This document shows, piece by piece, positions 1 through 64,000 of a stretch of DNA of 64,000 bases. Source of the stretch: Candidatus Nitrosomirales archaeon (GTDB taxonomy: Archaea > Thermoproteota > Nitrososphaeria > Nitrososphaerales > UBA213); assembly GCA_049199595.1 (NCBI GenBank), contig JBMCYV010000004.1:32350-96349 (forward strand), given 5' to 3'. How positions within the stretch are numbered: position 1 is the first letter of the stretch; each line of letters starts with the position of its first letter. A program made the translations under genes and the position numbers. The notes beneath the pieces are model-generated. The model was not told the DNA's origin. It ran no database searches and saw nothing but the letters and a program-made list of their open reading frames with translations.

Positions 1-55
1 TTTCCAACAAACCAACCCTTTTTCGCTCTCAACTGTGCTGTTCCAGAATAAATAT

Positions 56-2560
56 CTACACAGCCTCGCGTTGCACGCTGACAGTTTCTTCAATAGGCGC
101 ACTGATCTTGCTTTGTGAAGCTCCTGTCTTGATAACTTCAACGGTATATCCTCGGAAGTTTTCTCTAACACTTTCAAGATGGTTGATCAAGACTATTCTG
201 CTAAACTCCTTTGTCATGTTCTGCAACACGTTCATAACATCGCGTATTCCGGCATCATCAAGGTTTCCAAAATCACCTTCGTCGATTATCAGGGTCTGCA
301 TTGTGGCAAACGCATCCTCTGTCTGTGGAAGCTTGCTCAATATCCTAGAGATGGCAACGCGCAAGGCCATGTTGATCCTGGTCTGCTGCCCTCCAGAGAA
401 GTACTGTATGGGTCTTACCTCGCCGCCCATGGTAGCACCGATATTGAGCGTGTCGCGTTCGATGTTCAGTGCTGTGATCATGCCCTCTGAAAGATCGTTT
501 ATTATTGCAGTGCCTTCCTTTTCTATGTAAGGTATCAATCTATGCAGTATATTTTCCGGAATGTTCTTGAAGATGCTGACCAGATCTTCAAGCAAAGAGG
601 CGTCTTCCTGCAGTTTCTCGATTTCATCCTCGTTCTGCTGTAGTTTTTTCTCCTTGTTCTTCAGTTCCGTGTACTGCTTTGTGAGTGTCGTGTAGTTTGT
701 CTTCTCCTTCATTAGCGTGACAATATTTTGATTGTACATACTCTGCGCTGATCGCAACTCTTCCTTGACAGCTGCAAACCTGTGCTCAATATCCTTTAGT
801 TTCTTTATCTGTGCAAGCAATTGTTTCCGTTGCTTTTCGAGTGATGATACCAGTTTGCTAGTCTTATCGATCTCGCTCTTCATACTCGGAAGCCGTCTCA
901 GCTGCACGCTCGCGCTGGAGTACCTTTCGGCGATCTTCTCCTGTCTTAACATACCCAATCTCTTCTCCATCGCGCCATACTCCTTTGCATTAAAGTGCAA
1001 AGACCCTAGTTGTTTGCTGAACTTTTCGACCTCTTTGCTCACAACCTCGATTTCATGCTTTACCTTATCTCTTCTAGTACTGAGGGCATCCAACCTCTTG
1101 ACCTCGTTAAGCAGTTCGCTCTGCTTGCTGTACACACTTTCGATCCTACTTCTGGCACTTTCTACACTGCCCAATGCTCTGCTAACTTTCTTTAACTGAA
1201 TGAGTATTGAGCTCAGCTCTCTCTGCTTCTTTGTCCTATCTGCAGCGAGCATGTTTATTTCGTTCATATAATGTCTTAGCACGCTCTTTGCACTTGGCAT
1301 CTTTTGGGAACATGTAGGACAAACATTTCTTCGCTTGATTCTGCCCATCTCTGCCTTCATGTCGTTTATAGAATTATTTAAGACGTTCAGCAGTGCTTCG
1401 AGTCTGTACCTACCTTCTTCAAGTTGTACTTTCTTGCGCTCAAGCCCTGCCGTCTCCTCCCTTATGCTAGAAACCTGCTTTGACGACGGAACTTCCTTCT
1501 TCAACCTGGTAAGAAAAGTTCTGGATATTTCAATGTCCTTAAGCAGCTCAGCAAATTTCTCCTTCTTTTCTCTTAACAAATTTTTCAGCGAGAACAGTTT
1601 GCCGTCAATTCTATCATAACTTGATTTCTTTGCCTTCAAACCCTTCATGGATTTGGTCAGTGCAGCAAACTCTTTGTAAGATCTTTCAAGCGATGGGAAC
1701 TCGTTCCTCAAACCATTGAGTTCCTTATACTCGTTCTTCCTATGCTCCAGTGTTCTTTCTGCATTGTTCTTCTGTTTGTTTATGCTGTCTATCTTTCCAT
1801 TCAGAGCTATGTATGTTCTATAATCCTTCTCTAGGTTCTTTCGCAAGTTCGTTATCTGCTTAGCCTTTCTGCCTGAGCTTGTTACCTGCTGTTCCAGACC
1901 TGCTATTGTCTTCTTCAACCGCTTGATCGAATTTTCTACTTGGGGAATCTTTGCTATTTCATTCGTAAGAACCTCGTTTGCGGCGTCCATCTTCTCCACA
2001 GATATTTTCTTTTCCCCGATCTCGTTTCTGACAGATTTTTCGTATTCACTATACTTGGCCAGACCGAACAACTTCATGAAAGCTTCCTTTCGGGTCGCTG
2101 GTAAAACATCGGTAAGTGCGTTCATCTCACCCTGCAGTATTACCGTTGATTTGCTGAATCCTTCCCAGTCAAGGCCTATGGCCTTGTCGCTAACATACTC
2201 GTAAACATCGTCCTTTTCTGCTTTTAGTTCACCGTCTTCCAACAGTTCACCATCGGACTTGTCCTTGGTTATCTCTCTTCTCACTACGAAGTTATGACCG
2301 TGATTCTCAAACTCAAAGTGTATTGTAGCTTTGGTAACATCATGATTTACAAGATCTGCAGGTCGCAAAAACCCAGCTTCACTGTCAAACGAGGTCCGGA
2401 AAGTTCTGCCATAGAGACATACGCATATTGCATCGAGCAATGATGTCTTGCCTGCGCCATTTTCTCCAAATATCAGCGTCACTTGGTTTTCTGGAAAGTT
2501 TACGATTTCCTGATCCTTGAACCGCATGAACCCCTTGACGACGAGTTTCTTGATCTTCAT
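56..2560 (-). CDS. rad50: Rad50 DNA double-strand break repair ATPase
   Basis: 834 aa. N-terminal Walker A GENGAGKT, long coiled-coil middle with a CPTC zinc hook, C-terminal signature FSGGQQ and Walker B LIIDEGD. 1-nt overlap with mre11. Confidence 0.93.
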   Translation of the reverse strand: MKIKKLVVKGFMRFKDQEIVNFPENQVTLIFGENGAGKTSLLDAICVCLYGRTFRTSFDSEAGFLRPADLVNHDVTKATIHFEFENHGHNFVVRREITKDKSDGELLEDGELKAEKDDVYEYVSDKAIGLDWEGFSKSTVILQGEMNALTDVLPATRKEAFMKLFGLAKYSEYEKSVRNEIGEKKISVEKMDAANEVLTNEIAKIPQVENSIKRLKKTIAGLEQQVTSSGRKAKQITNLRKNLEKDYRTYIALNGKIDSINKQKNNAERTLEHRKNEYKELNGLRNEFPSLERSYKEFAALTKSMKGLKAKKSSYDRIDGKLFSLKNLLREKKEKFAELLKDIEISRTFLTRLKKEVPSSKQVSSIREETAGLERKKVQLEEGRYRLEALLNVLNNSINDMKAEMGRIKRRNVCPTCSQKMPSAKSVLRHYMNEINMLAADRTKKQRELSSILIQLKKVSRALGSVESARSRIESVYSKQSELLNEVKRLDALSTRRDKVKHEIEVVSKEVEKFSKQLGSLHFNAKEYGAMEKRLGMLRQEKIAERYSSASVQLRRLPSMKSEIDKTSKLVSSLEKQRKQLLAQIKKLKDIEHRFAAVKEELRSAQSMYNQNIVTLMKEKTNYTTLTKQYTELKNKEKKLQQNEDEIEKLQEDASLLEDLVSIFKNIPENILHRLIPYIEKEGTAIINDLSEGMITALNIERDTLNIGATMGGEVRPIQYFSGGQQTRINMALRVAISRILSKLPQTEDAFATMQTLIIDEGDFGNLDDAGIRDVMNVLQNMTKEFSRIVLINHLESVRENFRGYTVEVIKTGASQSKISAPIEETVSVQREAV

Positions 2561-3714
2561 TACTTGTCCCCCTTTTGTATCACTTGGTTACCAAGTTTCA
2601 GCAGTTTCGGAGCGTTCTTTGCCAACTGTCTCTTGCTCTTGACATAAAGCTCGAGTTCCTTTGCTGGTGGAAGCACGTATCTTTCTCCCAACACACCAGC
2701 TTCTGGAAGCGATACTGATGTTCTTGCCTGAATCTTGTAATCAAAAACGTTACACTCCTCAAGTTTCTCCAGTATAGGAGTCCAGTTGATCGATCTGTTT
2801 TCCCGCACGTCAATATTTTCCAGCTTTACCCTCACGAGCGCGTTTTTCATCTCCTTCGCTTTTACATCTATAGAGTCCAAGACGAACTTGGTTATCTTCG
2901 ATGCTGGAGAACCTGAACAGTCAAAATCTATTACAGTTATCATCTTTCTTATAGGAAGCCTTACGGGTTTTACTCTTACGCTTTCTTCAAACTCTACCAA
3001 CAATGCGTATTTTTCTTCATTCTCCTCACCAAAGTCAAAACGTTCCGAGGAGCCCGAATAAAACATCGGCAATGCGTGTTTGATCTGCTGGAACTTGTGC
3101 ATGTGACCCAAAGCAACATATGAAAACTTGTCAGGGATCTGCGATGGGTTTACATAATCGCCGGCAAACGGCTCGATAAACTGCTCCGACCCTAGAACAG
3201 CCTGTTCTACAGGCACATGGGCAGCAAGGATTTTCTTGTCAGATGTAGATTTTTCGAGCGCGATATCAAGTGCTGTGGAAAAGCTATGGCTGACATCCTC
3301 GAATTTTGAAGGTGTAGGAACGCAGACAAAATCATACGAGCCGAGAACAAAGGTGCTCGGCTCCGAAGCTACGAAGACATTGTCTATCTCGCTTAGGAAG
3401 GTAAGAGGGTTCAACCCCGCGCCAGTCCTTGGCGTCTCGTTGTTCCCCCTCACGATAAGTGTCATTATACCTGCCTTGGAGAGCCGTTTTAGGATACGCG
3501 TAACCTCGAGAAGATAATAATGATGCGGGTTTGTTCTAGTGAAGAGATCACCAACAATCAGGAATACGTCTACCCTCTCGTTGAGAGCGATCTTGCCTAT
3601 GCTCCTGAAGGCATTTAAATAATCCATCCCTCGCACATTCAAACCCGTAGTGGGATCTACCTTCGAGTAAGCTGTCTCGCCTAGATGGTTGTCAGATGTT
3701 TGAAGTATACGCAT
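2560..3714 (-). CDS. mre11: Mre11 nuclease (calcineurin-like phosphoesterase)
   Basis: Ordered phosphoesterase motifs DNHLG, GDLF, GNNE, GHMH. Immediately upstream of rad50 and overlapping it. Confidence 0.92.
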   Translation of the reverse strand: MRILQTSDNHLGETAYSKVDPTTGLNVRGMDYLNAFRSIGKIALNERVDVFLIVGDLFTRTNPHHYYLLEVTRILKRLSKAGIMTLIVRGNNETPRTGAGLNPLTFLSEIDNVFVASEPSTFVLGSYDFVCVPTPSKFEDVSHSFSTALDIALEKSTSDKKILAAHVPVEQAVLGSEQFIEPFAGDYVNPSQIPDKFSYVALGHMHKFQQIKHALPMFYSGSSERFDFGEENEEKYALLVEFEESVRVKPVRLPIRKMITVIDFDCSGSPASKITKFVLDSIDVKAKEMKNALVRVKLENIDVRENRSINWTPILEKLEECNVFDYKIQARTSVSLPEAGVLGERYVLPPAKELELYVKSKRQLAKNAPKLLKLGNQVIQKGDK

Positions 3715-3800
3715 GCCCAGCCCCGTCTTTTACTATTAACTTGCACTGTCTTATAAACCAGCATCCAACTGATCTGCTATCAAAGATTTTTATGCGCTGA

Positions 3801-3950
3801 TCATTTGTTTTTGTAACCAAACAAAAAGTAGCCACAGTTGATGCATACAGTTCCTACCTTGTCCCAATGTTCTCCAGCATGACCTCTATGAACGTATGTA
3901 GATTTCATAATGCTGCCGCAGTGTGGACATTCTATAACGGTCCTTGGCAT
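3801..3950 (-). CDS. small zinc-ribbon protein (49 aa)
   Basis: Hand-translated ORF below the track cutoff: MPRTVIECPHCGSIMKSTYVHRGHAGEHWDKVGTVCINCGYFLFGYKNK. Two CxxC pairs. Same strand as mre11, 86 nt upstream. Confidence 0.5.
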   Translation of the reverse strand: MPRTVIECPHCGSIMKSTYVHRGHAGEHWDKVGTVCINCGYFLFGYKNK

Positions 3951-4022
3951 GGTATGGTGTATACACCATGCTATAACGGATAAGTGTTATGATTTTTAAC
4001 TACTTGCTTCCGTAGTAATGCT

Positions 4023-5450
4023 GTGAGCAGCGAAGATCTTGCTTCGAAGGCAATAGATCACGCGTTAAGTTTGGGTGCAAGTTATGCAGATACTAGGTTT
4101 GAGGTCAGGACAGATAAAGGCCTGCTAATAGAAAACGGAAGCATCGAGCATTTTGCTTCCCAGCAGGAGTCTGGTATAGGCATCAGGGTAATAGTTAACG
4201 GTGCGTGGGGATTCTACGCATTTGCAAATCCAAAAAACCTAGGGAATGTAAGGACGGCTGCCGAACAAGCTTTCAACCTTGCCAAGAGTTCAAGTGCTAG
4301 CATCAAGCAGAAAGTAGTTCTTGCTGATGCCAAGGCATACAAGGATACGGTTGACTATGGGTTCAAGAAGGATCCTAGGGATGGCATGAATGAATTGGTG
4401 CAGATAGCAAAGGACTGTGACAAGATAATCAGAAGCGCTGGTAAGAGGATACATAGATCGTCAGTATCCATAGGCTATGCATATACTGAAAAAATGTTCA
4501 TGAACAGCGATGGCGCAAAGATCCTGCAACGATACACTGATACGGTGACAAACATGTCGGCCACCGCACACGAATCTGGCTTGACGCAGAACGTTTCTAC
4601 TACAGAAGGTGGGAGGGGAGGCATAGAGATGGTTACGGAATATTCTGATGCAAGAGCGAAAGCACAAGAGATTGCCGAAAAAGCTGTACAGCTCATAGAT
4701 GCAAAGCCAGCAAAGGAACAGAAAGCAAGAGTTGTGATGAACCCGGACTTTGTGGCGTTGCTTGCACATGAGATTTTAGGACATCCATCAGAAGCTGATA
4801 GAGTGTTAGGATATGAGATGGCTTGGGCAGGGGGCGCTTGGTGGGCGGGCAAGCTAGGGCAGAAAGTTGGTTCTGATGCGATGAATGTGTCGGACAATCC
4901 AACGATAGAACGCAGCTTGGGTCACTACAAATATGACGATGAAGGTGTCCGTGCAAAGGATAAGGTGCTGGTAAAAAATGGAATTTTAGTAGAACATATG
5001 CATAGCCGGGAGACGGCATCAAAGTTCAGTGTTGAAGCTAACGCCGGTATGCGGGCAACAGGTTACGAATTCATGCCATTGATACGAATGGCATGCACAT
5101 ATATCAACTCCGGAAACTGGAACCATGAGGAAATGGTAAAGGAAGTTGATGATGGATTTTTTGTCTGCAACATGAAGGTACCATCAATAGATATGCTGCG
5201 CTACAACTGGAGTATATCATGCCAGTATGCATACACTGTCAAGAATGGTGAGATTAAGGATCTTTTGCGCGATATTATTGTCATGGGCGTCGCTCCAGAA
5301 TTTTTCGCTTCAATAGATGCTTGCAGTAAGGATTTTGAAATAAGACCGGTTTTGAACTGCGGGAAGGGCGATCCCATGCAGACCATGCGTATGGGCAATG
5401 GCGGTCCATATGTCAGGGGCATAGCTACAGTCAAGAGCGTAGAACAGTAG
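4023..5450 (+). CDS. tldD: TldD/PmbA-family metalloprotease
   Basis: 475 aa with HEILGHPSEADR (HExxxH) and a glycine-rich C-terminal region typical of TldD. GTG start. Confidence 0.85.
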   Translation: MSSEDLASKAIDHALSLGASYADTRFEVRTDKGLLIENGSIEHFASQQESGIGIRVIVNGAWGFYAFANPKNLGNVRTAAEQAFNLAKSSSASIKQKVVLADAKAYKDTVDYGFKKDPRDGMNELVQIAKDCDKIIRSAGKRIHRSSVSIGYAYTEKMFMNSDGAKILQRYTDTVTNMSATAHESGLTQNVSTTEGGRGGIEMVTEYSDARAKAQEIAEKAVQLIDAKPAKEQKARVVMNPDFVALLAHEILGHPSEADRVLGYEMAWAGGAWWAGKLGQKVGSDAMNVSDNPTIERSLGHYKYDDEGVRAKDKVLVKNGILVEHMHSRETASKFSVEANAGMRATGYEFMPLIRMACTYINSGNWNHEEMVKEVDDGFFVCNMKVPSIDMLRYNWSISCQYAYTVKNGEIKDLLRDIIVMGVAPEFFASIDACSKDFEIRPVLNCGKGDPMQTMRMGNGGPYVRGIATVKSVEQ

Positions 5451-5521
5451 AAAATGTCTAACTCTGGAGATACAAATGCCGCAGTATAGAATAAGAACCA
5501 CTTGCTTACCATAATGAACAG

Positions 5522-6112
5522 TTGTCAAAAAACACACTGGAGATTATTGCAGACGAAGTGAGAAAATGCACTCTTTGCAGATTATCAGAAGGCAGAACCA
5601 ATGCAGTCCCGGGAGAGGGTGACGGTTTTGCGAAGATAATGTTCATAGGTGAGGCTCCAGGCAGAAGCGAAGACCAGCAAGGAAGACCGTTTGTTGGTGC
5701 AGCTGGGAAGTTGCTAACCGAAGCTTTGCAAGAAGCTGGTCTGTCAAGAGAAGACGTATTCATCACAAACATAGTGAAGTGCAGACCTCCAAACAATCGA
5801 GTGCCAAAGGAAGAAGAGCGTAGTGCATGCAAACCATATCTGGAGAGGCAGATCGCACTAATCAATCCAAAGATAATATGTATTCTAGGCAGAACTGCAT
5901 ACGAGTCGCTGTTGGAGGGCGGTTCGATAACATCGAACAGGGGCAGGTTGGTAAAGCATGACAGCAGGTTTTATTTCCTAACAGTTCATCCAGCTGCCAT
6001 TATATACAACCCAGAACTCAAGACGATCTTCCGTAATGATCTCGTTAAATTGGTAAATGAACTGAAGAAGTTGGAAGCGAACATGGGCTCGACGATGGAG
6101 GACTATCTATAA
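5522..6112 (+). CDS. udg: uracil-DNA glycosylase, family 4
   Basis: CTLCRL Fe-S cysteines, motif A GEAPG, FITNIVKCRPP, motif B HPAAIIY. TTG start. Confidence 0.88.
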   Translation: MSKNTLEIIADEVRKCTLCRLSEGRTNAVPGEGDGFAKIMFIGEAPGRSEDQQGRPFVGAAGKLLTEALQEAGLSREDVFITNIVKCRPPNNRVPKEEERSACKPYLERQIALINPKIICILGRTAYESLLEGGSITSNRGRLVKHDSRFYFLTVHPAAIIYNPELKTIFRNDLVKLVNELKKLEANMGSTMEDYL

Positions 6113-6205
6113 CTTGCTTGAGCGATCGTTATCGTTGTACCTTTTTTGCAAAGATAGAAAAAAGGTATGTTCATACCGCCGAGCATGTTCGATTGATCGA
6201 CAAAC

Positions 6206-6451
6206 TCAGCACAGTAAGAACACAGATCCTATGTCTCGTTCTGGATGTTCCTCGAAGAATTTCTTGGATCGTTTGGTCAGCCTAATGTACTCTTTACTCT
6301 TATCTAGCTGCACGAATCCCAGCTCCGCAAGAAAAAATATTTCCGTCGCCAAAGTTGCGGTTGTTATGTTAAGTCTTTCCTTGATCTCTTTGATACGAAT
6401 TTCGCCTTCCTCGCTGATTAAGCCCAGGATTTCCTCAGTAAGTTCGCTCAT
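6206..6451 (-). CDS. small winged-helix DNA-binding protein (hypothetical)
   Basis: Start taken at an internal Met (MSELTEEILGLISEEGEIRIKEIKERLNITTATL...). wHTH-like pattern. The N-terminal 37 aa of the track ORF look non-coding. Confidence 0.45.
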   Translation of the reverse strand: MSELTEEILGLISEEGEIRIKEIKERLNITTATLATEIFFLAELGFVQLDKSKEYIRLTKRSKKFFEEHPERDIGSVFLLC

Positions 6452-6966
6452 ACCGTGCGTAAAAACCATTGGATATAAATTATACCTTGTGCAATTCAAG
6501 ACCCATATTTTGGACGAAAATTTTCCATATATTACAACTGTAATGAACCTTAAATGAAACATGGTAGATCTGGAAAATTTCTCTATAACGTATGATACAC
6601 CGTCAAAAGAACGAGGAAAATATGCTTCGGTTCTTTATTTCATACCTGTAATTTCTTGATCAAATAATAGCTCGAGACGATTATCGTACAAACGTTATTC
6701 AACAATGGATCTGGACGAATTGAGTTACATACTGCAGTCATGAACAAATATGATAAAATGGCACAAATCGTACATCTGTACGATGCATCGTATTACAACC
6801 AAAACTTGCATGATTATGCTTCTTGGACCTCAAGCAGCGGATTGAGATTCAAAAATGAATTTGTTCAAACCACTAGAGCTTTACCTTGATGCAATTCCAA
6901 CTAAGGTTATTAAACAGTAATTCAAGATACACAGGTTTTTTATCCTATAACGAAAAAATGTGATCG

Positions 6967-8145
6967 ATGAGAAAAACACTTCTAGGTATGATAGTTGCCA
7001 TGATAGTTTTAACAGCAAACCTAGGCATGATTGCTATTACACTTACCCCAGCTTATGGCCAGGAAGATCGCCCCAAATTCAAAATAATTGATTACGATAC
7101 ATTCGTTGACAAGGATGGTTACTTGAACGTTGTAGGACTAATAAAGAACACGAGTGAAAAAGCTGGTATGGTTCCTACAATGAAGATGGTCTTATTAAAT
7201 AAACAAGATGAAACTATTTACAAGTTTACAAGAGATCCGTTGATACCATTCCTGAATCCTGAATCTATATCACCCTTCAAAATTATTGTAGCAGACGCAA
7301 CTCGCAGCAAGCAAACTGCTAACTTCAAGATTACATTCGATCAAAAATTTCCTGCACAACTGATGAATCCCAAACAAGACAAGCTAGCTATTGAGAATGT
7401 CAAATTCTCTAGTGAGGATTCTACAACGATAATAACTGGGAGCATAAAGAACGACGGCTCAAAGGCAACCGATGCTTTTACCGTTGCTGTAGCATTTATG
7501 AACGATAAGAACAGAGTTTTGGATGTCAAGTCTGCGCAATATAACACACAGACTGCCACAGGTGCTACGGTGAATTTTAATTTTGAATACAATGGACCAG
7601 CTGATAAGTATTGTCTCGTTGCAGACAGTAGATACTATGTTTCCGATCACGCCGGGCAGTGTGATACTAGTAAGGTGAAAGTCCCAAAAGCAGAGGGACC
7701 AAAAGTTCCAAAACCGTCAAATGATACATCGTCGAACTCATCAAAAGAAATTGTAAAATTGTCAAAGTTTCGCGTTCTGGACACAAATAGCACAAAAGTA
7801 CGGACAATAAATGTGGGGCAGGAAATTCAGTTGCAATCAACAGTTGCAGGTAATTTAACATCGGATCAGCCATTCGCCTACATTGTTCAAATCAAAGGTG
7901 AAGATGGTATAACAGTGATGCTAGCGTGGATAGATGGTACATTATCACCCGAAGAACCATCTGACCTAGCCATACCTTGGATTCCTGAAGAGCCTGGTAA
8001 GTATAATGTTACAATATTCATCTGGAAGAGCGTTGGAGATCCATCTCCCTTTGCGGAGCCTATAAGAACTTCTGTAGAAGTCAAGGTAGTAAAAGAAAAA
8101 GAAGTAAAAGAAGAAATCAAAGATAAGTTGGATAGTAAGAAGTGA
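6967..8145 (+). CDS. secreted/membrane-anchored hypothetical protein with repeated beta-rich modules
   Basis: N-terminal hydrophobic signal (LLGMIVAMIVLTANLGMIAI), two similar ~110-aa modules, lysine/glutamate-rich tail. Confidence 0.6.
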   Translation: MRKTLLGMIVAMIVLTANLGMIAITLTPAYGQEDRPKFKIIDYDTFVDKDGYLNVVGLIKNTSEKAGMVPTMKMVLLNKQDETIYKFTRDPLIPFLNPESISPFKIIVADATRSKQTANFKITFDQKFPAQLMNPKQDKLAIENVKFSSEDSTTIITGSIKNDGSKATDAFTVAVAFMNDKNRVLDVKSAQYNTQTATGATVNFNFEYNGPADKYCLVADSRYYVSDHAGQCDTSKVKVPKAEGPKVPKPSNDTSSNSSKEIVKLSKFRVLDTNSTKVRTINVGQEIQLQSTVAGNLTSDQPFAYIVQIKGEDGITVMLAWIDGTLSPEEPSDLAIPWIPEEPGKYNVTIFIWKSVGDPSPFAEPIRTSVEVKVVKEKEVKEEIKDKLDSKK

Positions 8146-8342
8146 GCTTCAAAACCAAACTGCTGTTCAGTAGTGCGATATTCTCTTGGCTTATGGCATT
8201 TCTTAGTTGGAGATTTGTCTATCCTGATGAAATAATACTGGATTGGATTTTGGTAGCATTAGTTCTTACTGTAAGTTACATGTACATAGAACAGAAAAAA
8301 TTAGGAATGAGGCGCTTGACTAGTCCAGAAAACTTCAGATAG
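8142..8342 (+). CDS. small membrane protein (hypothetical)
   Basis: 66 aa with two hydrophobic helices. GTG start overlaps the stop of the upstream gene. Confidence 0.35.
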   Translation: MSFKTKLLFSSAIFSWLMAFLSWRFVYPDEIILDWILVALVLTVSYMYIEQKKLGMRRLTSPENFR

Positions 8343-8399
8343 CTAGCATAGTAGATACTTTGTTTGCCTTATATAATGCCGAATAATTGATAGAGAGCC

Positions 8400-9008
8400 A
8401 TGCCGAGTGTACACATAATTGGAAGAAAATTTTACAGTAGGAACACAGTCGATGTGGCAAAGGACCTGCTGGGCAAAATATTGGTTAGAATTATTGACGG
8501 TAAAGTTATTTCTGGCGCGATAGTGGAGAGTGAAGCGTATCGTTCTACAGACGATCCTGCAAGCCATTCACATCGTGGTAAGACTGAGAGGAACAGCGTC
8601 ATGTTTGGTGAAGTTGGCCATGCCTACGTTTACTTCACATATGGTAACCATTACTGCTTGAACATTGTAGCGAAAGAAGACACCACACCTGCTGGTGCTG
8701 TGCTGATCAGGGCAATCGAACCTATAGAAGGTGTTTCTCTTATGCGACGATATAGAAAAATATCAGACCCCTACAACCTGACAAGCGGTCCTGGCAAGCT
8801 GACACAAGCGCTAAAAGTAACGAAGAGGCAAAACGGAGTTGATGTTACGAAGAAAGAAGAACTGTATGTTGTAAATGGTAAGCATATAGACGAATCAGAG
8901 ATAGTTGCAACATCAAGAATAGGCATAAGAGTTGCACTCGATAAACCATGGCGCTTCCTTATCACAGATAACGCGTTTGTTTCAAAGAAAGTTAAGATGA
9001 ATCGTTAG
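8400..9008 (+). CDS. mpg: DNA-3-methyladenine glycosylase (MPG/AAG family)
   Basis: FY.R.TVDVAKDLLGKILVR, ESEAYRSTDDPASHSHRGKTERNSVMFGEVGHAYVYFTYGNHYCLNIV are typical of the MPG family. Confidence 0.85.
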   Translation: MPSVHIIGRKFYSRNTVDVAKDLLGKILVRIIDGKVISGAIVESEAYRSTDDPASHSHRGKTERNSVMFGEVGHAYVYFTYGNHYCLNIVAKEDTTPAGAVLIRAIEPIEGVSLMRRYRKISDPYNLTSGPGKLTQALKVTKRQNGVDVTKKEELYVVNGKHIDESEIVATSRIGIRVALDKPWRFLITDNAFVSKKVKMNR

Positions 9009-9663
9009 GTTTTCCGCTGTTGTCCTCTTTACCATCTTCGTTATCATCTTCCATAGTCCAAGGGAACCATCTTCCAATAGATTTGGTCCAGTCGATCTTC
9101 AATGTATAGTAGATTACAACAGCCAATACTGCCATCAATACAATTGCGGATATGTATACTACACTGACATCCTGCACACTTTCCAGCAATGGTTGAACAT
9201 ATGGTGATCCTGCTTGAGCTCCCCACACCACGATTTCTGATAACACGATCTTACCAGCAAATGTGGCCGACAAGAACAACAATGGGTTGTACTTTGAGAG
9301 TCCTAGTGGGATATAGACAATATCGTCAGGAATAGGAGTAGATGCGGCTATGAATGTCGCTGGCCAACCATACCTAGAAACTAGTTTTTGTAAGGGTCTC
9401 ATTCTACGCTTAGTCTCGTCCTTGAGAATCCTTCTACCATAATAGCTTCCATAGAATACTATCATCTTTCCCCCCGTTGCTCCCGCAGCACTAACAAGAG
9501 CAAGTAAATGTGGGCTGAACTCAGGATCCAAGCTCATAGTAGCTAGAAGGATAACGAAGGGTACTGGTAGAAAGATAATGACACTTCCAAAGAAGCTGAG
9601 AGCCAGAAGACCAAGGTAACCCAGACTTTCATCAAAGGGAAATAGATCCGTTATATCTACCAA
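8992..9663 (-). CDS. DedA/VTT-domain membrane protein
   Basis: 223 aa polytopic protein with the pattern FLPVPFVILLA...GRRIL...RYGWPATFIAASTPIPDD. Confidence 0.75.
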   Translation of the reverse strand: MVDITDLFPFDESLGYLGLLALSFFGSVIIFLPVPFVILLATMSLDPEFSPHLLALVSAAGATGGKMIVFYGSYYGRRILKDETKRRMRPLQKLVSRYGWPATFIAASTPIPDDIVYIPLGLSKYNPLLFLSATFAGKIVLSEIVVWGAQAGSPYVQPLLESVQDVSVVYISAIVLMAVLAVVIYYTLKIDWTKSIGRWFPWTMEDDNEDGKEDNSGKPNDSS

Positions 9664-9741
9664 GTTAGTTTACCTCTCTTAGTCTTGTATATAATTACTT
9701 GTTCTTTCACTAAAAATTTCAGTAATAATTATCATGGTCAA

Positions 9742-11184
9742 CTAGTAGCTGCTGGCAAAGTAAGCAGTATGTTTTCCCTGCCTCTTGCAATAAACACATT
9801 GCGAGACCCGATCTTCACTAAAAGGTATAACTCTGATGTCCGCTCCTGTTTCTTCCTTTATCTTTATCTCACATCCTAGCTCTCCACACCATGATGTCTT
9901 TACGAATCCACCCTTGTTACCGATTATTTTCTTAAGATCATCATAATTGTCAACATTGTACGTATTCTTGTCAAGCAATTCCTTTGCCTTGGTGTAAAGA
10001 TTATTCTGAATATTCTGCAATACTTCCTCAATTGTGTCTGATACTTCCATTTCGTCAACGCTAGACTTTTCTGCCGTATCGCGTCTTGCAACCATGACCT
10101 TCTTCTTTTCAATATCCTTCGGACCGATCTCGATTCTTAATGGCACTCCCTTCATCTCCCAATCATTGAACTTGTATCCAGGGGTATACTCTGCCCTATC
10201 ATCAACGTGTACCCTGATAGTGTCAGCGACAAGTAATTCCTTGATCTGTTTTGCCTTTGCAATAACGGCAGCATTGTCCTTGTCTGCATAAAGTATTGGT
10301 ATTATTACAACCTGTATGGGTGCTACCTTTGGCGGTAGAACTAGACCCTTGTCGTCTCCGTGTACCATTATTAGAGCACCTATCAAGCGCCAAGAGATTC
10401 CCCATGATGTCTGCCATGAATAATGTTCCTTATCGTCTTTGCCAAGATACTTTATTTCGAATGGTTTTGAAAAATTCTGACCTAGGTTATGCGATGTACC
10501 CATCTGCAAAGCCTTTCCATCTGCCATCAGTGCCTCTAAGGTAGTCGTATACACTGCTCCAACAAACTTCTCCCTATCAGTCTTGTAACCAACCAGAACA
10601 GGAATAGCAAGATGGTTTTCCATCAGTTCTCTGTATATCTCAAGTATAATCATCACTTCCTTCTTTGCTTCTTCCTCGCTGGCATGAACAGTGTGACCTT
10701 CCTGCCAGAGAAATTCTGATGTTCTTATCAAAGGTTTTGTTGCTTTTATCTCTGCTCTTAACGCGCTGTTCCAGAAGTTCAGTTTCAAAGGCAGATCCCT
10801 ATAGCTTCGTACCCATTTCGAAAATATTTCATATGCCAATGTTTCCGAGGTTGGCCTTAATGCCAGTTTTTCCGCAAGCTCATCATTGCCAGAATGTGTG
10901 ACCCAGAATACTTCGGGTTTGAAACCTTCAAAATGGTGTGCTTCCTTGCCTAACAGACTTTCTGGGATCAATACGGGCAAGAATGCGTTCTGGTGCCCAG
11001 TTTCCTTGAACTTCTTATCAGCAATATCTCTAATGGACTCCCAAATGGAATATCCATATGGTCGCAAAACGATGAAACCTTTGACAGGAGCATAATCGAC
11101 TAAACCAGCTTTTAACACAATCTGCGTGTACCATTCGCTAAAGTCTTCACTTTTCTTTACAGTGATTCCAATTTCCTTGCTCAA
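9742..11184 (-). CDS. proS: prolyl-tRNA synthetase (archaeal/eukaryal type)
   Basis: 480 aa, class II motifs, a C-terminal zinc-binding domain and a terminal ...ASSY, as in archaeal ProRS. Confidence 0.95.
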   Translation of the reverse strand: MSKEIGITVKKSEDFSEWYTQIVLKAGLVDYAPVKGFIVLRPYGYSIWESIRDIADKKFKETGHQNAFLPVLIPESLLGKEAHHFEGFKPEVFWVTHSGNDELAEKLALRPTSETLAYEIFSKWVRSYRDLPLKLNFWNSALRAEIKATKPLIRTSEFLWQEGHTVHASEEEAKKEVMIILEIYRELMENHLAIPVLVGYKTDREKFVGAVYTTTLEALMADGKALQMGTSHNLGQNFSKPFEIKYLGKDDKEHYSWQTSWGISWRLIGALIMVHGDDKGLVLPPKVAPIQVVIIPILYADKDNAAVIAKAKQIKELLVADTIRVHVDDRAEYTPGYKFNDWEMKGVPLRIEIGPKDIEKKKVMVARRDTAEKSSVDEMEVSDTIEEVLQNIQNNLYTKAKELLDKNTYNVDNYDDLKKIIGNKGGFVKTSWCGELGCEIKIKEETGADIRVIPFSEDRVSQCVYCKRQGKHTAYFASSY

Positions 11185-11199
11185 GCAACCTCACGTCAA

Positions 11200-11562
11200 C
11201 TAGAGGGGATCGCCCTTGCAATAAACCTGTCCCTTTACTCTGCTTATGAAATTTTTACATACGTAGCATTGCACAAAACCTATCTCCTGCTTTAGAACTG
11301 GACAGTCTACATATTCGGTCTTCATGCGTTTGAGCATCTTCGGACTAACGCCTTTGAGTTTCAACTTGCCCTTTTCATCCATCATGCCAACTGACTTTAG
11401 CTCTTCTTTTGCTTGATCGGTTAATTTGAGGCTCTTCTCTCCAACCTTTATATCCACAATATACTTGTGCAGTGTCTCGCCTTCGCTCATGCAGTACTTA
11501 TCAAAAGTGTAGGATATAAGGATAAGGAGCAAGGCAATAAACAACCTTGCAAACAAAATCAA
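11200..11562 (-). CDS. membrane-anchored cysteine-containing hypothetical protein
   Basis: 120 aa, N-terminal TM helix, C-terminal CPVL...CYVCKNF...C pattern. Confidence 0.5.
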   Translation of the reverse strand: MILFARLFIALLLILISYTFDKYCMSEGETLHKYIVDIKVGEKSLKLTDQAKEELKSVGMMDEKGKLKLKGVSPKMLKRMKTEYVDCPVLKQEIGFVQCYVCKNFISRVKGQVYCKGDPL

Positions 11563-11592
11563 GTTTACTGCGATGGTAGAAACCTAAGCTAT

Positions 11593-11875
11593 GGTTCTGT
11601 TGAATCTTCAGGTGTTGTATTTGGTTGTTGATTTTGGCTGGAGCGAGAGCCATTCAGTAAGGTCTAGAACAGGTTTTCCCTAATGCGCCAAAAAACGCAC
11701 GCGTGTAAAAGCTACTAGGGGGGGTTCTATATAAGGCTAGGAATTTTAGCCTCCGCTGATTCTTGGGGAATGTACTTTCGGGGTACGATGGGGAATGTTG
11801 GTAATCTATAAAACCAAAATCAGTGCCGACCCATTTTCAACAACATTTTACAACACCCGACGAATCAACAGAACC
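11593..11875. mobile_element. MITE-like non-autonomous foldback element (283 bp)
   Basis: 27-nt terminal inverted repeats, 11593-11619 GGTTCTGTTGAATCTTCAGGTGTTGTA versus reverse complement of 11849-11875 (24/27 match). Complementarity extends about 20 nt further inward. Flanked by TAAGCTAT (11585-11592) and TAAGTTAT (11876-11883). No ORF inside. Confidence 0.5.
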
Positions 11876-11879
11876 TAAG

Positions 11880-12902
11880 TTATTGAGGCATGAAAAACTG
11901 AATTGTTATGCCTATTATATAAAGCGCAAGCAAAAGAATGCCACTTCGCAGATCGAGTTTGTTTCTCAGCATTGGTACCATCGCTATTATCGTGATTGTT
12001 GTGACCAGAATCATCTGATACCACAGAATTGGTGTTACTTGTATATCTGCAAAGAAACCATGATAAGCCATCGCACCAAACACGGCAACTGCAAGCAGAA
12101 GCGTATTATTCAATATCTTTGAACCCAATACATTTGCAACAGCGATGGAAACTCCAGCTGCACCCTTTCTGGCTAGTATCATCAGGGAGATCTTCTCTGG
12201 CATCTCTCCAGCAATTGGACTTATTATGACAGCTAAAATCACTACTGAAATACCCGTATCGATAGCGTATCCTTCTAATGCGTGAATGAATGGTCCCGCT
12301 CCAAGAAATATACCTGCTGTACCTATTGCAAAGACTATGATCGCCTTTCCAAACTCTTTCCTTGTTTCATGATAAACTTGATTTTCCACTGAGCTATTGT
12401 TCTGTTCTGCCTTCATCTTTGCACGTATCTCTGCACGTTCATGCTGCATCTCTCTATATGCGAAATACAGGTAGGCAGCGAACATCCCGCTGAATATTAT
12501 ACCGTCTATAAAATTGAAGCCGTCTATGAACAATACCAAACTTACAATTGCGGATATTATCAGCAGGTACTTGTCAAGTTTGAACTGCCTTACATCGATC
12601 TCTTTTGCTGGGTGTCTGGAAAGCTTAGTTGTTGCTATCAGTAGCATGATCGATAGACCTAACGTCATCATCAACAAATTACTGCCAAGAGCGGAACCTA
12701 TTGCTGTACCGTAGAAACCCCCCGCAGCTGCATAAACAACGATGGCGATCTCTGGCAGTGTAGTTGCAACACTTAGCAGGGTTCTGCCAACAAATCTTGT
12801 ACCGAATGACCTAGCAAGATGTTCAGCGCCATATGAAAGAAGGTAGCTTGCACCAGTTAGTTCCAAAATCCAGAGTATCATCATGGAAAAATTATCGATC
12901 AA
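11880..12902 (-). CDS. Ca2+/Na+ antiporter (CaCA family, YrbG-like)
   Basis: 340 aa with two homologous halves of about 5 TM each. Alpha-repeat-like GSALGSNLL and GSKILNNTL motifs. Confidence 0.8.
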   Translation of the reverse strand: MIDNFSMMILWILELTGASYLLSYGAEHLARSFGTRFVGRTLLSVATTLPEIAIVVYAAAGGFYGTAIGSALGSNLLMMTLGLSIMLLIATTKLSRHPAKEIDVRQFKLDKYLLIISAIVSLVLFIDGFNFIDGIIFSGMFAAYLYFAYREMQHERAEIRAKMKAEQNNSSVENQVYHETRKEFGKAIIVFAIGTAGIFLGAGPFIHALEGYAIDTGISVVILAVIISPIAGEMPEKISLMILARKGAAGVSIAVANVLGSKILNNTLLLAVAVFGAMAYHGFFADIQVTPILWYQMILVTTITIIAMVPMLRNKLDLRSGILLLALYIIGITIQFFMPQ

Positions 12903-12969
12903 ATGACCTCAGCATCACTAACTGGAGGTGTTTTATATATCATGGATTTATGGTTTGCATATCAACACG

Positions 12970-13389
12970 TTATCTCGTATTTTGGGCGTCCCAGCACTTC
13001 CTGCACAACTGACCATCAATATTCCATTTGTTCTTTGGATTGTATCGAAAGCGTCCGAGCTTCTTTCCGCATATAGCACAGTACTCGAATTTTTTCTGTA
13101 CCTCTTTTTGCTTGCCTTCAAGACATTCCTTGCAAACCTTTCCTTTTAGATTTAGACCCTTATGTGGCTCGTAAAGATCTTCTGGATCTACTGTTCTGCC
13201 GCAGAAATCACATTTTTCAGTTTTCTTCTTTGGAATCTTTCCCTCTGCATAATATTCACGCATCTTGTCTAGGTGACAGTCGCCACAAAGGAAACCATCA
13301 ATACCCCATTCCTCCTTCGGTCTGTGCTTGTGATCCAACTCTTTGTTGCAGACAGCACAGCGCTCACGTTCCTTTTTGCGAAATAGCAA
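12970..13389 (-). CDS. triple zinc-ribbon protein (hypothetical)
   Basis: 139 aa with three CxxC...CxxC modules. The first and third share the pattern CxxCxKxL...W.IDGxLCxxC. Confidence 0.6.
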   Translation of the reverse strand: MLFRKKERERCAVCNKELDHKHRPKEEWGIDGFLCGDCHLDKMREYYAEGKIPKKKTEKCDFCGRTVDPEDLYEPHKGLNLKGKVCKECLEGKQKEVQKKFEYCAICGKKLGRFRYNPKNKWNIDGQLCRKCWDAQNTR

Positions 13390-13476
13390 TGGTGATCAAT
13401 GATTGTAAAGGATAAAAAATCTAACTGAAAGTACATTAAACTTAATATAATGTATAGATTTTCTCATCGCTGTAGG

Positions 13477-14124
13477 ATGCTAGTTATATTCGATGTTGAA
13501 GGCGTTCTGCTTGATGCGGAATACCTTCCACTTCTTGCGAAATTGGTTGGTAAGGAAGACGAGATAATGGATATTACTGTAAAGGGAATAAAGGGCGAGA
13601 TCCCTTGGGAAGAGGGTCTGCTCAAGAGAGTGGATGCCTTGCGTGGCATAGATTATGAAAAAGCGCTTGATACAGCGCTGAAGATGCCTATGATGAACGG
13701 TGCGAAGGAGGCATGTAAGCAACTCAAGAAATCTGGCTGGAGATTGCTTGCCGTGTCGGGAGGTTTTACAATAATTACCGATAGACTCAAGGATGAACTG
13801 GCACTGGATTACATAGCGTCAAATGAATTGATCTTCAAGAATGGAAAGTTAAACGGTGTCGATATCGTGGTTAATTCTGACAAGGCAAACGCAGTCGCAA
13901 AGACAATTAAACAATGGAACGAAAAGAAAGAGGACATAGTTGTAGTAGTAGACGGTGCGAACGATCTAAAATTATTCAACATAGCTGGATTGAAGGTTGC
14001 TTTCAATGCTCAAGATCTGGTAAAAGAAAGGGCTGATGTTGTAATAGATGAAAAGGATCTTCGACTGCTCATTGGTGTGATTGAAAAACATTATGGCACA
14101 ATCTCTGCCAAATCACCCAGCTAG
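13477..14124 (+). CDS. HAD-IB hydrolase, phosphoserine-phosphatase-like
   Basis: MLVIFDVEGVL (motif I with E in place of the second D), SGG, DGANDL motif IV. Start moved to the internal Met at 13477. Confidence 0.7.
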   Translation: MLVIFDVEGVLLDAEYLPLLAKLVGKEDEIMDITVKGIKGEIPWEEGLLKRVDALRGIDYEKALDTALKMPMMNGAKEACKQLKKSGWRLLAVSGGFTIITDRLKDELALDYIASNELIFKNGKLNGVDIVVNSDKANAVAKTIKQWNEKKEDIVVVVDGANDLKLFNIAGLKVAFNAQDLVKERADVVIDEKDLRLLIGVIEKHYGTISAKSPS

Positions 14125-14181
14125 ATCGCATGCCTACTAAGCTCATGGTATTTTAACATGTTACTTGCCACATAAAACAAC

Positions 14182-14922
14182 ATGAAGATAATCCCGATTC
14201 ATCTGAAGGAAGATGTTCTCATCAACAGTAACGTTGCCAATCTTATCCTTTCTTCAATCAGGAGAGCTAAATATCGTTTGAAAAATAACGATGTATTGGT
14301 TGTAGCTCACAAGATAGTCTCGAAAGCAGAGGGAAGGGTAATAAATCTTGTAAATGTAAAACCATCAAAGCGCGCAATCAATATTGCGAAGAAATATCAT
14401 AAAGATCCCAGAATTGTTGAACTGATCCTGCGTGAATCCAGAAGGATAGTAAAGATGAAAAGAGGAATAATTGTAACTGAAACCAAACACGGTTTTGTGT
14501 GCGCAAATGCGGGTGTTGATAAATCCAATGTACGTGGTGATCGTGCTGTTCTTTTACCCAAGAATCCAGATAACTCTGCGAATAAGATCAGACGAGATAT
14601 CAAAAGACAAACTGCAAAACATACTGCGGTTATAATAAGCGATACGTTTGGAAGACCTTTCAGGCTGGGTCAGGTTAATGTAGCCATTGGCGTTTCTGGT
14701 TTAAACCCATTCAAAGATTATCGTGGCAGTAATGATATGTTTGGAAAACAGCTAAAAGTTACAGAAATTGCAGTTGCTGACGAAATGGCAAGTGCAGCTG
14801 AACTTGTAATGGGTAAGACAGATCGCGTACCTGTAGCAGTCATTACTGATTTCAAATACGAGAATAAGCAAGGCACTGCTAAAGAGATGATAAGGAAACG
14901 GAAGTATGATCTTTTTCGATAA
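14182..14922 (+). CDS. cofE: CofE-like F420-0:gamma-glutamyl ligase family protein (copy 1)
   Basis: NDVLVVAHKIVSKAEGR, ANAGVDKSNV, SDTFGRPFRLGQVNVAIGVSG, DYRG..D.FG..L. Confidence 0.75.
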   Translation: MKIIPIHLKEDVLINSNVANLILSSIRRAKYRLKNNDVLVVAHKIVSKAEGRVINLVNVKPSKRAINIAKKYHKDPRIVELILRESRRIVKMKRGIIVTETKHGFVCANAGVDKSNVRGDRAVLLPKNPDNSANKIRRDIKRQTAKHTAVIISDTFGRPFRLGQVNVAIGVSGLNPFKDYRGSNDMFGKQLKVTEIAVADEMASAAELVMGKTDRVPVAVITDFKYENKQGTAKEMIRKRKYDLFR

Positions 14923-14969
14923 CATTTTAATATAATATACACGTCATAACCCAGTCGGAGGAATATTAT

Positions 14970-15212
14970 TTGAGCGAAACTGCAGCACCTAACAAGACAA
15001 TTGACGTAAGGGGTCTGTTCTGCCCTGAACCGGTCTTCAGAACGAAGATCGAAATAGAAAGACTGGGGATTGGTAACGTATTGAAGATCATAGCTGATGA
15101 TCCAGAGTCTGAAGAAGATATTTCAAGATGGGTCAAGCGCAATGGACATGAATTGGTCAACATTGCCAAAGAAGGCAAGGATCTTGTATTCCTGATCAAG
15201 AAGGTGAAATAA
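14970..15212 (+). CDS. tusA: TusA/SirA-like sulfur carrier protein
   Basis: 80 aa. IDVRGLFCPEPV (CPxP active-site motif). TTG start. Confidence 0.8.
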   Translation: MSETAAPNKTIDVRGLFCPEPVFRTKIEIERLGIGNVLKIIADDPESEEDISRWVKRNGHELVNIAKEGKDLVFLIKKVK

Positions 15213-15218
15213 GTAGAG

Positions 15219-16229
15219 ATGGCAACCAAGACACTTTCTACGAAGTTATTGGAGAGAATCGGCAACACCCCACTAATAGAATTGAAGACATATTCTAATA
15301 GGGTAAGGATATTTGCCAAACTGGAATGGAACAATCCCTTCGGCTCCGTAAAGGACAGAGCTGCCTACTGGATGGTAAAGGATGCTGAAAAGAGAGGTGT
15401 TTTGAAGAAGGGTAAGAGCATAATCATAGAGCCGACTTCTGGAAATACTGGCATTGCGTTGACAGGTATTGCTAAGCTCATGGGTTACAGTGTAGAGATT
15501 GTGATTCCAGAAAAGGTAAGCAGTGAAACCAAGATGATTCTTGCAAATCTAGGTGCAAAGCTTCACGAAACTAGTGATGATCTATGCCCGAGAGTTGGAC
15601 CTGGCACAGATCAAAGCATATCGCTTGCAAGTGCTATGGCTCGCGGAAAACCTGATGTATATTACATGCCAAACCAGTATGAAAACGAAGCTAACTTTAT
15701 GGCGCATTACGAAGGCACTGGCCCAGAAATATGGAAGCAAACCGATGGCAAGGTAACACACTTCATGACAGGTGGAGGAACTGGTGGAACTGTAACAGGG
15801 ATATCGACATTTCTTAAGGAGAAGAACCCTAAGGTGAAGACGATTGTAGTTCAGCCACAAAAGCAGCATCTTATCCAGGGTTTGAGGAACTTTGAAGAGT
15901 CAGATATGCCACCATTGTTCAAGAAGAGGAAGGAAACAGTGGACGAATGGTATACTATAACGAACGAAGAATCTTTCAAGGCCTCAAAGGAGCTCTTTGA
16001 GAAAGAAAAACTATTGGTAGGGCCGTCATCTGGATGTGTTATGGCAGCAGCAAAGAAAGTACAGAGCAAGTTGAATGAAGGTTTGATTGTAGTTATGTTT
16101 GCTGATGATGGAAGGAAGTTCCGAAGTCTCTATACGAATCAGGAAGTATTCAGTGATAGCGAGTTTGATAAAGCGTTGCGAGAAGCACGGATGTTGACAG
16201 AATTACCTTTCGGTTCTATAAGCAAGTAA
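15219..16229 (+). CDS. cysK: cysteine synthase / PLP-dependent beta-replacement enzyme (CysK/CysM family)
   Basis: GSVKDR PLP-lysine motif, SGNTG, GGGTGGT glycine loop. Confidence 0.88.
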   Translation: MATKTLSTKLLERIGNTPLIELKTYSNRVRIFAKLEWNNPFGSVKDRAAYWMVKDAEKRGVLKKGKSIIIEPTSGNTGIALTGIAKLMGYSVEIVIPEKVSSETKMILANLGAKLHETSDDLCPRVGPGTDQSISLASAMARGKPDVYYMPNQYENEANFMAHYEGTGPEIWKQTDGKVTHFMTGGGTGGTVTGISTFLKEKNPKVKTIVVQPQKQHLIQGLRNFEESDMPPLFKKRKETVDEWYTITNEESFKASKELFEKEKLLVGPSSGCVMAAAKKVQSKLNEGLIVVMFADDGRKFRSLYTNQEVFSDSEFDKALREARMLTELPFGSISK

Positions 16230-16231
16230 AA

Positions 16232-17206
16232 TTATTTGTGGAGTGTTTCTTGCAGATACTTTTCAACATCTAGCGCAGCCATACATCCAAAACCCGCCGC
16301 TGTTACTGCCTGTCTATACCTATGGTCATGAACATCACCAGCTGCAAAAACACCTTCCACGTTAGTAAGTGTATGATTCTTTATAGCTAGGTAGCCTTGT
16401 TTGTCCATCTCAAGTTGCCCCTTGAACACTTGTGTGTTTGGATCATGGCCTATAGCTATGAAGATGCCTCCAACTTCTGCCTTCTTCTTTTCATTAGTGC
16501 TAAGATCGTGAAGCATGACGGAGTGCACCTTCTTATCGCCATATATATCGGCAACAGCAGTATTCCAGAGAAACTTTAGTTTTGGGTTCGTAAAAGCCCT
16601 CTCCTGCAGTATCCTGCTTGCTCTCAACTTGTCTCTTCTATGCACCAGTTGCACGCTCTTGGCAAACTTGGTGAGAAACGTAGCTTCCTCAACCGCGCTG
16701 TCACCGCCTCCAACTACAAGCAAATCATCTCCCTTGAAGAAAGGACCATCACATGTAGCGCAGTAAGATACGCCTCTACCTCCAAACGTTTCTTCTCCCT
16801 TTAAACCTAATTTTCTGGGAGACGCACCCGTTGCAGCGATTACAGCATCGGCCTCAAACTCCTTATCTGTTGTCATTACTCTGAATGGTTTACGTTTAAA
16901 ATCAACTTGCGTGGCGATATCATCCATCACAACTGCCTCGAACCTCTCAGCCTGCTGCCGCATGTTCATCATCAACTCCGGTCCAAATATACCATTTGGA
17001 AAACCCGGAAAGTTTTCGACATCGCTTGTAGTCATCAACTGCCCTCCTGGCAAGTTACCAGATATTACGAGTGTCTGCAACTTGGCTCTAGCAGTATAAA
17101 TGGCAGCTGTTAAACCCGCTGGACCTGAACCCAGTATAATCACATCATACTTCTTTCTCTTCTCAGGCTCAGCTTTTTCATCAGCTTTAACGTCAGTAGC
17201 CATCAT
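16232..17206 (-). CDS. trxB: thioredoxin reductase
   Basis: GSGPAG FAD motif, redox-active CATCDG, GGGDSA NADPH motif. Confidence 0.92.
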   Translation of the reverse strand: MMATDVKADEKAEPEKRKKYDVIILGSGPAGLTAAIYTARAKLQTLVISGNLPGGQLMTTSDVENFPGFPNGIFGPELMMNMRQQAERFEAVVMDDIATQVDFKRKPFRVMTTDKEFEADAVIAATGASPRKLGLKGEETFGGRGVSYCATCDGPFFKGDDLLVVGGGDSAVEEATFLTKFAKSVQLVHRRDKLRASRILQERAFTNPKLKFLWNTAVADIYGDKKVHSVMLHDLSTNEKKKAEVGGIFIAIGHDPNTQVFKGQLEMDKQGYLAIKNHTLTNVEGVFAAGDVHDHRYRQAVTAAGFGCMAALDVEKYLQETLHK

Positions 17207-17232
17207 ATCGCTAGACTGTTATAAAACGATAT

Positions 17233-18033
17233 TTAAATTAACGTTTTGAATTCGTTTAGTATCTTTAGATGATCTTGACATAAATTACCGTTATTTATCT
17301 GCGACTCAATCAACTCCTCCTGCCAATGTGCGTTAAGTAACCTGCAGTGTTTGTTAGTGCAAAACGGATCTCCGGTAATGTAGTAAAAAAGTCCCTGCAT
17401 CACATATCCCTTTACGATCTCGGCAAGTCTTGCGTCATCGTAATCAATGAACCTACCCTCGAACTTTTTCTTTATATCATCAAGATTCGTATTTCCGATT
17501 GATGCATAGTACTGCTGCAATAAGTAGAAATCCCTAGGTTTGGCAGGCGCTTCAACTATACCGCTTGTGCAAATTATCGTTGGATAGCCGCATATTATTG
17601 CTCTGTAATGATACCTTGAATCATCTTCACTGTACGTGCATACTAACCTGTTCGTGAATGCTATGTGGATATGTTCAAGGTTATTTTCTTCGCTAGGAAT
17701 AAGCTCATTGAATATTGGTTGCAATTCGAAACCGTCATAAAGTATGCCTAGATACCGCTTTGATGGATTTGCAAGAACCTTCTTCTCAAACTCTATCTCA
17801 ATTAGCGTTGGGTCATGTGTTGCAAATGGCTTGCGAGGATCGAAGACTTTGGTCTTAACTATCTTGTCAGCGATATAATCGCCCTTGTCCTTGGGCAAAA
17901 AATGCGTAAAAAATTCATCTCTGACATCTATATCGCATTGCAACACATCTTTAACGTAAGCCGCAACCTCATCAATATTCAGCGTAGATGAAGATGGTTC
18001 TGAATAAATATGCACGTGTTTGAATTTTATCAC
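17233..18033 (-). CDS. conserved hypothetical protein with archaemetzincin-like C-terminal Cys motif
   Basis: 266 aa. C-terminal CTNKHCRL-x19-CQDH resembles the CX4CXMX17CXXC zinc site of archaemetzincins. No HExxH motif is present. Confidence 0.55.
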   Translation of the reverse strand: MIKFKHVHIYSEPSSSTLNIDEVAAYVKDVLQCDIDVRDEFFTHFLPKDKGDYIADKIVKTKVFDPRKPFATHDPTLIEIEFEKKVLANPSKRYLGILYDGFELQPIFNELIPSEENNLEHIHIAFTNRLVCTYSEDDSRYHYRAIICGYPTIICTSGIVEAPAKPRDFYLLQQYYASIGNTNLDDIKKKFEGRFIDYDDARLAEIVKGYVMQGLFYYITGDPFCTNKHCRLLNAHWQEELIESQINNGNLCQDHLKILNEFKTLI

Positions 18034-18116
18034 TAACAGTTAGACTACGAAAAATTATGTAAATATTTCTATTCATAAGCTGGTATTAGAATACCTCCAG
18101 ATTCTTGAGATAAGAC

Positions 18117-18308
18117 CTAAAATCCTTTCAATTCTTCATTCTGTACCAATTGATCCGTTAGCTCCTCGAAGTAGAATTTGTTCCAATGCATAGCACAGAC
18201 GAGAAAATAGGAGTCAGTCTCAGTATCGTAAACTGAGAAGAGAAAGTCTCGCTTTTCACCACAGAATTTACATACCATCTCTTTGCTCCTTCGCTCCCCG
18301 AAACCCAC
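18117..18308 (-). CDS. small hypothetical protein
   Basis: 63-aa ORF with CKFCGE plus a later C..H. No overlap with a stronger ORF. Confidence 0.4.
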   Translation of the reverse strand: MGFGERRSKEMVCKFCGEKRDFLFSVYDTETDSYFLVCAMHWNKFYFEELTDQLVQNEELKGF

Positions 18309-18481
18309 AGTTCTTCTGTAATACCAGATATATAATAAGAGATATGGAATATCTCGCGATTAGTTATAGAATTTGGGCTTCAATTTTCTATGTGTGATTC
18401 CCGCGATGAGATTCAGTGATAGTACCACGTGTTACTGACATAATCTTATGACCACTGTATCCAAATTGTAACTGGAAGTAA

Positions 18482-18724
18482 TTGCAGAGCGAAGAAAGCG
18501 ATGTGATCAATGAATTACTTACGTTAGGAGTTCTCACACATAAGGATGGTCAGTTAATGCTTTCTGATAACTTCTTTCTAGTATTGCTTGCAGAAGGTTT
18601 CGTAGCCAATGAAAATCCACGGGAAAAACTAATACGTACCATATATCGTTTTGTACCGACTGCGGAAAAGGAACGAGTTCTAACTTATGTGGCTATGATC
18701 GAAGGATACTTGCTGCAGAATTGA
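18482..18724 (+). CDS. hypothetical protein
   Basis: 80-aa ORF in an otherwise empty interval. TTG start, no recognisable motif. Confidence 0.35.
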   Translation: MQSEESDVINELLTLGVLTHKDGQLMLSDNFFLVLLAEGFVANENPREKLIRTIYRFVPTAEKERVLTYVAMIEGYLLQN

Positions 18725-18734
18725 ATAATATAAC

Positions 18735-18881
18735 TTATCTCACAACAGTAATAGCCAAGATAGCTATGATAATAGGAATTACTCCAATTCCTATGACCCA
18801 GTTCGGATTTAGATCAGGCAATGTCATGCCATAGCCTATGATTGCCAGACCTACTAGAATAAGCGTTACGAAACCAGGCAT
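18735..18881 (-). CDS. small membrane protein (48 aa)
   Basis: Hand-translated: MPGFVTLILVGLAIIGYGMTLPDLNPNWVIGIGVIPIIIAILAITVVR. Two hydrophobic helices. Confidence 0.35.
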   Translation of the reverse strand: MPGFVTLILVGLAIIGYGMTLPDLNPNWVIGIGVIPIIIAILAITVVR

Positions 18882-18963
18882 TCTTGATAATAAGTGCATT
18901 AACTATATTCTCTATTTTGAGTATATAACCTGAAATGCGCCTGCATAGTTTCCAATGCACTCC

Positions 18964-19605
18964 TCATGAAGATTGGATTACATGTTTTAGCTCTGCCAGC
19001 GAATGTATGATATTCTCTCCATCATTCTTTCGCTCCCTATCTATGAGCAACGCGTTTACACCTACAGACATGGGAATCTCTACATCGTTTGCTAGATCAT
19101 CGCCTATATGCAGCATCTGTTCTGGTTCGACGGCCATTTCTTTACAGATGCCCAAATAGAACTCCTTGCTTTTCACCATATTAGCAAAATCAGATACAGC
19201 AGAGAAGGTTTCCGTTAGAAAATGTTTGGATTGGTTTAACACATCAAGTTTGTGTTCAAGTATTATTCTAGGGTTATTAGTAGATATTATAACTGTATGA
19301 TTCCTGCTGAAATCACTAAGCATGTGAAGATCGTCATAAACGCCGTCAGCATAATTTACCCTCTTCAGTACTTCCCTAATATTGGCAGTAAGACCAAACT
19401 TTTCAAACCAGTATTCCGGAATATACCATCGAGGATCGGAAGGGCCAATGCTGTCGTATGCATCAAGTATGAATTTCTGCGCATTTTCAAAACTGATCTT
19501 CTTGCTTTCTGCATAAAGTTCCGGTACGAGCTCATTCCAGAAGATATCATCGAACCCTTTCTTTATGAGCGTGCCGTCGAGATCGAATGATATTACTCTT
19601 AGCAC
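18964..19605 (-). CDS. HAD-superfamily hydrolase
   Basis: N-terminal ISFDLDGTL (DxDxT), IISTN, GDDLANDV. GTG start overlaps the stop of the upstream NTPase gene by 7 nt. Confidence 0.75.
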   Translation of the reverse strand: MLRVISFDLDGTLIKKGFDDIFWNELVPELYAESKKISFENAQKFILDAYDSIGPSDPRWYIPEYWFEKFGLTANIREVLKRVNYADGVYDDLHMLSDFSRNHTVIISTNNPRIILEHKLDVLNQSKHFLTETFSAVSDFANMVKSKEFYLGICKEMAVEPEQMLHIGDDLANDVEIPMSVGVNALLIDRERKNDGENIIHSLAELKHVIQSS

Positions 19606-21209
19606 AGGAGCACTGCTTTTGCGAGCATCAATGCCCTGTCGGAATCACTTTCCACTATATCTTCGTTTTTGTATTTCTTGTTAAAGTATATCAGGTCGAT
19701 CATCTTGCATCGATCCATGTTCACTACAGTTGTGCCGCTACCACCTTCAGTATTAGCATTTGTAAGCACAACGAACTTGTCCACATCAAGGCCATTTGTC
19801 TGTGATATCTTCTCTATGCTCTTGCCATGATCCTTGTTTATTACTACAGAAACAGCTACCTTTCCTCCATTTGAATCACTGTATACTGCATCGACATTGT
19901 TACCGTTGGGCTGTTCAGGTTTCGAAACCCTTCCTTGCTCATGTGCAAACATAACCAAACTCTTCACAGCATCCTTGACATTATCCTCCAAGGCATCACC
20001 GTCAGCACACTCTCTCCTTATCTTTATGAACTCGGAGATAGGCACGTTCATGATGCTACCTCTGACTCTCAAGCCGGGATATGCCTGCTTTATAGTCTCA
20101 TCAAGTGAATCCTCAGTAATAGTACCAGAGTTCTCCCTGCTAGCTATTTCCATAGCATGGTACATTATGTTCAGCATAGACCGTATGTTTCTGAACTCTT
20201 GGAATTCGTCGTAGATAACCCTGATCTTGCTGATTATGTCGTTTTCGTATGTTGCAAACCTTATGTCCTTGGCAGTGTGCCTTATGTATTCCAATACTAT
20301 ATCGGAAACTTCGTCAAATCTGCTGGAACCTGCAAGATCGATCTTGTAGTTAGCCTTCTCTAGTCTGTCAAACGCAGATGTATTTGCATTTCTGACATCG
20401 TCATATAATGACGGCGTCGTTACCAATAGCAGTATAGTAGATGGCAGATGTGCGTTTATTACAGCTTTTACGAAATCTATGGAATCGGGGTTGGAATCAA
20501 ATTCGTCAATTTCCAACATAGTTACCTTCCCCAGAAATCTAAAGTTCAGTCTAGCTATTGCGGTTAGAGTTGCTAGCATGACTTCTAATCCATTGATATC
20601 TGATATGTTAGCAAAATCATTATACACGGCCTTCTTTATCACTCTGCGCTCATCGATGCTGAAATCTCCAATCAACAGCTCGTTCAGAGCTCGTATATCT
20701 GGGTCCCTTTTTCCGCTAATAACTTCAGCGGCCAGATCAGCTACATTCTTCCCTCCAAATATTGAAGGTCTGAAGAACTTCTTTGCCGCCTTATCACCAT
20801 CAAATGCCCTTTGCGTTATGTATTCTAAGATTGCTGCTTTGAACTCCTTAAGGTATTGATCACTGAAGCCTGCAAGTAGGGCGGCATAAAGACTTTGTAA
20901 GTTCTTTGGAGATATAGTGCTAAGATCGGCATAAGAGCACACAGTATCTGTTTGTGTTGATTTTATGTGTAGTGAAAGGTGTGTCTTACCCGCGCCTACA
21001 TCCTGAATGACTGTTATTAGCCTGAAATCTTTTTCACTAGCATTCCTTGCGTTCGAAACCTTGCTCTTAAGTTCGCTAATGCAGTTAAGTACTGCTTTTT
21101 TGGCATCCTTGTGCCGAGTACCTCCCAGCACCTTGGCATCCATGAGCGTTGGTGTAGGACTGCTCGGAAACGGGTTCTGTGGTAAATTATATGGGTACAT
21201 TAGATACAC
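19599..21209 (-). CDS. P-loop NTPase (ORC/AAA-like N-terminus) with Mrr-like PD-(D/E)xK-type C-terminal domain; function unknown
   Basis: 536 aa. Walker A DVGAGKTH at about aa 70. Walker B MLEIDEFD. C-terminal NVDAVYSD...VAVSVVINK...KFVVLTNANT resembles the Mrr catalytic-domain pattern. 10-nt overlap with the upstream gene. Confidence 0.7.
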   Translation of the reverse strand: MYLMYPYNLPQNPFPSSPTPTLMDAKVLGGTRHKDAKKAVLNCISELKSKVSNARNASEKDFRLITVIQDVGAGKTHLSLHIKSTQTDTVCSYADLSTISPKNLQSLYAALLAGFSDQYLKEFKAAILEYITQRAFDGDKAAKKFFRPSIFGGKNVADLAAEVISGKRDPDIRALNELLIGDFSIDERRVIKKAVYNDFANISDINGLEVMLATLTAIARLNFRFLGKVTMLEIDEFDSNPDSIDFVKAVINAHLPSTILLLVTTPSLYDDVRNANTSAFDRLEKANYKIDLAGSSRFDEVSDIVLEYIRHTAKDIRFATYENDIISKIRVIYDEFQEFRNIRSMLNIMYHAMEIASRENSGTITEDSLDETIKQAYPGLRVRGSIMNVPISEFIKIRRECADGDALEDNVKDAVKSLVMFAHEQGRVSKPEQPNGNNVDAVYSDSNGGKVAVSVVINKDHGKSIEKISQTNGLDVDKFVVLTNANTEGGSGTTVVNMDRCKMIDLIYFNKKYKNEDIVESDSDRALMLAKAVLLC

Positions 21210-21955
21210 CTCACAAATCCGTGAACCATTCCTCGGACTATTACTCCCTCATTTCCTCCAGACGAGAGCTCGTAACTGTTGCTGAATTGATCGAATAGTT
21301 GTGAAGCGTTTGAGTAAAAGTTATACTTCGAGATATTGTATTTGTCGCAGATCCTCTGCCTTATCATAGCAAGTTCGACCCAACCGATCGATGTTGGTAT
21401 TTCTACTAGCGTTCTATCAAACTCCATCTTGAACTGATCAAGTGTTAAATTAGTTCCGTTATTAGCATCATTCTTTTGCGGCGTAGGAATCTTGACTTCC
21501 TTGACTATGTTGGCTACCTTGCGGTTCAATTCTGACGATACCTTTTCGTTAAAATCTACCGTCATGTTGGAGATCTTGCTGTTTAGATTACTGGTTACGT
21601 TAGAGACCTTCTTGTCTATCTCTGATGCTATGTTAGAAACCTTATTATCAATATCACCACTGATCCTTGAAATCTTGTTTGAAATCTTATTGTTGGTATT
21701 GGCGTACATATCATAAATCAGCTTGAACTTGGGATCGCTACTGACCAGTTTTTGCATGTAGTTATCCTTCGACCATAGGGTTACTATCCCGCGCTTGGTC
21801 TCCGCAAATATTTGGCCTTTGGAGAGAAGCTCCTCTATAGCTTTGCCTGATTTAGGACCAAATTCCCTTCTTAACTTGGTCTTTTTTATACCCTCCACGC
21901 CTGCAGATTCTACGCACTTGAGCAGCTTATCGTCGGACATGCCCCTAACTCGCAT
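21200..21955 (-). CDS. wHTH protein with central 11-residue repeat array; function unknown
   Basis: 251 aa. N-terminal wHTH-like segment (LLKCVESAGVEGIKKTKLRREF...), six 11-aa repeats (consensus xxxNKVSNIxx), unique C-terminal domain. Confidence 0.7.
   Translation of the reverse strand: MRVRGMSDDKLLKCVESAGVEGIKKTKLRREFGPKSGKAIEELLSKGQIFAETKRGIVTLWSKDNYMQKLVSSDPKFKLIYDMYANTNNKISNKISRISGDIDNKVSNIASEIDKKVSNVTSNLNSKISNMTVDFNEKVSSELNRKVANIVKEVKIPTPQKNDANNGTNLTLDQFKMEFDRTLVEIPTSIGWVELAMIRQRICDKYNISKYNFYSNASQLFDQFSNSYELSSGGNEGVIVRGMVHGFVRCI
21494..21694. repeat. 33-bp periodic coding repeat (about 6 units)
   Basis: The DNA shows repeated gttaga(g/a)acctt... units that encode NKISRISGDID / NKVSNIASEID / KKVSNVTSNLN / SKISNMTVDFN / EKVSSELNRKV. 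Confidence 0.7.
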
Positions 21956-22023
21956 TATAAATTATTTATGCAAAGGTGTCATATCTCGTGGACTAATCGT
22001 TAATAATTTTTGCATTATGAGAA

Positions 22024-22391
22024 TTAAATGTCGTGTGGCTGCGGCTTCACTTCGTACCTAGATTTGAAAGCCAGAGCGATCAGACCAGCTACGCTGCCAA
22101 GCACTGCGCCAACGAAATTCGTACGTACGAATATTATACTTATTATTGACAGTACGAGCACCAGCGTTCCCCAAGTGCGTGAATGTACTGGCGCATGAAA
22201 CATGGCAAAACCAAACGATACTACTATGAAACCAGTAAAACAAGACCAACGAATATGCTGTCAACATGCATAAGCAACATGTTCGTTCCTGCCTGATCAA
22301 CATTCTGCATCGAAATTATCGAGGCTGCCATAGTACTTGAACCTGCTATAATAGACATCACCATCGCTGTGAAGGGCTTCTCATGAGGCAT
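22024..22391 (-). pseudogene. frameshifted small membrane protein gene (or sequencing error)
   Basis: One frame gives MPHEKPFTAMVMSIIAGSS...HVDSIFVGLVLLVS* (stop 22224). A second frame continues hydrophobic: ...FIVVSFGFAMFHAPVHSRTWGTLVLVLSIISIIFVRTNFVGAVLGSVAGLIALAFKSRYEVKPQPHDI* (stop 22024). The switch lies near an A4 run at 22237-22240. Confidence 0.4.
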
Positions 22392-22508
22392 TACGCTAGC
22401 TTGCTCTGCTATGGCTGCGAACTTTAACCCCTCTCATGGAATATTATATTGCTGGCAAATTATATGGTTTAAAAATTTAATATATACAACACGATAATAT
22501 TTTGAGAG

Positions 22509-22748
22509 ATGGCAAAAAAGAGTAAGGAGTACATTCATACGGTAACAAGACTAGGTACAGTCACAATCCCGATCCCTATAAGAAGAAAGTATGGTATAAC
22601 GAAAGGTTCCAAGGTAATGTTTGTTGAGACTGATGATGTAATCCAGTTGGTGCCATTGACATCGATAAAAAACCTGTTTGGAGCCGATAGTGAAAAAGAG
22701 AGTGTCATTCATGGCATGATACGGGAAATCCTCAACGAGAGGAAGTAG
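22509..22748 (+). CDS. vapB: AbrB/SpoVT-type antitoxin (VapB-like)
   Basis: 79 aa. VTRLGTVTIPIPIRRKYGITKGSKVMFVE swapped-hairpin motif. Its stop abuts the vapC start. Confidence 0.85.
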   Translation: MAKKSKEYIHTVTRLGTVTIPIPIRRKYGITKGSKVMFVETDDVIQLVPLTSIKNLFGADSEKESVIHGMIREILNERK

Positions 22749-23162
22749 ATGGCAACGCCAAGAACATTTGTGCTAGATTCTTCAATACTGCTGCTTTACT
22801 TTGCTGGCGACAAAAGAGTTGAAGAACTTGTAAACAAGATCAATGATGGTATAGGAGATGGCTATATGCTTGAATTGTGCCTGTCAGAACTTTTCACGAA
22901 ATTGGAAGAAAGATTTGGTTACGCTGTAGCGAGTAAAAGACTGGAGGCTGTAAAGAATTCAAGGATCAAAGTAAGGGGTGTTGATTACGATCTGATGAAG
23001 ATTGCAGGACAGATCAAATCCACGCACAAAGGGAAGCTTTCAATGGTAGCTGCGTACATGATTGCGTTGGCAAAGAACCTTAACGCCGTTTTGGTGACAA
23101 GTGATGACAGCATTGCAAAAACAGACGAAGTTAAAGTTGAATACGTAAGACCGAAAGGTTAG
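22749..23162 (+). CDS. vapC: PIN-domain toxin (VapC-like)
   Basis: 137 aa. Acidic residues in FVLDSS, ELCLSE and VTSDD, spaced as in PIN domains. Confidence 0.88.
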   Translation: MATPRTFVLDSSILLLYFAGDKRVEELVNKINDGIGDGYMLELCLSELFTKLEERFGYAVASKRLEAVKNSRIKVRGVDYDLMKIAGQIKSTHKGKLSMVAAYMIALAKNLNAVLVTSDDSIAKTDEVKVEYVRPKG

Positions 23163-25177
23163 ATCTTCTCTTCGCCTTCGAAATTTTCGAATTCCTGCAA
23201 TCTCTCCTTTCCCCTCTTCATTACCGTGAATATCATGAGCAAGACGCCTATCCATATGGCGCTCATTATCACGTTCTGGAAGCTGACATAAACATACGGC
23301 TGCGCTTCAAGTATAGCTTCCTCCAGCCAAGTCAGCCCTTCCCTCACATCTAAAAGTCCGGTGTTGAATTCTTCGCTATCTCTAGGCAGAGTCGATAACG
23401 TTCTGAGCCTGTCCATCATTCCATCGATGTTCTTCTGCATTACGCCAAAGTCCGTCTCTGCAGTAGGAAACGCCCATACAGGATTACCTTCCTTAGGAAC
23501 CAATGGCTTTACACTAGCCATATAGTCAAGCATCTCTTCTGGCACAGAAGATGCCTTTGCAGCATTCACGTAACCTCTGGCCTTGTCCAGAGGATATACT
23601 GTTGTGCTGTAACCAATGTAGGCCATGGTAACACCGAATATTAGAAATCCAAGTATGCCAACCATCACTGCTTTGTAATGCTTTGCGACCACCCTTCGAT
23701 CCCTGCTCCTACTTTTAGGTTTGGTATTGTGCCCATTTTTAAATGTTGAATGCACTATGCTGAGGTAAGATATGTAGATGAAGCCTAACGTCTGCAGTGC
23801 CAGTATTGGAACGTAGATAGGGTTACCGCTGAATATGGATATGAATATGCCAAGTATACCATAGGCACCGAAGAACATCTCCAGCAGTGTTGTCTTAGTG
23901 AATGGCAACGCGTATGACTTGTCTCTCCAATCCTCTCCCTTCTTGGTTATGCCGAACTTTGGTGTTCGCAGAAATTCAGGTCTGCCACCATTCATCGCGT
24001 CAAATACCCCTATGGTATTGTTAACAGATATTCCAGTTGCGAACAGAATCAAGTATACATATGCTTTAGCCTTGGTCATCCATGACTGCTGCCAGAGCCG
24101 TTTTATCACGTAGATGTAAAACGCTGGTCCGAATAGTATGTAAGCAACCAAAGCTGTTATCGGATATATACTGACAGGGTAAAGCTTGAAGTCCATTGCA
24201 AGCAGCAAGGGAAGCAGCAAGAACTGCAGCAACATCAATGGGTGTACGATATGTCTTGTTAATTGTATAAAGGCCTGTATCTTGGTGTCTGCCTGCAGCT
24301 TTCTGTGCATTACAATATCGCCAGCAAGTTTTATTGCGCATTGTATCGAACCCTTTGCCCATCGATACTGCTGCCTTTTTGCAGCGTTTATCTGCACGGG
24401 TAATTCGGCATTGCAAACAACATTTTCAAGAAACATACAGCGCCAGCCCTTCATCTGTGCTCTATAACTTAGATCAAGATCTTCAACAAGCGTGTTCATG
24501 TGCCAGCCTCCAGCGTCATCGATGCACGTTCTTCGCCATATACCAGCAGTACCGTTGAAGTTCATGAAAAGATGTGTTAGGCTCTTTGCTTTCTGCTCTA
24601 TGAGAAAATGAAAGTCAAGGCTCAGTGCTTGAGCCTGTGTAAGGGCCGAATAGTTCTCGTTGAGATGACCCCACCTACACTGCACCATCCCAATCCTTTC
24701 AGACGAAAATGATGTCATGGCTTTCTTGAAGAACCAACTAGGAGGAACAAAGTCAGCGTCAAAGATCGCTACAAATTCGCCCTTTGCGCTCTTGAGACCC
24801 TCCTTTAACGCACCGGCTTTGTAGCCCCTTCTATCCTTTCTCGTTACATGCTCAATGTCATAACCCTGTGACTTGTACTGCTGAACCATGTTTCTGCAGA
24901 TCTCTCTGGTATCATCTGTAGAATCATCGAGAACTTGGATCTGCAATCTATCCTTTGGATAGTCCATCGCACATACTGACTGTATCAGTCTAGCTGCAAC
25001 ATATCTTTCGTTAAAGATGGGTAATTGTACTGTAACTGTTGGAAAGCCGTTCTCAACTGGTCTAACACGTAGCCTATTTTTCAAAGAACGATAAACAAGG
25101 TAGTAAAAGTTAAAGCTGTAGAGCGACATTACCCAAGAGATCGTTATGAAAACAACGAAGGTTATATACCCCAGCAT
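23159..25177 (-). CDS. processive family-2 glycosyltransferase (cellulose/hyaluronan-synthase-like) with extended C-terminal domain
   Basis: 672 aa. VLDDSTDDT, FDADF, TEDxD-like VEDLDLS, QQYRWAKG (QxxRW). Multiple TM helices, then about 170 aa of additional C-terminal sequence ending in a TM helix. Confidence 0.88.
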   Translation of the reverse strand: MLGYITFVVFITISWVMSLYSFNFYYLVYRSLKNRLRVRPVENGFPTVTVQLPIFNERYVAARLIQSVCAMDYPKDRLQIQVLDDSTDDTREICRNMVQQYKSQGYDIEHVTRKDRRGYKAGALKEGLKSAKGEFVAIFDADFVPPSWFFKKAMTSFSSERIGMVQCRWGHLNENYSALTQAQALSLDFHFLIEQKAKSLTHLFMNFNGTAGIWRRTCIDDAGGWHMNTLVEDLDLSYRAQMKGWRCMFLENVVCNAELPVQINAAKRQQYRWAKGSIQCAIKLAGDIVMHRKLQADTKIQAFIQLTRHIVHPLMLLQFLLLPLLLAMDFKLYPVSIYPITALVAYILFGPAFYIYVIKRLWQQSWMTKAKAYVYLILFATGISVNNTIGVFDAMNGGRPEFLRTPKFGITKKGEDWRDKSYALPFTKTTLLEMFFGAYGILGIFISIFSGNPIYVPILALQTLGFIYISYLSIVHSTFKNGHNTKPKSRSRDRRVVAKHYKAVMVGILGFLIFGVTMAYIGYSTTVYPLDKARGYVNAAKASSVPEEMLDYMASVKPLVPKEGNPVWAFPTAETDFGVMQKNIDGMMDRLRTLSTLPRDSEEFNTGLLDVREGLTWLEEAILEAQPYVYVSFQNVIMSAIWIGVLLMIFTVMKRGKERLQEFENFEGEEKI

Positions 25178-25344
25178 TCGGCTATGATCTCTCTTGTAAT
25201 TATATATACTATTTTGCTATGAATCTCGCAAATCGCACACAACCAAGAAGAGTCGGTCTACTTTACGAAAGGATGGCACATCTTATCCTAGCAGCAATGA
25301 CATATCTGTATATTCAGTAATGGGGTCCAAAAATCCTTACTTTC

Positions 25345-25644
25345 TCAATCAGGACAGGTTTCTTCCCTGATCTTTCTATAGCGTTCTTCCATCTCCATCG
25401 CTTTCTTCAGCACATCTTCGAAGGAAAACCTTGACTTGGGAAAGTACCACCTGATACCTACCTTGTGACCTATACCGTCCACGTCATAGATCATGCCTTT
25501 GTCTGCTTCTGCACCAAATTTTTCGTCAAGCGACTTTTCTACAAGGGTCAGACCGCGCTTGGTCTTGTCTTCTAGCAACAAAGCAGAATCAGCATCATAA
25601 ATAAAGAAAAATTGGCCTTTTTTTAGCAGCTTCTCTTCCATCAC
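25345..25644 (-). CDS. hypothetical protein downstream of rhodanese
   Basis: Start set at the internal Met (MEEKLLKKGQFFFIYDAD...), which removes the overlap with the rhodanese gene. Confidence 0.5.
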   Translation of the reverse strand: MMEEKLLKKGQFFFIYDADSALLLEDKTKRGLTLVEKSLDEKFGAEADKGMIYDVDGIGHKVGIRWYFPKSRFSFEDVLKKAMEMEERYRKIREETCPD

Positions 25645-25646
25645 GT

Positions 25647-26495
25647 TCACTTTTCGATCGGGTTGCGTACCATGTTGCCCCATTCAGTCCATGAACCGTC
25701 GTAGTTCTTTACCCTTGGATATCCCAGCAGATATTTCAGCACGAACCATGTATGCGATGATCTTTCTCCAATTCTGCAGTATGCAATAACATTTTTGTCC
25801 TTCGTAACGCCTTTGGATTCGTATAGCTGTTTTAGTTCATCCACAGGTTTGAACGTACCGTCGTCCTTTACTGCTTGTGCCCACGGTATGTTCTTTGCAT
25901 CTGGAATATGTCCTCCTCTTTGCGCATGCTCCATCGGGTATTCAGGAGGTGCAGTTATTTCTCCAGTAAATTCTTTTGGCGATCTAACATCTACCAACGC
26001 AAAGCTCGGATCTTTTCCTTTAACTACATGCGTTACTTCTTGAAGGTAGGCTCTTAGATCTTCGTTTGGCGACTTGGCAGCATAATTGGTTCTCTGGAAC
26101 GTCGGTTCATCTTTAACGTATTGTCTCTTCTCTGCCTCCCACTTCTTTCTTCCGCCGTTCATTATCCTTATGTCCTGATGTCCGTAGTACTTGAAGACCC
26201 AGAACGCAAATGCTGCAAACCAGTTGTTAAAATCTCCGTACAGCACCAGAGTTGTGTCGGCATTAACACTCAGTCTTCTCATCAGCTCCTCGAACAGCTG
26301 TCTGTTAATTATGTCTCTGGCAATGGGATCATTGATGTCCTTCTTCCACCAGGCTAGCCCCGCATTCTTAATGTGTCCTTGGTTGTAAGCGTTTTCGGGA
26401 TCGTAGTCGACTTCGATTACTCTTACTTTTGGGTCGTTGATGTGGTCAGCAACCCAGTTTGTCTCAACTAATACTTCAGGATGTGCGTAGCTCAT
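25647..26495 (-). CDS. sseA: thiosulfate/3-mercaptopyruvate sulfurtransferase (two-domain rhodanese)
   Basis: 282 aa. Tandem rhodanese domains. Active-site loop CRIGERSS. Confidence 0.88.
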   Translation of the reverse strand: MSYAHPEVLVETNWVADHINDPKVRVIEVDYDPENAYNQGHIKNAGLAWWKKDINDPIARDIINRQLFEELMRRLSVNADTTLVLYGDFNNWFAAFAFWVFKYYGHQDIRIMNGGRKKWEAEKRQYVKDEPTFQRTNYAAKSPNEDLRAYLQEVTHVVKGKDPSFALVDVRSPKEFTGEITAPPEYPMEHAQRGGHIPDAKNIPWAQAVKDDGTFKPVDELKQLYESKGVTKDKNVIAYCRIGERSSHTWFVLKYLLGYPRVKNYDGSWTEWGNMVRNPIEK

Positions 26496-26588
26496 ACAGA
26501 TCTCTCGTACGCTACGTGATATTTAAATCGTTATTCTGTCTCATGTTCGCTTCACAAATGGTTTTTATTTCAAGAACGCAAGATAATA

Positions 26589-27410
26589 TTGGCTATGACA
26601 ATGAAGAACATAGTTCTAGTTACTCGGTACGGCAGTCTCGAGGCTGAAAATACTGCAAATAAGGTTGCACAACTGTTGCATAAGAGAGGGGCTAATGTCT
26701 ACACTGTATCTCCATTATCATTAATGAATGCGAAGATGCTGGAATCAGAAGATGAGCTAAGGCGCACACCTCTTGACCTTGCCATTGCAGTTGGCGGCGA
26801 CGGTACGATGCTTAGAGCGGTTAGATGGTTAAGTAATTCCGTACCAGTTTTTGGCATCAGACTTCCTGGCAGCAGGGGGATCTTGGCCGAGACAACGCCA
26901 GACGAACTAGAATCAGCATTAGATAGAATATTTTCGAACTCGTTCTGCTTGGAGAAACGGATGAGGATCCATGCGGCAGTTGATGGTATAGAATACCCTC
27001 CTGCACTGAACGAAATCTTCATCAACAAGATCAATGTTACGCGTACTCCAACTTACACAATAAAATTTGCGCAGGATCAGTTGACGCAAAGAATGGATGG
27101 TGTTATGATAGCAACGCCAACTGGATCTACTGGTTATTCATTTTCCTCCGGCGGTCCCGTATTGCACGAAAATCTGAATGTATTGGTTATAACGCCGTTG
27201 AGTCCTTTGAACAGAATGCCTCCCTTGGTTGTTCCTGTTGAGGCGATCGAAGTTAGGAGCAACTCAGATTCTAGCATTGTTGTTGATGGGCAATCAACTT
27301 TTGAAATAAGAAATGAGCAAGATATTAAAATAGCACGGTACAAGCATGATGCGGTATTCTTGCGCTTTGAAACTAAGGGCCTGAGGCAACTTGCAAAGCT
27401 CGGATTCTAG
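26589..27410 (+). CDS. nadK: NAD kinase
   Basis: GGDGT motif (VGGDGTMLRA), NE..I motif, TPTGSTGY. Confidence 0.9.
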   Translation: MAMTMKNIVLVTRYGSLEAENTANKVAQLLHKRGANVYTVSPLSLMNAKMLESEDELRRTPLDLAIAVGGDGTMLRAVRWLSNSVPVFGIRLPGSRGILAETTPDELESALDRIFSNSFCLEKRMRIHAAVDGIEYPPALNEIFINKINVTRTPTYTIKFAQDQLTQRMDGVMIATPTGSTGYSFSSGGPVLHENLNVLVITPLSPLNRMPPLVVPVEAIEVRSNSDSSIVVDGQSTFEIRNEQDIKIARYKHDAVFLRFETKGLRQLAKLGF

Positions 27411-27909
27411 CATCTTAGTTTTGGATGCGAGTGCGTTCTACGCTGGAATACCGTTTCTGGGTTCTAAATGTTATACAACTAATGATGTGTTTGATGAAGT
27501 GAAACATATCAAGAACTCTCATGAGGCGTTGGAAGCTTTGATCGATGCAGGTAATCTACAGATACTGGAACCTGAATCGAGTTATGTAAAAGATGCTAAC
27601 GAACTTGCAAGAAGAAGTGGTGATATTGGGAAGATGTCAAAGGCTGATCTTTCTGTGCTTGCGCTAGCTCTTCACTTTAAGAGATCCAAAAATGATCCAT
27701 CAGTGGTTACAGATGACTATGCTATTGCCAACACTCTTGAGATGGCTGGAATAAAGGTCTCATATGTGATGACGAAAGGTATACGGAAAGTGGGAAGATG
27801 GATAAAATACTGCAGTGCGTGTGGAAAATCATACGGTAGTGAAGAAAAAGTATGTGAAGTATGCGGGAATAAGCTGAGAATGAAACTTAAAGGATCAATA
27901 AAATGCTAA
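27391..27909 (+). CDS. nob1: Nob1-like endonuclease (PIN domain + zinc ribbon)
   Basis: N-terminal PIN (LVLDASAF ... TDDYAIAN) and C-terminal CSACGK...CEVCGN ribbon, which is the archaeal Nob1 architecture. Confidence 0.8.
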   Translation: MQSSDSSILVLDASAFYAGIPFLGSKCYTTNDVFDEVKHIKNSHEALEALIDAGNLQILEPESSYVKDANELARRSGDIGKMSKADLSVLALALHFKRSKNDPSVVTDDYAIANTLEMAGIKVSYVMTKGIRKVGRWIKYCSACGKSYGSEEKVCEVCGNKLRMKLKGSIKC

Positions 27910-28598
27910 GTCTCATAACCGTCTAGGGCTGTCTGTTCATTCTTGCTATCAACCTGAACTTGATCGAGAACCTTTCTCAACTTCGTTGCCCTTGCGAGAC
28001 CCATCCCCTCTACCCTTGAAAGCTCTGCCGTTGATGCATTCAGCACTTTCAAAGGAGTTTTGAACTTTGTCAGCAGTCTAACTGCAAGTTTGTCTCCCAC
28101 CCCTGGTAAAGAAGCGAGTATGGACAGCTGCTGCATCTTCAGCGGGTTGCTCTTCTTCACCTTTCGCAATAATGGGCCTGACTTTTCCTTCAATGCTCGA
28201 TTTGCCATCGCAATCAATGCCTTTGCAGTGTGCGATGCTGATGGTGTGTGTATAATCGCGATTCGAAAGTCGAGTGCTACAGATGCCAGTGCACCATAGA
28301 TCACCATTGGGTTGTCAATTACTCTTTCAAACATTTCATTGCTACCCTCAACTATCAAAACTGGCTTTGCGTAATGAGTAACAAGTTCAGAACATTGTGT
28401 AAACAACCTTCCATCGTAAATTGATTGTACAAGATCACGGATAGACTTGCGTTCAACAGCACTGTCTGATGCTACTATGTAATCCCCAACTTGCAGCTGC
28501 GCAAAATCCACTACGGCTTTCAAATTAACCAGTTCGTCAGGTATTCCGCTCTGTCTTTCACGCTCATCAGCAACTATTCTGACCGTCTCTCTGGTCAT
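27906..28598 (-). CDS. xpf: XPF/ERCC4-family structure-specific nuclease (short archaeal form)
   Basis: VADERE, GDY, ERKSIRDL ERCC4 motifs plus a C-terminal tandem HhH (LPGVGDKLA..., VEGMGLARA). Confidence 0.88.
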   Translation of the reverse strand: MTRETVRIVADERERQSGIPDELVNLKAVVDFAQLQVGDYIVASDSAVERKSIRDLVQSIYDGRLFTQCSELVTHYAKPVLIVEGSNEMFERVIDNPMVIYGALASVALDFRIAIIHTPSASHTAKALIAMANRALKEKSGPLLRKVKKSNPLKMQQLSILASLPGVGDKLAVRLLTKFKTPLKVLNASTAELSRVEGMGLARATKLRKVLDQVQVDSKNEQTALDGYET

Positions 28599-28615
28599 AT
28601 ACTTTCACAGCTCAC

Positions 28616-28631
28616 TTTATCATATTTAATT
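28616..28631. repeat. 16-bp direct repeat, left copy (putative att site)
   Basis: TTTATCATATTTAATT, identical to 31968-31983. Confidence 0.6.
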
Positions 28632-28726
28632 ATGTAAATCTTAAGTATTAATTGCTGTCATAGCGCTGAACCGATGCGGGTTCGGTGGTTTCAGTGACGC
28701 TAACGGTTCAAAAAGAGAATTTTCGT

Positions 28727-29620
28727 TTAGGACTCGCAGTTAATTTGTTTACTATCTCTTCTAGACCCGCCGCCAAGGCTACAAATATCAGTTCCGTCTC
28801 CACCATCTATATCATCATTACCAGCATTTCCATTTATCATATCATCACCAGCTTCGCCGAACAGAAAGTCGTGATTTCCATTTCCACCGTATATCCTATC
28901 ATTTCCATTTCCACCGTATATCCTATCATTTCCACCTTTTCCATATATCCTATCATTTCCACCGTCTCCCTGTATCTCATCACTTCCTGCCTGTCCAATT
29001 ATCCTATCATTTCCATCTCCTCCCTGTATCACATCATCACCAAATCCTCCACAAATAGTATCTTTACCACCTCGTCCATCTATGGCATCGTTGCCCTTCA
29101 GACCAGTAATGACATCATCCTCTGGAGTACCTTCAATTGTATCATCACCCCGAGTTCCCACTATGGTTGCTTCCTTTCCACCACATACCACCACGACGTT
29201 GAACTCAGCACTGAGCTTTGCTAATACTTCAGGTCCAGAGAGAGGTGGATTATTTATATCAAAAGTAGTGTTTATGAAAATCGCTTCCACTATCCAGTGT
29301 CCACCTATGTCTGGTCTAAAAGATGAATAGTGAGGTACACTGGGAGAACATCCATCTAGACACCATCCCCCCGCTAGATTTACTACACTATCTGGAGCTA
29401 TCCACCTAAATGCAACACCATGAGTACTACTATCAGGAAAAGATGCCTTTGCTAATATTTGTTGATCAGCAATAACAAATTCGCCAAGTGGATTCCCCGA
29501 ATCATCAAAGAGCTCCAAGTTGTAAGAGGTTGATATCATTTGTGATTTTACTGTATTCACTGGAGTTGTAAATACAAGAATAGCTCCTATCAGTACAAAT
29601 ACTGTTAATCTTGTTATCAA
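28727..29620 (-). CDS. secreted protein with RTX-type (hemolysin-type) Ca2+-binding nonapeptide repeats
   Basis: N-terminal signal-like helix. C-terminal region has about 10 GGxGxDxIx repeats (GGDGNDRIIG, GGNDRIYGKGGNDRIYGGNGNDRIYGGNGN...). TTG start. Confidence 0.8.
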   Translation of the reverse strand: MITRLTVFVLIGAILVFTTPVNTVKSQMISTSYNLELFDDSGNPLGEFVIADQQILAKASFPDSSTHGVAFRWIAPDSVVNLAGGWCLDGCSPSVPHYSSFRPDIGGHWIVEAIFINTTFDINNPPLSGPEVLAKLSAEFNVVVVCGGKEATIVGTRGDDTIEGTPEDDVITGLKGNDAIDGRGGKDTICGGFGDDVIQGGDGNDRIIGQAGSDEIQGDGGNDRIYGKGGNDRIYGGNGNDRIYGGNGNHDFLFGEAGDDMINGNAGNDDIDGGDGTDICSLGGGSRRDSKQINCES

Positions 29621-29850
29621 CTACGTTAAAGTTGTTATACCTATCATTACTCTTAAATTTATATGAAACATAGGTTGCCATTTTCTATATCACGAGTTAT
29701 AGATTCTTCTCATGGGCTATTTTGTTATTCTAGACAGTTTCAAATGTTAACACTTTCTTGTAGATATCTCTTACTATGGGTTCAAATTTTGAAAGATTAG
29801 CCCTGCTCACTTCTATCATGTTCAAAAGTGGGCGATAGTTATTGACATCA

Positions 29851-30381
29851 TTATTCCTTACTTTCTAGCGATAATAACAAATCATCAATAGTCTTCCTCA
29901 ATTCGTTATAGTGCCACTCTAATTGCTTTGCTAATCGTTCAGCAATGATATGTGCATTATTATGTGTAAACATAGGTGTCATATAGAATTTTTCTACCTG
30001 ATTTGCCACGTCATTACATCGTTCAACAGTTATGTAAAAATTGTCAAGTTTCACCTGTGCATCAATAGGCAATAATCGAATGTTGCCCGTATCAATTGCA
30101 TTCTTAGAAGCTGGAGCTGTCATGAAGACAGAGTCCCCTTCAAATAGGTGCTTGCCATCATCCCACTTAACTCCAAGATGTGAGTCTTTGAAGCTATTTT
30201 GCATATACTTCAATTCCTTTATAAGTGATGAAACTGTTTGATGTTTAAGCTCTCTGGTTTCTTTGCTTTTCTTCCATTTTTCAAATAATATCCCAAACAC
30301 AAAGCCAAGAAATGCGCCAATGAGTACACCAAATAAATCAATTACAAATTCTAAAACTGGATCAGAAGTAGGTGCTGACAT
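29851..30381 (-). CDS. hypothetical membrane-anchored protein
   Basis: 176 aa, one N-terminal TM helix (LFGVLIGAFLGFVFGILF), no recognisable motif. Confidence 0.5.
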   Translation of the reverse strand: MSAPTSDPVLEFVIDLFGVLIGAFLGFVFGILFEKWKKSKETRELKHQTVSSLIKELKYMQNSFKDSHLGVKWDDGKHLFEGDSVFMTAPASKNAIDTGNIRLLPIDAQVKLDNFYITVERCNDVANQVEKFYMTPMFTHNNAHIIAERLAKQLEWHYNELRKTIDDLLLSLESKE

Positions 30382-30573
30382 ACCATAGCCATACTACGTA
30401 CTTGCTTAAGAGAACTATTGTTTGGCATGTAGATTAGCTACAGTTGGATACAATTACATGTACTAGTTTAGATATCGAATCCTATTTCATTTGCTTGGGA
30501 AGTGCTAATCCATTAAGATTAGCACTATCGGTATCATAATGGACATGGATATGTACACTAGGTATCGACAAAA

Positions 30574-30648
30574 TCTTTCTCAGGTATGTACAAAGGAATG
30601 GCATGGTCTTTCTCAGGAATGGTCACAGGAATGGTCATACGAATGGTC
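30574..30648. repeat. short iteron cluster
   Basis: TCTTTCTCAGG occurs twice (30574-30584, 30607-30617). GGAATGGTCA-type 12-nt units occur 3-4 times (30593-30649). Confidence 0.6.
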
Positions 30649-30733
30649 TAGTTTGTCCATAGGTAGTACGCCACACGTAGTTTTAGTTTGTCCATAGGTA
30701 GTACGCCACACGTAGTTTTAGTTTGTCCATAGG
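30649..30733. repeat. 35-bp tandem repeat, 2.4 copies
   Basis: TAGTTTGTCCATAGGTAGTACGCCACACGTAGTTT at 30649-30683 and 30684-30718, both exact, with a partial third copy from 30719. Confidence 0.9.
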
Positions 30734-30759
30734 ATAGTAGCCCATAGCATTATGCCATT

Positions 30760-31909
30760 CTAATCCAGAAAATCTTCTTGTACTGCAATAACATGCTTCT
30801 GAAGTGAAGGAAAGCGACCCTTCATATCCTTAGGTGTGAGTTTGCCATTTCTAACGAGTTCTGTGACTAATTCTACCATGTCAGATTCAACGCCTTCAAT
30901 CCTTTCCATCTTCTCCTTCATAGTCTTGATCTCTTTCTGTGTATATTTCACCTCTTTCAGAAGAACGTCAGCATTGCCTATAGTGAGATGAGGCTCGACT
31001 TGCTGGTATAGCTCAGATCTCTCCTCAGCGGTCTTCTTGAAGTATGTATCAAGGTATTCGGAATGTCCCATCAAGGCATGCGCTATATCTGAACCCACAA
31101 TAGGAGCAACTGTACTGTAGAAGAACTTCCTGAGTGTGAAGGTGAATCCTGAACCTTGTATGATCATCTATCTTCTGGTTCAGATCAGGAAGCTTCCTGA
31201 GCATTTTTCTGAAGGATGCTGAAGCGTTATTTGCTGCCTGAACAGCATCATCATAATCTCCAAATACAAAACTATCTAATCTATTCATTCTATAACCTAA
31301 AAAGTCCTTCATCGCAATCGTTGCCTCTTCTGTAATAAAGGTCTCCCTAGCCTCAGACGTTTTGGTTGACATTGGTCTTATCATGATTCTGGTTGGAGTG
31401 CTGTCAAAGTTAATGTCCCTAACACGTAGAGCCAAGGCTTCTCCTATACGCATACCACTAGAACATAACACAAGGAGTAACGTCTTGAACCTAGGATTGC
31501 ATACATTTAGAATCCTTGCTATTATCTCTCTTGTTATCGGATCATCATGGAACTTGAACTTTGTAGGTAGTGAAACCTCTTGCTTGAAATCCTCGTTGTA
31601 GATCTTCACACCATGAAACCGTAGGTACTTTTTCGCATAGGCAGTGTATGTTTGAATCGTGCCTGGGGCCTTCCCGTTTCTGTCCAGATAAGCGACAAAG
31701 TTATCCAGCAACTTGTATGGATCAAGACGATCAGACTTGACCTCGTTAATGACTTCGTTAAGGCTCTTCACGAACGTATTCGTGCAGAACTCGTTGAAAG
31801 CCTTCACGGCAAACTTTGCAAGCGTCATGGACTTGCGGCTATGACTCTTGCGAAATATCTTTTCATAAAAGTAATCGTCATCGTTCTGGATTAATCCTTG
31901 TCTCTCCAT
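30760..31909 (-). pseudogene. tyrosine recombinase/integrase, frameshifted
   Basis: The N-terminal ORF (31049-31909) carries SGMRIGEALALRVRDI (box I Arg). The catalytic C-terminus (GFTFTLRKFF...HALMGHSEYLDTYF) is in another frame (30760-31167). The frames switch near 31150-31170. Confidence 0.8.
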
Positions 31910-31963
31910 AGCAAATAGTTCGGTACTATACTATAAAAACGTAAATTAATACTTGAATAAAAT

Positions 31964-32938
31964 CTATTTTATCATATTTAATTTGCCCAACTTTGCCTCG
32001 ATAGCATTCATTAGCATTTTTGCAAGCTCATCTTCGCCAACCTTTACAGAAAGTGATGCGGCTGTAGGATGACCTCCTCCTAAATCAGTGAGCTTACCTG
32101 CTATGTCTGTTCCGAGATGAAGTTTCGATTCATTGTAAAATTTCTGTGTTGCCCTCAGGCTCGCTTTTGATGCTTTTTCATCTCCGCCAACTACTATTGC
32201 AACATCAGCTCCAAGATCCAGCAGTGCTCTTGCTGCAGATGCCTGAAATGAACCTACACGTGAAAAAGCTGCGATGAAGCTGTTTGCACTATACACTGAT
32301 ACTCGTTGTGCTGCCTTCAGTCTAGCAATTCTTTCAGAAGGATCTCTTTCATGAGTCAAGACCTTCTTTGCTAATTCCAAAGATGCCCCGTGTTTACACA
32401 GATCGTTTACTGCCTCGATTGTCTTGCTGCTAGCAAGAAACAGATGCTGTGAATCTGCCATTATCCCTACCAGAAGTACTTGCGCTATCTGCTTGCTCAT
32501 CTTGACCTTGTTTTCCTTGTAAAGACGGTAAACAAGTTCGCTCGCAGAAGATGCCCTCGTGTCTACAAATTTTGCGTTTGCCAACTTTTCTCCGTTCTTG
32601 GCCATCGGATGGTGATCTATCAACACCTTCCTTGCCTTGCTAGTGATTATCTCATCCTTCATTTGCGATAAGAGCAGCGGGTTGTTTGTGTCAACAATGG
32701 CTATTAGATCGGCTTTAGCAAAATTTGGGTTGTTGTCAATACTCATAGGAAATTTTTTGCTCACTTGTTCCGCAATTGTGTTCAGTCCTTCCGGCAGCAC
32801 GACCTTTACATTGGATCTTGTAATTGATCTTAAGAGATTGGCCGTTGCATATGCCGAACAATAAGCATCTACATCGGCAAGTCTGTGCGTAATCACATAA
32901 ACTAGCTTGTATTTTTGTTTAGACAGTAAAGATCGCAA
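31964..32938 (-). CDS. DHH/DHHA1-family phosphoesterase (NrnA/RecJ-like)
   Basis: HRLADVDAYCSA (motif I), DTNN, LIDHHP (DHH motif), C-terminal GGGHPTAAS (DHHA1). Confidence 0.85.
   Translation of the reverse strand: MRSLLSKQKYKLVYVITHRLADVDAYCSAYATANLLRSITRSNVKVVLPEGLNTIAEQVSKKFPMSIDNNPNFAKADLIAIVDTNNPLLLSQMKDEIITSKARKVLIDHHPMAKNGEKLANAKFVDTRASSASELVYRLYKENKVKMSKQIAQVLLVGIMADSQHLFLASSKTIEAVNDLCKHGASLELAKKVLTHERDPSERIARLKAAQRVSVYSANSFIAAFSRVGSFQASAARALLDLGADVAIVVGGDEKASKASLRATQKFYNESKLHLGTDIAGKLTDLGGGHPTAASLSVKVGEDELAKMLMNAIEAKLGKLNMIK
31968..31983. repeat. 16-bp direct repeat, right copy (putative att site)
   Basis: TTTATCATATTTAATT. Overlaps the last codons (..LNMIK*) of the DHH phosphoesterase gene. 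Confidence 0.6.
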
Positions 32939-32996
32939 TGGATGCTACTCTGTTTGTGCAACTATAAATGTCAATATGCCTTCAATTACGCAAAGA

Positions 32997-33380
32997 TTAT
33001 TCAGCTCTGGGTTTTGTGCCGGCACCCATGCCAGCTCCTCGTACCATTTCATCTATTTTAGTTTGAATTTCCTTCAGGTTCTCTTTTACCCTTGTCTCTT
33101 GTTTTGTAAGAACCATCACCCTTGTGTTCGAGAGTTCTTTCTTTTCCTCCAACTCCTTCACAACATCGTCGCGATTTGTCTTTATCAAAACCGGACCAGC
33201 TGACTTGTAAACACCATCCTCGCCAGTTATCTTCTTGAGCTCTTCAAGCGCCTTGTCTATCTCTACGATCTCAACTTCGACATGCTGCTTCTGCATCTGT
33301 ATGGCCTGCAGATTCTGCTGGAGCTGACCTAGCCTTCCAAGCTGCTCCTTGAACCATGGAGGCAGTTCTGGTTCACTCAT
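32997..33380 (-). CDS. pfdB: prefoldin beta subunit
   Basis: 127 aa. Coiled coil, beta hairpins, coiled coil. LQQNLQAIQMQKQ...VYKSAGPVLIK pattern. Confidence 0.9.
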   Translation of the reverse strand: MSEPELPPWFKEQLGRLGQLQQNLQAIQMQKQHVEVEIVEIDKALEELKKITGEDGVYKSAGPVLIKTNRDDVVKELEEKKELSNTRVMVLTKQETRVKENLKEIQTKIDEMVRGAGMGAGTKPRAE

Positions 33381-33410
33381 ACGCTGAGCCTATGTCTGAC
33401 TGCAATAAAT

Positions 33411-33668
33411 TCATAGCGCTGCAGCATCTATGCAGGTGGAAGCAGCTCTTGCAAGTCTTAGGTATGAATTTAGACTCGCTCTTAGGTGCGAGAGATCATC
33501 TGAAGATACTTCGATAGATATTGTGCCATCATCCAATCTTATACTTGCACTTAGCTGTCTTTGTGGGGAAGACTTTACATCTGGCTTCAATGCAGAATAA
33601 ATTGCATCTGCGGAACTGCCCGCACTTATCGCTATAGTAGCATTAAACCTTCTTTCTGGCATGTACAA
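33411..33668 (-). CDS. pcc1: KEOPS subunit Pcc1-like protein
   Basis: 85 aa. ...AIYSALKPD...SIRLDDGTISIEVSSDDLSHLRASLNSYLRL. Next to prefoldin beta, as in many archaea. Confidence 0.75.
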   Translation of the reverse strand: MYMPERRFNATIAISAGSSADAIYSALKPDVKSSPQRQLSASIRLDDGTISIEVSSDDLSHLRASLNSYLRLARAASTCIDAAAL

Positions 33669-33754
33669 CCTACACTAAGAAACGTCAAATATTATAAATT
33701 TATCAGATTCTGTAGAATTCTAGTAGTCGATCTCAAAAAGTTTCTGGTTCACTA

Positions 33755-34513
33755 TCAGTTTTCAATGCTTGAGAACTGGCAGGTTTCTACTGTAGCGTCT
33801 CTTAACGTGTCTTCAGGATCTGACTCGAAGTCGTCAGACCAGAGCACTACACATCTTGCTGAAAGGAATTGTACAGAAGTTGTTGTTTGTGTGTTCAGAT
33901 CTTCATAGATCTCTGTGAACAATACGATGTCTACCTTCTTGAATGTATCATTATTCAACTGGCAGAGGAAGACTTCCTTCTGTGCTTCTACGGTCTTTGC
34001 AAGTTTGCCCTTGGTTACTGTGTTCATTTCTTGTGGGTGAGTAATGAATTCATTACCTATCTCTTCACAGCTGTTGCCTACAAAGACTGGACTCGTTGGA
34101 ATGTCGTATGATTCACAGTCAATTACTGCAGCAGTGAATTGATCTTTCAGACAGGTTGTTGCTACCGCGTTTGTTTCTATAACTTCTCTATCATCAATAT
34201 TTTCATAGATCTCTATGTATGTGGTAACATCAACAATTACTGGAAGATTGCCTTGGTCAAGGAAGCAACTGAATATCTCCTTTTCAGCATGTATGGTCTT
34301 TACTATGTTTCCGCTTCTGACAGTATTCATTGATATTGGATCTTCAGGCTGGTTATTGACAACTAGAAGCTGGCAGTTATCATAACCTGGAAGTCCTTCT
34401 AAACCTACAGCATTTGCCTGATTCATAGTAGGTTGCACTAGAACGAATGCCATAACTAGAAAAGTACCTAACGTTATGCCTGAGTACTTTAGTCTCTTAC
34501 CTTTGGCTTCCAT
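33755..34513 (-). CDS. secreted hypothetical protein with internal duplication
   Basis: Signal-like N-terminus. Two similar Cys-containing modules (IVKTIHAEKEIFSCFLDQG...YIEIYENIDD and LAKTVEAQKEVFLCQLNND...FTEIYEDLN). Confidence 0.6.
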   Translation of the reverse strand: MEAKGKRLKYSGITLGTFLVMAFVLVQPTMNQANAVGLEGLPGYDNCQLLVVNNQPEDPISMNTVRSGNIVKTIHAEKEIFSCFLDQGNLPVIVDVTTYIEIYENIDDREVIETNAVATTCLKDQFTAAVIDCESYDIPTSPVFVGNSCEEIGNEFITHPQEMNTVTKGKLAKTVEAQKEVFLCQLNNDTFKKVDIVLFTEIYEDLNTQTTTSVQFLSARCVVLWSDDFESDPEDTLRDATVETCQFSSIEN

Positions 34514-34599
34514 CTCTTTGAAGGATAAAACATTCGAAGGCTATAAACACATATGAAATATGTTATGCGATATTCAGTACCTTGTGTTATTAATCAGAA

Positions 34600-34827
34600 C
34601 TATACCTTCTTTGTGACAAGATCGTATGCGCCACCAGCAACTGTATAGTTGCACTTGGGACACTTCCATATTCCCAGAGCTTTTCTTCTGAGCCTTTTGG
34701 AGCCACATTTAGGACATCTTCGCTTCTGCTTGAGTGTAAGATATACTTTGGTGTACCTGCGCCTCAACGTTGCACCGTACTTTTGATGCAAACCTGGTAA
34801 CGATTCTATAGATTTTGTCCTAGCCAC
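34600..34827 (-). CDS. rpl37ae: ribosomal protein L37Ae (eL43)
   Basis: 75 aa. KYGATLRRR and a CPKCGS...CPKCN zinc ribbon. Confidence 0.92.
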   Translation of the reverse strand: MARTKSIESLPGLHQKYGATLRRRYTKVYLTLKQKRRCPKCGSKRLRRKALGIWKCPKCNYTVAGGAYDLVTKKV

Positions 34828-35638
34828 TTCCAGTCACACTCTTTATCTTGGCTCTTATCTCTTCTCCTTTTGATATCGCAGTTGCCACTACGTAGTTGAT
34901 TTGTTCCACAGAAAACGTTCCAGTGCCTCCTTTCTGCACAGCACATACACGTCGTTCTGCATCTGTGGTCATAGTAACCCTTGCATCCATGCAGGCTTCC
35001 TCCTCCGATGTTGGATCTGCAAGTATCGTATCGCCGATTCTGGCCATAGTTATCGATATAGGGATAGTACGTATGGGTGCCTTCATTATTTCTCCCGTAT
35101 CTACTACCTTGCCGTCCTTCATCTCGAGCTTAGGTAGCTTTGCTGTAAGAAGTGCAGAAACAACAGCATACGATGTTGCGTCAAAAAGGTTGCCATCGAC
35201 ATTAAGCACGCTCACATCGGCAAAGACAGCATAAACCTTCTCTCCAGGTACTAGCACTAGTTTCTTGAGATCTATCATCTCTGACTCCCTGATGCCCCTA
35301 TCAACTACCCTTGCAAGCTCGATTGCGTCCTCATCTGGAGGTCCGGGCTCTGCATATGCTGACGCCAATGGCAGAACTTCTGCACTGCATATCAACAGAC
35401 CCTTGTCCGGCAATTCTGGAAACGGCTTATCAGGCTGAACCTTGACACCTGCAATTACCTGCGTGTTCCCTAAAGTAACAAGTGCCGAACCGTTTGCCTT
35501 CTTTATCACATCTGTCTCTATCTTCATCTGCCTGCTTTCCGTTATACCTCTGCCGTCAAGCCTCTTGCCTGCTGCCAGCAGTTCGTTCATCTGGGCTCTT
35601 CGCAGATGCTCAACTATGACATTCGACTTCCTGCTCAT
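34820..35638 (-). CDS. rrp42: exosome complex subunit Rrp42
   Basis: 272 aa RNase PH-like (RLDGR..., GSALV..GNT). Position is after rrp41. Confidence 0.92.
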
Positions 35639-36375
35639 TCAGATCCTCCTACATCGACCTCGTCGCCAAAGTATTTCTTCATAAGCGCCTCTTTCTGCAA
35701 TTGGTATACCTTTTTGCATCCTTCAATTGCAGTGTCCAGACACTTTCCGTATTCTTCCTTGGAAAGTATGCCGTCTACCTGCATCAGTGAAACTTGGTTA
35801 AGATTTGGTAAATATGCTATAGGCATGTCTGCCTGACCCTCCTTGTCTTCTTCATCGTTGATGTCAAGAACGATGGTATCGTCAACCTTGCCTGCTGCAC
35901 ATGCTGCAACCATATCGCGCATGTTTATACCAGCATCTGCCAGCGCAACAGAAGCGGCAGCTATCCCAGTACATCTTGAACCGCCGTCTGCCTGCAGCAC
36001 TTCGATATATACATCGATCGCTGTTCTGGGATAATCGTCAAGCATCAGCGCAGGTTCTAGAGCTTCCCTTGTGACTTTGGAGATCTCGATCTCTCTTCTT
36101 GATGGCGCGGGATTCTTTCTCTCCTGAACGGAAAATGGTGACATGTGATACCTGCACCTTAACACGCTCCTGTCGGGTAATGCCATATGCTTAGGATGAA
36201 CTTCCTTTGGTCCGTAAACTGCAACAAGGATCTTGTTCTTCCCAAATTCTATATATGCTGAACCGTCTGCATTTTTCAATACCCCAACTTCGATCTTGAT
36301 GGGCCTTAATTCATCTATTTTTCGCCCATCTGTTCTTATGCCCTGTTCATTGATCAATTTGCTCAATCTTTTCAC
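35635..36375 (-). CDS. rrp41: exosome complex exonuclease Rrp41
   Basis: 246 aa RNase PH domain: [16 protein letters not shown], phosphate-binding region. Confidence 0.93.
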
Positions 36376-37051
36376 CTGTTTCGCTTTGTAACATATCCTT
36401 GACTCGTTGAGTCAGGTTAGCAGTATGAGCCTCTTCTTCTACCATCTTTATAGCCTTAACTGCCAATAATATGCCGTCTGCGGCAGGTCCCGAAACCACG
36501 GTTATTCCGTTCTGTCCGATGATTATCCCGCATTTGGTGCTCTGCTCTATCGTTTGTATCATCGAGCCTCGCTTGCCTATCAGCCTAGGTATCCTAGTTG
36601 GAGATATTCTAACTATTTCGCCTTTTGATATCTTGCCTAGATCCTTGTCTGCAACTGTAAGCAATGGATCTCTGGAACGATCAAAAGCTGCAATCTTGCA
36701 GGCAATCATATCGCCTACTCTGAACTTGGCGGTCATATCGTCCCTTGCAGACGAGAACTCCCTGCCAAAAACGTCCTGAGCTGGAAGATGACCCGGAAAA
36801 CACGAGTTGATGTTGACCTCCCATGCCATTGCTGAATGATCGATGATTTTTCCAATCACCAAATCACCCACTTTGGGTATGTATACGCCGGAAAGCGGAA
36901 TCACTCTTGCGCCTTCTCTTGACACCTCTGCTATGCCAACACGAGTTGCAAAGATCTTGTCTCCGATCCTGACCGCGTTTGATACTGGTCTAACATTTCC
37001 GTCTGCAATCAAATCTCCTGGAACAACGTACTTGCGCTTGATCTCCTGCAT
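36347..37051 (-). CDS. rrp4: exosome complex RNA-binding subunit Rrp4 (S1 + KH)
   Basis: 234 aa. VVPGD, S1 domain (GDLVIGKI), KH ([11 protein letters not shown]). Confidence 0.92.
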
Positions 37052-37740
37052 CAGTTAACCACCACAGCTTGAGCTGAACCCTTCGTAACCGAACCTAATC
37101 TGTCCATGAGGTTAGACTGCATAGCAGCTGGTATTTCAATTATTGCTTTGAGCGAACCGTCTGCCTGCCACTCCTCCTTCTGCAACTCTCCAATACTCTT
37201 CAACACACTGTACGACTGCGCGGCAAACTGCGGTGGTATTGTTACCGAAAACTTTAGTCGTTCTGCCTTCAGCGGAAGAATTGCCCTAAGATCATCGATG
37301 ATTGTCTTGGCTTGCTCCTCGGTATTCTTGAAAGGATCGATTACTGCTCTTGCTTCCTCCATTGCCTGTTCGATTCTCAATGGAGGGTGCGGTAAATGAG
37401 TTCTAGGATCAACGTAGCTCTTTGCTATAATCTGCACAATCTGCTTCCTCTTGTCCTCAACAAGTTTCTTCCTCTGCTCTGCGGTCATGTTAAGCTCGCC
37501 TCTCTCAAGTATCATACGGGCAATAACGCCTAGATCAGTTGTCTTGAAGTGTTTCATGAGTTTCTCGTTCGAGATCCTGGTTCCTTTGTTTGCGTCTGCG
37601 TAAATTTCATCTGATGCTAAAACGTTTGAAATATCAGTACGTTTGCCCATCTTGAAGTCCAGAGCTGGATCTGGCTTGACCAGAACTTCAAACTTTTCGC
37701 CTTCAATAGCAAGCCTAACAACGGTTAACTTTGCGGCCAT
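37051..37740 (-). CDS. sdo1: SBDS-family ribosome maturation protein
   Basis: 229 aa. FEVLVKPD... N-terminal FYSH domain. First gene of the exosome superoperon. Confidence 0.92.
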   Translation of the reverse strand: MAAKLTVVRLAIEGEKFEVLVKPDPALDFKMGKRTDISNVLASDEIYADANKGTRISNEKLMKHFKTTDLGVIARMILERGELNMTAEQRKKLVEDKRKQIVQIIAKSYVDPRTHLPHPPLRIEQAMEEARAVIDPFKNTEEQAKTIIDDLRAILPLKAERLKFSVTIPPQFAAQSYSVLKSIGELQKEEWQADGSLKAIIEIPAAMQSNLMDRLGSVTKGSAQAVVVN

Positions 37741-37885
37741 AATAGCCAGTCGCTCTTCCGTGTATATATAATGTATCCCTGAAGTTTGTCTAGTCGCGTT
37801 TAAAGATTGAATATAATCGTAAACAGATAATTACACTATAAACGCACTCCAAATATCCGCAGCAGCATATTCAAGTTCGATACGT

Positions 37886-38050
37886 ATGACACAGATGCAA
37901 CAGGTGCAGGAAACGTCAAAGGAAATTTCATTTGCGCTATGCCCTAGATGTTTTTGGCTAGCAACCTACATGAAGAACGTGGAAAAGGATTGTCCTCAAT
38001 GCAGTGGTAAGATCAGCATACAAACGGTAATTGTATCGCAGAAGTTTTAG
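37886..38050 (+). CDS. small zinc-ribbon protein (54 aa)
   Basis: Hand-translated: MTQMQQVQETSKEISFALCPRCFWLATYMKNVEKDCPQCSGKISIQTVIVSQKF. CPRC...CPQC. Upstream of rpoD. Confidence 0.45.
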   Translation: MTQMQQVQETSKEISFALCPRCFWLATYMKNVEKDCPQCSGKISIQTVIVSQKF

Positions 38051-38133
38051 GTTCTGTGACTTCAGCTTTATGCACAAATAATACATCTGACCGCGAAATT
38101 TTTCGGTAGATTTTTAAGTGGCTGGAAGAGAGT

Positions 38134-38811
38134 TTGACTGAAAAGCGTTTGGCATCGATAGATATTATCGAACAGTCTGATGAGAAGATAGAAGTCAAGT
38201 TCAAGGGCGTTCCCAGACAGTACGTGAATGCTTTGAGAAGGATAGCCTTGAGCGAGGTTCCAACCATGGCCATAGATGATGTTGTAATGCTTGAAAACTC
38301 TTCTGTACTGCACGATGAAGCCATTGCACACCGCTTGGGTTTGATACCATTGAAAACCGAGGTGGATAGGTTTGTGATGGCCCATGAATGCGACTGCAAG
38401 AGTACGCTAGGATGCTCAAAGTGCAGAGTTTTGCTTTATCTTGATGCTGAAGCTCAGGATAAGAGCAGGCCTGTTTTGTCTGGAGAATTAAAGTCTGACG
38501 ATGATTACGTTAAACCGGTTAATGATGATATTCCAATAATCGTTCTTGCCCCGAGCCAGAAATTGAAGGTGGAAGCATATGCAAGGCTTGGAACCGGCAA
38601 GATGCATGCCAAGTGGCAGCCTGTCTCTGTTGCCGTGCTGAAGGAGGTTGATAACGACAAGGAAGAATATATTTTGCTGTTAGAGTCAGTAGGTTCTTTG
38701 AAACCTACAGAAGTGTTGTTCAAGTCGCTTGCAATACTGGACGAAAGGGTAAAGATATTTGGAGACAAGATCAAGGAGCTAAAGGTACATGTTAAATCCA
38801 GTGCTAAATGA
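38134..38811 (+). CDS. rpoD: DNA-directed RNA polymerase subunit D (Rpo3)
   Basis: 225 aa. N-terminal FKGVPRQYVNALRRIALSEVPTMAIDDV, Cys cluster CDCKSTLGCSKC. TTG start. Confidence 0.9.
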   Translation: MTEKRLASIDIIEQSDEKIEVKFKGVPRQYVNALRRIALSEVPTMAIDDVVMLENSSVLHDEAIAHRLGLIPLKTEVDRFVMAHECDCKSTLGCSKCRVLLYLDAEAQDKSRPVLSGELKSDDDYVKPVNDDIPIIVLAPSQKLKVEAYARLGTGKMHAKWQPVSVAVLKEVDNDKEEYILLLESVGSLKPTEVLFKSLAILDERVKIFGDKIKELKVHVKSSAK

Positions 38812-39136
38812 TGCTATCCTAACGGTTAAGAACGCCTACAAGAAGAGCAAGGCGCCGATATGGCTAGCTGTGGGAGACATGCTTGAAAAACGCGGATCAA
38901 GGAGAGTGGAAGTTAACTTGAGCAGGATTGCAAAGAATACGCAAGGCGGAAGCGTAGTTGTTGTACCAGGAAAGGTTCTAGGATCTGGCACGATAAATCA
39001 CAAAATAACACTGTGTGCGTTTACGCTCTCGCAGAGTGCTGCCAAGAAGATTATCGAAGCTGGCGGCAAGATCATCAGCATGAAGGACTTTGTTGAAAAA
39101 TTCCCGGAGGGGAGCAAGGTGACCATAATTGGCTGA
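38789..39136 (+). CDS. rpl18e: ribosomal protein L18e
   Basis: 115 aa. Position and sequence (VVVVPGKVLGSG...) fit L18e. Confidence 0.9.
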   Translation: MLNPVLNDAILTVKNAYKKSKAPIWLAVGDMLEKRGSRRVEVNLSRIAKNTQGGSVVVVPGKVLGSGTINHKITLCAFTLSQSAAKKIIEAGGKIISMKDFVEKFPEGSKVTIIG

Positions 39137-39563
39137 GCGGGTAGTTGTTGACGCTACAAATCATATAGCAGGTAGATTATGCTCCTACGTTGCAAAGATG
39201 CTTCTAAAAGGAGATAATGTTGTAGTACTGAATGCAGAAAAAGCAATGCTTAGTGGAGAAAGATACAGCACGATTAGGCAGTGGCATGAATATCTTGAAA
39301 TAGGAAGTGTAGTGAATCCAATACATGGACCGTTTCATGCCAGAAGACCTGATACGATAATAACAAGAATGGTAAGAGGCATGGTTCCAAAGAGAAAGCC
39401 CAAAGGCATTAGCGCGATGAAGCGGTTGAGGGTGTACATTGGCGTGCCAAAAAATTATGAGGGTGTAAAGGGCAAGGAGTTCGAGGATGCAAAGATAAGG
39501 AAGCCTGTATCCTACTATACAAGTATACATGATCTTGCTAAACTGATAGGGTGGCATGAGTAA
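39129..39563 (+). CDS. rpl13: ribosomal protein L13
   Basis: 144 aa. VVDATNHIAGRL...AVRGMVP.. pattern. Confidence 0.93.
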   Translation: MAERVVVDATNHIAGRLCSYVAKMLLKGDNVVVLNAEKAMLSGERYSTIRQWHEYLEIGSVVNPIHGPFHARRPDTIITRMVRGMVPKRKPKGISAMKRLRVYIGVPKNYEGVKGKEFEDAKIRKPVSYYTSIHDLAKLIGWHE

Positions 39564-40006
39564 TGGTGAAGGTTGAGCTTTATCCAGCGTCAAGAAAGAC
39601 TGCAAGGGCCGCTGCAAGCATAATCAAGGGTTCTGGAAGGGTAAGAATAAACAACATACCAGCGGAGATAATTACCCCTGAATTAGCTAGGGAGATTATT
39701 CTTACGCCAATTGAACTTGCTGGCGAAGCGAGGAATAAAGTAGACATCATAGTTAGAGTCGATGGAGGAGGTCAAATTGGCAGGGCTTTTGCGAGCGCGG
39801 TTGCCATATCCAAAGCCTTGACGGGTCATACTAAGGACGGGAAGGACCCGAAGGATCATCCGTTGCCAAAATCTGTAAGAGAGGAAATAAAGGAAAAATT
39901 GGTTGCCCATGACAAGCACCTGCTTTCGGGCGATCCTAGACAGACAGAACCCAAGAAATTTGGCGGACCCGGAGCCAGAAGAAGGAAGCAAAAGTCGTAC
40001 AGGTAG
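39563..40006 (+). CDS. rps9: ribosomal protein S9
   Basis: 147 aa. GGG..GRA.A...AISKAL, C-terminal ...RRRKQKSYR. Confidence 0.93.
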   Translation: MVKVELYPASRKTARAAASIIKGSGRVRINNIPAEIITPELAREIILTPIELAGEARNKVDIIVRVDGGGQIGRAFASAVAISKALTGHTKDGKDPKDHPLPKSVREEIKEKLVAHDKHLLSGDPRQTEPKKFGGPGARRRKQKSYR

Positions 40007-40420
40007 TATTGAAATCGTACTTGTCTCGACTGAACGCACTCCCTCACGCCATTAAAATTTGTCTGGGATAGGGGTCAATATAAAGGGTATATATAGAAAG
40101 CTTGAAATCAGGAAAGAATTATGGAACGGCATCATTTCTATTTGCAGATTGTTTGCAAATGCAAAATCGTACTTGATCTTACTGAGGGCGTTGCCAAATT
40201 TGGGCTGGAGAGGAGGGAATTTTGATGAACTATAATTCTTGTTCGTAAATATAACGTAGGGTTAAGCACTATGTATTATCGTTTTATTAAGAGTAAAAAC
40301 GCATAACTTTGTAGGCCTCTCCTTTATCGTAATATGGCATTATTCTGATAAATGGTTTACGTATTAATTAACCCTTCAATCATGCATAAGATTAGCCGCG
40401 TGAAAAACTTACCGTGTTCA

Positions 40421-40452
40421 GCGGGATTTGAACCTTGTGTCTTCAGGGGTTC
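40421..40452. repeat. 32-nt perfect direct repeat, copy 1 (contains tRNA T-loop-like sequence)
   Basis: GCGGGATTTGAACCTTGTGTCTTCAGGGGTTC, identical to 42594-42625. Confidence 0.95.
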
Positions 40453-40506
40453 ATATGCAATCTTGTAATAGGCATCAAGAGACTAATTTGGCAATAGCGT
40501 TAATTC

Positions 40507-40598
40507 AGAGCTCGAAGCCCCGAGCGGACTCAGACAGTCTAAGGGGTAGGAGCACCTTGAGTGGCAGAAGCTGTTGGGGTAGCTACATGGCCCCTACC
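40507..40598 (+). other. GC-rich structured segment (candidate ncRNA or leader)
   Basis: 55 of 92 nt are G+C by hand count, within AT-rich flanks. Hairpins GCTCG/CGAGC and GGACT/AGTCT, GGGGTAG motif at 40543 and 40576, GGGG...CCCC pairing, followed by a T5 run at 40601-40606. Confidence 0.3.
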
Positions 40599-40661
40599 AA
40601 ATTTTTCTGGAATCATATTAACCAGTAAGTGCATAATAGCGATGGAAATTCGGGAACTAAC

Positions 40662-40886
40662 ATGCCTGAACCATTATCTGAAGCCGCACGAATAGCTCTG
40701 GCTTTCGTTAGAGACCATCCTGGGCGCACCTTTGAAGAGATACAGGGTAGTTTGGGTATTGGTATGGAGCGGACGTATTGTGCACTAAGAGAACTCATAA
40801 AGCATAAGCTGATCGTGGTTCATAAGATACCATCTCATCCTTCGCAGACTGATATTAAATATTCATTCGTCTTTTATTCAGTATAA
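40662..40886 (+). CDS. small winged-helix protein (hypothetical)
   Basis: MPEPLSEAARIALAFVRDHPGRTFEEIQGSLGIGMERTYCALRELIKHKLIV is wHTH-like. Start taken at the internal Met of the track ORF. Confidence 0.55.
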   Translation: MPEPLSEAARIALAFVRDHPGRTFEEIQGSLGIGMERTYCALRELIKHKLIVVHKIPSHPSQTDIKYSFVFYSV

Positions 40887-41025
40887 ATTGAGGAGCCGTC
40901 TTGAATGCATAGAACTAACTGAAATCTGACAATCTGGGCTGCTTCTTCTGTTCCCAGACTGCTTCAGGAAAAGTGCTTCCGATCCACAAAACTTTTACAA
41001 TTAAACACTAAACTCTAGTAACTGT

Positions 41026-42546
41026 ATGCAATACCATATTTCGACGATCCCTGTTATCATGATCTTATTAGTGTTCATGTCCATTACACACAACGCCGTT
41101 GCAGAAAATGAATGGAAAACTTACAGTGTAACGATTGATGACAAACAACTTGAGATACCCTACAGGATTACTAATGGTGACATACGTGCGATCCAAGTTG
41201 ATGTTGACTTTGGAAGCCTTATAATAAGCATTGACAGCTTTGAAGATGGTTCTATTCAGTTAAAGTTATTCAAGGTAGTGATAGATGCAGATTATGACGA
41301 ATACCTTGTGCTTATTGATGGAGAAGAATCCACATACGACACACTAGAAATAGCATCTGACTTTCGAACAATAGAGATTCCGTTTATTGGTGACACGGAA
41401 GAAATCGAAATAATTGGCAGCAAGTTTGAGCCGTTAGTACCGGTTTCGCAATCAACCGTACGCATTGGAGGTCATCTGATTGATGGATACTATGTTGTGT
41501 ATGCTAACGAACAGAAGGCTACGTGGGAGGCTAGCCCGCTTGTTTTATACAGCAACGGCACACTATCTGTCAACTTGAAAATGAATTATCTGTCGGAAGA
41601 CCCAACAGTAGCCAGGATTTGCCACTGTTATACTGCAACCCAGCCTACGGAGGTAGTGGCTGAAAATATTAAGCCTGTAGCTTCCGCTGTATTTTTGGAT
41701 CTGGGCATTGTTGTTTCCTTTCAGGGAAATGTCGGTGGTTACAGTATCGGTCGAATTATCCCTGCAGAAGCAAATTCCTTAAATGAGAAATCGGCGGAAG
41801 CATTAATAACTTTCAATTTTCCAAACCTTGCAAATAGCACAACCGGAGCTGGTGGACTCACACTGAGGGTTGCATGGGTAAGGATATTTGAGGATGCAGA
41901 TGGCAATAGGTATTATCAATGGATGCAACCACATGAAACGTATGACGAACATTCTGTCGTGAAAGTAAATGAGAAAGGGAATATCTCTGGCTCATTTCTC
42001 GTTTACTACCCAATTCCTGAAGAATATACTCAACCACTGGACACTTTTGATTATGCGCGATGGATAAGAGAAACAATCCTAAAGGTTCAAGACAGGTCAG
42101 TTATTGTCACAGGAAAGGATCAGCCTGACTTTATGAAGCACTTCGTCATAGAACCTAAAGATATCTGGATCAATAAGATGGAATTGGATCACACACGCAA
42201 GGCCGTGGTCGCTTTCCTTGGAGGAACATACTATAATTCTTCCCTTACTCTAAAACTTCCAAGAGAAATGATTGATGCAAAGTCTGATGGGTCAGACAAG
42301 AATTTCCTAGTGCTTATCGATGGAAAACATGAAGCAAAACATTTTCAAATCAATCAGACTAGCTCCTACAGGACATTGCTGATAGAAATACCAGCTGGTA
42401 CAGCCTACGTAAGAATTATTGGAACTACAGTGGTTCCAGAATTTCCTCACACTGCTCTTACGATTTTTTCAGGCGTTGTACTTCTTGCAGTTATCACTAG
42501 ATTAATGCCAAAACCGAGCCGCAGCTATGATATAACAAATAAGTAA
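41026..42546 (+). CDS. surface protein with PEF-CTERM-type sorting signal
   Basis: 506 aa. N-terminal signal/TM. C-terminus is VVPEFPHTALTIFSGVVLLAVITRLMPKPSR (PEF motif, TM helix, basic tail). N- and C-terminal modules are similar (LVLIDGEE...IEIIG / LVLIDGKH...VRIIG). Confidence 0.75.
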   Translation: MQYHISTIPVIMILLVFMSITHNAVAENEWKTYSVTIDDKQLEIPYRITNGDIRAIQVDVDFGSLIISIDSFEDGSIQLKLFKVVIDADYDEYLVLIDGEESTYDTLEIASDFRTIEIPFIGDTEEIEIIGSKFEPLVPVSQSTVRIGGHLIDGYYVVYANEQKATWEASPLVLYSNGTLSVNLKMNYLSEDPTVARICHCYTATQPTEVVAENIKPVASAVFLDLGIVVSFQGNVGGYSIGRIIPAEANSLNEKSAEALITFNFPNLANSTTGAGGLTLRVAWVRIFEDADGNRYYQWMQPHETYDEHSVVKVNEKGNISGSFLVYYPIPEEYTQPLDTFDYARWIRETILKVQDRSVIVTGKDQPDFMKHFVIEPKDIWINKMELDHTRKAVVAFLGGTYYNSSLTLKLPREMIDAKSDGSDKNFLVLIDGKHEAKHFQINQTSSYRTLLIEIPAGTAYVRIIGTTVVPEFPHTALTIFSGVVLLAVITRLMPKPSRSYDITNK

Positions 42547-42585
42547 ATAACAATTCTGTAAATTTATTTTCAAATTAAAAATTAT

Positions 42586-42607
42586 TGGGGCCGGCGGGAT
42601 TTGAACC
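42586..42607 (-). pseudogene. tRNA 3'-terminal fragment (T-loop to discriminator)
   Basis: The minus strand reads GGTTCAAATCCCGC-CGGCCCC-A, i.e. T-loop, T-stem 3' strand, acceptor 3' strand and A73. No matching T-stem 5' strand, anticodon arm or D arm lies upstream. Confidence 0.6.
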
Positions 42608-42625
42608 TTGTGTCTTCAGGGGTTC
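42594..42625. repeat. 32-nt perfect direct repeat, copy 2
   Basis: Identical to 40421-40452. Here it is preceded by TGGGGCCG, the reverse complement of a tRNA acceptor 3' end. Confidence 0.95.
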
Positions 42626-42921
42626 TTGAATACAACATTGGCAACGACAGGAAGGTTACATATTTATCCGAATTGTTAGAATTAGAGTACTAATCCGGAC
42701 AAGGATTTACGTATCAACAATTGCATTGTTGCCAAAGAAACTGTTATAAAATTTACTTCATATTTTAGCTACTGTTAAAGACTGTTCGTTAATGTTGAAG
42801 ATGGCGTAAAACATTCCCGAATATTGATCCAAATTATAGTGTAAAGATGTTAAAGCGATGGATCGATAACCATAAGCCCGTCTTCGGGTTTTAATAGATT
42901 CCACACATCACATGAGTGATC

Positions 42922-43116
42922 TTAACTAAAACCTAATTTTTTCAACATTCTATATACAGTTGATTTTGGGAGGAATGTCTTCCTAGCTATCTCTCTCATA
43001 CTCATGCCCTCTAACCTAAGAGAAAGTACCTCTCCATATTTTTCCTTAGGATATTTGAGCGGTCTCCCTCTTCGCTTTATGTTAATGACCGGAGGTTTTC
43101 CATATTTTGGCGTATT
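42922..43116 (-). pseudogene. remnant encoding a resolvase/recombinase-type C-terminal HTH
   Basis: Open frame with no plausible start: ...KRRGRPLKYPKEKYGEVLSLRLEGMSMREIARKTFLPKSTVYRMLKKLGFS*. Resembles the GRP...HTH tail of serine recombinases. No catalytic domain lies upstream. Confidence 0.4.
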
Positions 43117-43331
43117 CTATTATACCTGCTTCGCCAAACTTTATTCTTTCGTTCGTTCACATATCATGTGTTTAACTTAATAATTACTTTAGTTTGCGCG
43201 TCCGCTAGGCCAGAAGATTTCAAGGAAGCATGCAGAAACTTGAAGAAATAACGCGACACAGAAGAAAACTAATATTGGTACAAAAATTAAGACGACAGTA
43301 GACACGAAATATTCGAAAAGCTTTTCGCAAA

Positions 43332-43547
43332 CTATCTTGCTCTCCTGTAAACTATTTCATTAGACCTCTTAACGTAAACGATCCTGCTTGCAGGTATGGT
43401 CTGAAAATCCTCGGAAAGTTTCAGGAAATCCTGAAGAGGAACTTGTTTGATTTCGTCAAAATCTCTATATCCTATCATATACAGTTTTGGGTCGTCTGCA
43501 TGTAATGCCTTGCTTATTATCTCCTGTAACCTCCCCTTTCTGGCCAT
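43332..43547 (-). CDS. UPF0248/DUF504-family small protein
   Basis: 71 aa. ...YMIGYRDFDEIKQVPLQDF...IPASRIVYVKRSNEIVYRR matches the DUF504 pattern. Confidence 0.7.
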   Translation of the reverse strand: MARKGRLQEIISKALHADDPKLYMIGYRDFDEIKQVPLQDFLKLSEDFQTIPASRIVYVKRSNEIVYRRAR

Positions 43548-43588
43548 GCAAATTAACTGTTAAATAGGTTGTATTAAGTTCTCATGGC

Positions 43589-44074
43589 ATGGGAAAGAAA
43601 GGAAAGGAGATTGTAGGTCCTGCGGTCAACGAAATTGTTAACATGCTGAAACGCGCGTATGCTGATGAGATGATGGCCTTCCACTTTTACTGGTACACGT
43701 CGATCTACATGCAGGGACTGGGATTTGCAACTTTGGCAACGACCTTCAGGAATAATGGAATGGGTGAGCTGAAACATGCAGAGCTACTGGCAGACAGACT
43801 GAATCAATTAGGCTCTGCCGCATTTAGCAATCCAGCAGAATGGGTAAAGAATAGCAACGTGGGTGATGTGGATCCTGAAAAATATCTATCAATGAAAAGT
43901 GCTGTGCAAAAGGCAATGGAGATCGCTGGAACGGTAACAGAACATTACAACGAGATCGCCAAAAAAACACAGCATACTGATTATGTTACATACGAAATAG
44001 TGGCTGGAATACTAACTGAAGAAGTTAAGGAAGAGCAAGACCTAGAAGATATACTTACAAACCTAGAAGTCTAG
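43589..44074 (+). CDS. ferritin-like / Dps-like di-iron protein
   Basis: 161 aa four-helix pattern. ...AYADEMMAFHFY..., GELKHAELLADRL, ...EEVKEEQD. Confidence 0.8.
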   Translation: MGKKGKEIVGPAVNEIVNMLKRAYADEMMAFHFYWYTSIYMQGLGFATLATTFRNNGMGELKHAELLADRLNQLGSAAFSNPAEWVKNSNVGDVDPEKYLSMKSAVQKAMEIAGTVTEHYNEIAKKTQHTDYVTYEIVAGILTEEVKEEQDLEDILTNLEV

Positions 44075-44553
44075 GGAGTGTAGTTAAGTATACCCCCAGC
44101 ATCAATTATTTTTCTTATCAATTCAGAAAAAGGTTTCATCTTGTAAGTTTTGTTTTTTGTAATATTTCTTACCTCTCCCTGCTGTATATCGATCTCTAGT
44201 TGATCTTTGTCGCTTATGTTCTCATACGCATCCTCCTCTATCTCTATGGGCAACAAATGCGCACCGTCAACTGAATTTCTGTAAAATATTCTTGCAAACG
44301 ATAATGCCAGAACTGCCGTAATGCCAGCATGTTTGAGCGCTATAGGTGCATGTTCCCTGCTCGAGCCGCAGCCAAAGTTCTCTCCAGAAACTATGAAATC
44401 TCCCTGTTTTACTTTATTGACAAATTCTTTATCAAGACCTTCCATGGCATGCTTTGCAAGTTCGTCTGGATCCATTATCTTGAGATATGGTCCTGGAATT
44501 ATTACGTCTGTATCAATATTGTTCTGAGCGTACTTGTGCGCTGTGCCCTTCAT
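44071..44553 (-). CDS. leuD: aconitase-family dehydratase small subunit (LeuD/HacB type)
   Basis: 160 aa. NIDTDVIIPG, GENFGCGSSREHAP. Confidence 0.85.
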   Translation of the reverse strand: MKGTAHKYAQNNIDTDVIIPGPYLKIMDPDELAKHAMEGLDKEFVNKVKQGDFIVSGENFGCGSSREHAPIALKHAGITAVLALSFARIFYRNSVDGAHLLPIEIEEDAYENISDKDQLEIDIQQGEVRNITKNKTYKMKPFSELIRKIIDAGGILNYTP

Positions 44554-44557
44554 GCAA

Positions 44558-45835
44558 TCACCTTATGTCTCGAGGATCTGTTATCTTGCCCGTTACTGCC
44601 GATGCCGCAACTACCTTTGGAGATGCAAGATAAGTTTTCGATTCTACGTGACCCATCCTGCCTGGAAAGTTTCTGTTTGTTGTGCTAACGCACACTTCGT
44701 CTTTGGCAAGAACGCCCATGTGTGCACCGCAGCATGCTCCACACGTCGGCGGTCCGATCACTGCTCCAGCTTCCATGAATATGTTTATCAGACCTTCTTT
44801 TAATGCACGCATGTAGATGTTTTGAGCCGCTGGCAGGACTTCCATTCTAACTTTTGTCTTCCTGCCCTTTATTACACGTGCAGCTTCCAACAGATCATTA
44901 TACTTTGCTCCTGTACACGAACCAATGTATGCCTTGTCGATTGGAACGTTACTCAACTCTCTTGCAGTAGAAATATTTGCAGGCGAGAATGGTTTTGCGA
45001 CTGTTGGTTCAAGTTTGTCAACCTCATAGGTATGAATGTCAACATATTTCGCATCCTTATCACCGACTACCGCCGTGAAAGGAGCATCGGTTCTTTCCTT
45101 CACATAATCTATTGTCTTTTGATCAGGCTCTATGATGCCGTTCTTGGCGCCAGCTTCTGTTGTCATGTTGGTTAATGTGAGACGTTCCTCCATAGGCATT
45201 TCGCTAATTGCAGAGCCAGCAAACTGTATTGCCTTGTAATTACCAACATCAGTACCGTGGTCTGCAATTATTTTTAGTATCACGTCCTTTGCCATTACGT
45301 AAGATGGTAATTCGCCTTCCAAATTGAATAAAATAGTTTCTGGTACCTTGAACCAGATCTTGCCATTAAGCAGAACATACGCAACATCAGTATGACCCAT
45401 TCCTGTTGCAAAACAGCCAAGCGCACCCGTTGTGTTTGTATGTGAATCGCCGCCGACATAAACTTCGCCTGGAAGCACAAGCGCCTCTTCATGCGATAAC
45501 GTATGGCAAATACCATACTGACCAAGACCGTACTTGAAGTGTTTGTTAATGTTGAATTTCTTCACAAAATTCTGAACCATCACTATATTTTCTGCAGCGA
45601 GTTTGTCTACTGCAGGCACGAAATGATCCTCTGCGACCCAGACCCTGCTTGGATCCCAGATCTTCTCTACCTTTCTGCCCTTCTTTTCGAGCTCTTTGAA
45701 TACTGTCATAACACCAGGACCGGAAACATCATGAAGCATGACCTTGTCTACCTTGGCAAACACAACATCGTCTGGAGATACTCTATCCTTGCCAGATGCT
45801 CTAGCAAGTATTTTTTCAGTTATAGTCATGCCCAA
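44558..45835 (-). CDS. leuC: aconitase-family dehydratase large subunit (LeuC/HacA type)
   Basis: 425 aa. Fe-S cluster cysteines in GSCTGA and CGACCG, GDSHT. Confidence 0.9.
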   Translation of the reverse strand: MGMTITEKILARASGKDRVSPDDVVFAKVDKVMLHDVSGPGVMTVFKELEKKGRKVEKIWDPSRVWVAEDHFVPAVDKLAAENIVMVQNFVKKFNINKHFKYGLGQYGICHTLSHEEALVLPGEVYVGGDSHTNTTGALGCFATGMGHTDVAYVLLNGKIWFKVPETILFNLEGELPSYVMAKDVILKIIADHGTDVGNYKAIQFAGSAISEMPMEERLTLTNMTTEAGAKNGIIEPDQKTIDYVKERTDAPFTAVVGDKDAKYVDIHTYEVDKLEPTVAKPFSPANISTARELSNVPIDKAYIGSCTGAKYNDLLEAARVIKGRKTKVRMEVLPAAQNIYMRALKEGLINIFMEAGAVIGPPTCGACCGAHMGVLAKDEVCVSTTNRNFPGRMGHVESKTYLASPKVVAASAVTGKITDPRDIR

Positions 45836-45890
45836 AATACATCACTTACTATTCAGCGTGGCGATTAACCAATTAAAATGTTTTCTTGCA

Positions 45891-46172
45891 TTATAGAGTG
45901 ACTTTAAGCAGAACGCTTAGCCCTGCCAGCTCCACAATGTCTATGGCAAAAAGATATGGCAGTATTGCTTCTGCAAAGAATGGAGCCATTGCGACATATG
46001 AGTATATGCCAATCGCGTTCTGAACCAGCAAGAGCGAAGCAAAGAAGATCAACCCTAAAGTGAATTGCGCTTTGGAACTACTGTAGGTTCTTCCATACAA
46101 AACTAGCAAACCTATCAATACGGCAACGTTGGCAGCGCATACAACGGCACTTGCATCCATGATTATTGACAT
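45891..46172 (-). CDS. small membrane protein (3 TM)
   Basis: 93 aa, hydrophobic throughout. Downstream of the ArsR-like gene on the same strand. Confidence 0.55.
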   Translation of the reverse strand: MSIIMDASAVVCAANVAVLIGLLVLYGRTYSSSKAQFTLGLIFFASLLLVQNAIGIYSYVAMAPFFAEAILPYLFAIDIVELAGLSVLLKVTL

Positions 46173-46200
46173 TCATGAAACCTCCTTCGAATTAGCATAT

Positions 46201-46497
46201 TTACTTTTTTCCAATTTTGTTACATATCTCCTCGAATGCATCCATATTTACTTCCAGATACGGAGAAATGAAAAATAACACGCCGTACTTTTCACCCTGT
46301 TTTACGATGAGATTATTTTTGGTCAACACGTCTAGATGATGCTGTATAGCTTTGTAGTCAAGCCCCATGGCTTCTGCCAGTTGATTCGTGTTGTAAGGCT
46401 TTTCCTTCAAGAACATGATTATCTTTATCCTGTTCTCTCCGCCACGTGCGCCAGCAAAAAGGTACCAAAAAAGTCTCTTTGCGCTTGGATCTGGCAT
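46201..46497 (-). CDS. ArsR-family winged-helix transcriptional regulator
   Basis: 98 aa. RIKIIMFLKEKPYNTNQLAEAMGLDYKAIQHHLDVLTKNNLI. Confidence 0.7.
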   Translation of the reverse strand: MPDPSAKRLFWYLFAGARGGENRIKIIMFLKEKPYNTNQLAEAMGLDYKAIQHHLDVLTKNNLIVKQGEKYGVLFFISPYLEVNMDAFEEICNKIGKK

Positions 46498-46595
46498 TGC
46501 ATTACCTCCATTACGCTATAATTTAAAGGGATTTGGATCTAATTTGGATATAAACTTGAAAAATCATTAAATGCAAAAATCAGAATACTGCATGC

Positions 46596-48032
46596 ATGAA
46601 GAAAATAAAGACAGCTGGGCTTGCAATAGCAATATCAGTTCTTGGACTAGCAATCGTACCACTAACATGGCAAGTAAACGCAGCCATGGAAGATAGCATG
46701 ATGGCACAAAAGCTTACAAAGACAAACATTCCTGTGACCTTGCCTTTAACAAGAGGCTTTGTCGATGGGTCCGAAGTATTCTACATCTCAACAGAAGCCT
46801 CGGATGAGGAACTAGCAGATCACTTGACAGAGGTTACTGGCTCAAGAGTTGCCTTTACACAGGCTCTACAGAGAACACCGGAAGGATCACTTGCAAATAT
46901 CTACGCATTTGCAAATGGTATCAAAGGCACTGGCCCTCTAGGATTCCAACCAAACGTAGCTGATTCTCAACCGGGTGACGCGGAGTACAGTCCATTATGG
47001 AAAGTCAACATGGTAGAATGGAGACAAGGAGTTACTCCAAGAGAACTGACCTCAGAAGCTGACATACTTAGTGCCCAATCCAGTGACGAGTTGACCATTA
47101 CACCTACAAAACTAGTTGTCAACTGTCCATTCGTAAAGTGGAATGGTGGTCAGCTTCAGATAAGGAGCGACAAGACGCTTACTGATGAAACACCATATGG
47201 TCCTGGACAGGTGCTGAGTATCGATACAGAAAAAATGGAAGTTACGTTCGTTGCACATCGGGGATTCGCTCCTGATGGCAAAACGATCTACTACATAGTA
47301 ACTGATGCCTCGGTCAAAGAAGTGGCAGATGCCTTAGGAGTTATATTCGTAGAAAAGACAAAAACAACCTTGGCCACTAGTGCTGCCTCTGACCTATTTG
47401 TATTTACAAATGGAATCAAAGGTAGTGGTCCAATGGGATTTCAGGCAAGTATTGCATCGACAGACGTAGGTAACGCATTCTATAGCCCGTTGTGGAGGAT
47501 ACTCGTCGTGACTTGGAAGGACACGTCACAAGCTGACTTTCTGACCAAACAATCTGAGATTACATCCGCTGCATCTTCTGGAAAACTTACTACAGACGTT
47601 GCAGGTGTAGTAGTCAATTGCCCATTCGTAGTAGTAAATGAAGACAAGATGATGGATAAAATGATGAAAGAACGCGTATTCTTGAAAGGTGACTTGACTT
47701 CCCCTAAAGGTGACAACCCGTTTGGTGGGAATCATGTAGGCACATACATGCTCGGAGCAAAAGATGAAAACTCGGTAAGGATCATAGCTAGGGTACAGAC
47801 CAACCCATCTGAAGGTAATGTGTTGGAAGGTTGGTTAGTTGACATGCAGAGTGGATACAAATTGAGCACAGGACAGCTTAGTGTAGGGAATAACCTCGTC
47901 TTCATGCAAAGGATCGTTAATCCATGGATTTACGATCTGATCGTTATAACTGAAGAGCCTGTAAACGATACAGATCCAAACCCACACATGCCCATTGGTG
48001 GAGTCCAGCTTTCAGAACCGTTCGGACAATAA
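46596..48032 (+). CDS. secreted hypothetical protein with tandem domain duplication
   Basis: Signal peptide. Two about 180-aa repeats, each containing ...IYAFANGIKGTGPLGFQ...YSPLW...VVNCPFV. Confidence 0.65.
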   Translation: MKKIKTAGLAIAISVLGLAIVPLTWQVNAAMEDSMMAQKLTKTNIPVTLPLTRGFVDGSEVFYISTEASDEELADHLTEVTGSRVAFTQALQRTPEGSLANIYAFANGIKGTGPLGFQPNVADSQPGDAEYSPLWKVNMVEWRQGVTPRELTSEADILSAQSSDELTITPTKLVVNCPFVKWNGGQLQIRSDKTLTDETPYGPGQVLSIDTEKMEVTFVAHRGFAPDGKTIYYIVTDASVKEVADALGVIFVEKTKTTLATSAASDLFVFTNGIKGSGPMGFQASIASTDVGNAFYSPLWRILVVTWKDTSQADFLTKQSEITSAASSGKLTTDVAGVVVNCPFVVVNEDKMMDKMMKERVFLKGDLTSPKGDNPFGGNHVGTYMLGAKDENSVRIIARVQTNPSEGNVLEGWLVDMQSGYKLSTGQLSVGNNLVFMQRIVNPWIYDLIVITEEPVNDTDPNPHMPIGGVQLSEPFGQ

Positions 48033-48075
48033 TCATCCTTCTTTCTTTTTTTACAAAACAACATTAAAGTATGGA

Positions 48076-48861
48076 ATGAGAACTTCCAGTCTCGTGAATG
48101 TAGAATTAATACCAGTCAAGGTCAACCCCATGAAGGATAAGTTCGATCTGTTTCAGACGATCCTCCAGAATATCGAGGAGAACAAACAGCATGTATCAGA
48201 TGGTGACATTGTTGCTGTGTCAAGCAAGTTCGTCTCAATGAGTCAGGGATCGTTGGTTGAACTGGACAAGATCAAACCAAGCAAACAAGCGTCGGAAGTT
48301 GCAGAAAAGCTTAGCATGGATGCTAGACTTGCTGAACTGGTATTAAGGGAATCAGATTTCATGTTTAGCGGTGTTCCAGGTTTCATTCTTGCAGTAAAAG
48401 ATGGTGTAATTGCTCCCAATGCTGGCATAGACAGATCCAATGTGCAACATGGATATGCTATTCTGCACCCAAGAGAACCGTTCAAAGTTGCAGAAATTCT
48501 AAGGCGTGAGTTTTTGAGTCATGTCGGAAAAAAAGTTGGCATCGTTATAACTGACAGCAGGTTGATGCCGACAAGGATAGGAACCATCGGAATCGCGATC
48601 GCAGCAGCAGGCTTTGAGCCGGTGCAGGATCTGCGGGGAACCAAGGATCTGTTTGGCAACACCTTGCGGGTCACACTAAAGGCTACGGCTGATAGTATAG
48701 CAACTGCAGCCAACATGATCATGGGCGAGAGTAATGAATCCATACCTATTGTATTAGTTCGAAATCTAGAAGTTGCTATGAGTGACAGAGCGCTGGATTG
48801 GAAAGATCTTGCAATACCCTCCGAGCAGTGCATTTACGTAAGAGGCTTGAGAGACGTATAG
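48076..48861 (+). CDS. cofE: CofE-like F420-0:gamma-glutamyl ligase family protein (copy 2)
   Basis: DGDIVAVSSKFVSMSQG, NAGIDRSNV, TDSRLMPTRIGTIGIAIAAAG, DLRGTKDLFGN. Start moved to Met 48076 to avoid overlap with the upstream gene. Confidence 0.75.
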   Translation: MRTSSLVNVELIPVKVNPMKDKFDLFQTILQNIEENKQHVSDGDIVAVSSKFVSMSQGSLVELDKIKPSKQASEVAEKLSMDARLAELVLRESDFMFSGVPGFILAVKDGVIAPNAGIDRSNVQHGYAILHPREPFKVAEILRREFLSHVGKKVGIVITDSRLMPTRIGTIGIAIAAAGFEPVQDLRGTKDLFGNTLRVTLKATADSIATAANMIMGESNESIPIVLVRNLEVAMSDRALDWKDLAIPSEQCIYVRGLRDV

Positions 48862-48927
48862 CCTATGTGAAGTAACTCGATTTATCTAGTATAATGTAGC
48901 ACATGGTTTTAATACAGCAGGCAAAGA

Positions 48928-49488
48928 ATGCTTGACGTGAGCGATTACTCCTTACTGTATCCGAAGACAGTTGGGCTGATGCAAGGGCTTATGCACTTCA
49001 TCAAGCGAGATGAGATTGAGAAAGAGTCTCTGTACCTCGTGGTACGAAATAATGCTGAGGATATCATACGTATCCTGCGTTCTGAAGGTTTTCATAAGCT
49101 GCACTTTTGCGAATTCAAGAAACCAACGCAGATAGGTAGCGGGTTTACAAAGATGCTCACTAAGGGATGGGAGATGCACGTTAGGCTTATCGATATGAAG
49201 GAAGGTTGGATTGCCATTCAAGGCGAGGTTGAAATTTCAAGGCGATACATCCAGCATATGTTCAGCCAGAGGTCGCCTGTTGTGCATGAACTTGCGGAAA
49301 TGCTAAAGAAGAACGGCATTGATTATAAGATATGGAATGAGAAACTGAACGAATACGTCTCACACATTGTCGATAACCATCACATAAACCTCAAGGGCAG
49401 AGCGGGTCTTCTGCCATGGATACCAACGTGTGTTATTGGCAGTTCCCTTGGTCTATGGTCACTTCTGAGATTTATAGGCCTTGTCTAG
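48928..49488 (+). CDS. hypothetical protein with C-terminal TM helix
   Basis: 186-aa ORF, no recognisable motif. C-terminal LLPWIPTCVIGSSLGLWSLLRFIGLV. Confidence 0.5.
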   Translation: MLDVSDYSLLYPKTVGLMQGLMHFIKRDEIEKESLYLVVRNNAEDIIRILRSEGFHKLHFCEFKKPTQIGSGFTKMLTKGWEMHVRLIDMKEGWIAIQGEVEISRRYIQHMFSQRSPVVHELAEMLKKNGIDYKIWNEKLNEYVSHIVDNHHINLKGRAGLLPWIPTCVIGSSLGLWSLLRFIGLV

Positions 49489-49523
49489 AAAAAGCTCATA
49501 ACTCTATTCTAACGAGTAATTTT

Positions 49524-50048
49524 GTGTCTGATGATGTCATACGCTTCAAGCATTCTCGATTGTCGCTAGGCGAGATAGAGATTCTGTTTAACATGCTCAG
49601 GGATCCATTCGATGTCAGCGAAGAAGCCGTAGATGTTGAGGGAGGTTATGCTGGCATGATAAGCATAGATCTACCAATAGGATACAACATGGATTTCTTC
49701 AAAACGTTTGGAATGGATCGATGGGAGAGCATCAAGGAGGTTCTCAAGAACATGAAATGGCGAAGAGGTAAGAAAGAGCTTCAATTATCTTTGCGTTTCA
49801 ACGGCAAACCAATAGTTGCGTTTTCATTAAATACAGATGACAATAAGACGTTTGGCAAGGCTCTGGAAACCTTGGAGTATCAAATGGACGTAATACTCTT
49901 CCAGATAGATGCTAAGAGATTGCCTAGCGAGGTTAGCGAGGTAAGTTATGGATTTGACAAGGACGGTTTTAGGTGGTATCCAGTAAAAGCAACTGGCGAT
50001 AATGCAGAATATCGTTTCTCAAACGATGAGTGGATAGTTCAAAAATAG
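49524..50048 (+). CDS. hypothetical protein, paralog A of 51540-52085
   Basis: Clear similarity to 51540-52085 (e.g. FFKTFGMDRWESIKEVLKNMKWRRGKK / FFQTIGRKRWDMITFLIKEMRRRTGKK and KRLPSEVSEVSYGFD / KRLPRDVSEVHYEFD). GTG start proposed, uncertain. Confidence 0.55.
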   Translation: MSDDVIRFKHSRLSLGEIEILFNMLRDPFDVSEEAVDVEGGYAGMISIDLPIGYNMDFFKTFGMDRWESIKEVLKNMKWRRGKKELQLSLRFNGKPIVAFSLNTDDNKTFGKALETLEYQMDVILFQIDAKRLPSEVSEVSYGFDKDGFRWYPVKATGDNAEYRFSNDEWIVQK

Positions 50049-50084
50049 CTAAGAATTTAAAATGTATAACGCATTGCATTATGA

Positions 50085-50564
50085 ATGGACGCAACTAAAA
50101 CAGGTTTTTTCAGTAAGTATAGAGACTATGTTCTATTCAACAAGAATCTGATAATATCTGGCGCCAGCGCAATCCTTACAAGTGCTTTGGTTGCACAGTT
50201 TTATGCTCGTTACGATACTAATGCTCTCGCGAATTCCATCGTTGCGATTGCTGCAGAATACGGAGTTTACATTCCCTTCTTCGCATTTCTTTTCTATCGT
50301 GATAATCGACATAGATACATAGACCCTTTAACTGGAAAGAGAGATTCGAAGAAGGTAAGAAATGACGTAAAGAAATTGTTCGCTACGTTTTCTATTTCCG
50401 AAATAATTTTTTCCGTAACAAGAACCTCTACTCACTATCAATTATTGCAGAGTGGTGCAGAAGCCTATCAAGCATCGATGATTGGCTCGTTGATAGCGTG
50501 GGCCGTGTTCTTCGTCTGCATCAATGCAGGCGTAAAGTTCGTAAGACTGTTCAAAAAAGTTTGA
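50085..50564 (+). CDS. hypothetical 4-TM membrane protein
   Basis: 159 aa with four hydrophobic segments. Confidence 0.55.
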   Translation: MDATKTGFFSKYRDYVLFNKNLIISGASAILTSALVAQFYARYDTNALANSIVAIAAEYGVYIPFFAFLFYRDNRHRYIDPLTGKRDSKKVRNDVKKLFATFSISEIIFSVTRTSTHYQLLQSGAEAYQASMIGSLIAWAVFFVCINAGVKFVRLFKKV

Positions 50565-50586
50565 TAAATTACTCATGGTTCTATGC

Positions 50587-50838
50587 CTATAGAAGATGTT
50601 CCAGAGCTTTCTGCACATCTCCATATTCAATAATCTTCCCGTTGATCATTGCCTCAAGAAATTTCAGAACCAGTAACTCACCAGTTGCGTTTGCTATACT
50701 CTCTGGCACTATAACGCATAGATCGTTAACTATTATTTTCACTTTCTTCTCTTTTGCACCCTTCCAGTCCTTCGGTATCCCTACATAGAACCATGAGTCG
50801 TCAGAGCTCGTAAGTTCTTGCTCATACATGTATGCCAT
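50587..50838 (-). CDS. small hypothetical protein (possibly AbrB-like)
   Basis: Internal Met start. ...WFYVGIPKDWKGAKEKKVKIIVND is weakly reminiscent of SpoVT/AbrB-type binding domains. Confidence 0.4.
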   Translation of the reverse strand: MAYMYEQELTSSDDSWFYVGIPKDWKGAKEKKVKIIVNDLCVIVPESIANATGELLVLKFLEAMINGKIIEYGDVQKALEHLL

Positions 50839-50918
50839 GCCCTTGCAAAAGATTGCTTGCCTTAAATTGTTAGTGGCTGGTGGCAAGGACTATATTTCAA
50901 AATAACTGATATTAGCAA

Positions 50919-51497
50919 GTGCGAGGAGTCGTTTACACCATCATTATAGGAGCAAGCGTACTTACTGCTTTTGTCATTGCAGTTTCTATGATCCCGCAGT
51001 CACAAACTCATCAAGAACCTAATCAAGTTTCAAGTGGCGAAAAACCATCTTTTGAACTTGGCATGTACGGAAAGACATTCTCGCATGCGGATGCCGAGCA
51101 AACGCTTGGTTACAAGATCAGACTCCCAGACTATCTGCCTGCTGGCAATGATCTTCGCATGATAAAAGTTGATGAAAAAACAAAATGGTCGTTTGTAATC
51201 TATTCCCCAGTAAACGTAGATGATTCCACAAAGGAAACAGAATTGATGCAAAACAATGGTTTCATAATTATCAATTACCCTGCACCTGAGGTTACTGATG
51301 TTGATGTTGAGATTCAAAGGCTTATAGAAAATGGCGGTAAGGAAATTCCGATGCAGAGGGTTAGAGGTGTTGGTCTAACGGATGTACCGCTAATGCCGGG
51401 ATACTCTGAAATACATTGGTGGGAAGATGGGTTGCACCACATTGTTGGAGGCAGCTTCGGATTTGCTGAACTCTCCAAGATAGTTGAATCAATGTGA
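50919..51497 (+). CDS. membrane-anchored/secreted hypothetical protein
   Basis: 192 aa. N-terminal TM helix (VYTIIIGASVLTAFVIAVSMI). GTG start. Confidence 0.55.
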   Translation: MRGVVYTIIIGASVLTAFVIAVSMIPQSQTHQEPNQVSSGEKPSFELGMYGKTFSHADAEQTLGYKIRLPDYLPAGNDLRMIKVDEKTKWSFVIYSPVNVDDSTKETELMQNNGFIIINYPAPEVTDVDVEIQRLIENGGKEIPMQRVRGVGLTDVPLMPGYSEIHWWEDGLHHIVGGSFGFAELSKIVESM

Positions 51498-51539
51498 TGA
51501 CTAAAAATCCTTAATTAGATCAGAAGCAAATTCATTATA

Positions 51540-52085
51540 ATGAGCGCGAGACGGCTTGCCTCATTCGAACATTACGGAATAGCGCCCTTCGAGGTTGAGG
51601 CTTTGTATAGTATTCTAAACGGAGTCTTCTCTGTTAAGGAAGGTGAAGCTGAAAGACCTGAAGATGATAATTATGCGTGCATGGTCGAGATCAACTTTCC
51701 CTTGGAATTCAACGAGAGCTTCTTTCAAACGATTGGACGCAAGAGATGGGACATGATAACTTTTCTTATAAAAGAGATGAGAAGGCGAACTGGCAAGAAA
51801 GGAGTGCGTTTGATATTGCACTTCACCGGTACGCCTGCATTGTCATTCACGATTAGAATGCATGACGAAAACCTTTTCGGATTCGCGTTAGAAAAACTCG
51901 AAATACTTAACGAACTCATTTCGCTACAAACAGATTCCAAAAGACTGCCTAGGGATGTCAGCGAGGTACATTATGAATTCGACACAAGCAGTACAAAATG
52001 GCATCCCAAATTGGCGTTGGGCAATGGAACACACTACAGTTATGATAACGGTGAATGGACAGCTTACAATGACGTAAGGCTATGA
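51540..52085 (+). CDS. hypothetical protein, paralog B of 49524-50048
   Basis: 181 aa. See paralog A. Confidence 0.6.
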   Translation: MSARRLASFEHYGIAPFEVEALYSILNGVFSVKEGEAERPEDDNYACMVEINFPLEFNESFFQTIGRKRWDMITFLIKEMRRRTGKKGVRLILHFTGTPALSFTIRMHDENLFGFALEKLEILNELISLQTDSKRLPRDVSEVHYEFDTSSTKWHPKLALGNGTHYSYDNGEWTAYNDVRL

Positions 52086-52520
52086 TATCTTGCCTATAGC
52101 AGAAGATTGTTCCAGAGCGTCGTGAAGTTCTTTGTACTTTTTGTCAATGAACGTCAAAGCCTCGTTTAACTTCTTTGACTTTCCGTACTTGTAACGTATA
52201 AGCTCTCTATGCCTCCAAAAGTTCTTGCCCTCGTCCATAGACAGCGTTGTAAAGTAATCAGGACCCTTGACCTTGTCTGGAAGTTTGATGTTGTAAGGAA
52301 AAAGAAATTCTACCATGAACCATTCGTCTCCATCAGGATAATCGCTGCCAGTGTCAAGATCGAAGTACATGTGAAGGTGATCGTCAGAAGTCAAACCATC
52401 TTCAGCTATACTGGGATGTTTGACACTTGATTTCCGATAACCGAGTTTGATGAGTTCAGGCTCAAAATATGCTTTAATGATTGCTTTCCTGAAGATCGCA
52501 TTTATCTCATTCAGACTCAA
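52080..52520 (-). CDS. hypothetical protein
   Basis: 146-aa ORF convergent with paralog B. No recognisable motif. Confidence 0.5.
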   Translation of the reverse strand: MSLNEINAIFRKAIIKAYFEPELIKLGYRKSSVKHPSIAEDGLTSDDHLHMYFDLDTGSDYPDGDEWFMVEFLFPYNIKLPDKVKGPDYFTTLSMDEGKNFWRHRELIRYKYGKSKKLNEALTFIDKKYKELHDALEQSSAIGKIS

Positions 52521-52647
52521 AACACAACTATCTCACTACACTATTTTATAACCTTTAGATCATTGTCTCATGAATTCATTAGGACATATTTGACGTAATT
52601 ATACGCAACAAAAAGAGAGAGAGTTTACGTAATCATTTGTCAGGGAA

Positions 52648-52818
52648 TTATGTTTTAATTGCAGCCTTGGCCTTTGCTGCCATTTCAGGAGGAATTTGGT
52701 CCATTTTATGGGCCATCTTCGCATGGATAGCTGCCATCTGCATGATTTCCTCTTCTGAGGAAGCGCCCTTGATCTCGAAATCACATTCTACACCAACATC
52801 TTTACATCTCAATTGCAT
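52648..52818 (-). CDS. DUF1059-family small protein
   Basis: Hand-translated 56 aa: MQLRCKDVGVECDFEIKGASSEEEIMQMAAIHAKMAHKMDQIPPEMAAKAKAAIKT. Matches the DUF1059 pattern (C..(V)G..C.F...G.(T)EEE......H....H). Confidence 0.65.
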   Translation of the reverse strand: MQLRCKDVGVECDFEIKGASSEEEIMQMAAIHAKMAHKMDQIPPEMAAKAKAAIKT

Positions 52819-52896
52819 ATATGATACCTAGATCATTATGCGTGTGCGTAATAATAAAGTTTTATTAGCAGACCACCAGTAGTTAGAACTCCTAAA

Positions 52897-53004
52897 ATGG
52901 CAAAGAAATTCAGCAGTCGTAAATTCAATCGAAACACAGCCCGCTCATACAGCAAGAAGATAGGGAAAGCAAAGCGATTTAGAATCAAGAGAAAGAAAAG
53001 ATGA
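52897..53004 (+). CDS. very basic micro-ORF (35 aa), hypothetical
   Basis: MAKKFSSRKFNRNTARSYSKKIGKAKRFRIKRKKR. Lys/Arg-rich like small ribosomal proteins, but unassigned. Confidence 0.3.
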   Translation: MAKKFSSRKFNRNTARSYSKKIGKAKRFRIKRKKR

Positions 53005-53006
53005 GG

Positions 53007-54356
53007 CTAGATTTTTGCGAATTCCTGCATTATCATGCTAGCATAACATACGCCTTCTAACACATTCTTTATCGCAGTAAATTCATTGGGGGCATGTATG
53101 TTTGCATATGGTGGCGAGCATCCGGTCCATACGGATTCCAATTTCAGCAATTTCGTAAACACAAAATCTGGACCAGAACCCCACATGCTAGGAAACAGAG
53201 CGGGTTTCTTGTCATATACTTCGCCAGCCGCTTTTGAAGCTGCTTTTACTATCTTTGCACTAGCATCTGTCTTCGACGGTTCAACTGTGCCAAGTTTGAA
53301 CATCTGTATATCTTCAAAACCGTTCTTGACCATATGCTTCTTCAGCTTCTTGATCAGATCGTCTGTTTTTTGATCATAAACCAATCTGCAATCAAGTTTC
53401 ACAAACGCATCGTTCGGCAATACAGTCTTGGAGCCGCCTGACGTGTAACCAGACTGAATACCTGCTATATTGCATGTAGGCTCAAAGATCAGTTTCTTCA
53501 GAGCTTCCTTGCCCTTCACACCTCCAATCATTTCCTTGAATCCGTATTCTTTCATGATCATCTTCTCATCGTATTCGAGTTTCTGCAGTAAAGAAAGATC
53601 TTCCTTGCTCGGAACCTTCACATCGTCGTACCATCCATCTACCGTTATCTTGCCGTTATCCTTCATGGTGCTCAACGCCCGGAGCAAGCGCCAAGCTGGG
53701 TTTGCAACTATAGGTGCAAGCGCAGAATGCATATCTGTTGATGCCGTCTTGCACCTCATCTCGAGGTAAAGCAGACCCTTCAAACCCATATAGATAGATG
53801 CGGAACCAGTTGGATTGAGTGAGCTGTCGAAGCAAAGACTAGCATCTGCCTTGAGCATCTGCTTGTTTGTCTTTACAAATTCGGGCAGGTTTATCGAAGA
53901 AATCTCTTCTTCGCCCTCGATCAAGAACTTCAGGTTTACGGGAGGTTCACCGTAGTTGTCAAGGAATGCCTTTGCTGCCTTTATCAGCGCAATTACATTG
54001 CCCTTCGAATCTGCTGCCCCCCGACCATGGACCTTGTTGTCAGTAACTACACCAGAGAACGGATTGTACCTCCAGTCATCCATTGGCTCAACTGGTTGCA
54101 CATCATAATGACTGTACAAGAGCAGGGTCTTTTTGCCGCTTGACTTTACCTCTCCATAGACTATTGGATTGCCATTCTTTAACTTGATAATATGACTTGT
54201 AACTCCAGAGTCACGCATTATTTCGTTAACCGCAGCTGCACACTCTTCGATGCCAACGCTCTGGGCTGAAATACTGGGATGTTTTACAAGCTTTCTTAAA
54301 TCAGTTATAATATCATCCTGATTGCTTGTTGTGTATTCTCTTAACTTGTCAAGCAT
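53007..54356 (-). CDS. M20-family metallopeptidase (ArgE/DapE/CPG2-like)
   Basis: YSHYDVQP, GRGAADSKG, EGEEE metal-ligand motifs. Start taken at the internal Met (MLDKLREY...). Confidence 0.85.
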   Translation of the reverse strand: MLDKLREYTTSNQDDIITDLRKLVKHPSISAQSVGIEECAAAVNEIMRDSGVTSHIIKLKNGNPIVYGEVKSSGKKTLLLYSHYDVQPVEPMDDWRYNPFSGVVTDNKVHGRGAADSKGNVIALIKAAKAFLDNYGEPPVNLKFLIEGEEEISSINLPEFVKTNKQMLKADASLCFDSSLNPTGSASIYMGLKGLLYLEMRCKTASTDMHSALAPIVANPAWRLLRALSTMKDNGKITVDGWYDDVKVPSKEDLSLLQKLEYDEKMIMKEYGFKEMIGGVKGKEALKKLIFEPTCNIAGIQSGYTSGGSKTVLPNDAFVKLDCRLVYDQKTDDLIKKLKKHMVKNGFEDIQMFKLGTVEPSKTDASAKIVKAASKAAGEVYDKKPALFPSMWGSGPDFVFTKLLKLESVWTGCSPPYANIHAPNEFTAIKNVLEGVCYASMIMQEFAKI

Positions 54357-54545
54357 GAAGGTGAATTGTATTAACATGAACTTAACGCTTTGCATGATAG
54401 CTAAACGCATAACGAGAAAATATTACAAATTTACCTTGGATTTATGATGAACTATATACGAATGACCACCCAACAACGTTTATTTTCGTGTTAATCACCG
54501 ATCAAGACTGAATATTTATATTAGATGTGAAGTAATTTATTCTGT

Positions 54546-55202
54546 TTGGGTGATAGACCGCTTCTCCAAGTTGCGTTGGATCTTACCGACGTAAGGGAAG
54601 CGATGTCGCTTGCAAAGCTGGCTAGAGATGGCGGTGCCGATATAATCGAAGTAGGGACGCCATTGATAAAATGTGCGGGTGCAAACGTGATAAAGAGTGT
54701 CAAAGATTTTTGTGAAGGTGTACTGATCTTGGCTGATCTCAAGACGCTCGATGCAGGATGGCTTGAGACCGAGATAGCTGCTAGGAACGGCGCAGATATA
54801 GTTAGTATTTCCGCACTCGCACATAACAAGACCATTATAGACTCTGTGATGTGTGCAAGAAATCTTGGCGTTAGAATTATGGCTGATCTTATGCAGGTGC
54901 CAGATCCGGTTGATAGAGGATTGGAACTATCTGATTTGGGTATAGACTACCTGTGCATGCATACAGGCATCGATGTGCAGGAATCAGATAAGCAGTCGTT
55001 GGAGCGAACCTTAAAGCTTGTCAAAGGTGTAATGAAAAATTCCTCTATACCAGTAGCAGTTGCAGGAGGGATAAATAGTGTCAATGTCCGCGATGTAGTG
55101 AGAGCAGGTGCGAGAATTGTCATTGTAGGTTCACATATAACAAAATCAGCTAATGCCTACGAAGCTACGAAAAAGATCAGAAGTTTGATTGACAGCGTCT
55201 AG
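54546..55202 (+). CDS. hps: 3-hexulose-6-phosphate synthase-like (OMP decarboxylase suprafamily)
   Basis: 218 aa. LQVALDL, ...EVGTPL..., DLKTLD, ...VAGGI. TTG start. Confidence 0.8.
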
Positions 55203-56185
55203 GTGCTTGATACCTTTCGTTGATTCAGCAACTTGCTTATGTTTGCAGAAGGTCTTCCATCTTTACTAATGACCTGCTTGGCAGGAGGGGTAGTCATATA
55301 CTGTTCGCTCAGGCCACCTATTCTCTCTTCATATGTTGGTATGTGCTCGTTCTGGTAGAAAACGCCTACAGGGATCCTGTTTCCCCATTCGTTTGCCTTT
55401 GCAACTACTTGCGACATTTTCGAATTCAATTCATCGATATCGTTTCCGTTATGCACTACGGGATCATAGCCGCTCTCTTCCAGTTTGTATGGTCTGGGCA
55501 TCGGCTTGTTTGTTGCAGGATCTATGTTATCTGCGCCAGAGAACCACTCCTTTGTGTATAGATCGTTGTATGTAGGGCAGGGCTGCAAAACATCAAGGAA
55601 GGCAAATCCCTTGTGCTCAACTGCCTTGCGTATTAGATCCTTCAAATGCTTAACATCGTATGAATATCCTCTTGCAATGAACGTAAAACCAGATACTAGT
55701 GCAAGCGCGATTGGGTTTACTCCTTGGTTTATGTTTGGATTTGGCAAGGATTTAGTCTTGAGACCCAACTTCAGTGTCGGAGATGCTTGACCTTTTGTTA
55801 GACCATACACAGCGTTATCAAATATTATGTATGCCATGTCAACATTTCTTCTTCCAGAATGTACAAAGTGTGCCGCACCAATACCAAGTCCGTCGCCATC
55901 GCCTCCCACTGCGATTATCTGGATTTCAGGGTTTGCAAGCTTTGCACCTGTAGCAAATGGCAAGACTCTTCCATGTAGCGTATGTATTCCATATGTGTTG
56001 ATAAAGTGAGGTGTCTTTCCAGAACAGCCTATGCCGGAGAATATCGCTGCCTTGTGTCTGGGTATCTGCATATCAACAAGGGCCATCTGTATTGCATTCA
56101 GGATACCAAAGTCTCCGCATCCAGCACACCAGTCGTTATGCACATCTGTCTTGTAGTCGGCAAGGTTGAGTTTCTTAAGCTCCAT
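55199..56185 (-). CDS. korB: 2-oxoacid:ferredoxin oxidoreductase beta subunit (TPP-binding)
   Basis: 328 aa. [20 protein letters not shown] motif. Confidence 0.92.
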
Positions 56186-58091
56186 GTATCAAGACCTCCC
56201 TCCTCTTTGCCTTTCCGTCAATTATCTTTCGTAATGCACGGTAAACTTCGCTTGAAGACATGGGTCTTCCGTTGTATTTCACGATGTAATAGTCTGGATC
56301 GCGCTTCACGTTCTCCCGTATGAGCTTAGACAACTGCGCAGAGTAGTTCATCTCAATGTCTATAAGCAGTCTTGTTTTTTCAAGCATGGACGCAACATAT
56401 TTCTCAGGAAATGGATTCAGCAGTCTTACCTGAACGAAATTTATCTTAACACCATCTGTTGCAAGAGCTTCCATCGCGTCAAGTATTGCCCCTTTGGTTG
56501 AACCCCAGCTTATTATCGTCATGTCTGATTCCTCGCCATACCTTACCGCTTTTTCTTCATCTGGTATCTCCTTTAGAGCCACCTCAAGCTTACCCATGCG
56601 CTTCTCCATCATACTGTTCCTGATTTCTGGATCTTCGGTAATATGCCCGTCCTCCTGGTGCTCGTCTCCAGTGTTCCAGAAGATGCCGTTTTCGGTACCA
56701 AGCCTTACTCTGGGCGATATTCCATTTTCTGTAAGCTTGAACCTGACATAGCCTTCCTGCACCTTGTCAAGCAACAGACCTCTGTCGATCTTGATCTTTG
56801 AAGGATCGAAGATCTTGCACGTTACGACACTGTTCGCCAATGCCTTGTCAACCAGATGAATTACAGGCATCTGGTATCTCTCTGCATAGTTGAACGCTCT
56901 GGCTGCATCGTAGAACGATTCTTCAATATCCCCAGATGCAAAGACGATTCTAGGAAATTCACCATGTCCAGCATGAATGGCAAACAGAAGGTCGCCTTGC
57001 TCGTGTCTTGTTGGCAAACCCGTACTAGGTCCTGTCCTCTGGTAAAGTGTAACAACGACTGGAACTTCGTTTATGCCAGCCCATCCAAGAGCTTCGGCCA
57101 TCAGCGAAAATCCTGGACCAGACGTGCATGTCGCGGATCTTGCGCCAGCTACCGAAGCGCCTATAGCCATCGTTATAGCTGCAATTTCATCTTCTGTTTG
57201 CACAACTGTTAGGGAACCCTTACCATTGAGTTCCAGAACTTGGTTTGACTCTAAGAATTCGCTCTCGTCAGATGCAGGTGTGATCGGGTAGTAAGTCTGA
57301 AACCTGCAGCCGCCAACGATCTTGCCCAATCCTGTGGCCTCATAGCCCTGAACAAGTATCAGCTCATCGCTAACTTTCTTGGCAACAAGCCTGTATCGAA
57401 AATCGTCTCCGTACTTTGCCTTTGCATGGTTGTACGCATAGTTTGCTGCATCAACGTTCATTTCAGCAATCTTGGGCTTTGCCTTGAAGATGTACTTGAT
57501 AGCGTTTGCGACCATCTCTGAATCGTAATCCAGTAAAGCAAACGATGCTGCTACTGACATCACGTTAACCATCCTCATAAGCTTGCCAAGCGATGGTTCA
57601 TTCCGCTTCTCAGCTATCTCTTTCAAGAGGTCTTGGAAAGCTATACCATATAGAACTGTGCCATTATCGCTTGCCAGCTGAAGTACATCCTTTACAGTGC
57701 TTCCCAGATTCTTCTTGCTTAACTTAGCCTTGAGATCCTCCTTTAAACGATTTTCTAGGAACCCGGCTTCATCAATACTGGTCTCCAGAAGCGATGTATC
57801 GTAAACCACTGCTCCACCATTTACAACAGATAATGCGTGTCTGAAGATCGTTTCAGCATCGAATGCTACCAAAACGTCAACATCGTCTACATGTGATCTG
57901 ATCTGTCTTTCGCTAATCCGAACTGTAAAGTAACTATGCTCTCCCTTTATGTTTGAGTAATATTCTCTCTTGCCAAAAATGTCAAGCCCACCCAGAGCAC
58001 ATGCCTTTGCGAATATGTTAGCAGCTGTATCAACGCCACTACCCTGAGGACCTCCTATGAGCCATGATAGTTTATTCGTTATAATTTCCAT
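56175..58091 (-). CDS. korA: 2-oxoacid:ferredoxin oxidoreductase alpha subunit (fused gamma-alpha)
   Basis: 638 aa. N-terminal gamma-like domain (GGPQGSGV) fused to the alpha domain. Overlaps korB by 11 nt. Confidence 0.92.
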
Positions 58092-58159
58092 ACGTAAGTT
58101 ATATGCTATAACAGATTATTAATGGTTTGCAAATACAAAACTAACTAATTAATAATAAT

Positions 58160-58300
58160 TTAACCGCCGCCAGTCGATGCGTCAAATAAACAACATTCGC
58201 ATCCATCTCTCTCTCCGCAGTAAGGACATACACAAACACATGACTCTACTGGATTTCCGCAAAGATCGCAGAGAGCAATTTCATCGGTATTGCTCATCAT
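58160..58300 (-). CDS. cysteine-rich micro-protein (46 aa)
   Basis: Hand-translated: MMSNTDEIALCDLCGNPVESCVCVCPYCGERDGCECCLFDASTGGG. 9 Cys. 68 nt upstream of korA on the same strand. Confidence 0.4.
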   Translation of the reverse strand: MMSNTDEIALCDLCGNPVESCVCVCPYCGERDGCECCLFDASTGGG

Positions 58301-58329
58301 CGATTAATATGCGGCTTTCTATTAATACT

Positions 58330-59013
58330 TTATCTCTTGTAGTTCTTTAATGCCTGCACCAACCAATCCACATCTTTCTTGTTTTTAGCTAGTCTGGCGA
58401 TCTTTATACTGTCCCTTACATCCTTGCTGTTCATTTTGCCCCAGACAACATCTGATACATAATCTGCAAGTTCTGGATCTATTCCATCCATGATCAAGAC
58501 ATTGTTTGAAATTTTCTTGAAATCATCATATGAATATTTTTTGAACCTTAGTACCAGAAACCTTGAAAGCAACGGTCTAGGAAGTTTGTCGGTTGAGTTG
58601 CAGGATCCAAAGACCCATGTCCTTAGCTGCGTGCTCCTAGTCTTCTCATGTTTTGTCTCCGATAATATCCCAGTTTGCATCAAACTCAATAGCGCAGTAG
58701 CATCCTTAGTATTCATGTGCTCAATTTCATCTATTATGAGATACCTTGGACGCTTTGCAAACAGATAATCTACTAGACCGGATTTGGTACTGTGGCTCCC
58801 GAGGGTAAAGTATGAACGCTGCAGTTTCATGAGTTCCAGCATGAATAATGTCTTTGCACTGGCAGGAGGACCTACCAGTAAGATATGTACTGGATTTTCC
58901 GATGATAGAGACATCTTGAAGATGCGCTTCACATCTTCATGCCCAATTATTACTTTGAAAATCTCGCTCTGACTTTCCAACGGCTTTAACTCTTCTAACT
59001 TGTTCTGCCCCAT
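58330..59013 (-). CDS. AAA+ ATPase (minimal RuvB/clamp-loader-like)
   Basis: 227 aa. Walker A GPPASAKT, Walker B LIIDEIEH, sensor/Arg-finger region LLSRF. Confidence 0.75.
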   Translation of the reverse strand: MGQNKLEELKPLESQSEIFKVIIGHEDVKRIFKMSLSSENPVHILLVGPPASAKTLFMLELMKLQRSYFTLGSHSTKSGLVDYLFAKRPRYLIIDEIEHMNTKDATALLSLMQTGILSETKHEKTRSTQLRTWVFGSCNSTDKLPRPLLSRFLVLRFKKYSYDDFKKISNNVLIMDGIDPELADYVSDVVWGKMNSKDVRDSIKIARLAKNKKDVDWLVQALKNYKR

Positions 59014-59100
59014 GCGCTGTGATGATCTGGTTACTATCTATGCTACCCTGCCAATGCAAAGTAGCTAAAAGCTAAAAAGCTTCAAAGCATAACTCAGGTC

Positions 59101-60072
59101 GTGAAGAAACCTAAGGTATATCTGACAAGGAAGATTCCAAAGGCAATAGAAATTTTACAGGATTTTTGTGAACTTACCGTTCATAATAATACAAACGCCC
59201 CTAGCAAGAAGGAGATAATCAGGAATGTTAGTGATAAGGATGGTTTGCTATGCGTTCTTTCAGACAAGATAGATAGCGAAGTTATCGCAGCGGCAAAAAA
59301 TCTGAAAGTTATAAGTTCCTACAGTGTTGGTTACGACCATATCGATGTTGGTGCTGCGACAAAGCGTAGCATATACGTGACATACACTCCTGAAGTTTTG
59401 ACTGAGACAACCGCGGATCTGGCATTTGCACTGATGCTAGCTGCTGCCAGAAGGGTAGCTGAAGGAGACAGATTGATCAGAAGAGGGAGATGGAAAGGCA
59501 AGTGGTCATACGAGTTCATGCTTGGTCATGATGTTCACAAGAAAACACTTGGCATAATAGGCATAGGTAGGATAGGATCTGCTCTTGCTAGACGTGCGAA
59601 AGGTTTCGAGATGAAAATCCTATACTACAAGCGAAACAGACTTTCCATTGAAAAGGAAAGAGAATTGGGTGTTGAATTTAGAGAGCTTAACGATCTGTTG
59701 AGAGAAAGCGATTTTGTGAGCATAAATCTTGCACTTAGTAAGGATACATACCATTTGATTGACGAGAAGAAACTCAAACTAATGAAACGCAGTTCATTTT
59801 TGATAAATACAGCGAGAGGGCAGGTCGTTGATGAAAGAGCACTTGTAAAGGCCTTGAGGAACAAGTGGATTGCTGGAGCAGCATTAGATGTCTTCGAGAA
59901 GGAACCCCTGCTTAAGAATAGTGCTTTGTTAAAGATCGATAATGTTGTACTTGTACCACATATAGGGAGCGCAAGCAGGGAAACTAGAGATAAGATGGCT
60001 GAAGTTGCTGCGATAAATGTCCTTAATGTGCTCAAAGGTGGAAAACCGTTGTACGCTGTTAATCTAGTCTAG
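59101..60072 (+). CDS. D-2-hydroxyacid dehydrogenase (glyoxylate/hydroxypyruvate reductase-like)
   Basis: 323 aa. GIIGIGRIGSALARRA NAD motif, catalytic R/E/H region ...NTARG...PHIGSA. GTG start. Confidence 0.88.
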   Translation: MKKPKVYLTRKIPKAIEILQDFCELTVHNNTNAPSKKEIIRNVSDKDGLLCVLSDKIDSEVIAAAKNLKVISSYSVGYDHIDVGAATKRSIYVTYTPEVLTETTADLAFALMLAAARRVAEGDRLIRRGRWKGKWSYEFMLGHDVHKKTLGIIGIGRIGSALARRAKGFEMKILYYKRNRLSIEKERELGVEFRELNDLLRESDFVSINLALSKDTYHLIDEKKLKLMKRSSFLINTARGQVVDERALVKALRNKWIAGAALDVFEKEPLLKNSALLKIDNVVLVPHIGSASRETRDKMAEVAAINVLNVLKGGKPLYAVNLV

Positions 60073-60318
60073 ATCAGGGGGATAGTTTGTCACACAATCA
60101 GTTCCCACATTTTTTAGCTCAACAAACTTCATTGCTCCATTTGGTAGATCGCCTTTATGTTGCAAGCTGTCCAAGCGCGCTTCCATATGGCTTCTATGCT
60201 CTCCACAAACAACACCTACCATATATTCTCCAGAATCATACACTATTGACACTACATATGATGGAGGGTTTGGACAGTCTCTTCCCTTCTCCTTGATGGA
60301 ACATCTATCTGGAAGCAA
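60064..60318 (-). CDS. hypothetical protein
   Basis: 84-aa ORF with TTG start and several Cys/His. No motif recognised. Confidence 0.4.
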   Translation of the reverse strand: MLPDRCSIKEKGRDCPNPPSYVVSIVYDSGEYMVGVVCGEHRSHMEARLDSLQHKGDLPNGAMKFVELKNVGTDCVTNYPPDLD

Positions 60319-60381
60319 ACATCTTCATTGCTATCAAAAACATATTAAATCTTACCAACAGGCTTGTTCTTGTAATAGTAG

Positions 60382-60494
60382 CGCCGGGAGAGGGATTTGA
60401 ACCCTCGCGACCATTGCTGGTCACAGGCTCTTTGTTCAATTCCAGGCCTAGGCTCATTCATGATCTGCCTCCTCCCAAGCTAGAGCACCCCGGC
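60382..60494 (-). tRNA. intron-containing type-II tRNA, probably tRNA-Ser(GGA)
   Basis: The minus strand folds by hand. Acceptor GCCGGGG/TCCCGGC, G73. D arm CTCT-AGCTTGGGA-GGAG. Anticodon stem CAG^GC/GCCTG, loop CTGGAA^A. Long variable arm TGACCAGCAATGGTCGC. T arm GAGGG-TTCAAAT-CCCTC. This fold requires a 17-nt insert in the anticodon stem (about position 27-30) and a 10-nt insert at 37/38. Confidence 0.65.
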
Positions 60495-60546
60495 ACAGCG
60501 TGTAACAGAATACTAGGGCAAATAAACCTAGTTTTAAGATCTATAA

Positions 60547-61563
60547 CTAACTATTCGCAGATGTTTGCTTAGCACGCCATCCTTTCGGATATGTATTGGG
60601 TTTCATGATTATCCGTTTCATGCTAAAAGCTATACCCTTGCTGGACTCCGTTATATCCTGCGATGACATCAGCGCTTCTGCTAGAGCGACAATCTCGCCC
60701 TTCAAGGTATACACGCCAACAAAATCTCCTTTCTTCAAATCCTTGGGCACCTTCAGCACTCCCGGCACAGCAAGCTGGGCGCCATGACATAATGCGTCAA
60801 CTGCCGTGTCCCTGATTGTAACTGCCTTTACTGTTTGCAGTACAACCTCAATGGGCTTCACCATCCCCCTCAGCTTTTCTTCATTGCCGGTTTCCTTCCA
60901 GATAGTAAATGCATCTGTAAGGTCATGCAACTTTACTAAACCATGACCTTCGTCAATGTTGCTTACGCGCGTTCGACGCAATTCTGCCATTGTTGCTCCA
61001 GGTCCCAAAATCTCTCCAATGTCGTAAATTATCTTTCTAATGTACGTACCTGCTTGGCATAATATCCTCAGCAGGATCAGTCTGCTCTGCTCCTCCAAGA
61101 CTTCTAACTCATAAACAGTCCTGATCCTGACCTCTCTCTTTACAGCAGATCTTTGCGGAGGCCTCTGGTATATCTCCCCGGTAAGCTCTTCTACGACTGA
61201 TTTTAGAGACTGGCTGCTGACATTTGCGTGCAGCCTTGCAAGTGCATAGTATTCCTTGGGTCCGAAAAGCAGTACGCCAAGCGCTTTTGTAGCTTCACCC
61301 AAGCCAATTGGCAGCAAACCCGTTGCTAGAGGATCAAGTGTACCGCTATGTCCAGCCTTCTGTATGTTCAGGGTTTTCCTAACCCATGCGACAACCTCAT
61401 GGCTTGTGGGTCCGGGCGGTTTGTCCAGCTCAATCAAGCCGTAATCAAGCAAATTCTTCATGGGTCTCTTATCTGGAGGATAACCATATTTCTCGTCAGT
61501 AACATCATCGCCTAACTTTACCATCTTTTGAAACTGAGGAGGCTCCATATTCCATTTCTGCAC
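60547..61563 (-). CDS. cbf5: tRNA/rRNA pseudouridine synthase Cbf5 (H/ACA RNP catalytic subunit, TruB family + PUA)
   Basis: 338 aa. GHSGTLDP catalytic Asp motif and a C-terminal PUA domain. Confidence 0.93.
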   Translation of the reverse strand: MQKWNMEPPQFQKMVKLGDDVTDEKYGYPPDKRPMKNLLDYGLIELDKPPGPTSHEVVAWVRKTLNIQKAGHSGTLDPLATGLLPIGLGEATKALGVLLFGPKEYYALARLHANVSSQSLKSVVEELTGEIYQRPPQRSAVKREVRIRTVYELEVLEEQSRLILLRILCQAGTYIRKIIYDIGEILGPGATMAELRRTRVSNIDEGHGLVKLHDLTDAFTIWKETGNEEKLRGMVKPIEVVLQTVKAVTIRDTAVDALCHGAQLAVPGVLKVPKDLKKGDFVGVYTLKGEIVALAEALMSSQDITESSKGIAFSMKRIIMKPNTYPKGWRAKQTSANS

Positions 61564-61626
61564 TAACCTCTTATTATATTAATGCCATGTAGTATAACGG
61601 AACTTATGATGAACCACTTTTCGTAA

Positions 61627-62181
61627 TTACAGGTGCTTCACTATCGTATTTGCTATATCGACTACACTATCAACACTTAACGGGTCAGTGTTAAGTACAT
61701 AATCAAATACAGACAGATCATCGCCAAACCTTATGTCGTAAAGTTTCATGTATAGCTTCTTGTTCTCCTCGTCGCGCATGGAAATTATCTGCAATGCTTT
61801 TTCATATTGCATATTGTCTCTATTTGCCATCCTTCTGACCCTGCTCTCTCTTGAACCTTTCAACCAAAACTTTGTAGCTTCCTTTGCCAACCATGGCAGC
61901 GTGTAACTTGTTATAACAACGTCACCCTTAGCTGCTAGCTCCTGCAATCGTTCATCAACTTTTTTGTCAAAATCAGGGTTTGACTTTCTTTCCGAAAGAA
62001 ACTTTATTCCCTGCTCCGTGTCCCACCAGTCATTACCAGACATTGTATAACCTTTAGCAATAGCCATCTCTTTTAGAACATCGCCTCCAGAGTACTGCTT
62101 CAGATTGAACTTGTTGGCAATCGATTTTGCTACCGTTGTCTTGCCGACTGCTGGTAAACCAGATATTATTATAGCCTTCAA
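61627..62181 (-). CDS. cmk: cytidylate kinase (archaeal type)
   Basis: 184 aa. P-loop SGLPAVGKTT. Position is between DUF106 and cbf5, as in the conserved archaeal cluster. Confidence 0.85.
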   Translation of the reverse strand: MKAIIISGLPAVGKTTVAKSIANKFNLKQYSGGDVLKEMAIAKGYTMSGNDWWDTEQGIKFLSERKSNPDFDKKVDERLQELAAKGDVVITSYTLPWLAKEATKFWLKGSRESRVRRMANRDNMQYEKALQIISMRDEENKKLYMKLYDIRFGDDLSVFDYVLNTDPLSVDSVVDIANTIVKHL

Positions 62182-62254
62182 ACTGAGTGAACTCTAACAA
62201 ACCCGTCTATAAAACTGATCAGAAAAGGATTGGATTAATGAGAGTGTTTTGAAC

Positions 62255-63073
62255 TTAAACGCCCATACTCATCTCTGTCTTCGTCGCCTTCATTACCATC
62301 CCGCTAAAAGCCATCGACGTAATGGCATACCAAGCCCAGAGGAATAGTTCGTTCTCTGCGGTGCATCGCGGAATCCTTTCAGGTATATCAGGTTCTAAAT
62401 CAGTGTTAAGTGTCTGATACGCCTGCAGGAGCTTTTCCCTTGCATCAAGATACTTACCTTCTTGGACAAGTGTATTGGCATCGTTAGCCAACGCTAGCAC
62501 CTGATCACCCGACACACTGGTACCAGTGGATTTCAGCTCGGTAACTTTCTTCTCCAGCTCGGCAGTCATGCTGATAACGTCCTGCTGAATCATCGCCTTT
62601 GTACAAGTGATCGGGATCAGATCACCCAAGAGGTTTAACGATATGGGAGATACTGCAACCGTGTTTCCAAATACCTGGGGTAAGATGGCCCACCACATGA
62701 TCAGCATAGGAATCATGAATGCCATCATTGGCCTAAAATTCATCTGCATCATCTCCATCTGCAGCTTGTTCACGTACTGCTGTTTCTTCTTCATCTTTTC
62801 GATCTTTTCCTTGTCCTGCTTCTTGAGCGCGTCCATATACTCCTTCCTCCATTCGGTGGTCTCCTTCATTATGCGCTTCATCTTACCAATATCGGTCAAC
62901 TTTTTCCTCAAGACAGCATAGACGAACTGTAACGCAATGGCAATGCCTGTAATGAGAAATGCGGAGGTTATCATGCTTGTAATATATGGATGAATTGCGC
63001 CCCTAGGCGGCGCTAACTGCATTGTAATAGATGAAAGCAGCATGACTATCGGATCAACTATTGGATCAACCAC
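62255..63073 (-). CDS. DUF106/EMC3-Oxa1-like membrane protein with an inserted domain
   Basis: 272 aa. TM1, a lysine-rich coiled coil (KKQDKEKIEKMKKKQQY) and a Met-rich TM2 as in DUF106, then an extra helical segment of about 80 aa before the last TM. Confidence 0.7.
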   Translation of the reverse strand: MVDPIVDPIVMLLSSITMQLAPPRGAIHPYITSMITSAFLITGIAIALQFVYAVLRKKLTDIGKMKRIMKETTEWRKEYMDALKKQDKEKIEKMKKKQQYVNKLQMEMMQMNFRPMMAFMIPMLIMWWAILPQVFGNTVAVSPISLNLLGDLIPITCTKAMIQQDVISMTAELEKKVTELKSTGTSVSGDQVLALANDANTLVQEGKYLDAREKLLQAYQTLNTDLEPDIPERIPRCTAENELFLWAWYAITSMAFSGMVMKATKTEMSMGV

Positions 63074-63663
63074 TTCTTATCACCCAGCACACTTACTATC
63101 TGCCCAGTGGCTTCATCAAGCTTTCCATCACGGTTCGTGACAATTGTAAACGGTGCACCTGTAAGTATGGAACATGACGCTACCATTACCTGCGCTATCT
63201 CCAGTTCATGCTGGATATCATCTTCATTGATTATGTCTCTATCCCTTGTCTTATCAGCAAGCCTTCTGTTCAGGATCTCTTTTGGAGCAGCGGCAATCAT
63301 GATGAAATTTGTCGGCTTCATTATGTTCAGCAGATGTATAGGCAAACCAGGATAGTAGCCTTCTCTGGTGTTTATGAATAGATGGGTATCAATCATGATA
63401 ACCTGATCTGTCATACTAGCAATTCTCTGGGCTGTCATGTCCTGCAGTTTCCTCTGTTCCTCTACGGGCATCTTTCTTAATTCGTCCCTATGCTTCAGAC
63501 CATTCTTTACGGCTTCCTCAAACATCAGTGTGCCAAAAACAACCACCTTTGCGCTCACACCGTTCTTGTTCAATGCTTCTGCAGCTTTGGTTATTACTGT
63601 AGTCTTCCCTACTCCAGAGATGCCAACTACTATGGCTCTCTTACTTGCGTCCAAGCAATGCAC
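63058..63663 (-). CDS. adkA: adenylate kinase (archaeal AdkA type)
   Basis: 201 aa. P-loop GISGVGKTT. Directly downstream of secY. Confidence 0.88.
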   Translation of the reverse strand: MHCLDASKRAIVVGISGVGKTTVITKAAEALNKNGVSAKVVVFGTLMFEEAVKNGLKHRDELRKMPVEEQRKLQDMTAQRIASMTDQVIMIDTHLFINTREGYYPGLPIHLLNIMKPTNFIMIAAAPKEILNRRLADKTRDRDIINEDDIQHELEIAQVMVASCSILTGAPFTIVTNRDGKLDEATGQIVSVLGDKKWLIQ

Positions 63664-64000
63664 CCAGCTTTGGCATGAAGGTTTCTACTTGTTCTTTTAT
63701 CAACAGGTTGTAATAGTTGATCGAGATATCAACCGAGAGCAGGATGCCTATGCCAGTTCCAAACACTCCCAGCACATCTGACCCACCTGCCAGTAGACCC
63801 AAGATCAGTGCACCTAGAAATGTTACCGAAGGAATATACCGCTGCAGCAATAACTCAACAGAGGACTCTGCCCTCCTGAACCCTGGTACCTGTACATTTG
63901 AATCCAGCAGGTTTCTTGCAGCAGCTTTGGCCGAAAGACCCCCGAGCTCGACCCATAGTCTACCAAAGATTACTACAATTGTTGTGAGTATGACTATATA
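63641..64000 (-). CDS. secY: preprotein translocase SecY, C-terminal part (truncated by window edge)
   Basis: The frame is open to the window end: ...WVELGGLSAKAAARNLLDSNVQVPGFRRAESSVELLLQRYIPSVTFLGALILGLLA... Confidence 0.85.
   Translation of the reverse strand, partial: YIVILTTIVVIFGRLWVELGGLSAKAAARNLLDSNVQVPGFRRAESSVELLLQRYIPSVTFLGALILGLLAGGSDVLGVFGTGIGILLSVDISINYYNLLIKEQVETFMPKLGALLGRK

Follow-up and report, generated by a model that had tools for sequence, protein, structure and literature searches.

A core gene pair of the Nitrososphaeria: an AAA+ ATPase with a degenerate nuclease-derived domain and its coiled-coil partner

Is an archaeal gene pair that joins a winged-helix, repeat-bearing protein to a P-loop NTPase with a nuclease-like tail a defence system, or does it serve the cell in some other way? 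This question is raised by a locus in the window analysed here (the window is the whole stretch of DNA, 64 kb in length). An earlier note proposed that the two genes form a coupled module, and that this module acts in defence against mobile elements or in DNA sensing. Our results support the module, the NTPase being an AAA+ ATPase whose partner we call REP, and point away from active defence.

The gene pair and its neighbourhood

REP and the ATPase are present in one copy each in the window, and their features are collected in Table 1. The longest open reading frames of REP and the ATPase overlap by 10 nt, and those of the ATPase and the HAD gene by 7 nt (the junction reads GTGCTAA), just as had been noted. 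Because the homologues begin at REP M6 and ATPase M4, the true junction within the pair is probably TAATG, with a 1-nt overlap of stop and start. An AT-rich box upstream of REP is a candidate promoter, read from the sequence.

Table 1. Features of the gene pair and the adjoining genes (window coordinates)
Feature	Position	Strand	Details
HAD-IA phosphatase gene	18964..19605	-	Pfam Hydrolase, E = 2.9e-12
AAA+ ATPase gene	19599..21209	-	Longest ORF, 536 aa
Probable ATPase start	M4 at 21200	-	Gives 533 aa; from homologue starts
C-terminal alpha/beta domain	19602..19919	-	Residues 431-536; PD-(D/E)xK-derived, catalytically degenerate
Degenerate nuclease motif, D440 and S454-V455-V456	19842..19892	-	From alignments and hhalign
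AFDRLEK with R282	20355..20375	-	Residues 279-285; R282 invariant in all branches
Walker B MLEIDEFD	20496..20519	-	Residues 231-238
Helical insertion of ~125 aa, strand 2 to Walker B	20532..20900	-	Residues 104-226 (AF2)
Walker A QDVGAGKTH	20979..21005	-	Residues 69-77
N-terminal peptide YPYxLxxNP(F/Y)PSSPTPT...LGGxRH	21111..21200	-	Nearly invariant columns; also in distant relatives
Partner gene REP	21200..21955	-	Longest ORF, 251 aa; from the ORF list
Probable REP start	M6 at 21940	-	Gives 246 aa; second Met is the start in most of the 279 homologues
REP C-terminal domain	21203..21451	-	Residues 169-251; three helices; most conserved part of REP
REP long single helix	21497..21733	-	Residues 75-153 (AF2); holds 5-6 hendecad repeats
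REP winged-helix domain	21740..21940	-	Residues 6-72; AF2 pLDDT 89-94
TATA-like AT-rich box ATAAATAATTTATA	21956..21969	-	16-29 nt upstream of the probable REP start at 21940
vapB (MazE/AbrB-type) and vapC (PIN)	22509..23162	+	Pfam; flanked by GT2 and the pair, both on the other strand
GT2 glycosyltransferase gene, multi-pass	23159..25177	-	Pfam Glyco_tranf_2_3, E = 3e-25

More than 1,300 homologues of the ATPase have a length of ~540 aa, and those with a source name come from Nitrososphaerales, Nitrososphaera or Nitrosocaldus. Relatives were found in 376 species-level genomes, where the best 80 loci are all from Nitrososphaeria, and a profile search of 1.84 billion proteins yielded only 92 representatives of the family. 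No family member matched viral contigs, and a distant member had no match in plasmid or phage records. In every locus with room for it (71/71), REP is the gene immediately upstream of the ATPase and shares its strand. A GT2 gene is found upstream on the same strand in 27 of the 33 loci with room, across three orders, and also in L001, L003 and L004; the HAD gene adjoins the ATPase in only 12 of 72. Judged from this conservation, the pair is shown to be a core operon, passed on by vertical inheritance, of the Nitrososphaeria, which are archaea of the ammonia-oxidiser type.

Housekeeping genes flank the locus, and the gene order (GT2 synthase, then vapBC, the pair and HAD) is common to the window and the Nitrosocaldaceae. 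In the latter, the HAD protein has a same-position counterpart (39% identical) and VapC a positional orthologue (48% identical). The vapBC pair also occurs in three other loci (L007, L009 and L013), and vapB alone in L011. By this orthology vapBC has long been part of the locus. The earlier note had placed a vapBC pair about 0.5 kb from the two genes and saw in this a defence-like layout. The MazE/PIN pair is there, 0.55 kb away, but vapC and the HAD gene both being positional orthologues of Nitrosocaldaceae genes speaks against that reading, and the constant, conserved core context speaks against a variable island. At the place of the putative 'decayed membrane gene' (22024-22391) there are two short TM-like ORFs, and 94 related loci contain no homologue of them. 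The scan of the larger ORFs, out to ~6 kb in both directions, gave no methyltransferase, in agreement with the note. There is an XPF/ERCC4 nuclease gene 6.7 kb away.

An ATPase with a degenerate nuclease-derived domain

The AF2 model of the ATPase (mean pLDDT 78.9) shows an AAA+ fold, AAA_22/ORC-Cdc6 in type, and Foldseek matches it to RuvBL, ORC4, Orc1/Cdc6, RdrA, HslU and BrxC. The protein has no significant match in Pfam or NCBIfam. Against AAA_22 (PF13401) it scores 13.1 bits (E = 0.12), whereas distant members reach 28-35 bits, with a gathering threshold of 27. One of these, P0259 (34.6 bits), scores 245 bits in the profile search, showing that the distant branch is homologous to the family of the window ATPase.

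Both Walker motifs recognised in the earlier note are real. In Walker A, residues G72, G74, K75, T76 and H77 do not vary among 25 diverse homologues, nor do G74, K75 and T76 across the whole family, distant branches included; Walker B D235 and E236 are likewise invariant in the whole family. The ATPase keeps its ATP-binding and hydrolysis residues intact. R282 is a candidate arginine finger, given its place before strand 5 in the AF2 model and what is generally known of AAA+ proteins. The N-terminal peptide is predicted to be disordered (pLDDT < 50), and two short relatives (P0279 and P0294) lack the helical insertion.

The C-terminal domain was earlier thought to be of Mrr type. Its predicted elements run in the order helix (404-424), a single bridge residue (432), strands (441-444 and 450-456), helix (461-473) and strand (478-483), with a further C-terminal strand at 493-497. 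This order fits the alpha-beta-beta-beta-alpha-beta arrangement of PD-(D/E)xK domains if the bridge residue stands for the first strand. The catalytic motif D...(D/E)xK occurs in distant relatives from Thermofilaceae and other Thermoproteota, in three separate branches: as DVK in Thermofilaceae, EVK in P0321 and P0327, and DIK in P0279 and P0294. A clade that lacks the partner gene carries NVK. An hhalign comparison with the domain of the distant branch (probability 99.1%) aligns the (D/E)xK of the relatives to S454-V455-V456, so the motif previously read at I457-N458-K459 (INK) was three residues out of register. Since this is the register, the window ATPase has neither the catalytic acid nor the lysine. 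The same holds for all Nitrososphaeria, which have (S/A/V)-V-(V/T) at this place and retain only Asp440, a residue that is invariant in the whole family.

Weak matches agree with this ancestry. The isolated domains of two relatives give sub-threshold Pfam matches to Mrr_cat (E = 0.028) and an AHJR-like REase (E = 0.0043), and the relatives' domain also has a sub-threshold match to Cas4 (4ic1); these matches cover the catalytic stretch. The window's own domain has no Pfam nuclease match, even a weak one. In a neighbour-joining tree, calculated without support values, the Nitrososphaeria clade is nested among branches that bear the motif. The alignments show descent from a PD-(D/E)xK nuclease, with loss of the catalytic acid and lysine in all Nitrososphaeria and gain of new invariant residues (D460-H461, N484, D499 and D505): the PD-(D/E)xK ancestry stands, with canonical motifs in the relatives, but the window domain is missing the catalytic E and K.

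The partner protein

REP begins with a winged helix, as had been suggested. The AF2 model gives helices at residues 8-17, 25-32 and 36-46 and strands at 49-54 and 57-62, with a pLDDT above 90 over residues 8-62. Foldseek matches this segment to ScpB, MarR, F-93, Sso10a and TubR, although the best has E = 3.9e-3 and none reaches E <= 0.001. DNA binding by this domain is at most putative: helix 3 is acidic to neutral (net charge -0.9 on average) and unconserved among homologues, and the domain is without a basic, conserved recognition helix.

The 11-residue repeats are also real. Residues ~87-155 show a periodicity with z = 7.2 at offset 11 and harmonics at 22 and 33, and we count five to six repeats where six had been given. 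Their hydrophobic seam is narrow and takes up ~3 positions in 11, which is like a coiled coil and unlike a lipid-binding helix. The length of this stalk differs between lineages, the stalk being nearly absent at one extreme and about 400 residues long at the other; homologues range from 163 to 292 aa, with a Nitrosocaldaceae version of 558 aa. In the C-terminal domain, AF2 places helices at 172-223 followed by a tail of low confidence (pLDDT < 50), and the tail sequence YELSSGGxEGVxVRGxxHGFVRCI is invariant in the homologue alignment. This domain is also kept in the Thermofilaceae, where the gene upstream of the ATPase encodes a full-length REP homologue (109 bits). REP has no significant match in Pfam, NCBIfam or PADLOC.

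Possible functions and comparison with known systems

Could the pair, in this genome, be an active system for anti-mobile-element defence or DNA sensing, in which the winged-helix partner senses DNA, the NTPase transduces the signal and the Mrr-like tail cuts? The combination of an NTPase, a PD-(D/E)xK-derived domain and a coiled-coil partner favours this, as do the adjoining vapBC, the intact motifs and weak mad8, BrxD and BrxC_BrxD profile matches of distant relatives, and the Thermofilaceae locus, which has PIN, HicB and methyltransferase-like genes around it. We nevertheless consider it very unlikely. The catalytic E and K are missing throughout the Nitrososphaeria, and the pair is near-universal and single-copy, at a fixed position among housekeeping neighbours, and vapBC itself is a positional orthologue common to the Nitrosocaldaceae. 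The absence of the family from viral contigs, and of a distant member from plasmid and phage records, argues in the same direction. Neither window protein has a meaningful match in PADLOC-DB v2: the ATPase matches 0 families and REP gives coiled-coil noise only, against the ZorA and Leo profiles.

A housekeeping nuclease that still cuts by means of a migrated active site, working in ATP-dependent DNA repair or processing, is an unlikely alternative despite some suggestive residues. Active-site migration is known among PD-(D/E)xK enzymes, and D460-H461 (23/25), beside the retained D440, could be such a site. D460-H461 are conserved in Nitrososphaeria only, as are N484, D499 and D505 (fully or almost fully invariant), and the XPF/ERCC4 gene 6.7 kb away also counts in favour. 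Against this, hydrophobic or small residues stand where the canonical lysine and second acid would be, D460-H461 cap the following helix in the AF2 model rather than lying on the catalytic strand, and the window domain gave no Pfam nuclease match. It seems equally doubtful that the pair is an envelope or glycan accessory, in which the ATPase and REP would serve the membrane GT2 synthase as regulator or scaffold, and a sugar- or nucleotide-phosphate precursor would be the substrate of the HAD protein. The kept GT2 linkage could point this way, as could the HAD gene in some lineages (it is translationally coupled in the window lineage and Nitrosocaldales). The hendecads are weakly like apolipoprotein- and phasin-type helices, and the N-terminal peptide of the ATPase may recall ExeA-type AAA_22 ATPases. 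However, the opposite-strand vapBC lies between GT2 and the pair, both here and in Nitrosocaldaceae, so the two are not co-transcribed; no GT2 gene was seen in the 7.8-kb Thermofilaceae contig or the loci of the partner-less clade; and HAD adjacency is infrequent. The coiled-coil-like seam and the lack of any TM helix in the AF2 models of REP and the ATPase also count against it, and the nuclease ancestry points to nucleic acids.

Our leading explanation, held tentatively and at slightly less than an even chance, is that the pair is an ATP-driven, nucleic-acid-binding switch that does not cleave, an ATPase-nuclease module recruited to a core cellular role. REP would dimerise through its coiled-coil stalk and dock on the ATPase with its invariant C-terminal domain. 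The ATPase would assemble in an ATP-dependent manner, with R282 as arginine finger, and the dead nuclease domain would bind nucleic acid without cutting it. The complex may then serve as an ATP-gated switch for binding, tethering or remodelling. Nucleic-acid binding, the REP-ATPase interaction and oligomerisation are all putative, and the housekeeping role is probably related to DNA or the chromosome. A bolder version, which we regard as rather unlikely, is that this is a Nitrososphaeria-defining machine without known counterpart, a domesticated, non-cutting complex that tethers DNA or organises the chromosome. Here the dead nuclease domain would grip DNA, and the length of the hendecad stalk would set how far apart in space two bound sites or partners lie.

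The history that goes with the non-cleaving switch may have begun with an ATPase-nuclease pair, of which the Thermofilaceae form keeps the intact motif beside toxin-antitoxin and methyltransferase genes, followed by recruitment to a housekeeping role in the ancestor of the Nitrososphaeria. The case for a defence-like ancestor rests mainly on this one Thermofilaceae locus, because the partner-less NVK clade sits in a conserved, non-defence context of its own.

How does the pair compare with known systems? McrBC and CoCoNuT-type systems consist of an AAA+ NTPase, a PD-(D/E)xK nuclease and extensive coiled coils (PMC11090510). The likeness to the window pair is one of general logic, an analogy with no sequence relationship detected: our ATPase is AAA_22/ORC-like rather than an McrB GTPase, its nuclease domain is fused and degenerate, and its locus is a core locus, not a restriction system.

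REP is weakly similar, in the winged helix only, to ScpB (6juv, E = 3.9e-3), MarR-like proteins, F-93 and Sso10a-2. Sso10a also has a long helix after the winged helix; REP differs in its variable hendecad stalk, its unique invariant C-terminal domain and a helix 3 that is neither basic nor conserved. The C-terminal domain of the ATPase is predicted to have the order of elements of Mrr_cat, AHJR-like and Cas4 nucleases, if its single bridge residue counts as the first strand, and it has an Asp at the start of strand 2, and the relatives' (D/E)xK falls on strand 3. Unlike these nucleases, the window domain lacks the catalytic acid, the lysine and a profile match, and is fused to the C-terminus of an AAA+ ATPase.

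The loose resemblance to BrxD that had been remarked upon holds for distant relatives, which weakly match BrxC_BrxD (PF10923, E = 1.3e-3), PADLOC BrxD (1.4e-4) and MADS mad8 (1e-5 to 5e-5), but the window ATPase has no such profile match; its model does match BrxC (9zll_B) in Foldseek, with E = 8e-4. The AAA_22 ATPases include BrxD and BrxC of BREX and mad8 of MADS. To our knowledge, a fused nuclease-derived domain and a partner protein are not among the features of BrxD. The neighbours scanned (~6 kb) include no PglX, PglZ or other BREX or MADS genes, and the context in the window is core and syntenic.

Another close parallel is with Orc1/Cdc6 and ORC proteins, the AAA+ initiator clade, and one ATPase homologue carries the JGI name 'Cdc6-like AAA superfamily ATPase'. 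Foldseek matches the model to ORC4 (7jk6_D, E = 8e-5) and Sulfolobus solfataricus Cdc6/Orc1 (2qby_B, E = 2.6e-4), with TM-scores of only ~0.3. No Orc/Cdc6 profile matched the ATPase at E <= 1 in Pfam or NCBIfam, nor was there one in a PDB sequence search. The shared features are an AAA+ fold that includes a lid domain, a P-loop preceded by an N-terminal strand and helix, both Walker motifs and the conserved Arg before strand 5. Where Orc1/Cdc6 carries a C-terminal winged helix (Cdc6_C, for which Pfam gave no match here), the window ATPase has its PD-(D/E)xK-derived alpha/beta domain, and it is further set apart by the helical insertion before Walker B and an obligate coiled-coil partner gene.

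Gene order and distribution of the pair

The AAA+ ATPase gene and the gene for its winged-helix/hendecad partner are followed by a HAD phosphatase gene, all three consecutive on the minus strand, and the overlaps of 10 and 7 nt described in the earlier note were confirmed for the longest ORFs. Comparison with homologues places the probable starts at M6 of the partner (its second Met) and M4 of the ATPase. The partner/ATPase junction reads ...TGT ATC TAA TG TAC CCA..., where stop and start share 1 nt (TAATG), and the ATPase/HAD junction is GTGCTAA, with a 7-nt overlap. An AT-rich box ahead of the partner gene may serve as the promoter. There is one copy of each gene in the window, and ARAGORN found no tRNA there as a possible marker of an integration site.

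Features of the window and of the related loci discussed in the text
Feature	Locus	Coordinates	Strand	Remarks
Partner ORF	window	21200-21955	-	251 aa, longest ORF
ATPase ORF	window	19599-21209	-	536 aa, longest ORF
HAD ORF	window	18964-19605	-	213 aa
Putative promoter, AT-rich TATA-like box	window	21956-21969		16-29 nt upstream of probable partner start
Two short TM-like ORFs	window	22024-22391	-	55 and 59 aa, different frames
vapBC (MazE/PIN)	window	22509-23162	+	between GT2 gene and pair
PIN_6 ribonuclease-type gene	window	27391-27909	+	6-7 kb from pair
XPF/ERCC4-HhH nuclease gene	window	27906-28598	-	6-7 kb from pair
DUF6775/DUF7001 probable metallopeptidase	window	17233-18033	-	E = 3e-97; about 1 kb downstream of HAD gene
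Two small ORFs, no family match	window	18117-18308, 18482-18724		between HAD and DUF6775/DUF7001 genes
vapBC	L003 (Nitrosocaldaceae)	5492-6215		same site and orientation as in window
Partner	L003	6323-7999		558 aa
BrxL-like gene	L003	1328-2698	-	PF20442 BrxL_N, PF13337 BrxL_ATPase
Split partner	L006	6811-8001		two ORFs, 231 and 163 aa
DPPY methyltransferase-like gene	L087 (Thermofilaceae)	4725-6545	-	606 aa; 1.7 kb from ATPase

More than 1,300 homologues of the ATPase were found, almost all of about 540 aa, and those carrying a source name come from Nitrososphaerales, Nitrososphaera or Nitrosocaldus (53-84% identity). The pair is strongly conserved, with 53% identity between orders. A relative is encoded in 376 species-representative genomes, and the best 80 of these 376 are all Nitrososphaeria. 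Among 1.84 billion representative proteins, an exhaustive search with a profile returned only 92 matches; the few source-named distant full-length members belong to Thermofilaceae, other Thermoproteota and Korarchaeota. The pair is confined to Korarchaeota and a few lineages of Thermoproteota. No relatives were found in a scan of viral contigs for the family, tblastn of the Thermofilaceae ATPase gave no match among plasmid and phage records, and a literature search by accession and keyword found no paper naming the family.

The two genes form a core operon. In 71/71 Nitrososphaeria loci that leave 600 bp or more for it, the partner lies immediately upstream of the ATPase on the same strand. 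Further upstream on the same strand is a GT2 synthase gene (27/33 loci), and a HAD gene directly follows the ATPase in 12/72. The order is GT2 - partner - ATPase in N. gargensis and GT2 - one gene - partner - ATPase in Nitrosopumilaceae; the Nitrosocaldaceae order, GT2 - vapC/vapB - partner - ATPase - HAD, is identical to that of the window, and the proteins of the two loci share 48% identity for VapC and 39% for HAD. The flanks in the window encode a rhodanese, NAD kinase, PIN_6 ribonuclease-type protein, XPF/ERCC4 protein, thioredoxin reductase, PLP enzyme, CofE and DUF6775 peptidase. The pair is a vertically inherited core locus. The earlier note had put it forward as a candidate defence or DNA-sensing module and had named an always conserved core context as a finding that would speak against this; a core context is what we found, with fixed synteny and a single copy in the window.

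The vapBC genes, also seen at loci L007, L009 and L013 (L011 shows vapB only), were rejected as evidence of a mobile island because they are positional orthologues of the Nitrosocaldaceae pair, and it is unusual for a toxin-antitoxin pair to hold its position in lineages so deeply separated. Between the pair and vapB, the TM-like ORFs take up some 0.4 kb of additional spacer; a search of 94 related loci found no homologue, so the proposed decayed membrane gene is not supported. The PIN_6 and XPF/ERCC4-HhH genes are convergent, with a 4-nt overlap. Two genes upstream of GT2, Nitrosocaldaceae locus L003 carries a BrxL-like gene, of which no counterpart was seen in the examined part of the window.

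Domain architecture of the two proteins

Scans of both window proteins against Pfam, NCBIfam and PADLOC gave no significant match, and neither did searches of PDB sequences with single sequences and with profiles. The AlphaFold2 model of the ATPase (mean pLDDT 78.9) predicts a AAA+ core, a helical lid and a C-terminal alpha/beta domain, in that order; a helical insertion, roughly 125 residues long, separates strand 2 from Walker B. The Walker A (G72, G74, K75, T76, H77) and Walker B (D235, E236) residues picked out previously proved invariant in 25 diverse homologues, and the ATPase looks competent. R282, just before strand 5, is invariant family-wide and occupies what we take to be the site of AAA+ arginine fingers, making it a candidate for this role. 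The segment FDRLEKANYKIDL...DIVLEYIR may resemble the Cdc6/ORC box VII and sensor-2 region, and the N-terminal peptide YPYxLxxNPF...P.P...LGG.RH may be akin to ExeA-type AAA_22 N-termini.

The nearest solved structures found by Foldseek are RuvBL1/2, ORC4, archaeal Orc1/Cdc6, RdrA, HslU and BrxC (E-values 3e-5 to 1e-3, TM-scores around 0.3); a search against viral structures gave generic AAA+ matches only. A housekeeping Orc1/Cdc6 identity was rejected, as the protein has neither the winged-helix C-terminus nor a profile match: Orc1/Cdc6 ends in a winged helix, whereas the window ATPase ends in an alpha/beta domain.

This C-terminal domain has a nuclease-like ancestry. When aligned, distant members show a canonical PD-(D/E)xK signature, with an invariant Asp (window D440) and (D/E)xK one strand later. 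The latter is DVK in Thermofilaceae, EVK in proteins P0321 and P0327 and DIK in P0279 and P0294; at this site a partner-less clade has NVK or SVK, P0274 has FCR and a Korarchaeota-type member has NVM. In every Nitrososphaeria sequence the motif is degenerate, with (S/A/V)-V-(V/T) at this site (S454-V455-V456 in the window). Profile-profile comparison of the Nitrososphaeria and distant domains leaves the register unchanged (probability 99.1%, E = 1e-18). The earlier note had assigned D...(E/Q)xK to 'VVINK'; since the motif aligns to S454-V455-V456, that register is off by three residues, and its acid position is Ile457 in 22/25 sequences.

The predicted elements, a(404-424), a single bridge residue 432, b(441-444), b(450-456), a(461-473) and b(478-483), would fit a PD-(D/E)xK core, and the model places D440 at the start of strand 2 and 454-456 on strand 3. 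Isolated C-terminal domains of two distant members gave sub-threshold matches to Mrr_cat (E = 0.028) and an AHJR-like REase (E = 0.0043); no such match came from the domain of the window protein. The distant-domain profile aligned D...(D/E)xK to the catalytic motif of Cas4 SSO0001 (4ic1), though only at E = 0.72. Nitrososphaeria are nested among motif-bearing branches in a midpoint-rooted neighbour-joining tree, and the parsimonious reading is that an ancestral motif disappeared on the stem of the Nitrososphaeria. The loss brought no decay of the domain, which is still highly conserved; lineage-specific conserved residues have been gained, namely D460-H461 (23/25), N484, D499 and D505.

For the obligate partner, AlphaFold2 (mean pLDDT 78) predicts an N-terminal winged helix (residues 8-62, pLDDT above 90), one unbroken helix (75-153) and a C-terminal domain of three helices (172-223), followed by an invariant tail, YELSSGGxEGVxVRGxxHGFVRCI, modelled with low confidence. 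Foldseek matched the winged helix alone (ScpB, MarR, F-93, Sso10a, TubR; best E = 3.9e-3). The model and the search uphold the fold proposed for this segment. Its third helix is acidic to neutral and unconserved, so DNA reading by the winged helix is not established. The 11-residue repeats are real, with a strong periodicity over ~87-155 (z = 7.2 at offset 11, harmonics at 22 and 33); they are detectable at the protein level only, Tandem Repeats Finder having found no array in the DNA.

The stalk formed by this region varies in length, and the coiled coil changes fast between lineages. The Nitrosocaldaceae partner has an internal duplication of about 75 residues, the partner of N. gargensis has no 11-mer repeats, and at locus L006 the gene is split within an array of 33-residue units, the intact form of this type being P0163 (292 aa).

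Relatives outside Nitrososphaeria

On a Thermofilaceae contig the DVK-motif ATPase follows, after a 2-nt gap, a 204-aa gene; its product is homologous to the partner over the full length and scores 109 bits with the partner profile. Around the two lie PIN and RHH/HicB-like genes and a DPPY methyltransferase-like gene. The product of the last matches PADLOC MTase_II (2.9e-7) and mad2 (5e-5) and, weakly, DUF1156; the ATPase has weak mad8 and BrxD matches. This may be a methylation-associated defence-like locus. A conserved PIN association reaching to Thermofilaceae was rejected, the PIN proteins being unrelated (E = 0.05).

Distant ATPases score above the Pfam AAA_22 cutoff and weakly match AAA_16, ATPase_2, BrxC_BrxD, BrxD and mad8. 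The earlier description of the ATPase as loosely BrxD-like therefore has some basis in its distant relatives, although the window protein itself has no PADLOC match.

A DNA pattern made by hand for the N-terminal motif of the family picked up 13 loci in metagenome contigs, all 13 encoding family members. In the NVK clade (L088, L090, L092-L096, L100) the ATPase is about 560 aa and the partner gene is absent. Divergently upstream lies a conserved gene for a multi-TM protein (about 140 aa), a LysE-like exporter follows the ATPase in loci with enough downstream sequence, and MttB-like genes are nearby. This clade thus has a conserved context of its own, so that a defence-like ancestor of the module is suggested by one lineage only.

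Possible role of the pair

We propose the following mechanism. The hendecad coiled coil would dimerise the partner, whose invariant C-terminal domain may dock on the ATPase; the ATPase would assemble or cycle with ATP, and the dead nuclease domain would bind nucleic acid with no cutting. In a housekeeping process, the complex could thus serve as a switch for binding, tethering or remodelling that is gated by ATP. Taken as a whole, this ATP-gated, non-cutting switch is our preferred but tentative reading, with slightly less than an even chance of being right.

Other explanations must be weighed against it. That the pair is an active defence system we consider very unlikely, given the core context of the locus and the loss of the catalytic residues. 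It could instead act in envelope or glycan synthesis as an accessory of the neighbouring GT2 synthase and HAD phosphatase, and the conserved linkage with these genes supports this; however, the opposite-strand vapBC separates the genes, GT2 is absent from the non-Nitrososphaeria loci examined, and the ATPase tail has nuclease ancestry, which together make this unlikely. A still-active nuclease, its active site having migrated to use D440, D460 and H461, is likewise improbable.

Much of global nitrification is the work of ammonia-oxidising archaea, which belong to the Nitrososphaeria, a class in which many conserved core genes lack an assigned function. The pair appears to be among these. It offers three handles: an apparently competent ATPase, a catalytic loss with intact-motif relatives for comparison, and an obligate partner. 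No surprising mechanism is demonstrated here; the pair occurs across an archaeal class that dominates ecologically, and the way to study it by experiment is clear. It is a plausible case of a nuclease-ATPase module that moved from an accessory to a core role, and a caution that an NTPase, a nuclease-like domain and a nearby toxin-antitoxin pair should not be taken as defence.

Modules that combine an NTPase with a PD-(D/E)xK domain are already known, and the present one is an unnamed family of such modules. In Nitrososphaeria the gene is a fixed part of the core, its product has a pseudo-nuclease domain, and the partner joins a winged helix, a hendecad coiled coil and a conserved C-terminal domain.

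What the first reader, a model, noticed from the sequence alone, without database searches (positions are those of the whole stretch)
40421..42625. Perfect 32-nt direct repeats carrying a tRNA 3' fragment bracket a 2.1-kb segment in an atypical arrangement
GCGGGATTTGAACCTTGTGTCTTCAGGGGTTC occurs at 40421-40452 and 42594-42625. On the minus strand its last 14 nt are a T-loop plus T-stem 3' strand (GGTTCAAATCCCGC). Only the second copy continues into an acceptor 3' strand plus discriminator (CGGCCCC-A). Neither locus has the T-stem 5' strand, an anticodon arm or a D arm, so no intact tRNA exists. tRNA 3' ends are the classic att sites of archaeal integrative elements. However, the copy with the true tRNA 3' end is on the opposite side from that expected for a simple insertion into a minus-strand tRNA gene. 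This implies successive integration and deletion events, or recombination between elements. The bracketed DNA encodes only a wHTH protein and a PEF-CTERM surface protein, with no integrase.
Basis: partly seen in the sequence, partly recalled or inferred. Interest (0 to 1): 0.6.

Follow-up and report, generated by a model that had tools for sequence, protein, structure and literature searches.

The report
Mobile gene cassette with tRNA-derived ends
The two identical 32-base repeats are most likely the joints left when a small mobile gene cassette recombined into a leftover docking site of a sister element; its family normally plugs into the proline-tRNA gene of soil ammonia-oxidising archaea, so this is a well-resolved but ordinary case of mobile DNA, not a hidden or broken tRNA gene.

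Summary
The 32-mer is exact at 40421-40452 and 42594-42625, with none expected by chance. Fourteen of its bases are positions 52-65 of tRNA-Pro, and only copy 2 continues into the acceptor strand and discriminator. The window holds no tRNA gene.

The repeats are att-type junctions of a family of small elements that target tRNA-Pro(GGG) in soil Nitrososphaerales.
- **Sibling at the real tRNA gene.** In the window's own metagenomes, a contig of matching depth shows a ~3.1-kb sibling in the real, intron-containing tRNA-Pro gene in classical geometry. A second contig (L086) shows the same.
- **Tandem copies.** Another contig (L071/L072) carries tandem, attP-like junctions.
- **Flank swapping.** Left and right flanks swap combinatorially, exactly at a 14-nt core.

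In the window, the 2.14-kb cassette sits in a sibling att remnant, not in the tRNA gene. It carries a wHTH gene and a PEF-CTERM gene and has no integrase. The remnant lies inside a 2.74-kb strain-specific block between rps9 and an MJ1316-like gene. A co-occurring strain about 95% identical lacks the whole block.

The "wrong-side" acceptor end is the element-borne tRNA end, which is where it should be. What is missing is the tRNA body.

This is a known kind of thing: site-specific accretion of a CIME-like, integrase-less element. Excision and the responsible integrase are not shown.

The parts
40174..40181 (.). Left copy of the 8-bp direct repeat TGATCTTA. It bounds the 2.74-kb strain-specific block.
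   Evidence: A contig of a strain about 95% identical, seen in runs X2 and X4, joins 40143 to 42939 with 40 nt between. Re-alignment places the break at TGATCTTA on both sides. The 8-mer occurs 5 times in the window, so it is weak on its own.
40182..40420 (+). Outer left arm (LF). It is non-coding. Positions 40335-40420 are a conserved module, containing GGTTTACGTATTAATTAAC (40354-40372) and TTTACGTAT (40356-40364).
   Evidence: LF-like sequence at 82-86% identity precedes R-type sites at two other loci (L072 312-396, L071 1156-1239). TTTACGTAT occurs only twice in 64 kb, here and in the right arm. The block 40339-40372 also occurs at another locus of the same metagenome population.
40421..40452 (+). 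Repeat copy 1 (junction LF|core|a-arm). Positions 40421-40434 are the 14-nt core, equal to tRNA-Pro positions 65-52 read on the minus strand. Positions 40435-40452 are the first 18 nt of the element's P' arm.
40453..40561 (+). Continuation of the P' arm of the inner element (ATATGCAATCTTGTAAT...).
   Evidence: It is conserved at 82-85% up to 40527 after R-type sites in L071 (3338, 4932) and L072. X1/X2 siblings start with ATAT... or ATATGAAATCTTGTAAT.
40562..40598 (+). Conserved non-coding motif TGGCAGAAGCTGTTGGGGTAGCTACATGGCCCCTACC, followed by a T-run, upstream of the wHTH gene.
   Evidence: It is conserved in L094 (94.7% identity over 40563-40934) and in the distant L080 (7139-7183). Its function is not determined.
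40662..40886 (+). 74-aa putative wHTH (MarR-like) protein gene.
   Evidence: ORF. PHROG MarR-family hit at E=0.0057. A 97%-identical copy lies next to a PolB gene end in L094, with no R.
41026..42546 (+). Gene for a PEF-CTERM-type secreted or anchored protein (506 aa from 41026; 489 aa if started at 41077).
   Evidence: relatives named PEFG-CTERM sorting-domain proteins. The body is 71.5% identical at the nucleotide level to L079, which lacks R.
42421..42593 (+). P arm of the inner element. It holds the coding sequence of the PEF-CTERM sorting signal, the stop codon, a 39-nt spacer, the discriminator (42586) and the acceptor 3' strand (42587-42593, minus-strand sense).
   Evidence: The conserved block has a sharp start. 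42421-42607 is 91-93% identical to the ends of two different genes (L071 4759-4961, L086 11216-11408), while upstream sequence is unalignable.
42594..42625 (+). Repeat copy 2 (junction P arm|core|18 nt of a-arm, followed by RF).
42626..42916 (+). Outer right arm (RF). It is non-coding and holds the second TTTACGTAT (42706-42714).
   Evidence: Absent from strain B. 42736-42789 is 80% identical to L071 1439-1386. There it lies next to an LF-like module, and both sit between two degenerate R sites. TTTACGTAT.
42917..42924 (.). Right copy of the 8-bp direct repeat TGATCTTA bounding the block.

Best explanation
The 32-nt repeats are hybrid attachment (att) junctions made by site-specific recombination, of the tyrosine-integrase type.

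**The element family.** A family of small integrative elements in soil Nitrososphaerales uses the 3' end of tRNA-Pro(GGG) as its att core. The reconstructed attP has three parts:
- a P arm, often the last ~125 nt of a PEF-CTERM gene plus its 3' UTR, ending in the element's own copy of the acceptor strand;
- a core, GCGGGATTTGAACC (T-loop plus T-stem 3' strand, within 22 nt of identity to the tRNA);
- a P' arm, TTGTGTCTTCAGGGGTTC-ATATGCAATCTTGTAAT...

**Normal integration.** Integration into tRNA-Pro rebuilds the tRNA from the element-borne 3' end. It leaves the displaced chromosomal 3' fragment joined to the P' arm.

**What happened in the window.** The 2.14-kb integrase-less cassette (wHTH plus PEF-CTERM genes) did not recombine with the tRNA gene. 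It recombined with a sibling att remnant (LF-core-18 nt of P' arm-RF). That gave 32 nt of identity and two junctions: LF|R|P' arm (copy 1) and P arm|R|RF (copy 2).

**What is shown and what is inferred.**
- Shown: the junction anatomy, the tRNA identity, siblings at the real tRNA gene, tandem siblings, and absence of the whole block from a near-identical strain.
- Inferred: that an integrase acting in trans made the joints, that the cassette can still move, and that LF-R-RF pre-existed as a single site.
For: 1. The repeat is exact and non-random.

2. Its tRNA part equals the 3' end of tRNA-Pro(GGG/CGG).

3. A 4069-nt contig of run X1 reads as follows:
- flank ...AAAAGGA-TGGAGCCG, then R, then ATATCATTAAC...;
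- about 3.03 kb of element;
- aaattattGGGGCCGGCGGGATTTGAACC, then CACGACCTCTGGTCTCATGTGAGATCACCA, which is the tRNA-Pro body.
This is a sibling in the real tRNA gene, with the displaced 3' fragment at one end and the intact tRNA at the other.

4. Depth of that sibling tracks the window organism in both runs. In X1 the contig is at 14.1 against 11.5-13.6. In X2 a 1306-nt contig with the same attL is at 42.5 against 36.5-39.7.

5. L086 has the same geometry. A 17-nt perfect repeat CCGGCGGGATTTGAACC sits 4038 bp apart. The right copy runs into a tRNA-Pro(GGG) body, and the P arm is 93% identical to the window's.

6. L071/L072 hold P arm|core|P' arm (attP-like) junctions between consecutive cassettes. 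A 69-nt repeat brackets a 1.6-kb PEF-CTERM cassette.

7. Across about 10 junctions, left contexts (P arm, LF, chromosomal flank, others) and right contexts (P' arm variants, RF, tRNA body) combine freely. They switch exactly at the 14-nt core.

8. The conserved arms total about 300 nt around the core, which is the usual scale of a tyrosine-integrase attP (own knowledge).

9. The whole block is absent from a strain about 95% identical in X2/X4. The closest GTDB relative, L001, has only 66 bp between rps9 and the MJ1316-like gene.

10. Published background: 57% of thaumarchaeal integrated elements sit in tRNA genes, including intron-containing ones. Their att sites are short (median 17 bp), and tandem reuse of a site is known (PMC6563490).
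Against: - No integrase is encoded in the cassette, in the block, or in the sequenced siblings (L071/L072, L086).
- The only integrase gene in the window (30763-31909) is frameshifted and belongs to another element with a different att.
- No empty LF-R-RF site and no circular junction of this particular cassette was seen. The available runs are k=31 contigs, which cannot phase a 32-nt repeat.
- The depth deficit of the inner segment is within plausible noise (8.9 against 11.5-13.6 in X1; 33.5 against 36.5-39.4 in X2).
- The proposed target (LF-R-RF) is reconstructed, not observed.
- In L086 the displaced fragment stops 5 nt short of the tRNA end, so the history there is also not a single clean event.
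- The ~3-kb interior of the X1 sibling could not be read.
- How the 2.74-kb block itself entered the rps9 locus is unresolved. It has only an 8-bp direct repeat and no terminal inverted repeats.
Confidence: 0.7

Rival explanations
1. The same elements are involved, but the joints were made by general homologous recombination or gene conversion between sibling att regions. This would be a one-off rearrangement. The cassette is then a fixed, immobile remnant and R has no present function.
For: There is no integrase in any sequenced sibling cassette. The cassette interior is mosaic: the wHTH module recurs beside PolB in L094, and the PEF gene body recurs in L079 without R. No excision products were seen.
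Against: A 32-bp identity is very short for homologous exchange. Flank switching occurs at the same 14-nt core in about 10 independent junctions and four metagenomes. R is 97-100% conserved while adjacent arms are 82-93% identical, which suggests constraint on R itself.
Confidence: 0.15
2. R is a dispersed functional motif of PEF-CTERM gene loci, such as a 3' processing or termination signal or a regulatory site. It only resembles a tRNA end, and it is spread by duplication of gene ends rather than by integration.
For: Three P arms include the PEF-CTERM coding end and UTR at 91-93% identity. R contains a 6-bp inverted repeat (TGAACC...GGTTCA), read directly from the sequence. The LF module also occurs without R elsewhere.
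Against: The tRNA part is not a resemblance. It is identical over 22 nt to tRNA-Pro and is physically continuous with a real tRNA-Pro body in L086 and in the X1 contig. Several R junctions are not preceded by a PEF gene (window copy 1, L072, L071 3338, the X1 attL). PEF homologues exist without R (L079).
Confidence: 0.08
3. One of the copies belongs to a functional but unconventional tRNA-Pro gene: multi-intron, permuted, or a split 3' half that is trans-spliced.
For: The real tRNA-Pro(GGG) of this clade carries a 19-nt non-canonical insertion at position 45/46 and is missed by ARAGORN and Rfam, so negative tool results alone are weak. Copy 2 has a perfect acceptor strand plus discriminator, followed by a T-run.
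Against: No 5' acceptor strand (GGGGCCG on the minus strand) exists anywhere in the window. The flanks have no tRNA-Pro body similarity above shuffles. The break lies inside the T-stem (51/52), and the upstream 18 nt is shared with junctions that lead into unrelated DNA. An intact tRNA-Pro gene with this 3' end exists elsewhere at matching depth. A whole strain lacks both copies.
Confidence: 0.02

Closest known systems
Thaumarchaeal cryptic integrated elements (CIE) in tRNA genes (Krupovic et al. 2019, PMC6563490), e.g. the 2.6-kb NitUzo-E2 (integrase, wHTH, two hypotheticals)
   Same: The host phylum is the same. The target is the 3' part of a tRNA gene, including intron-containing tRNAs. The direct-repeat att sites are short, the elements are very small, a wHTH gene is present, and tandem or nested reuse of sites occurs.
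   Different: By definition those elements carry an integrase. The window cassette and its sequenced siblings do not. The window copy is not in a tRNA gene at all but in a sibling att remnant beside the rps9 operon. The P arm overlaps the sorting-signal coding end of a cargo gene.
Cis-mobilizable elements (CIMEs) and site-specific accretion in Streptococcus ICE/IME tandems (review PMC5704250)
   Same: The element is flanked by attL and attR but lacks integration genes. It is found in tandem or nested with related elements through recombination at a shared att derived from a tRNA gene end. 'Chimeric' internal att sites are present.
   Different: CIMEs are bacterial and conjugation-linked. Mobilization in cis by a neighbouring integrase-bearing element has been shown experimentally for CIMEs and is not shown here. 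No integrase-bearing partner is adjacent in the window.
Classical tRNA-gene integration by tyrosine integrases, T-loop sublocation (Williams 2002, as cited in PMC6563490; own knowledge)
   Same: The common core is the T-loop plus T-stem 3' strand. The element carries the tRNA 3' end and regenerates the gene, as seen in L086 and the X1 contig.
   Different: In the window, neither junction is part of a tRNA gene. The identity extends 18 nt into a non-tRNA arm, because both partners were element-derived sites.
Integron gene cassettes (including the integrons reported in Archaea; own knowledge)
   Same: Small, mostly one- or two-gene units share one orientation, are separated by a recurring recombination site, and differ in content between strains.
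   Different: There is no IntI gene next to the array. The site is not an attC-type imperfect palindrome but a tRNA-derived direct repeat with long conserved arms. Only 1-2 consecutive cassettes have been seen.

Membership tests
Integrative element inserted in a tRNA gene (tyrosine-recombinase att sites) | Direct repeats bracket the inserted DNA | tested here: met
   Exact 32-nt repeats at 40421 and 42594. Siblings have a 17-nt repeat in L086, a 69-nt repeat in L071 and about 22 nt in the X1 contig.
Integrative element inserted in a tRNA gene (tyrosine-recombinase att sites) | The repeat is identical to the 3' part of a tRNA gene | tested here: met
   14 nt (copy 1) and 22 nt (copy 2 plus acceptor) match the tRNA-Pro(GGG/CGG) 3' end.
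Integrative element inserted in a tRNA gene (tyrosine-recombinase att sites) | One repeat is part of an intact tRNA gene at the insertion site | tested here: not met
   The window has no tRNA, no 5' acceptor strand and no body similarity. The feature is met only by siblings (L086; X1 contig).
Integrative element inserted in a tRNA gene (tyrosine-recombinase att sites) | The element encodes its own integrase | tested here: not met
   phmmer and tblastn with two integrases found nothing in the block or in L071, L072 or L086. Pfam, NCBIfam and PHROGs found nothing on the two cassette proteins.
Integrative element inserted in a tRNA gene (tyrosine-recombinase att sites) | An empty site exists in relatives, or excision or circular junctions exist in reads | tested here: inconclusive
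   A strain about 95% identical lacks the whole 2.74-kb block. No LF-R-RF site or circle of the inner cassette could be seen, because k=31 contigs cannot phase a 32-nt repeat. attP-type junctions exist only as tandem joints in L071.
Cis-mobilizable element (CIME) | [quoted passage not shown] | tested here: met
   Two intact R junctions and no integrase. Definition taken from PMC5704250.
Cis-mobilizable element (CIME) | It derives by decay from an integrase-bearing element and is mobilized in cis after accretion with one | not testable with these tools
   The interior of the ~3.1-kb sibling at tRNA-Pro could not be read. No integrase-bearing family member was recovered.
Unconventional tRNA gene (non-canonical intron, split or permuted) | All tRNA parts are present (both acceptor strands, D arm, anticodon arm, both T-stem strands), in cis or as complementary halves | tested here: not met
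   The T-stem 5' strand is absent at both copies (CAAGG against the required GYGGG, read directly).
Integron cassette array | An IntI-type integrase with attI lies adjacent to the array, and attC sites have an imperfect-palindrome structure | tested here: not met
   No integrase is adjacent. R has only a 6-bp inverted repeat and is a direct tRNA-derived repeat (sequence).
IS or MITE-type transposon (for the whole 2.74-kb block) | Terminal inverted repeats plus a target-site duplication | tested here: not met
   There are no terminal inverted repeats: the best end-to-end match of 5 nt is reached by 998 of 1000 shuffles. An 8-bp direct repeat TGATCTTA is present, but that 8-mer occurs 5 times in the window.

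The most novel reading that the evidence does not exclude
The R sites may define a cassette platform rather than debris. In this reading, soil ammonia-oxidising archaea carry integrase-less one- or two-gene cassettes that are exchanged in trans at a tRNA-Pro-derived att site. The conserved P arm itself encodes the PEF-CTERM sorting signal. Different surface-protein ectodomains would then be swapped onto the same anchor and shuffled between the tRNA-Pro hotspot and secondary att copies. This would be an integron-like or CIME-like system for surface variation.

Three things hint at it:
- All four sequenced or mapped family members are small (1.6-4 kb), and none of the three whose sequence could be read carries an integrase.
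- The conserved block begins sharply at the sorting signal in three different genes.
- PEF-family homologues sit in other repeat-bracketed 1.7-2.3-kb segments with unrelated repeats (L081, L080).
Probability: 0.15. Interest if true: 0.65.

Novelty: new member of a known kind. Interest (0 to 1): 0.35.

Why it matters
- **Annotation.** It explains an odd-looking tRNA fragment without invoking a broken or exotic tRNA gene.
- **Mobilome.** It documents, in uncultured soil Nitrososphaerales, a family of very small tRNA-Pro-targeting elements that carry PEF-CTERM surface-protein genes and accumulate at primary and secondary att sites. That makes it a likely source of strain-level variation in cell-surface proteins of ammonia oxidisers.
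- **Method.** The clade's tRNA-Pro(GGG) has a non-canonical 19-nt insertion that hides it from ARAGORN and Rfam. "No tRNA found" is therefore weak evidence in these genomes.
- **If the cassettes are still mobile.** They would be an archaeal counterpart of bacterial cis-mobilizable elements.

Tried and rejected
**tRNA gene at either copy: rejected.**
- ARAGORN and Rfam (gathering threshold, and E up to 10 on 39800-43400) found nothing.
- A search for the 5' acceptor strand found none.
- Local alignment of the flanks to a tRNA-Pro body was no better than shuffles. A permissive global alignment gave scattered matches in RF that the shuffle test showed to be spurious.

**Collection scans for the repeat.**
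- Exact-pattern scans of GTDB representative genomes for the 32-mer and two junction 20-mers gave nothing or chance hits (Paenibacillus coding sequence).
- Viral contigs held neither the junction nor the 22-nt att.
- Metagenome hits L073 and L074 share only a 21-mer and look like chance.
- The intron-bearing tRNA-Pro 3' part is not in GTDB representatives.

**Synteny.** No relative has a tRNA downstream of rps9.

**Integrase hunt.**
- None was found in the block or in sibling contigs.
- A weak tblastn hit at 42946-43041 (E=2.5, with stops) was dismissed.
- Homologues of the window's frameshifted integrase lead to an unrelated element at the DHH gene, with no R.
- A paralogous integrase end lies on a 3636-nt contig, not on the tRNA-Pro contig.

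**Other negatives.**
- Terminal inverted repeats at the block ends: none.
- RNA runs: none available.
- LF as the native downstream flank of tRNA-Pro: not supported at 80% identity or above.
Full report
**1. The observation**

The 32-mer GCGGGATTTGAACCTTGTGTCTTCAGGGGTTC is present exactly twice, at 40421-40452 and 42594-42625, on the same strand. No shuffle of the window gives any copy, even with 3 mismatches. No further copy appears with up to 7 mismatches.

Read on the minus strand, the last 14 nt are G52-G53, the T-loop and the T-stem 3' strand. Only copy 2 goes on into CGGCCCC-A, followed by a T-rich run.

ARAGORN finds no tRNA in the 64 kb. Rfam finds none at gathering threshold, nor at E up to 10 around the locus. 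GGGGCCG or its complement occurs once only, as the acceptor 3' strand itself. Neither flank resembles a tRNA-Pro body more than shuffled sequence does. An independent JGI assembly has the same arrangement.

**2. Which tRNA**

The 29-nt string GGTCGTGGGTTCAAATCCCGCCGGCCCCA retrieves seven Nitrososphaerota genomes. ARAGORN calls tRNA-Pro(GGG) in the two loci checked (L087, L090). Four further loci carry a near-identical gene by eye. One (L091) is tRNA-Pro(CGG).

In a closer relative (contig L086), the same 22-nt end is continuous with a tRNA-Pro(GGG) body: anticodon arm CCAGC-CTGGGGC-GCTGG. That body carries a 19-nt insertion exactly at variable-loop position 45/46. Removing it restores the canonical TGGTC. 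The predicted fold puts the 5' junction in a 3-nt bulge between two 4-bp helices. This non-canonical intron explains why ARAGORN misses the gene. Negative tool results alone would not have been enough here.

**3. Context in the window**

The window is a soil-metagenome Nitrososphaerales contig. Upstream lie exosome, SBDS, rpoD, L18e, L13 and S9 genes. Downstream lie an MJ1316-domain gene, a ferritin-like gene, and leuD and leuC.
- In the closest GTDB relative (L001, S9 84% identical), rps9 and the MJ1316-like gene are 66 bp apart.
- No relative has a tRNA there.
- Contigs of a co-occurring strain about 95% identical, in runs X2 and X4, join 40143 to 42939 with 40 nt between.
- Re-alignment shows that this strain lacks 40182-42924 (2743 bp). 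The missing segment is bounded by the 8-bp repeat TGATCTTA.

Both 32-mers, and about 0.53 kb of non-coding DNA outside them (LF 40182-40420 and RF 42626-42916), therefore belong to one strain-specific block. The block has no terminal inverted repeats and no unusual G+C content (0.40 against 0.42).

**4. The repeat is a family of junctions**

*Contig Ga0247727_10006558 (L071/L072).* This is a different chromosomal locus, with deoxyhypusine synthase, PfkB and glyoxalase genes.
- L072 has LF-like sequence, then R, then ATGCAATCTTGTAAT...
- L071 has two copies of a 69-nt site: ...ATTATTGGGGCCG, then R, then ATATGCAATCTTGTAAT... They bracket a 1.6-kb cassette with a different PEF-CTERM protein.
- L071 also has two degenerate R sites in the opposite orientation.

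*L086.* The 17-nt repeat CCGGCGGGATTTGAACC occurs 4038 bp apart.
- The left copy is followed by TTGTGTTTTCAGGGGTTCATATGCA.
- The right copy is preceded by a PEF-CTERM gene end and runs into the tRNA-Pro body.

*Run X1, one of the window's own metagenomes.* One 4069-nt contig contains, in order:
- an 848-nt flank ending ...AAAAGGA;
- TGGAGCCG, then R, then ATATCATTAAC...;
- about 3.03 kb of element;
- aaattattGGGGCCGGCGGGATTTGAACC;
- the intron-bearing tRNA-Pro body.

This is the textbook geometry. The displaced chromosomal 3' fragment, now with one mutation, is joined to the element's P' arm at one end. The element-borne 3' end completes the tRNA at the other. A 1306-nt X2 contig has the same left junction. 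Its depth follows that of the window organism in both runs: 14.1 against 11.5-13.6, and 42.5 against 36.5-39.7. It is therefore probably the same genome.

*Run X4.* It holds three more left contexts and several right contexts.

**5. Anatomy of the site**

Aligning the junctions gives three parts.
- **Core.** A 14-nt core, GCGGGATTTGAACC, is common to all junctions, with a single T-to-C change in the degenerate L071 copy at 1142. Every change of flank happens at its edges.
- **P arm (left of the core in the element).** It ends in the acceptor strand. In three cassettes it is a sharply bounded ~187-nt block (window 42421-42607). The block holds the last 42 codons of the PEF-CTERM gene (the sorting signal), the stop codon, a 39-nt spacer and the 22-nt tRNA end (discriminator to G52). 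It is 91-93% identical between genes whose upstream parts cannot be aligned.
- **P' arm (right of the core in the element).** It reads TTGTGTCTTCAGGGGTTC-ATATGCAATCTTGTAAT... and is conserved for about 110 nt.

A site of about 300 nt with a short core is what tyrosine-integrase attP sites look like (own knowledge).

The core is the T-loop with its stem halves. It is the usual crossover place for T-loop-type tRNA integration (own knowledge; Williams 2002 as cited in PMC6563490).

**6. Reading the window**
- Copy 2 is P arm|core|first 18 nt of a P' arm|RF.
- Copy 1 is LF|core|full P' arm.

This is the product expected if a circular cassette (P arm-core-P' arm) recombined with a site LF-core-18 nt-RF. 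That site is a remnant of a sibling's att, not the tRNA gene. The 32-nt identity is the 14-nt core plus the 18 nt that both partners shared.

LF and RF look like parts of one unit, on three grounds:
- TTTACGTAT occurs only twice in 64 kb: 57 nt left of copy 1 and 80 nt right of copy 2, in the same orientation.
- LF-like modules precede R sites at two other loci.
- In L071, an RF-like piece and an LF-like piece lie side by side between two degenerate R sites.

The acceptor end at copy 2 is therefore where the element's own tRNA end belongs. What is atypical is the missing tRNA body. The "opposite side" argument is not.

**7. What is not shown**
- No integrase lies in the cassette, in the block, or in the sibling contigs.
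- The only integrase gene of the window (30763-31909, minus strand) is split by a frameshift and belongs to another element with another att.
- I could not read the interior of the sibling at tRNA-Pro.
- The public runs are kept as k=31 contigs, which break at the 32-nt repeat. Neither an empty LF-R-RF site nor a circular junction can be seen.
- The slightly lower depth of the inner segment is only suggestive.
- How the whole 2.74-kb block reached the rps9 locus is open. An 8-bp repeat is compatible with the very short att sites reported for thaumarchaeal elements (PMC6563490), but equally with chance.

**8. Comparison with what is known**

Integration of archaeal elements into tRNA 3' ends, short att sites in Thaumarchaeota, targeting of intron-containing tRNAs and tandem reuse of sites are all described (PMC6563490).

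An att-flanked element without integration genes, accreted to related elements, is what bacterial workers call a CIME (PMC5704250). The window cassette meets the descriptive definition. Mobilization in cis is untested.

It fails the tests for the other candidates:
- a tRNA gene, because parts are missing;
- an integron, because there is no IntI and no attC;
- an IS or MITE, because there are no terminal inverted repeats.

I file it as a new member of a known kind.

**9. The most novel reading still open**

All four family members are small, and none of the three that could be read has an integrase. The conserved arm starts exactly at the sorting signal. Related PEF-family genes sit in other repeat-bracketed 1.7-2.3-kb segments with unrelated repeats: L081, next to a 388-aa integrase, and L080.

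The cassettes might therefore be a working system for exchanging surface-protein genes rather than debris. I give this about 15%.

Noticed in passing
window 28616-31983: This looks like a second, unrelated integrated-element remnant. A 16-nt perfect direct repeat TTTATCATATTTAATT (28616 and 31968; the right copy overlaps the 3' end of the DHH-family gene) brackets 3.35 kb. The segment holds a tyrosine integrase split by a frameshift (31049-31909 plus 30760-31167, minus strand), a 176-aa protein and a 297-aa secreted repeat protein. An intact 383-aa orthologue (95% identical) sits at the same place next to DHH in another MAG (L095). The frameshift is present in contigs of both runs.
   Followed up: partly
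L086 11387-11472 (minus strand); also the X1 and X2 contigs seen: The tRNA-Pro(GGG) of this clade carries a 19-nt insertion at variable-loop position 45/46, probably a non-canonical intron. ARAGORN does not detect it. Intron-less versions in other Nitrososphaerota are detected normally.
   Followed up: partly
L081 9810-16825: A homologue of the window's PEF-CTERM protein (27% identity) lies at one end of a ~7-kb segment that ends with a 388-aa integrase. The segment is bracketed by a perfect 22-nt repeat (9810 and 16804). The PEF gene alone is bracketed by a 35-nt repeat (9822 and 11512, 94%). This is a parallel case of a PEF cassette accreted to an integrase-bearing element, with an unrelated att sequence.
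   Followed up: partly
L080 4583-6952 and 7051-7183: In a more distant Nitrososphaerales MAG, the PEF homologue (38% identity) and a 107-aa membrane protein are bracketed by a ~106-nt direct repeat (40 nt at 93% plus 36 nt at 86%, 2.27 kb apart). About 230 nt downstream lies a degenerate R (GAGAGATTTGAACCTTGTGCTTTAAACGATTCATAT), followed by the motif found upstream of the window's wHTH gene.
   Followed up: partly
window 40562-40598: The non-coding motif GGCAGAAGCTGTTGGGGTAGCTACATGGCCCCTACC plus a T-run is conserved upstream of the wHTH gene in L094 and after the degenerate R in L080. It could be a terminator, a promoter or a small RNA. This is unexplained.
   Followed up: no
window 40339-40372: The 34-nt block GGTTTACGTATTAATTAACCCTTCAATCATGCAT of the left arm also occurs, with other flanks and no R, on a 7253-nt contig (X1) and a 9431-nt contig (X2) at the depth of the window organism. 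It contains two adjacent palindromes (TACGTA and TTAATTAA). It could be a protein-binding or promoter module.
   Followed up: no
L094 1-1334; L086 5067-7400: The wHTH module (window 40563-40934, 95% identity) sits directly after the 3' end of a family-B DNA polymerase gene in L094, without R. In L086 the left att junction also follows a PolB gene. In these relatives the tRNA-Pro hotspot may lie next to PolB.
   Followed up: no
window 43155-43299: This is a second strain difference. The ~95%-identical strain replaces these ~145 nt with 33-35 unrelated nt (5c table).
   Followed up: no
window 30649-30753 and 28790-29089: Three tandem 35-nt units (two of them identical) lie just downstream of the broken integrase gene. 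A 27-nt-period repeat lies inside the 297-aa secreted protein gene.
   Followed up: no
window 43589-44074: The ferritin/Dps-like gene between the MJ1316-like gene and leuD is largely missing from the closest GTDB relative. The L001 alignment skips about 43612-43908.
   Followed up: no
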